From assembly GCF_004010195.1 (NCBI RefSeq), contig NC_057718.1, positions 4,881,604-4,905,349 of the forward strand: a stretch of DNA of 23,746 bases. Direction: 5' to 3'. This document shows positions 1-23,746 of this stretch, in pieces. The notes under the pieces were generated by a model. It had not been told where the DNA came from. It searched no databases and saw only the letters and a program-made list of their open reading frames with translations. Source of the DNA: Chiloscyllium plagiosum. Lineage: Eukaryota. Made by a program: the position numbers and the translations under genes. Every line of letters starts with the position of its first letter. Position 1 is the first letter of the stretch.

Positions 1-58
1 ACACGCACACACATATACAAACACACACATGTACACACTCCTTACACACACACACACT
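1..58. repeat. (CA)n-type microsatellite, imperfect
   Basis: acac/cacat runs seen directly. Confidence 0.9.
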
Positions 59-618
59 GGCTTTTATTGGTAGAGGAATTGAGTTCCGGAGCCCTGAGGT
101 CATGTTGCAATTGTATAAGACTCTGGTGCGGCTGCATCTGGAGTATTGGGTGCAGTCTTGGTCGCCATACTATAGGAAGGATGATGAGGCACTGGAACGG
201 GTGCAGAGGAGGTTTACCAGGATGTTGCCTGGTATGGTACGAAGATCGTATGAGGAAAGGCTGAGGCACTTGGGGTTGTTTTCATTGGAGAAAAGAAGGT
301 TTAGGGGTGACTTGATAGAGGTGTACAAGATGATTAGGGGTTTAGATAGGGTTGACCATGAGAACCTTTTTCCACGTATGGAGTCAGCTATTACGAGGGG
401 GGATAGATTTAAATTAAGGGGTGGTAGGTATAGGACAGATGTTAGGGGTAGGTTCTTTACTCAGCGAGTCGTGAGTTCATGGAATGCCCTGCCAGTAGCA
501 GTGGTGGACTCTCACTCTTTAAGATAGGCATATGGCGGATAGTGGGCTAGTATAGGTTAGGTGGGCTTGGATCGGCGCAACATCGAGGGCCAAAGGGCCT
601 GTACTGCGCTGTATTTTT
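59..618 (+). mobile_element. CR1-clade LINE, 5'-truncated 3' fragment (ORF2 C-terminus plus 3'UTR)
   Basis: ORF 102-527 reads LYKTLVRLHLEYWVQSWSPYYRKD...LERVQRRFTRMLPG...YEERLRHLGLFSLEKRRFRGDLIEVYK, the CR1 ORF2 C-terminal signature. It ends in a gggccaaagggcctgtactgcgctgta 3'UTR. Confidence 0.95.
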
Positions 619-678
619 AATTAAAAAAAACACACACACACACAAACCTCCCCCCCACTCCACCCACACCCCTCCCCT

Positions 679-1030
679 GAAGCAGGGCTCCTGAGCTGGA
701 GCTCCTCCGTTCTAATAGCTCTTTTTTGTCCTTTTTTTCTCTTTTCATGTTCCTTTTTCCTTCATAATTATTTCCTTTATAATTATTCCCTATCCTTGGA
801 CAGCATCAGTGATGGTGAGCTGAGCCAGCACAGACTCAAGGGACTCCCGGCTTCAAGGTGAAGCCCAGCATGGACTAGGCTGCTTTTCTTTATTATTCTC
901 TTTTTATCTGCTTTAGAAGGTCTGTAGTGCTGAACTTCTAATGTTATTTCTTTATTTTTCTAATTTAAACCTAAGATTTTGTACCTCGGCACCTTTGTAT
1001 TTCAGATGATGCTGGAAATGGCGACATTCC
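679..1030 (+). mobile_element. Degenerate copy of an unnamed non-autonomous retroposon (same family as 4177-5511 and 15658-16430)
   Basis: Shares with the 4.2-5.5 kb copy the ctcctgag head, a CT-rich tract, ggacagcatc, gcccagcatgga, and the tail tgctgaactt...ttatttctttattt...ctaagattttgtacct..gcac.tttgta. Confidence 0.75.
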
Positions 1031-1045
1031 CTTGCCCTGTTCTCT

Positions 1046-1126
1046 CACAGACATACACACACACAAACACACAAACACACAAACAAACACACAAACACAA
1101 ACACACACGCACACACACACAGACAG
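1046..1126. repeat. (CA)/(CAAA) compound microsatellite
   Basis: acacacaaacac runs seen directly. Confidence 0.9.
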
Positions 1127-1359
1127 ATTAACAAAATTTCTGCAATTTTAATTTGAAAGAACTTTGTCCAGATATTAATGGAACTCATGACAAAAGTAAA
1201 AATTGAGGTTGTCTAAAACATTTTTCTGCTTCTGAAGATATTGTACTCATATAGCTGCTAGCAATGGGATTCCATCCTGGGAGAGTTAGATTTGGCTGCA
1301 TTCCCTTTGCTTTAGGCAGTGAGTAGATTCCAATGAATTATGGTCAGGGAGCACCCAAT

Positions 1360-1578
1360 GGGTAGTACGGTGGTTAGCACTGCTGCCTCACAGCACCAGG
1401 GACTTGGGTTCGATTCCAGCCTTGGGTGACTGTCGGTGTGGAGCTTGCACATTCTCCACTTTCCTGTGTGAGCTTCTAATGGGTGATCCAGTTTCCTACC
1501 ACAGCTCAAACTGTGTAGGTTTGGTGGATTGGTCATGCTAAATTGTCTGTAGTGTTCAGGGAATCCTAGGTTAGGCGC
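1360..1578 (+). mobile_element. HE1-type tRNA-derived shark SINE, diverged, cut by the gap
   Basis: tggttagcactgctgcctcacagcaccagggacttgggttcgattcc head with B box. Body aligns with the 11879-12195 copy. Confidence 0.9.
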
Positions 1579-1813
1579 NNNNNNNNNNNNNNNNNNNNNN
1601 NNNNNNNNNNNNNNNNNNNNNNNNNNNNNNNNNNNNNNNNNNNNNNNNNNNNNNNNNNNNNNNNNNNNNNNNNNNNNNNNNNNNNNNNNNNNNNNNNNNN
1701 NNNNNNNNNNNNNNNNNNNNNNNNNNNNNNNNNNNNNNNNNNNNNNNNNNNNNNNNNNNNNNNNNNNNNNNNNNNNNNNNNNNNNNNNNNNNNNNNNNNN
1801 NNNNNNNNNNNNN
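1579..1813. other. Assembly gap
   Basis: Run of N. Confidence 1.
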
Positions 1814-1880
1814 ACACACACACACAAACACACACACACATACACAAACACGCACAAACAAACACACAAACAAACACACA
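1814..1880. repeat. (CA)/(CAAA) microsatellite
   Basis: Seen directly. Confidence 0.9.
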
Positions 1881-1984
1881 GTCACATTTAAACACAGCAT
1901 TGAGAGACTGAAGCAAGATGCTGGAATTCTGAAATACAAACTGAAGTGGCTGCAAATGTTCACCATTGCAAACTCCCTGTTTAA

Positions 1985-2140
1985 ATGATCCCATGACAAG
2001 CTCATAATTACTCAGGGAGGAGGGAGTTCCCTTAGTGACCTCGCCAACGTTCCTTCCCCAACCAACACCAACAAAAATAGCACTGCTATTTCATTCCCTT
2101 AGAGCTCGTTAGTGGGATTTTGCTCAGAGTTAAATGGCTG
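1985..2140 (+). mobile_element. Ancient Deu-domain SINE fragment (SacSINE1/AmnSINE1-like)
   Basis: gatcccatg...agggagttc...gccaacgttccttcccaaccaacacca...gtgggattttgct...aaatggctg resembles the Deu-domain consensus as recalled. Confidence 0.55.
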
Positions 2141-2515
2141 TGAGTATGTGAGTGAGTTATGTATTTGTATATGTATATCAGTGTGTGTGTATGTGTGTAT
2201 CTGTACACATGTGTCTATCTGTCTGTGTGTATCTGAGTGTGTGTATCTGTATGTGTTTGTGTCTGTGTGTGTTTGAACATCTGTGTGTGAGTTTGTGTGT
2301 ATCTCTGTGTGACTGTGTGGGTGTATGTGTGTATCTGTGATGAGTTTATGATTATCTATGTTTCTGTGTATCTGAGTGTGTATGTTTGTGTGTGTGAATT
2401 TGTGTGTATCTGTGTGAGAATGTGAGTGTATGTATGTATTTGTGCATGTGAGTTTATGGGTATTGACATATGTATATCTGTGTGTGTGTGTGTGTCTGTC
2501 TGTCTGCGTGCTTTC
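2141..2515. repeat. Degenerate (GT)n/(GTAT/GTCT) low-complexity tract
   Basis: Seen directly; explains the T/H-rich and V/C-rich ORFs. Confidence 0.9.
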
Positions 2516-2555
2516 TCTCATTCAGAGCATGTCTAAGTGGGTTGTAATGTCTGGG

Positions 2556-2656
2556 TCTCATTCCTGATGAAGGGCCTTTGCCCAAAAGGTCAATTCTCCT
2601 GCTCATCAGATGCTGTCTGACCTGCTGAGCTTTTCCAGCCCCACTCTAATCTAGAC
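2556..2656 (+). mobile_element. Penelope-like element 3' terminal fragment with decayed hammerhead motif
   Basis: attc-CTGATGA-a-gggc-cttt-gccc-aaaa-ggtc followed by gatgctgtctgacctgctgagcttttccagc; homologous to the minus strand of 12455-12546. Confidence 0.85.
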
Positions 2657-2689
2657 CCATGTCTGGGCCTCAGCCTCATTTGAGACAGA

Positions 2690-2950
2690 ATCTTGAATAC
2701 ACATGAAAGGCGCTGGCAATGCCGTAGTGAAAGTGTGCTATACTGTCAGAGTGATCTTCCAGTTGACAGGTAAAAGCCTTCTCCTCTCAAGGAGATCACA
2801 AAGATCCCCAGATACTGTTCTGGTGAGGAGAGCTTGGCTACTTCTAGATCTGCTAGGGCCAATATTTCTTCCACAACCAACATCACTAAAACAGATGAAC
2901 TGGTTGTGGCTTATGGGAGCATAGCGGGGATGTCTTACAACATTCCAATT
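2690..2950 (+). mobile_element. Ancient Deu-domain SINE (SacSINE1-like), degenerate
   Basis: gtgctatactgtcaga...aaagatccc...gggccaatatttcttccacaaccaacatcactaaaacagatgaactggt...tgggagc. Confidence 0.65.
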
Positions 2951-3012
2951 CTCTGGGTGGTAACCTCAATGACTTCAGGATTTCCAAGCCACAGTTTATG
3001 CCTTAAATCTAG

Positions 3013-3090
3013 CTCAGCTGAAGGAGGGATTGAAGCCCAGGCTGTTGGCATCTGACCACACAGTAAGTGGGCTAACTGTTTCCTGGCCCC
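3013..3090 (-). mobile_element. Possible degenerate tRNA-derived SINE head
   Basis: Minus strand ggggccagg...gttagc...gccaacagcctgggcttcaatccc...cagctgag has an A/B-box-like layout. Confidence 0.35.
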
Positions 3091-3837
3091 GTTCTGCCAG
3101 TCACTCAGAGTCCTCATCTACCACAGTGTTAATGCCAAATCACAACCATCCCTGGCAACATGGGAATGACTGAACGCTTTTCACTATCAGTGTCATCTTA
3201 GTCATATCTAACTGAATCACAGAGAGAGATGTTTATTCAGCTCATGGAAGGGACTGTGCAAAACACGAATCAAGACTATCACAATACAGGACACTACCTC
3301 TCCATAACCAACCCTTACACATTGACTAAACTGCCCTGCAACATAGGCCTTTGTTCAGAGACTCATTATCAAGGGGCCTGTTTAGGAAGGGAAACCATGA
3401 GGTGTGGAGAGACACCTGCTCCTGACGCTTGCTGTACTCAGCTGTGACCCAGTTTAAACATTAACAGTGTGTTGGTCTGAAAGCCGTCACCTCCTGCAAA
3501 GAACTAGAAGAGATGGGCTGTTCAGGAACATCCGCCAAATGGTTACCTATAACTACAGTCAGACTGATATCCCTGAGAAACTGGGGGTCAGAGACAGGCA
3601 CATTTACAACAGACAGTTTGGTTGGAACCTTCAATTAGAGGCTGTGTTGTGTCCTGGAACTCCATCATAGAAAGCATTGAGGGTGATGTTGGAGGGAGAG
3701 CAAAGGCAGAAAATGATCTTTCACCTCTGATCTATTGTCATGAGCAGGTCAGAGTGGGTTCATTTGGTGTTCCTGAGTTTAGATGGACACAAATGTCCCA
3801 ATAAACAAGAAACAGGACAGTGGGAGGACGTCTGGAA

Positions 3838-3930
3838 TCTTTGCAGTGGTAGTGTTCCAGCCTCTGAGCCAAGAGGCCCAAGGTAAAGCTCTAGCTGCTT
3901 CCGAGGTGTGTAATAGAATTTCTGATTTGA
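3838..3930 (+). mobile_element. Short tRNA-derived SINE, degenerate (same family as 20572-20663)
   Basis: tgcagtggtagtgttccagcctctgagcc...gaggtgtgtaatag..ttctga is similar to the reverse complement of 20572-20663. Confidence 0.55.
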
Positions 3931-3999
3931 GCATATTTCACTTCCTGCTACCTCTTTCTCCATCCCTCCATTCCCTCCCTCATTCCTCCTTTTCTTTCC

Positions 4000-4170
4000 T
4001 TCTGGTCAAAATGATGAGGGATTTTGACGAGTTAGTAAGAAGTTGATTGTGGGAGAAAGCAGATGCTCAGTAATGCTCACAGATTGAAGATGATTACCAA
4101 TGAACCAGAAGGGCAGAGGACATTTGTCTACAAAGTGAGTTGCTACTATCTGAATGCAGATTGTAGAATG
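4000..4170 (+). mobile_element. Old CR1 3' region, part 1 (continues at 5512-5620 and 6351-6414)
   Basis: cacagattgaag...aaccagaagggcagagga...gagttg...atctgaatgca resumes as ctgtctgaaagg...gaagcagact, then ctctttcaaagagc...gaatggcct. This is collinear with a CR1 3' end split by two younger insertions. Confidence 0.55.
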
Positions 4171-4337
4171 CAGGGGAAAAGATGACGATGGAGTAGCGCT
4201 CCTGAGACAGATCTCATCCACTCTAACTGCTTTTCTTTTCTTCTTTCTTTCTCTCTCCTTGTTTTTTACTTTCTACCTTATATTTTTCTTACTTACCACT
4301 TGAGCTCGGACAGCATCGGCAACAGACCTCGGGTGAG

Positions 4338-4610
4338 CCCAGCGTGGAGGAGAGTAGGCCCAGTGCGGAGGAGAGTAGGCCCAGCGTGGAGGAGATTAGG
4401 CCCAGCATGGAGGAGAGCAGGCCCAGTGTGGAGGAGAGCAGGCCCAGTGTGGAGGAGAGTAGGCCCAGTGTGGAGGAGAGAAGGCTCCACGTGGAGCAGA
4501 GAAGGCCCCAGGTGGAGGAGAGAAGGCCCAGCATGGAGGAGAGTAGGCCCAGTGCGGAGGAGAGTAGACCCAGTGTGGAGGAGAGCAGGCCCAGTGTGGA
4601 GGAGAGAAGG
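4338..4610. repeat. 21-bp minisatellite, 13 units (CCCAGTGTGGAGGAGAGTAGG)
   Basis: 273 bp / 21; gives the heptad ORFs SVEESRP and GLLSSTL. Confidence 0.95.
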
Positions 4611-4774
4611 CCCAAAAGATGACGATGGAGTAGCGCTCCTGAGACAGATCTCATCCACTCTAACTGCTTTTCTTTTCTTCTTTCTTTCTCTCTCCTTGTT
4701 TTTTACTTTCTACCTTATATTTTTCTTACTTACCACTTGAGCTCGGACAGCATCGGCAACAGACCTCGGGTGTG

Positions 4775-5215
4775 CCCAGCGTGGAGGAGAGTAGGCCCAG
4801 TGCGGAGGAGAGTAGGCCCAGTGTGGAGGAGATTAGGCCCAGCATGGAGTAGAGCAGGCCCAGTGTGGAGGAGAGTAGGCCCAGTGTGGAGGAGAGTAGG
4901 CCCAGTGTGGAGGAGAGAAGACTCCACGTGGAGCAGAGAAGGCCCCAGGTGGAGGAGAGAAGGCCCAGCATGGAGGAGAGTAGGCCCAGTGTGGAGGAGA
5001 AAAGGCCCAGTGCGGAGGAGAGTAGGCCCAGTGTGGAGGAGAGCAGGCCCAGCTTGGAGGAGAGCAGGCTCAGCATGGAGGAGAGTAGGCCCAGCATGGA
5101 GGAGAGTAGGCCCAGCGTGGAGGAGAGTAGGCCCAGTGTGGAGGAGAGAAGGCCCCACGTGGAGCAGAGAAGGCCCCAGGTGGAGGAGAGAAGGCCCAGC
5201 ATGGAGGAGAGTACA
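4775..5215. repeat. 21-bp minisatellite, 21 units plus ~2 degenerate units to ~5256
   Basis: 441 bp / 21; same unit as 4338-4610. Confidence 0.95.
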
Positions 5216-5623
5216 CCCAGCGCAGGGAGATAAGGCCCATCCCATGGGAGAGCAAGCCCTCTTGGGGAAAGCACAGCTTGGAGCATCTGCAACGCCCATT
5301 GCTTCAGAACTTTTAACTGTATTTTTCTTCCTTTTTACTAAGAAGACTGTCATGCTGAACTTTTAAGCTTATTTCTTTATTTCTGTAACTAAGATTTTGT
5401 ACCTGGGCACTTTGTACCTAAGATGATACTGTGTATGCGGTGACATTGTAAATTTTTCACTGTGCTCTTGTATACTGCACTTGAGTACTCGTGGCAATAA
5501 AAGCCTAAATCGCAATGTAACTGTCTGAAAGGCGGCAGAAGCAGACTAAATAATAATGTTCAAGGGAAACTTGGTTAGGTTCTGGAAAAATAATTACAAA
5601 AGCCACAGAGATCAATTGGACAA

Positions 5624-6346
5624 AGGGAGTGTTGCTGAACAAAGAGACCTTGGAGTGTAGGTTCATAGCTCTTTGAAAGTGGGAGTCACAGGTAGACATG
5701 ATGGTAAAGAAGGCATTTGGTATGCTTTCCTTTATTGGACAGAGCATCGAGTATAGGAATTGGAGTTCATGTTGCGGCTGTACAGGACATTGGTTAGGCC
5801 ACGTTTGGAATATTGTGTTCAATTCTGGTCTCCTTCCTGTCGGAAAGATGTTGTGAAACTTGAAAGGGTTCAGAAGAGATTTACAAGGATGTTGCCAAGT
5901 TTGGAGGATTTGAGCTACAGGGAGAGGCTGAATAGGCTGGGGCTGTTTTCCCTGGAGCTTTGGAGGCTGAGGAGTAACCTTATAGAGATTTATAAAATCA
6001 TGAGGGGCACAGATAGGATAAATAGACAAGGACTTTTTCCCTGAGGTGGAGGAGTCCAAAATGAGAGGACAGAGGTTTAGGGTAAGAGAGGAAAGATATA
6101 AAAGGGACCTAAGAGGTAGCTTTTTCACACAGAGGGAGGTGTATGGAACGAGCTGCCAGAGGAACTGTTGGAGGCTAGTACAGTTACAACAGTTAAAAGA
6201 CGTTCAGATAAGTACATGAATAGGAAAGATTTAGAGGGATATGGGCCAGAAGCAGGTAAGTGGGACTTGTTTAGTTTGGGGTTATGTTCGGCATGGGCTG
6301 GTTGGACTGAAGGGTCTGTTTCCATGCTGTATGACTCTATGACTCC
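5624..6346 (+). mobile_element. CR1-clade LINE 3' fragment
   Basis: LYRTLVRPRLEYCVQFWSP...LERVQKRFTRMLP...YRERLNRLGLFSLE; ends with a (tatgactc)n tail. Confidence 0.95.
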
Positions 6347-6929
6347 ATGAACTCTTTCAAAGAGCTTGCAGAGACAGGATGGGGTGAATGGCCTGTCACT
6401 GTATCCTTCTATAATAGAGACTGACTGGCTTTGGTTGATTAACAACAGAGTCCATCGCAGCTGTCTGAACACTGCTCGTTACCTTTCCAAACCAACATGG
6501 CTGAAGAGTGATTTGTCAGGACTTGCCTGAAGCAGCTGGCAGGAATTCTTCCTGTTCCTACAGGCTCTGGGGAGAAGCAGATGCTGGTGGGATTGTTTTG
6601 TTTAAAGGGATGCAGCGTTTACATGTCAATGGGGAAAGGTACAGGAGCTGGGTTGGGTCAGAGTGAGTGAGTCACTGATGAAGTGTCTGTCAGCCAAAAC
6701 TCCACAGCTTTAGCCTCCAGTAAATGGGACTGACTGGCTCAGAGTCAAACGCAGTATGTTTCACCCACTCTCTGATGATCAAGTGACGGGGAAGTTTTCT
6801 GTATGTGAACTCTAACATCTTTTACATTCTTATTACAACACAGACTTACTGAAAATAAAACGAGTTATTGGAATTCAGACAAGTCACAAGAATGTTTTGA
6901 GATCAAGTTAGAAAGATAGGTTGAAGGAA

Positions 6930-7261
6930 AGATTACAGATTACAGATTTTTTTACAGATTACATTACAGTGTGGAAACAGGCCCTTCGGCCCAACAAGTC
7001 CACACCGACCCACCGAAGCGCAACCCACCCGTACCCCTACATTTACCCCTTACCTAACACTACGAGCAATTTAGCATGGCCAATTCACCTGACCTGCACA
7101 TCTTTGGACTGTGGGAGGAAACCGGAGCACCTGGAGGAAACCCATGCAGACACGGGGAGAACGTGAAAACTCCACACAGTCAGTCGCCTGAGGCTGGAAT
7201 TGAACCCGGGTCTCTGGCGTTGTGAGGCAGCAGTGCTAACCACTGTGCCACCGTGCCGCCC
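6930..7261 (-). mobile_element. HE1-type SINE, full length, young
   Basis: Minus strand gggcggcacggtggcacagtggttagcactgctgcctcac...gggttcaattcc; CR1-like 3' tail with (tgtaatc)n; near-identical to 11879-12195. Confidence 0.95.
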
Positions 7262-7541
7262 AGTGACAAAGAGGGTGACAGATATGAGAGCAGGGAAGGA
7301 ACAAAGAGTTGAGATGCTGTTTTATACTGAGGATAATCTCTGGCATGGACGGATTGAGCAGAGTCCCTTCATTACCAGGTTGTAAATACTTTGCCTGATC
7401 ATTACAATGGGTTGTGTGACAAGAGTTGATTTGCCGAGGGATTTTCCTGCAGAGTTTTGCTCCACAGTACCAGTAGAGGTTTGGATGATGTATAATCACA
7501 GAATTCCCAGGCATCCTCACCAGTTATGGCTTTATGATGCT

Positions 7542-8196
7542 GAGTTATAGAGTCATACAGCATGGAAACAGACCCTTAGGTCCAATCAGTCCATGCCGAA
7601 CATAATCCCAAATTAAACTCGTCCCAACTGCCTACTCCTGGCCAATATCTCTCCAAACCTTTCCTATTCATGTATTTATCAAGTGTCTTTTAAACATTGT
7701 AATTGTACTTACACCCACCACTTCCTCAGGAAGTTCATTCCACACGTAAACAACCCTCTCTGAGAGACAAAAAATTGTCTCTCATGTCTTGTTAAAATCT
7801 CTCTCCTCTCACCTTAAAAATGTGCCCCCTGATTTTGAATCTCCTATTCTAGGGAAAAGGTGACTACCATTAACCCTGTCTATACCCCTCATCCTGGTAA
7901 GTTTCTTCTAAATCCTCTCCAGCTTAACTATATTCTTCCTATAACAGGGCGACCAGAACTGGAGACAGTATTCCAGAAGAGGCCTCACCAAAGTCCTGTA
8001 CAACCTCAATATGATGTTCCAGCTCCTATACTCAAAGAACACAGCAATGAGGGCAAGCGTGCTAAATGCTTTTTAACCACTCTGTCTATACGTGATGCAA
8101 ACTTCAAAGAGATATGTACCTGATCCCCTATGTCCCTCTGTTTAACAATACTACCCATGGCCCTTCCATTAACTGTATAAGTCCTGCCCTTGTTTT
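7542..8196 (-). mobile_element. CR1-clade LINE 3' fragment with an internal deletion near 7890
   Basis: Reverse complement of the family at 5624-6346 (gagtcatacagcatggaaacagaccc...gaccagaact...ctcaccaaagtcctgtacaac). Confidence 0.9.
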
Positions 8197-8547
8197 GATG
8201 TGCCTGAGGGTGTGGTCTGGTGGTGACCAGCTCTCGCTGACCATATTGCCAGAATTCCAGGAGGCTTGTGTGAGCTGTTCAGATGCTGTATGCAAACCCC
8301 ATCCCTCCATCAGCCACACTGTCTGGGTAAATGTTACCATCGAATCACAAAAATGGCCAATTGCTTTTTTTTATTGCCCCTCTGTGCAATAAGAAGCTTC
8401 CACCTGGTCTATTTAGTAAACTCCAAAATAATCTGCTTAGTTTGAACAAAAGCTACCCATTAAACAAGTGGGAAACATTGGTTAATATCTAAGGGACACA
8501 GTCAGAATTACATCTATATCCCTCTTTCATTCCAAACACACAGGGTC

Positions 8548-8626
8548 TGGGTGGCATGCTCTTCAGGCGGTTGGTGTGGACTCGATGGGCCGAATGGCCT
8601 GCTTCCACTGTTGGGATTCTATGATT
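8548..8626 (+). mobile_element. CR1/HE1-type 3' tail fragment
   Basis: ggtgtggactcgatgggccgaatggcctgcttccactg..ggattctatgatt. Confidence 0.75.
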
Positions 8627-9149
8627 TAATCCCCTGATTTACTGAGGATCTAAACCAAGGGATAGAACTGGATAAATTCTCACAACTCTATGACTCTATG
8701 ATCCTATAACCCACTGAATTTCATAATGACAAAATCAAATTCCAGACAACTGTTGACTGATGGTAAAATTTCAGTTCAAATTAAAGGCAAGAGGGATCTA
8801 AATTTTGGGAAAATGGCCACAGTTCAGCTTCTCAGGTATCCCAAGGTAATCAGAAACACTGGCATTTCAAAACTTTATCAGGATTCCCACTTAGAGAGCG
8901 CGATACGGAGAGAGACTTGCAGTTCCTGGGGTTTCTTCCTCACTGACTAACATCTGTGGAAACAGTAAAGTGTTCAGAAACATTTGCTAGATAAACATTA
9001 GCATATTAAGACTCTCTATTACTCTCAAAATCACACTAGGCAAGAATTAAGGACCATTTCTTATCTCCTTGAAAGCTTTGTTGGTCTTCTTTCCAGAGTC
9101 AGTTTACTGGTACCTGGGTTGAAATCCCAATCAGGGGACAGTACTTTTT

Positions 9150-9268
9150 ATATTTAAGATAGCGACAGATAGATTCCTATTAGGCCCAAATGGAATCAAA
9201 GATTGACAGGGGAAATCTCAACACAGACAGACCAGCCGTGATCTTATTGAATAGGGGAGCAGGCTAAA
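9150..9268 (+). mobile_element. Degenerate CR1 3' fragment
   Basis: tatttaaga...agatagattc...ggaatcaaag...cagccgtgatcttattgaat.gggagcaggct resembles 19983-20100. Confidence 0.55.
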
Positions 9269-9659
9269 TAATGGTGCCTCCTTACCCTTCATTGACTTGT
9301 CCTTGTGTTTAATGTATTATGAGGCTGTTTCTTACCTTTGACTTACATTTCTGGACAAGGTTCTACTAATCTCAACTTGGTTTTGACATTCCTCCCAGTG
9401 TCAGAATAATATTGATTCAAGACCTAAGCTCAAGGGCAGAATTCCCATAACACTGTTTGATTGTTCAGTGTTTGGTTATGCGTCTGTGTTGAGCACACAC
9501 TATATTTAATCAATTAAACCTGGGCTTAGATAAAGGAACTAAACTAGTAAGCTGATGTAAGTAAGTGAGAGTAGAGATCTTAAAGCATAGGGAAGCCGTG
9601 TGTGAGACACATGGAGACTGGTTCCCCATCTCTGCTTATCTCTGAACCACATAACTCCA

Positions 9660-9952
9660 TAACTCCCCAGTGCAGAACGGAGGGAATGCTGCACGGGTGG
9701 TGGTACTGTCTTTTATTCAAGACAGGAAAATAAGGACCTCTTGGCTCTCTCGGATGTGTGCAGAAACTTCCATGGAACTATCATCGAGCATAGCCAGAGA
9801 GCTTCCTGCTATCCTGGATGTTATTTTCTCATGCGTTGTGGGAGCTTGCTGTGTACTATCTGACAGCTATGTTTTCTGCCTTGCAACATTTATAGTACAG
9901 TGATTCGGATGCCCTAAAGGTCATGAGAGATGCTATGTCAATGCACCTTTCT
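9660..9952 (+). mobile_element. Ancient Deu-domain SINE (SacSINE1-like)
   Basis: ccagtgcagaacggagggaatgctgcac...ccatggaactat...tgtgggagcttgctgtgt...ggtcatgagagatgctatgtcaatgca. Confidence 0.7.
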
Positions 9953-10279
9953 GTTCCACTTTGTTATCACTGTCACCTTTCTCCCTCAATGGCTTAATGT
10001 ACACTTTGTAAAATTATACAAACCCCATTTGATGCCGAACAATTACAAACGCCTGGGGTGCGTAGTAGTTGGAAACTGAAGTGTGGAGTGCTCATGTTGC
10101 AGGCTGGAGAGTTCAGGAAGACTTTTCCTCGTGTTGGGTTTACAAAAGAGTCAAATCAGGAGGAGTTGTGACGAAGGGATGAAGTGGGTTAAAGATAGTC
10201 TAGTCTTGTACCTGCCCACTGTGCACAGTAAATGTTTCAGTCAGTGGATTAACATTCCAGAGTCCGAGATGTAGAGTTC

Positions 10280-10338
10280 AGAGTCACAGATTCACTGAGA
10301 CCTACAACACAGATAAAGGCCCTTCAGCCCATCGAATC
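10280..10338 (-). mobile_element. CR1 3' tail remnant
   Basis: agagtcacag...tacaacacagataaaggcccttcagcccatcga. Confidence 0.55.
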
Positions 10339-11244
10339 AAAAACAAGCAACAAGCTATTCAATATGAGACATGTGCTCAAATTCCTCTGTCGTTACTGTA
10401 CAGACCCATCACTTTTAAAAAATGATCTGGATTTCCTAATGACTGGTGGGAAGAATCAGCAACAAGATTTCACATTTTAAAGCTCTTACTGGAACATTGA
10501 CTAAACATTACCTCCAGCCAACTACTACACTCATCGATAGTCAAGGCACTCCCCATTCACTTCTGAATATAACTGAAAGGCCTACACCACACTTACACAA
10601 TACACCACACTCTCAGGAAAAACGTAGTTTCATGTCGCAAAGTCTGAACTTGTCCCTGACTTCAACAGGATGTCCTTACTCCATCCCTGTAGGGGAAATC
10701 AGTCAGTGAGAGATTCTGCTGCGCTTACACAGTCTCAGATACTCGTGACCCCTGGCCCACAGCAAAGCAGCTGACCTTTACCCTCTCTGTAATATGGCTG
10801 AATGCATCGTCCTGCCGTATCAAACTGCTACAGGAAACACCATGAATAAAGCAAGGACCACCTAAGCTCAGTCCAGTCAATGATAACCCTCAGGGTCTCC
10901 GGCACTGAACATGACAACAGTGGGTGGCACATTGTCTGGAAAATGCTGGTGAAAGATAATATTGGAAAGACAGATGAAATCAAAGCTTCAGGACTGACAC
11001 ACGAGAAATCCAAATTTAGATGGGGAACATCAATTTCTACAGCACGAGAAGAGAATGCTGATTGGTTGGACCATGATTAGCATTGATATCCAGCAGGAAT
11101 AGTCCTGGTCAACCTGAGTCAGCTGATCTGCTCCAACCAGACAGTGAGAGTCTGGTTAGGGCTGAGAGGGAATGTAACCAGGATTGGCAGACTCTATAAC
11201 TCTTCCTTCAATGAAAAATGCTCTATTCAGACAAGAATAGTTGC

Positions 11245-11830
11245 TCCCTTTACATTGGGGACACAAACCACAGACTGGGCTGACCACTTCACAGAACACC
11301 CACACTCTGACTGTAAAAAGACCCTGAGCTTCCAGTTCCCTGTCACTTGTAACACCCCACCCTGTTCCCTGGCCAATATCTCTGTCTCAGGATTGCTGCA
11401 GTGCTCCAGTGAAGCTCAATGCAAGCTGGAAGAGCAGCACCTCATTTTCCACTTGGGGACCCTGCATCTTTCTGGACACAATATTAAGTTCAACAACTTC
11501 AGGGCTTAAGCACCTTTCCCCATGCTTTTCCCCTCCCCCATACACCAGGCACTGTCATTACACAGGCAGCTACCACTCATTCTCTATTGTCAGCCACTAA
11601 CTGTCCCTGTCAGCAGCTGCTCATTCCCCCAGACTGATCTTTACCCACTCCTCTGTCTGTCCAACTGTTATTCTCCCTCTTCGGGCTCTATCCCTACCTA
11701 GAGCTTACTCTCCCCTCACCTTCCCCCCATCTTTGGGTATAAAAAGCAATTTTTTCCCAGCTACCATCAGTTCTGAGGAAGGGTCACTGGTAGCAAAATA
11801 TTAACCCTGATTTCTCCACACAAGATGCTG
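11245..11830 (+). mobile_element. Old Penelope-like element 3' part (GIY-YIG endonuclease remnant and terminal repeat); its terminus resumes at 13030-13060
   Basis: tac att ggg gac aca (YIG-T), DHFTEH, CKLEEQHLIFHLGTLHLSGHNIKFNNFRA*; decayed hammerhead at 11769-11806. Confidence 0.85.
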
Positions 11831-11878
11831 TTGATTCTCATAGAATCTCTATAGTGTGGAAACAGGCCCTTTGGCTTT

Positions 11879-12195
11879 GGGCGGCACAGTGGCACAGTGG
11901 TTAGCACTGCTGCTTCACAGCGCCAGAGACCCGGGTTCATTTCCCACCTCAGGAAACTGACTGTGTGGAGTTTTCACGTTCTCCCCGTGTCTGCGTGGGT
12001 TTCCTCCGGGTGCTCCGGTTTCCTCCCACAGTCCAAAGATGTGCAGGTCAGGTGAATTGGCCACGCTAAATTGCCTGTAGTGTTAGGTAAGGGGTAAATG
12101 TAGGGGTATGGGTGGGTTGCGCTTCGGCGGGGCGGTGTGGACTTGTTGGGCTGAAGGGCCTGTTTCCACACTCTAAGTAATCTAATCTAATCTAA
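11879..12195 (+). mobile_element. HE1-type SINE, full length, young
   Basis: gggcggcacagtggcacagtggttagcac...gggttcatttcc...gaagggcctgtttccacact-(taatc)n. Confidence 0.95.
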
Positions 12196-12454
12196 AAGAT
12201 TATAAAAAAAAGCCAACAATGACCCTCCGAAGAGTAACCCACCCAGACCCGTTCCCCTATCCTGTATTTGCCCCTGACTAATGCCCCCATCCTACACATC
12301 CTTGAACACCTTGGACAATTTAGCATGGCCAATTCACCTGACCTGCACATCTTTGGACTGTGGGAGGAAACCAGAGCACCCGGAGGAAACCCACGCAGAC
12401 ACGGGGAAAACGTGCAAACCCCACACAGTCAGTCGCCTGAGGCTGGAATTGAAC

Positions 12455-12963
12455 TGAAACTTTATTGCTGGAACAGCACAGCAGGTCAGGCAGCATCTAG
12501 GGAACAGAAGATTCGACGTTTCGGGCACATGCCCTTCTTCAGGAATGAGCAGAGAGTGTTCAGCAGGAGAAGATAAAAGGTAGGGAGGAGGGACTTGGAG
12601 GAGGGGCGTTGGAAATGTGATAGGTGGAAAGAGGTCAAGGTGAAGGTGATAGGTCGGAGTAGGGTGGAGGCGGAGAGGTCAAGAAGAAGACTGCAGGTCA
12701 GGAAGGCGGTGCCGGGCTGGAGGGATTCGGCTGAGACAAGGTGGGGGGAGGGGGGATGAAGAAACTGGTGAAGTCCAAGTTTATCCCCTGTGGTTGGAGG
12801 GTTCCCAGTCGGAAGATAAGACGCTCCTCCTCCGACCGTCGCGTTGTTGTGGTTTGGCGGTGGATGAGTCCAATGACCTGCATATCCTCGGTGGAGTGGG
12901 AGGGGGAGTTGAAATGCTGTGCTACAGGGTGATTGGGTTGGTTCGTCCGGGTGGCCCAGAGGT
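12455..12963 (-). mobile_element. Young 5'-truncated Penelope-like element with 13-bp flanking direct repeats
   Basis: ORF 12698-12883 MQVIGLIHRQTTTTRRSEEERLIFRLGTLQPQGINLDF; GCTGGAATTGAAC at 12442-12454 and 12964-12976. Confidence 0.9.
12511..12546 (-). ncRNA. Minimal type I hammerhead ribozyme motif, core intact
   Basis: Minus strand ATTC-CTGAAGA-A-GGGC-atgt-GCCC-GAAAC-GTC-GAAT: 4-bp stem I, 4-bp stem II, palindromic ACGT stem III, GUC cleavage triplet. Confidence 0.85.
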
Positions 12964-13061
12964 GCTGGAATTGAACCTGGCTCCCTGGTGCTGTGAGGTA
13001 GCAGTGCTAACAACTGAGCCACCATGCCGCTGAGCTGCTGAGCTTTACTAGCGATTGTTTA

Positions 13062-13283
13062 AGAACAGAAGAGTTCCTAATATTTAGCCTCAAATATTGT
13101 CAGTGAGGCTGACTATCTGCATATTATCACATTGCTGCTTGTGGGATCTTGCTGTGCGTACATCAGCTGCTGACTTTCTTATACCAGTTAATCAATTTCA
13201 AAAATACACTTCATTGGCCATGGACCTCTCAGGGAGGCCCTAAGCTTGTGAAAGGCACTATAGAAGTGCAGGTATTTATTTTC
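13062..13283 (+). mobile_element. Ancient Deu-domain SINE 3' half (SacSINE1/AmnSINE1-like)
   Basis: attatcacattgctgcttgtgggatcttgctgtgcg...cttcattggc...tgtgaaaggcactatagaagtgca. Confidence 0.8.
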
Positions 13284-13499
13284 CTGGTAACCAGATTATA
13301 AACTTGTTTATAAACTTTGAGGAGGCAATGCTGGGTGATAAGTGTCCTATTGGAATGGGGTTTAATTCAGGCTGTGGCCCTCGTACAGACTCCAATATAA
13401 AATTTCATCGGATGAAGTATACTTCAATTGTGTACTTACAGCTCCACACAGAGGCAAAATGAGGAATGACAGGACAATGAGGTTCTCTCGGTGAGCTTT

Positions 13500-13890
13500 A
13501 TAGAGTCACAGAGTCATAGAGATATACAGGAGGGAAACAGACCCTTCGGTCCAACTTTTCCATGCTGACGAGATATCCTAAACTAATCTAGTCCCATTTG
13601 CCAGCACTTGGTCCATATCCCTCCACACCCTTCCTATTCATATACCATCCGGATGTCTTTTAAATGCTGTAATTGTACCAGCCTCCACCATTTCCTTTAG
13701 CAGCTCATTCCATAAATGCACCACCCTCTGTGTGAAAAAGTTGCCCCGTAGGTCTCTTTTATATCTTTTTCTTCTCACCCTAAATCTATGCCCTCTGGTT
13801 CTGGACTCCCTCACCCCAGGGAAACGACCGACGCTCCAGGGAAAACAGCTCCAGCCTATTCGGCCTCTCCCTATAGCTAAAACCCTCCGA
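13500..13890 (-). mobile_element. CR1-clade LINE 3' fragment with an internal deletion near 13830
   Basis: tagagtcacagagtcatagagatatacag...ccagggaaaacagc; reverse complement of the 5930-6346 family. Confidence 0.9.
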
Positions 13891-14436
13891 CCCCCACATC
13901 AGGTAGAGGAGTACACTGTACCAGGAGGGGAGATTATACCCAACACCCCAACTGCCTTATGCCAACCCCCCCCTACAATTAAAAACATGTTTAAAATGTT
14001 CCAGCCCCCTGTCAGACAGAAGAAACGATACAAAAAGGGGAATGTGTTATTTTACAGTTGCTTTTCCTGACCTGGGGGTGTTTGACAGCCCATGAAATGG
14101 ATTTAAAATGTAGTCTCTGTGTAATGTAAAAATATCCAGCAACACAACAACAACAAAAACTATTTTTCAAATCTGTTTGACAACTTTAACTAAATGTAAT
14201 GTCCCAAAATGCTTTACAAAACAGCATGAGGTACCGTGTGAGATGGAGCCAATCAGAGTTTTGTTTGGGTAGATCAGCTGGTCACTGAGCTGGGTGGATA
14301 CAGGAGGAAAGGGGCAGTTAACTGGAGGAGAACTTTATCTGATCTATGTGTAAATCTGGGGACACTTCAGTTGGAACTGCAGAGGGTGACCATTACGGAG
14401 AAACACAGGAACATTATCAATCATCAATATTTGTAC

Positions 14437-14563
14437 AGAGATTTCTGGAAGAACTCAACAGGTCTGGCAGGATCTGTAGAGAGAAATCAGAGTTAATGTT
14501 TTGACTATCTTCATAACTCAGGTCTGTTTTTGTTTCAGACTTTCAAAATCTGCAGCTCTTTTT
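14437..14563 (-). mobile_element. Old Penelope terminal-repeat fragments in opposite orientations
   Basis: aactcaacaggtctggcaggatctgtagagagaaatcagagttaatgttt (minus, collapsed hammerhead 14491-14518), then tgtttttgtttcagactttcaaaatctgcag (plus-strand terminus). Confidence 0.6.
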
Positions 14564-14899
14564 GATCAATACTTGTACCGCTTCCCCAGAACAGTAAGGA
14601 CTCAGCTCTATTGCAATGTGAAGGTGAGGGCGGATACTGCAATAACACACCACTGTAAATCAGAGCCCCAATCAACATGGAACTGAACATCTGATAAGAT
14701 CACTCCAAACCTCATCTTCTGGAAACTAATCTGACAGCAAAGATGTGTCTAAGACCTGCCAGCTTTAAACCATCAGAAAGAAGATAGCTGACCTGCATAT
14801 AGATCCAGGAAGAGGGGTTTGTCTGATTTCTGCTCCACGGAACTCGGTTTACTGAGTGAAGATCACCAGGGAGGGTCACAGTGGGTGGACCTGACCATG

Positions 14900-15600
14900 A
14901 AGAGTTGAACATTTTGATGCAGGAAAAGCACAGCAGGTCAGGCAGCATCCAAGGAGCAGGGGAGTCAATGTGTTGGGCATAAGCCCTTCATCAAGAATGG
15001 GGGGTTCTGGAAGGGGGTTAAGAGATAAATAGGAGGGTAAAGGTGGGACTGTGGGTTAGAGGTAGCTAGGAAGGCGATAGGTAGATGAAGGTGGGTGTAA
15101 TGTTGATAGGTGGGAGAGGAGGGTGGAGTGGATAGGTGGGAAGGAAGATGGACAGGTAGGACAGTTCAAAGGAAGCGGTGCTGAGTTGGAAGGTTGGATC
15201 TGGGATGAGGTGGGGGGAGGAGAAACTGGTGAAGTGGATGTTGATGTTGTGTGGTTGGAGGGTCCCAAGGTGGAAGATGAGGTGTTCTTCCTCCAGGCGT
15301 CCGGTGGCTCAAGTTTGAGGAGGCCCAGGAGCTGCATGTTCTTGGTGGAGTTAAACTGTTCGGCCACCGGGCGGTGGGGTTGTTTAGTGCACGTATCCCT
15401 GAGATGTTCTCTGAAACGTTCCTCAAGTTGGTGTCCTGTCTCCCCAGTGTAGAGGAGACTGCACTGAGAGCAACAGACACAGTAGATGAGGTGTTTGGAG
15501 GTACAGGAAAACCTCTGCTGGATGTGGAAGGACCCTTTGGGGTCTTGGATGGAGGTGTGGGAAGAGATGCGGGCGCAATCCTCACTTTCTTCTCGGATCT
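14900..15600 (-). mobile_element. Penelope-like element 3' part, GIY-YIG endonuclease pseudogene
   Basis: FSCTSKHLIYCVCCSQCSLLYTGETGHQLEERFREHL (IY...YxG motif with CxxC); decayed hammerhead at 14963-14998. Confidence 0.9.
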
Positions 15601-15657
15601 GAACATGAAGTAAATATTTTATCCAGAGCAAACACAGAGAATATTAAAGAAGCTCAG

Positions 15658-16430
15658 TGAATTTGAATGAGCTTTATTGTCAGGTATACGCAAATGAGTG
15701 CAGTGAAAGGTTTACAAGTTGCCACATGACGGCATCATCTTAGGGACAAAGGTGCAGATTCTTAGGAACAAGTTCTTAGGGAAAACAAGTTAGAAAAATA
15801 AAGAAATAAAAAGTTCAGAATGACAACCTTTCTGACCCAGTCCACACCCGCACCGAGGCTCCAGTAACTGGAAGGGAGACCCCTACTGACTTGCTACCAC
15901 CTGCACCAGATACACCAACATAGGGGTTGGCACACTTTAAGTGCCATCCCTTCATCACTGGGCCCACACTCGCCCCGCAACCAGGAGAACCCACTCCAGG
16001 CACAACACACTGCTGTCACTGGCACACCAAGCCCCAAGAGTCCACAGTCTGTGCCCACTGCCACCAGGAGTCCCTGGCTCTGCTGCCAGGCCAGCCTACC
16101 GCCTGGCCATGAGTCCCGCTTCAGAAGTGGATGTCGCCTTGCTCACCCCGCCATCTTGAAATACCCCGTACCGCCAGCCCCACTTCCCCCCATCCCCGAT
16201 CGCTGGAGGGCGGCTTTGCTGCCTACAGCTCTGATCGACAGGAGAACATCCTCGCTGTTAACCCCTGCCACTGAGGGGAGAGCCCACATCCAACACTCCG
16301 CAAGTGGCCTGACCAACCTGCCACAGGGAAGGAAAGAAAAAAGGAGAAAAGAAAAAAGAATAGAAAGAGAAGTAGATGAGCCCCAGGCAAGAGCCCAAAG
16401 GCAGCCTTGGTACTACACTGTCATCTTGAA
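15658..16430 (-). mobile_element. Unnamed non-autonomous retroposon, third copy, with a non-repetitive GC-rich middle
   Basis: Minus-strand head ttcaagatgacagtgtagta...ggggctcatctact plus CT tract; tail tcattctgaactttttatttctttattt...ctaagatgatgc...tttcactgcactc...gacaataaagc matches 5345-5505. Confidence 0.8.
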
Positions 16431-16510
16431 CACAGCAGGTCTGGCTGAATCTGTGGAAAGAGGCACAGAGTTAACATTTCTAGTCTGGTATGACTCCTCT
16501 TCGGACTGTG
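16431..16510 (-). mobile_element. Old Penelope terminal repeat (outer end at 15628-15657), split by the 15658-16430 insertion
   Basis: cagcaggtctggctgaatctgtggaaagaggcacagagttaacatttc; decayed hammerhead at 16469-16508. Confidence 0.7.
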
Positions 16511-16682
16511 TTAGGAATTAGGTTACTTTTTATAGTTTGTCAGAGGTTAGAGGGGGAGAAAAATGGCAGGTAGTATAGAGCGTAAAAGGCAGAGGTTCTG
16601 TTAATAGTGGAAAAAGAGAAAAAGAGGTATACGTTAAGGTTTTTGTTAGGGTTACATCCCTTTATTGTCCAGTTTTAGCACA

Positions 16683-16772
16683 CCATGTTCCCCGGCCTAC
16701 ATCTCTGTCTCAGCCTGGCTGCTAGGCCCCCGTGAAGCTGGGAGAACAGCACCTCATTTTCACCTTGGGGAA
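16683..16772 (+). mobile_element. Penelope GIY-YIG C-terminal remnant
   Basis: atctctgtctcag...aagctgggagaacagcacctcattttcaccttgggga aligns with 11357-11460. Confidence 0.7.
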
Positions 16773-16776
16773 ACAT

Positions 16777-16850
16777 GCCCTCTGCTGGTGGATTGGAGGA
16801 AGGGCAGCCTACCCAACACTCCCCCCTGGTGGTGAATTGGAGTAAATGCT
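16777..16850 (-). promoter_or_regulatory. Paired CTCF-like sites (cores 16777-16788 and 16821-16832)
   Basis: Minus strand CCAGCAGAGGGCAT and CCACCAGGGGGGAG match the CTCF core CCASYAGRKGGCR (second has one core mismatch). Confidence 0.7.
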
Positions 16851-16914
16851 GGCTACAGCATCCACATCAGCCAGTGAATTCTCCAGTGGCAGGAGGCACA
16901 GTTTGGGACTGATT

Positions 16915-17080
16915 CCCATGATGAAGGATTATCTTATGGTGGAAAAGTTTGATCAGGTTGGACTCGCACCATTAGAGTTTAGGCAAATGAGAGGTAATCG
17001 TATTGAAACATATAGGATCCTTGAAGTAAATGTTGAGAAGATATTTCCCCTTGTGTGAGAGTCTGGATCTCAGGGACACA
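16915..17080 (+). mobile_element. Degenerate CR1 ORF2 fragment
   Basis: GLAPLEFRQMRGNRIETYRIL...VEKIFPLV. Confidence 0.8.
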
Positions 17081-17172
17081 CTGAACAACACTGCGTTCAC
17101 TTCAGAGGGTGTACTCATCACCCATCAGTCACAGTGCCTGTGTCATCAACACTATAATTCCATTTAGGTTCT

Positions 17173-18765
17173 TTTTTTATATATTTCAAAAATATACTTT
17201 ATTCATAAAATAATTTGATGGTCTGTACAGTTGGTCATGACATACATATGTAAACATGTACATACAGAGATCAGAATTTATCATTTTTATACAGGTCTGT
17301 ACATTTTTCAATCATATGACCATATAATTAGCTGAGGCGTCAGCAGAGCCCAAATGACTACATGGGCCCCCTGTTCTTCGTTAGGCAGGCAGACTTTACA
17401 CAGTGGTCTTTCCCCACCGCGCCTTGGCAGCAGCTGCCCCAAGCTTCAGCGCGTCCCTCAACACGTAGTCCTGGACCTGTGAATGTGCCAGTCTGCAACA
17501 CTCAATCGGGGTCAACTCCTTCAGCTGGAAGATCAGCAGGTTTCGGATGGCCCAGAGAGCGTCCTCACCGAGTTGATGATCCTCCAGGCACAGTTGATGT
17601 TCGTCTCGGTGTGCGTCCCGGGAACAGGCCGTAGAGCATGGAGTCCCGCGTCACGGCGCTGCTCGGGACGAACCTCGACAAACGCCACTGCATTCCTCTC
17701 CAGACTTCTTCTGCGTAGGCACATTCCAGANNNNNNNNNNNNNNNNNNNNNNNNNNNNNNNNNNNNNNNNNNNNNNNNNNNNNNNNNNNNNNNNNNNNNN
17801 NNNNNNNNNNNNNNNNNNNNNNNNNNNNNNNNNNNNNNNNNNNNNNNNNNNNNNNNNNNNNNNNNNNNNNNNNNNNNNNNNNNNNNNNNNNNNNNNNNNN
17901 NNNNNNNNNNNNNNNNNNNNNNNNNNNNNNNNNNNNNNNNNNNNNNNNNNNNNNNNNNNNNNNNNNNNNNNNNNNNNNNNNNNNNNNNNNNNNNNNNNNN
18001 NNNNNNNNNNNNNNNNNNNNNNNNNNNNNNNNNNNNNNNNNNNNNNNNNNNNNNNNNNNNNNNNNNNNNNNNNNNNNNNNNNNNNNNNNNNNNNNNNNNN
18101 NNNNNNNNNNNNNNNNNNNNNNNNNNNNNNNNNNNNNNNNNNNNNNNNNNNNNNNNNNNNNNNNNNNNNNNNNNNNNNNNNNNNNNNNNNNNNNNNNNNN
18201 NNNNNNNCTTGGTGCACGCCCCAGCCCCCCCGAACCAAATACGCAGCACCTTCAGGTGGTCAGTCCTGACGATGGAGGGGGTCGGGGATTGGTCGGCCCA
18301 GTTCCCGAAGTGCACGGCTTTGCTCTTGCCTCGGTTTACCTTGGCCCCTGAGGCCCGTTCGAACTGGTCACATGTGCACATGAGTCTGCGCACGGACAGC
18401 GGATCCGTGCAGAAAACGGCGGCGTCATCCATGTACAGGGAGGCCTTAACCTGCAGGCCCCCACTGCCAGGAATAGTCACCCCTCTCAGGCTCGTATCCT
18501 TCCTGATGGACTCGGCAAATAGCTCTATGCAGCACACAAACAAGGCAGGAGAGAGGGGGCAGCCCTGCCTGACTCCAGATCTGACTGGGAAGCTATCTGA
18601 TTCCCACCCGTTGATTGAGACTGCACTGACAATGTTGGTGTAGAGCAGTCTGATCCAATTGCAGATTCCCTCCCCAAAGCCCATTTTGGAGAGAACATCT
18701 CTCATATACGTGTATGATATCCAGTCAAAGGCTTTCTCCTGGTCCAGGCTTATCAGGCAGGTGTC
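17173..18765 (-). mobile_element. Tx1-clade (L1 group) LINE, 5'-truncated inside the RT, 9-bp TSD
   Basis: LDQEKAFD, GVRQGCPLSPALF, LYMDD; C-terminus QDYVLRDALKLG...WGKTTV* (stop 17396-17398) after a frameshift near 17565; AATAAA and A tail; TTAGGTTCT at 17164-17172 and 18766-18774. Confidence 0.9.
17731..18207. other. Assembly gap
   Basis: Run of N. Confidence 1.
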
Positions 18766-18924
18766 TTAGGTTCTGGGATTGTTCTATTCACACAGCCCCA
18801 ACTCTAAATGGATCCATCCCCAAGCACTCACTGCCTCCTTTCTGCTCACAGCCCCACTATGTCATTATGACTGTATTTGCCATGTGCACTGACACTGGAG
18901 GCCAATGTAGAACAGCCAGTGCAG

Positions 18925-20148
18925 TGAGGAATTAACAAAACTCTTACAGCAAGGAGAGCCAATGGATGTTAACGACCTGGACTTCAAGAAGCTGTACAGG
19001 AGGCTGCTGAGTAGGATAAGGGCCCGTGGTGTCAGAGGCAAGGTGCTGGCATGGATAGAAGCTTGGCCCTCTGGCAGAAAGCAGACAGTGGGGGTAAAAG
19101 GGTCCTGCCCAGGATGGCAGCCGGTGCCAAGTGGTGTTCTACAAGGCTCAGTGTTGTGACTACAATTTCCCACTTTATACATTAACGATCTAGATGAAGG
19201 AACAGAGGGCCTTCTGGCTACATTTGCAGGCAACACAAAGATAGGTAGAGGGACAGGTAATAATGAGGAGGTGGGGAGGCTGCAGAAGGTTTTGGACAGG
19301 TTAGGAGAATGGACAAAGAAGTGGCAGATGGAGTACAACATGGGAAAGTATGAGCTCATGCACTTTGGTAGGAAGAATAGAGGCATGGACTATTTTCTAC
19401 ATGGGGAGGAAATTCAGAAGTCTGAAGTGCAAAGAGATTTGGTAGCTCTAATCCAGGATTCTCTCCAAGTAAATTTGCAGGTTGAGGCAGTAGTTAGGAA
19501 GGCAAACGCAATGATGGCATTTATTTTGAGAGGACTTGAATATAAAAGCAGGGATGTACTTCTGAGATAACATTTCTATTAGGCTCTGGTCAGACCACAT
19601 TTGGAGTATTGTGCACAGTTTTGGGCCCCATATCTCAGGAAGGATGTATTGGCCCTGGGGCGGGTTCAGAGGAGGTTCATGATAATGGTTCCCCCGAATA
19701 AAACGCTTAAGGAACATTTGACAACTCTGGTTCTATACTCAATGGAGTTTAGAAGGATGAGGGGGAGATCTAATTGAAACATACAGAATACTGAATGGCC
19801 TGGACAGAGTGGTCATTGGGAAATTGTTTTCATTGGTCGGACAGACTAGGACCTGAGGGCACAGCCTTAGAGTAAAGGGAAGACCTTCTGGAACAGAGAT
19901 AAGGAGAAACTTCTTCAGCCAGAGAGTGAGGAATCTGTGGAATTCATTGTAACAGAAAGCTGTGGGGGCCAGGTCATTGAGTGTATTTAAGACAGAGATA
20001 GACAGGTTCTTGATTGTAAAGGGGATCAAGGGCTACAAGGAAGCAGGAGAATGGGGTTGGGAAACTTATCAGCCATGATCGAATGGTGGAGCAGACTCGA
20101 TGGGCTGAATGGTCTAATTTGTGCTCCTGTGTCTCATGGTCTGATGGT
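18925..20148 (+). mobile_element. CR1-clade LINE ORF2 pseudogene (RT to 3'UTR)
   Basis: DLDFKK, SGVLQGSVL*, decayed FADDTK (FAGNTK), W..KWQMEYN, LVRPHLEYCAQFW; stops and indels; 3' tail gatgggctgaatggtctaat...atggtctgatggt. Confidence 0.95.
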
Positions 20149-20299
20149 GATATGGAATGGAAGAGCAGTGTGAGATTTCTTACTTGTGAAGCTCAGTGAC
20201 AGCAGCTTTGTGCCAATGGCCATCAGTGACACCTACACCATAGACGTCCTGTTGCTGTGGGATGCCAGCCGTCTCCCAGTTAAGGCTGGAGAGAGGGCG

Positions 20300-20485
20300 C
20301 TTTCCCCTGTCTGAGAGAGCTGCTGGTCTGTGGAATTCTCTTGCAGGTGGTGTTAGCTCGGTTCATCCTTGAAAAAGGAGGCATGGGAAGAGGGGAAAGT
20401 CAAGTTTAAGTCATAACCAAATCAGCCTCAATTCTATCAACTGATAGAGCAGGCTGAAGGGGCTGAATGGCGTCCTCTCCTCTGA
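20300..20485 (+). mobile_element. Degenerate CR1 3' remnant
   Basis: tctgtggaattctctt...atcagcc...agagcaggctgaaggggctgaatggc. Confidence 0.55.
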
Positions 20486-20560
20486 ATTCTGGTTTGTGAT
20501 CGTGAAGGAAGAGCAGCCTCTAGCTCTGCCCTCTGCTGGTGAACTGGAAGAAGGGCAGAC
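20485..20560 (-). promoter_or_regulatory. CTCF-like site (core 20528-20539) with a decayed partner unit about 44 bp to the left
   Basis: Minus strand CCAGCAGAGGGCAG; the linker aggaagagcagcct matches aggaagggcagcct at 16797. Confidence 0.7.
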
Positions 20561-20571
20561 AGCATTGTTCT

Positions 20572-20663
20572 AATTAACTTGTTCTGAGATGCTATTACAC
20601 AACCTCTGGAACAGGTGGGATTTGCTCCTGAGGTAAGGACTCTGCCACTGAACCACAAGAGGG
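20572..20663 (-). mobile_element. Short tRNA-derived SINE, degenerate
   Basis: Minus strand ctcttgtggttcagtggcagagtccttacctc...aaatcccacctgttccagaggttgtgtaatagcatctcagaac. Confidence 0.55.
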
Positions 20664-20699
20664 CCGTCCAAGGGTGTTGTTAAGATTTCCTTTGTAATG

Positions 20700-21470
20700 G
20701 ATTCCAACAGTTCTTCAGTGACTTGGGTTGATCAAACCTGCCTATAGTCTTCAGTTTTCCTGTTGTTTGAGAATAGTGTTAATATGTTTGCTAATTTCCA
20801 ATCAGCTGCAGTCTCCTGAAACCTAAGAAATGTTGGAAGAACACACTCACCAACCCATTCCCTAAGCAGCTATCTCTTTCAGAACCCAAGAGCCAGTGGC
20901 CATCAGCTCCTGGGGATTTATTAGCTTTGTCCGTTAGATTTCTTTGGGGTTTTTTTTCTCTCTGCTGATACTAATTGTCATAAATTACACCCTTAGTTAC
21001 CCTTCGATTAGTTTATGGGATTTGTATGTTCTACTGTGAAAACAGACAAGACACCAATTCACTATTTCCCCAAAGCTGTTGTTGTCATTGCTCTGTGGAG
21101 GCAAATTGTTTATTTTAGCTACTCCCTTACTTTTGATAAATGTATAAGAGGGCTCCTCAAAGCTGCTTTAATATTCTTGGCTAGCTTTCGCTCATCCCAT
21201 TTTTCATTGCATCAGCCTTTTGCTGGTCTCTAAAACACTCCCAATCTCTAGGTTTACTAATGTTCCTTGCAATACTGTGACCCTTTTCCTCAAAATGAAC
21301 ACTATCCTTCATTTGCCTCTTAAATCAAGGTGCATCTTTCTACAATCTTTTCAATATGTTTTTGTTAAAATTTGGGGAATTGTTTCTTTAACTGTTTGTT
21401 TGCCATCATATATTTTTGCTTATTTGGCCAATTTAGCCAATTCTTCCCTTGTGCAAGTTTCCATCTCTCT
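20700..21470 (-). mobile_element. Highly degenerate CR1 ORF2 (linker and pre-RT region)
   Basis: ccatcagctcctggggattt reads KSPGADG on the minus strand (SPGPDG motif); gctaatttccaatc reads DWKLA. Confidence 0.6.
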
Positions 21471-21991
21471 CCCTGATTGCTCAGTGATCTACTGAATCCA
21501 GTTCAACAGGATGCTCAAACATTTCAGTACAGTTTCCCAATGTACGCCAACTCTGAAACATTGAAGGCCAATTGATTATGGCAGGATGAATGGAGATGCC
21601 TCACAATGGGCTGCCTATCCTGTGGGAATCTACTGTACAACTCTTGGATTCAACATGCTGGCTGCGGTCTTAAAAGCCTCTTAATGCCATCCCCCTTCCA
21701 TGTTGCTGCCCTGTCTCACTGAGCGCTGCTGTCTCCATGGAACTGTAAAGTGTGGTCTCTACATGGTGGGACCAGCTGAAGAGCTCACAATCAAAACAGA
21801 TACTCATCAACAGATATGGATGAGTGCCAAGCTAACCATGTGCAGGTGCATGGGGAACTGACCAGCAGTCTCCTTTCCAAATCACTGACAGAAAGTAACT
21901 CAGTGAAGGAAAGGACAAGTCCAGTGCCTTCTTCCCAAAAGGGGGTCTCCATGTGGTTCTCTCTGGCCTCACAAGCTTAACAGCAGATAGC

Positions 21992-22745
21992 TTTTTTTTT
22001 GCCTGTGATGTGGGCATCTCTGACGGCCAGCATTTATTTCCCATCTCTAGTTGCCCTTGAGAAGGTGGGGGTGAGCTGCCTTCTTGTACCACTGCAGTCC
22101 ATGTGCTGTAGGAGAACCCTTAAGGAACCCAAAGAATAAACGCTGATATATTTCCAAGTCAGGATGGTGAGTGACTCAAAGGGGATCTTGCAGGGGGGTG
22201 GTGTTCCCATGTATCTGCTGCAATATCCATTGAGATGGGTTTGGAAGGTGCTGTCTGGAGATCTTTGGTAAATTACTGCAGTGCATCTTGTAGATAGTAC
22301 ACACTAGTGTTACTGAGCACCGGTGATGATTGGAGTGGATGGCTGTGGATGTGGTGCCAATCAAGGAGCTGCTTTGTCCTGGGTGGTGCCAAGCTTCTTG
22401 AGTGTTGTTGGAGCTGCCCCCATTCCAGGCAAATGGGGAGTATTCCATCACACTCCTGACTTGTGCCTTGTCGATGGTGGATAAGATTTGGGGAGTCAGG
22501 AGGTGAGTTAGTCACCGCAGTATTCCCAAGTGTATACCTGCTCTTGTAGCCACTGTGTTCAGATGGTGAGTCCATTTGAGTTTCTGGTCAACAGGAATCC
22601 GTAGAATGCTGATAGTTGGGGTTTAGTGATGGTAATGCCATTGAATGTCAAGGGGCAGTGGTTAGATAGTCTCTGATTGAAGATGGTTATTGCCTGGTAT
22701 ATGAGTGACACAAGTATTACTTGATAATCTATCAAGGTGTCATGT
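21992..22745 (-). mobile_element. CR1-group LINE of a different family, 3' fragment
   Basis: Frameshifted MEYSPFAW...LIG...IHSNHHRCSV..VCTIYKMHC; 3'UTR ctcaagggcaactagagatgggaaataaatgctggcc plus A run. Confidence 0.75.
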
Positions 22746-22884
22746 CCCTCATCCAAAGAGAATTGCTTTCAATCCCCCACTTCCTCTGAATCTAGTGCTT
22801 AAGTTCTACAGAAGGCTAAATCTAATTTCAGCAGAATATAAGCAGACTTTTGTTGAAAGGCCTTTGACAGAATGGACTTGCATT

Positions 22885-22955
22885 GCCCTCTGGTGGTGAA
22901 TTAAGGAAGAACAGGCTGCAACTCTGCCCTCTGGTGTTAAATTGGAGAACTGAAG
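22885..22955 (-). promoter_or_regulatory. Paired CTCF-like sites (cores 22885-22896 and 22926-22937)
   Basis: Minus strand CCACCAGAGGGCAA and ACACCAGAGGGCAG, 41 bp apart. Confidence 0.7.
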
Positions 22956-22994
22956 AGAGCTTATCAATGATTAGAAACAGGGCAGTGATTTGAA

Positions 22995-23027
22995 GAAAAA
23001 CAGAAATTGGTGGAGAAACCCAGCAGG
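22995..23027 (-). mobile_element. Old Penelope terminal-repeat stub
   Basis: aaaaacagaaattggtggagaaacccagcagg resembles 14437-14462 and 15628-15657. Confidence 0.55.
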
Positions 23028-23746
23028 CCGAGTTTTCACCATCCCCCCAGACCTCCCCCTCACTGAGGACGAACGATCAGTCCTTAGCAAAGGACTCATC
23101 TTCATCCCCCTCCGTCCACGCATCAATGAATTTAATACACGCCGTGACATCGAACAATTCTTCCGTCGCCTCCGCCTCCGAGCTTACTTTCACAATCAGG
23201 ACTCCCGCCCACCTTCCGAGGACCCCTTCGCCCACCTCCAACACACTGCATCCACCTGGACACACCCCTCTGAGCTTACTTTCACAATCAGGACTCCCGC
23301 CCACCTTCCGAGGACCCCTTCGCCCACCTCCAACACACTACATCCACCTGGACACCCCGCGCTGGCCTATTACCTGCCCTCGACCTCTTCATTTCCAACT
23401 GCCGCCGGGACATTAACCGCCTCAACCTGTCGACCCCCCTCCCCCACTCCAACCTCTCACCCTCACAACGCGCAGCCCTCCAATCCCTCTACTCCAATCC
23501 CAACCTCACCATCAAGCCAGCGGATAAAGGGGGGCGCAGTGGTAGTCTGGCGCACTGACCTCTACACCGCTGAAGCCAAACGCCAACTCGAGGACACCTC
23601 TTCCTACCGCCCCCTTGACCATGACCCCACCCCCCATCACCAAACCATCATCTCCCAGACCATACAGAACCTCATCACCCCAGGAGATCTCCCACCCACA
23701 GCTTCCAACCTCATAGTCCAGGAACCCCGCACTGCCGGTTCTACCT
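23028..23746 (+). mobile_element. Penelope-like element ORF, region N-terminal to the RT core; runs off the window
   Basis: LTEDERSVLSKGLIFIP...FFRRLRLRAYF...SNLSPSQRAALQSL...IKPADKGG-AVVVW (PLE DKG motif); 92-bp tandem duplication and a +1 G. Confidence 0.92.

What the first reader, a model, noticed from the sequence alone, without database searches (positions are those of the whole stretch)
16777..22955. Paired CTCF-like module repeated three times, co-oriented, in unrelated flanks
Seen: five CTCF-core matches (16777, 16821, 20528, 22885, 22926) and one decayed unit (~20488), all on the minus strand, form three pairs with a 41-44 bp period. Similarity extends past the core to a plus-strand unit of about GCCCTCTGSTGG-TGAATTGGAGGAAGRRCAG-SCT, while the neighbouring DNA is different (Penelope remnant, CR1 tail, unique sequence). 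Knowledge: the CTCF core is CCASYAGRKGGCR, and co-oriented CTCF arrays occur at loop-extrusion anchors and in clustered protocadherin and antigen-receptor loci. Inference: this is either a small dispersed repeat spreading paired CTCF sites, or the retained islands of an old tandemly duplicated unit whose spacers were overwritten by TEs. Either would make it a candidate shark insulator or anchor array. It is the main signal here that no family I know explains.
Basis: partly seen in the sequence, partly recalled or inferred. Interest (0 to 1): 0.75.

Follow-up and report, generated by a model that had tools for sequence, protein, structure and literature searches.

The report
Transposon-split CTCF site array, shark
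A short old DNA repeat in a shark genome carries five same-direction, full-length binding motifs for the genome-folding protein CTCF and was later cut into three pieces by jumping genes, which makes it a likely but untested chromosome boundary of a kind already known from mammals.

Summary
The five minus-strand CTCF cores are real (5 found, 0.86 expected). All five cores match it at 7-8 of 10 bases, at the known 8/9-nt distance; none of the other 79 core-like sites in the window does. The three 'pairs' look like remains of one local tandem array (~42-bp monomer, ~85-bp a-b dimer). One old LINE, itself split by two younger LINEs, separates modules 1 and 2; it cut a sixth unit, leaving a decayed core half at 16862 and the upstream motif at 20507. 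A 6-bp direct repeat in register suggests modules 2 and 3 were also joined. Best reading: a minisatellite-born, co-oriented cluster of bipartite CTCF sites acting as a one-way loop-extrusion barrier. Binding, boundary activity, genome-wide copy number and conservation could not be tested (no genome or reads available). Origin as a piece of a dispersed transposon remains open. It works like DXPas34/DXZ4-type CTCF repeats and clustered boundary sites: a new member of a known kind.

The parts
16776..16807 (-). Unit 1a: CTCF core 16776-16788 (0 mismatches), 9-nt spacer, upstream motif 16798-16807 (8/10)
16820..16851 (-). Unit 1b: core 16820-16832 (1 mismatch), 9-nt spacer, upstream motif 16842-16851 (7/10)
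16852..16880 (-). Decayed unit 1c: linker, dead core 16862-16874 (8 of 13 bases differ from the unit majority) and 6/6 spacer bases; probably the left half of the unit cut by the old LINE
   Evidence: rank 13 of 45,898; non-core columns alone: top 9e-5 of positions
16891..17106 (+). 5' piece of an old 5'-truncated CR1-type LINE (ORF2 aa 870-946 of P0001, 39% identity); class name CR1 is recalled
   Evidence: (E 4e-12)
17164..18774 (-). Younger LINE (Tx1-like by recall) inside the old CR1, flanked by the 9-bp direct repeat TTAGGTTCT at 17164 and 18766; contains the assembly gap 17731-18207
   Evidence: (RVT_1, E 1.4e-20)
18926..20140 (+). Younger CR1-type LINE (65-72% aa identity to P0001) inside the old CR1
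20274..20493 (+). 3' piece and tail of the old CR1 (aa 943-965, continuing the 5' piece); the tail occupies the place of the unit-2a core
   Evidence: (E 1e-3)
20497..20526 (-). Unit 2a remnant: orphan upstream motif 20507-20516 (8/10) and a-to-b linker
20527..20558 (-). Unit 2b: core 20527-20539 (0 mismatches), 9-nt spacer, upstream motif 20549-20558 (7/10)
20562..20567 (+). GCATTG after unit 2b, repeated at 22880-22885 across the start of unit 3a: candidate junction or target-site duplication
20603..21330 (-). Old antisense CR1 ORF2 fragment (aa 359-607) between modules 2 and 3
   Evidence: E 1e-8 and 2e-5
22884..22914 (-). Unit 3a: core 22884-22896 (0 mismatches), 8-nt spacer, upstream motif 22905-22914 (7/10)
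22925..22955 (-). Unit 3b: core 22925-22937 (1 mismatch), 8-nt spacer, upstream motif 22946-22955 (8/10)
16650..16775 (+). Left flank: Penelope-like remnant (103/132 identical to the copy at 11328-11475; class by recall and by the GIY-YIG hit of a related copy at 15059-15643)

Best explanation
The locus is an old local minisatellite whose ~42-bp unit is a complete two-part CTCF site (13-bp core, 8-9-nt spacer, 10-bp upstream motif, ~10-bp linker). The monomer duplicated into an ~85-bp a-b dimer and the dimer into at least three head-to-tail copies; LINE insertions then spread the array over 6.2 kb and destroyed one unit. SHOWN from sequence: five intact bipartite motifs, co-orientation, homology of the units, and one LINE splitting modules 1 and 2. 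INFERRED: CTCF binds each unit with zinc fingers 3-7 on the core and 9-11 on the upstream motif. Two molecules may sit head-to-tail on a pair, about four helical turns apart. The CpG-free sites would be insensitive to methylation. Because all motifs read towards lower coordinates, the cluster would stall cohesin arriving from the left and form the right-hand edge of a domain, with redundancy from five sites. My odds for the steps: local tandem origin 0.8, binding of at least one site 0.85, boundary or anchor activity about 0.55.
For: All 5 cores carry the upstream motif at 7-8/10 and 8/9-nt spacing; 0 of the other 79 sites with up to 3 core mismatches reach 7; background rate 0.011; joint sites 5 observed against 0-1 in 30 Markov simulations; no other spacing from 3 to 16 nt exceeds 5/10. 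The 8-nt distance equals that in the printed IL3 insulator probe; the motif is on 13-15% of sites and is enriched at insulators (PMC12885311). The two-part motif is shared by lamprey, chicken and human (PMC5504073). Skate TAD boundaries show oriented CTCF motifs (PMC10115646). The spacer, which ZF8 does not read base by base, is 74% identical between units, which points to duplication. The old CR1 pieces continue each other (aa 870-946 then 943-965). A decayed unit sits exactly 42 bp after 1b. Upstream motif plus linker identity is a-a 0.72, b-b 0.59, a-b 0.53. No CpG in the five units.
Against: No binding, chromatin or cross-species data were obtained. The five units are homologous, so they are not five independent tests; as a single event the upstream match has p of about 0.01. 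The two central bases (AG) of the upstream motif match in only 2 and 1 of 6 units. Cores differ less from the majority than non-core columns (5/65 against 14/80), but this is not significant (Fisher p = 0.09) and the cores were chosen for matching. The second old-CR1 piece is a short hit (23 aa, E 1e-3 in the sub-region, 0.4 in the whole window), and about 370 bp between the pieces is unassigned. The 1c core is more decayed than its flanks, which is unexplained. The module 2-3 junction rests on 6 bp. Mouse TAD boundaries are LINE-depleted (PMC6945661) and this region is LINE-rich. No gene is evident in the window to be insulated.
Confidence: 0.5

Rival explanations
1. The array is the internal or subterminal tandem repeat of an old dispersed transposon that carried CTCF sites. 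This copy is one of many and was broken up by later LINEs.
For: Transposons spread CTCF sites in lamprey (hAT-Tip100, 489 of 586 copies under peaks; PMC5504073) and mammals. About 550 bp (21450-21990) and 190 bp (22700-22880) between modules are unassigned and could be the carrier. An earlier scan note reports a P-type element with four tandem CTCF-like sites (e1-7496280; unchecked).
Against: No further copy elsewhere in the 23-kb window. No shared flanks beyond the units. No significant ORF2 match over the modules (one chance-level HSP at E 0.08), no Pfam match in the six frames scanned across them and no Rfam family at gathering level.
Confidence: 0.22
2. A neutrally decaying minisatellite that happened to capture a CTCF site. 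CTCF may bind, but the cluster has no boundary role.
For: Units are about 25% diverged; one core is dead; the core-versus-flank contrast is not significant; the array tolerated several LINE insertions; a deep-learning study predicts that only a minority of annotated CTCF sites affect folding (PMC11828424).
Against: The array predates a LINE only 39% identical in protein to its relative, yet five of six cores still have at most 1 mismatch. The two breaks in consensus are at core positions 1 and 12. Both spacer deletions kept a permitted spacing.
Confidence: 0.22
3. The pairs are clustered double sites (2xCTS) used by CTCF with CTCFL as a germline promoter or enhancer platform rather than a boundary.
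For: [quoted passage not shown] Sharks have a testis-biased CTCFL (PMC7471279).
Against: 2xCTS are enriched at promoters and enhancers, while the units here have no CpG and no gene is evident. The spacing is tighter than the 30-40-bp linker class plotted in that paper.
Confidence: 0.06

Closest known systems
Two-part CTCF site (core plus upstream U/M2 motif), as in the IL3 insulator (PMC12885311, passages read)
   Same: Core consensus, 10-bp upstream motif at 8/9-nt distance, several near-identical sites; tandem copies raise insulation.
   Different: IL3 sites are about 1.3 kb apart with near-perfect upstream motifs. Here sites are 41-44 bp apart, the upstream motifs mostly lack the central AG, and nothing is assayed.
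DXPas34 minisatellite at mouse Tsix (PMC3149622, passages read)
   Same: Short tandem monomer (30-70 bp in rodents), one CTCF site per monomer, diverged monomers.
   Different: DXPas34 is CpG-rich, promoter-linked and continuous. This array is CpG-free, has a-b dimer structure, carries upstream motifs and is broken by LINEs.
DXZ4/Dxz4 macrosatellite (PMC3491370, passages read)
   Same: Tandem repeat in which conservation concentrates on the CTCF motif.
   Different: Kilobase monomers, X-linked and allele-specific; no sequence or positional relationship tested or expected.
Clustered co-oriented CTCF sites at TAD boundaries (PMC6945661, PMC11828424, PMC10115646; passages read)
   Same: Several same-direction sites within a few kb; site number adds strength.
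   Different: In the mouse study, clusters grow by gain of new, often TE-derived sites. Here the sites are paralogues from local duplication. Boundary position is not shown.
2xCTS clustered double sites (PMC4562119, passages read)
   Same: Two motifs under one ChIP peak, which could be co-occupied.
   Different: Promoter and enhancer context is absent and the spacing is tighter.

Membership tests
Two-part CTCF site | Core consensus match | tested here: met
   three exact, two with 1 mismatch (consensus string, no PWM)
Two-part CTCF site | Upstream motif at the known distance | tested here: met
   7-8/10 in 5 of 5 at 8 or 9 nt; background 0.011; central AG mostly absent
Two-part CTCF site | CTCF occupancy | not testable with these tools
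   no run was listed; the shark ChIP-seq paper is not held
CTCF-site tandem repeat (DXPas34/DXZ4 kind) | Head-to-tail homologous units, one site each, co-oriented | tested here: met
   periods 44, 42, 42, 41
CTCF-site tandem repeat (DXPas34/DXZ4 kind) | One continuous array in origin | tested here: inconclusive
   modules 1-2 supported by colinear LINE pieces and unit 1c; modules 2-3 by a 6-bp repeat only; Tandem Repeats Finder does not report it
CTCF-site tandem repeat (DXPas34/DXZ4 kind) | Conservation concentrated on the motif | tested here: inconclusive
   within-array p = 0.09 with ascertainment bias; no orthologues available
DXPas34 itself | CpG-rich monomers | tested here: not met
   0 CpG in five units
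TAD-boundary CTCF cluster | Lies at an insulation minimum or loop anchor | not testable with these tools
   no Hi-C access
2xCTS | Promoter or enhancer context | tested here: inconclusive
   CpG o/e 0.12-0.29 in the bins holding the modules, no gene evident; no chromatin data
Dispersed TE-borne CTCF repeat | Many dispersed copies with shared flanks or termini | not testable with these tools
   no genome held; none in the window
Internal fragment of CR1 ORF2 | Alignment over the whole unit | tested here: not met
   only the core resembles one ORF2 site: identity core 0.64, spacer 0.39, upstream motif 0.26, downstream 0.27
Antigen-receptor or protocadherin CTCF arrays | Adjacent V segments/RSS or cadherin exons | tested here: not met
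   no such ORF recognisable; 2 RSS-like matches, both over 9 kb away and in repeats

The most novel reading that the evidence does not exclude
The functional unit is a head-to-tail dimer of full-length CTCF sites set four helical turns apart. It may have been seeded from the near-CTCF core that CR1 ORF2 copies carry. It was amplified in sharks as a repeat family and is kept pair by pair while LINEs overwrite everything between. Sharks would then build domain boundaries from repeat-born cooperative CTCF dimers, and LINE insertions would date their origin.
Probability: 0.12. Interest if true: 0.65.

Novelty: new member of a known kind. Interest (0 to 1): 0.35.

Why it matters
If bound and functional, it is a natural, datable example of a boundary built by local tandem duplication of complete two-part CTCF sites and kept through repeated LINE insertion, in a lineage where 3D-genome rules are known mainly from skate. 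It would allow a direct test of whether two CTCF molecules with upstream-motif contacts can co-occupy sites 42 bp apart, and whether such pairs act cooperatively. It does not define a new class of element.

Tried and rejected
No whole genome was held, so copy number, neighbouring genes and synteny are untested. A search for sequencing runs with 'ChIP' in the library description listed none; this is no evidence either way, and no reads were laid. Exact-pattern scans gave 0 in viral contigs and 0 then 3 in metagenome contigs; the 3 loci (two near-identical) share only the pattern; L001 and L002 lie inside long unrelated ORFs and L003 duplicates L002. These collections are not expected to hold shark DNA. 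Rfam over 15500-23746 gave 2 matches far below gathering score: structured RNA rejected. Coding repeat (14 codons per 42 bp) rejected: periods 44 and 41 break frame, and 20 of 21 frames scanned had no Pfam hit, the one hit being the LINE RT. Derivation from the local SINE or other window repeats rejected: best alignments are within the shuffled range. No further units one period before 1a or 3a, or after 2b or 3b (ranks 558-17,832). Look-ups of earlier scan notes by sequence, place and relatives were empty. Five literature searches listed no description of this array or of a shark CTCF repeat. The shark genome paper with CTCF ChIP-seq was not available and could contain one; no supplements were read.
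Full report
Context. The window is gene-free, repeat-rich vertebrate DNA. Earlier notes on the same assembly call it a carpet shark (e1-8018141; not checked here). The named close hit of the local LINE protein is from Stegostoma tigrinum.

Observation. Five CTCF-core matches with at most 1 mismatch occur, all on the minus strand, at 16776, 16820, 20527, 22884 and 22925; 0.86 are expected and 0 of 100 shuffles reach five. The units resemble each other outside the core: held-out units rank 5-106 of 45,948 positions on non-core columns, and modules align to each other (scores 55.5-69.5) but not to the rest of the window (27.5-31.5, shuffled range 24.5-34.5).

What the extension is. Read on the CTCF strand, each core is preceded by an 8- or 9-nt spacer and a 10-mer matching CTGCAGTTCC at 8, 7, 7, 7 and 8 positions. 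That consensus and its role (zinc fingers 9-11, ZF8 bridging a linker, 13-15% of sites, enriched at insulators) come from passages of PMC12885311, whose IL3 probe has the same 8-nt distance; that 9 nt is the second common class is recalled. Of 84 sites in the window with up to 3 core mismatches, only these five reach 7/10; the background rate is 0.011; 30 Markov simulations gave 0 or 1 joint site against 5 observed; other spacings from 3 to 16 nt never exceed 5/10. A sixth, orphan upstream motif (8/10) lies at 20507-20516. The two-part motif is shared by lamprey, chicken and human (PMC5504073, passages and Discussion), so sharks should use it (inference). Caveats: the units are homologous, so this is not five independent tests, and the central AG matches in only 2 and 1 of 6 units.

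How the array arose. The spacer is 74% identical between units, the core 86% and the upstream motif 63%. Since the spacer is not read base-specifically, this indicates duplication. Upstream motif plus linker are more alike among first units (0.72) than among second units (0.59) or between types (0.53), indicating an ~85-bp a-b dimer; the highest core-to-upstream identity, however, is between 1a and 2b (0.91), so some homogenisation across types may have occurred. With a full-length LINE ORF2 (P0001: endonuclease plus RT) as query, 16891-17106 matches aa 870-946 and 20274-20342 matches aa 943-965, followed by a tail to about 20493. These read as one old element split by a younger LINE with a 9-bp target duplication (17164/18766) and a younger CR1 (18926-20140). 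The second hit is short and about 370 bp in between is unassigned. Exactly 42 bp after unit 1b lies a decayed unit whose non-core columns score in the top 9e-5 of positions, while 8 of 13 core bases differ from the majority. It most simply is the left half of the unit whose upstream motif survives at 20507. Modules 1 and 2 were therefore one a-b-a-b array. After unit 2b the array ends in GCATTG (20562), and the same word straddles the start of unit 3a (22880); it occurs 5 times in the window. Between them lie an antisense CR1 fragment (20603-21330), an L2-like element (about 22000-22700; class recalled, protein hit only E 0.48) and about 740 bp unassigned. Joining module 3 to the array is likely but weaker.

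A possible seed. The best non-unit hits to the unit profile fall repeatedly on one site of CR1 ORF2, which carries a 2-mismatch CTCF core in the 13789 copy. Identity to the units is 0.64 in the core but 0.39, 0.26 and 0.27 in spacer, upstream motif and downstream flank. The unit is not a CR1 fragment; seeding from this proto-core is a post-hoc possibility only.

How it most likely works. Shown: five intact, co-oriented, CpG-free two-part motifs in two complete pairs and one single site within 6.2 kb. Inferred: CTCF binds with high affinity through both motifs; a 32-bp site on a 41-44-bp period leaves 10-12 bp, about four helical turns start to start, so double occupancy is plausible but untested. 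By the convergent-orientation rule (established knowledge; oriented motifs at skate TAD boundaries in PMC10115646, passages), leftward-reading sites would stop cohesin coming from the left. Insulation rises with site number (PMC12885311, PMC11828424; passages). Evidence for selection is only suggestive: 5/65 core differences against 14/80 outside (p = 0.09), with the cores ascertained. The array is older than a LINE that is 39% identical in protein to P0001, against 65-72% for the younger copy, yet five of six cores remain near-perfect.

Comparison with known systems. It works like CTCF-site tandem repeats (DXPas34, PMC3149622; DXZ4, PMC3491370; passages) and clustered boundary sites (PMC6945661, passages). 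It is not DXPas34-like in CpG content, is not an antigen-receptor or protocadherin array, and meets 2xCTS only in closeness of sites (PMC4562119, passages), though sharks have CTCFL (PMC7471279, passages). An earlier scan note describes an eleven-copy CTCF minisatellite in a chimaera-like fish (e1-7791257; unchecked), which suggests the kind recurs in cartilaginous fishes. Searches listed no account of this locus; the shark ChIP-seq paper was not held. One passage of PMC7932699 was read and not used.

Verdict. Real feature, explained by known CTCF biology plus local duplication and LINE insertion. New member of a known kind; function predicted, not shown. Interest 0.35.

Noticed in passing
window 13789-13801 and homologous CR1 sites at 6059, 7823, 9128, 19849: One position in CR1 ORF2 is a near-CTCF core (2 mismatches in the 13789 copy). 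Given CR1 abundance in sharks it could be a large reservoir of proto-sites.
   Followed up: partly
window 20653-20665 (+): A core-only CTCF-like site with 2 mismatches on the opposite strand, 115 bp right of unit 2b, without upstream motif; such matches are at chance frequency (9 observed, 11 simulated).
   Followed up: partly
window 16862-16874: The core of the disrupted unit differs at 8 of 13 bases while its spacer (6/6) and linker are well kept; unexplained.
   Followed up: partly
window 4177-5222: 21-bp minisatellite within a 437-bp direct duplication of 97-99% identity: recent duplication or assembly artefact.
   Followed up: no
window 23175-23364: 92-bp tandem duplication inside a Penelope-like element that runs off the window end.
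   Followed up: no
window 6964-7271, 11869-12176, 12305-12454, 1362-1510: Several copies of a SINE (HE1-like by recall), two as a 93% inverted pair 4.6 kb apart.
   Followed up: no
window 15860-16430 and 678-1020, 4177-4330, 5230-5510: Copies or remnants of an unidentified repeat with a GC-rich body and A/T-rich ends, one of which holds the 21-bp minisatellite.
   Followed up: no
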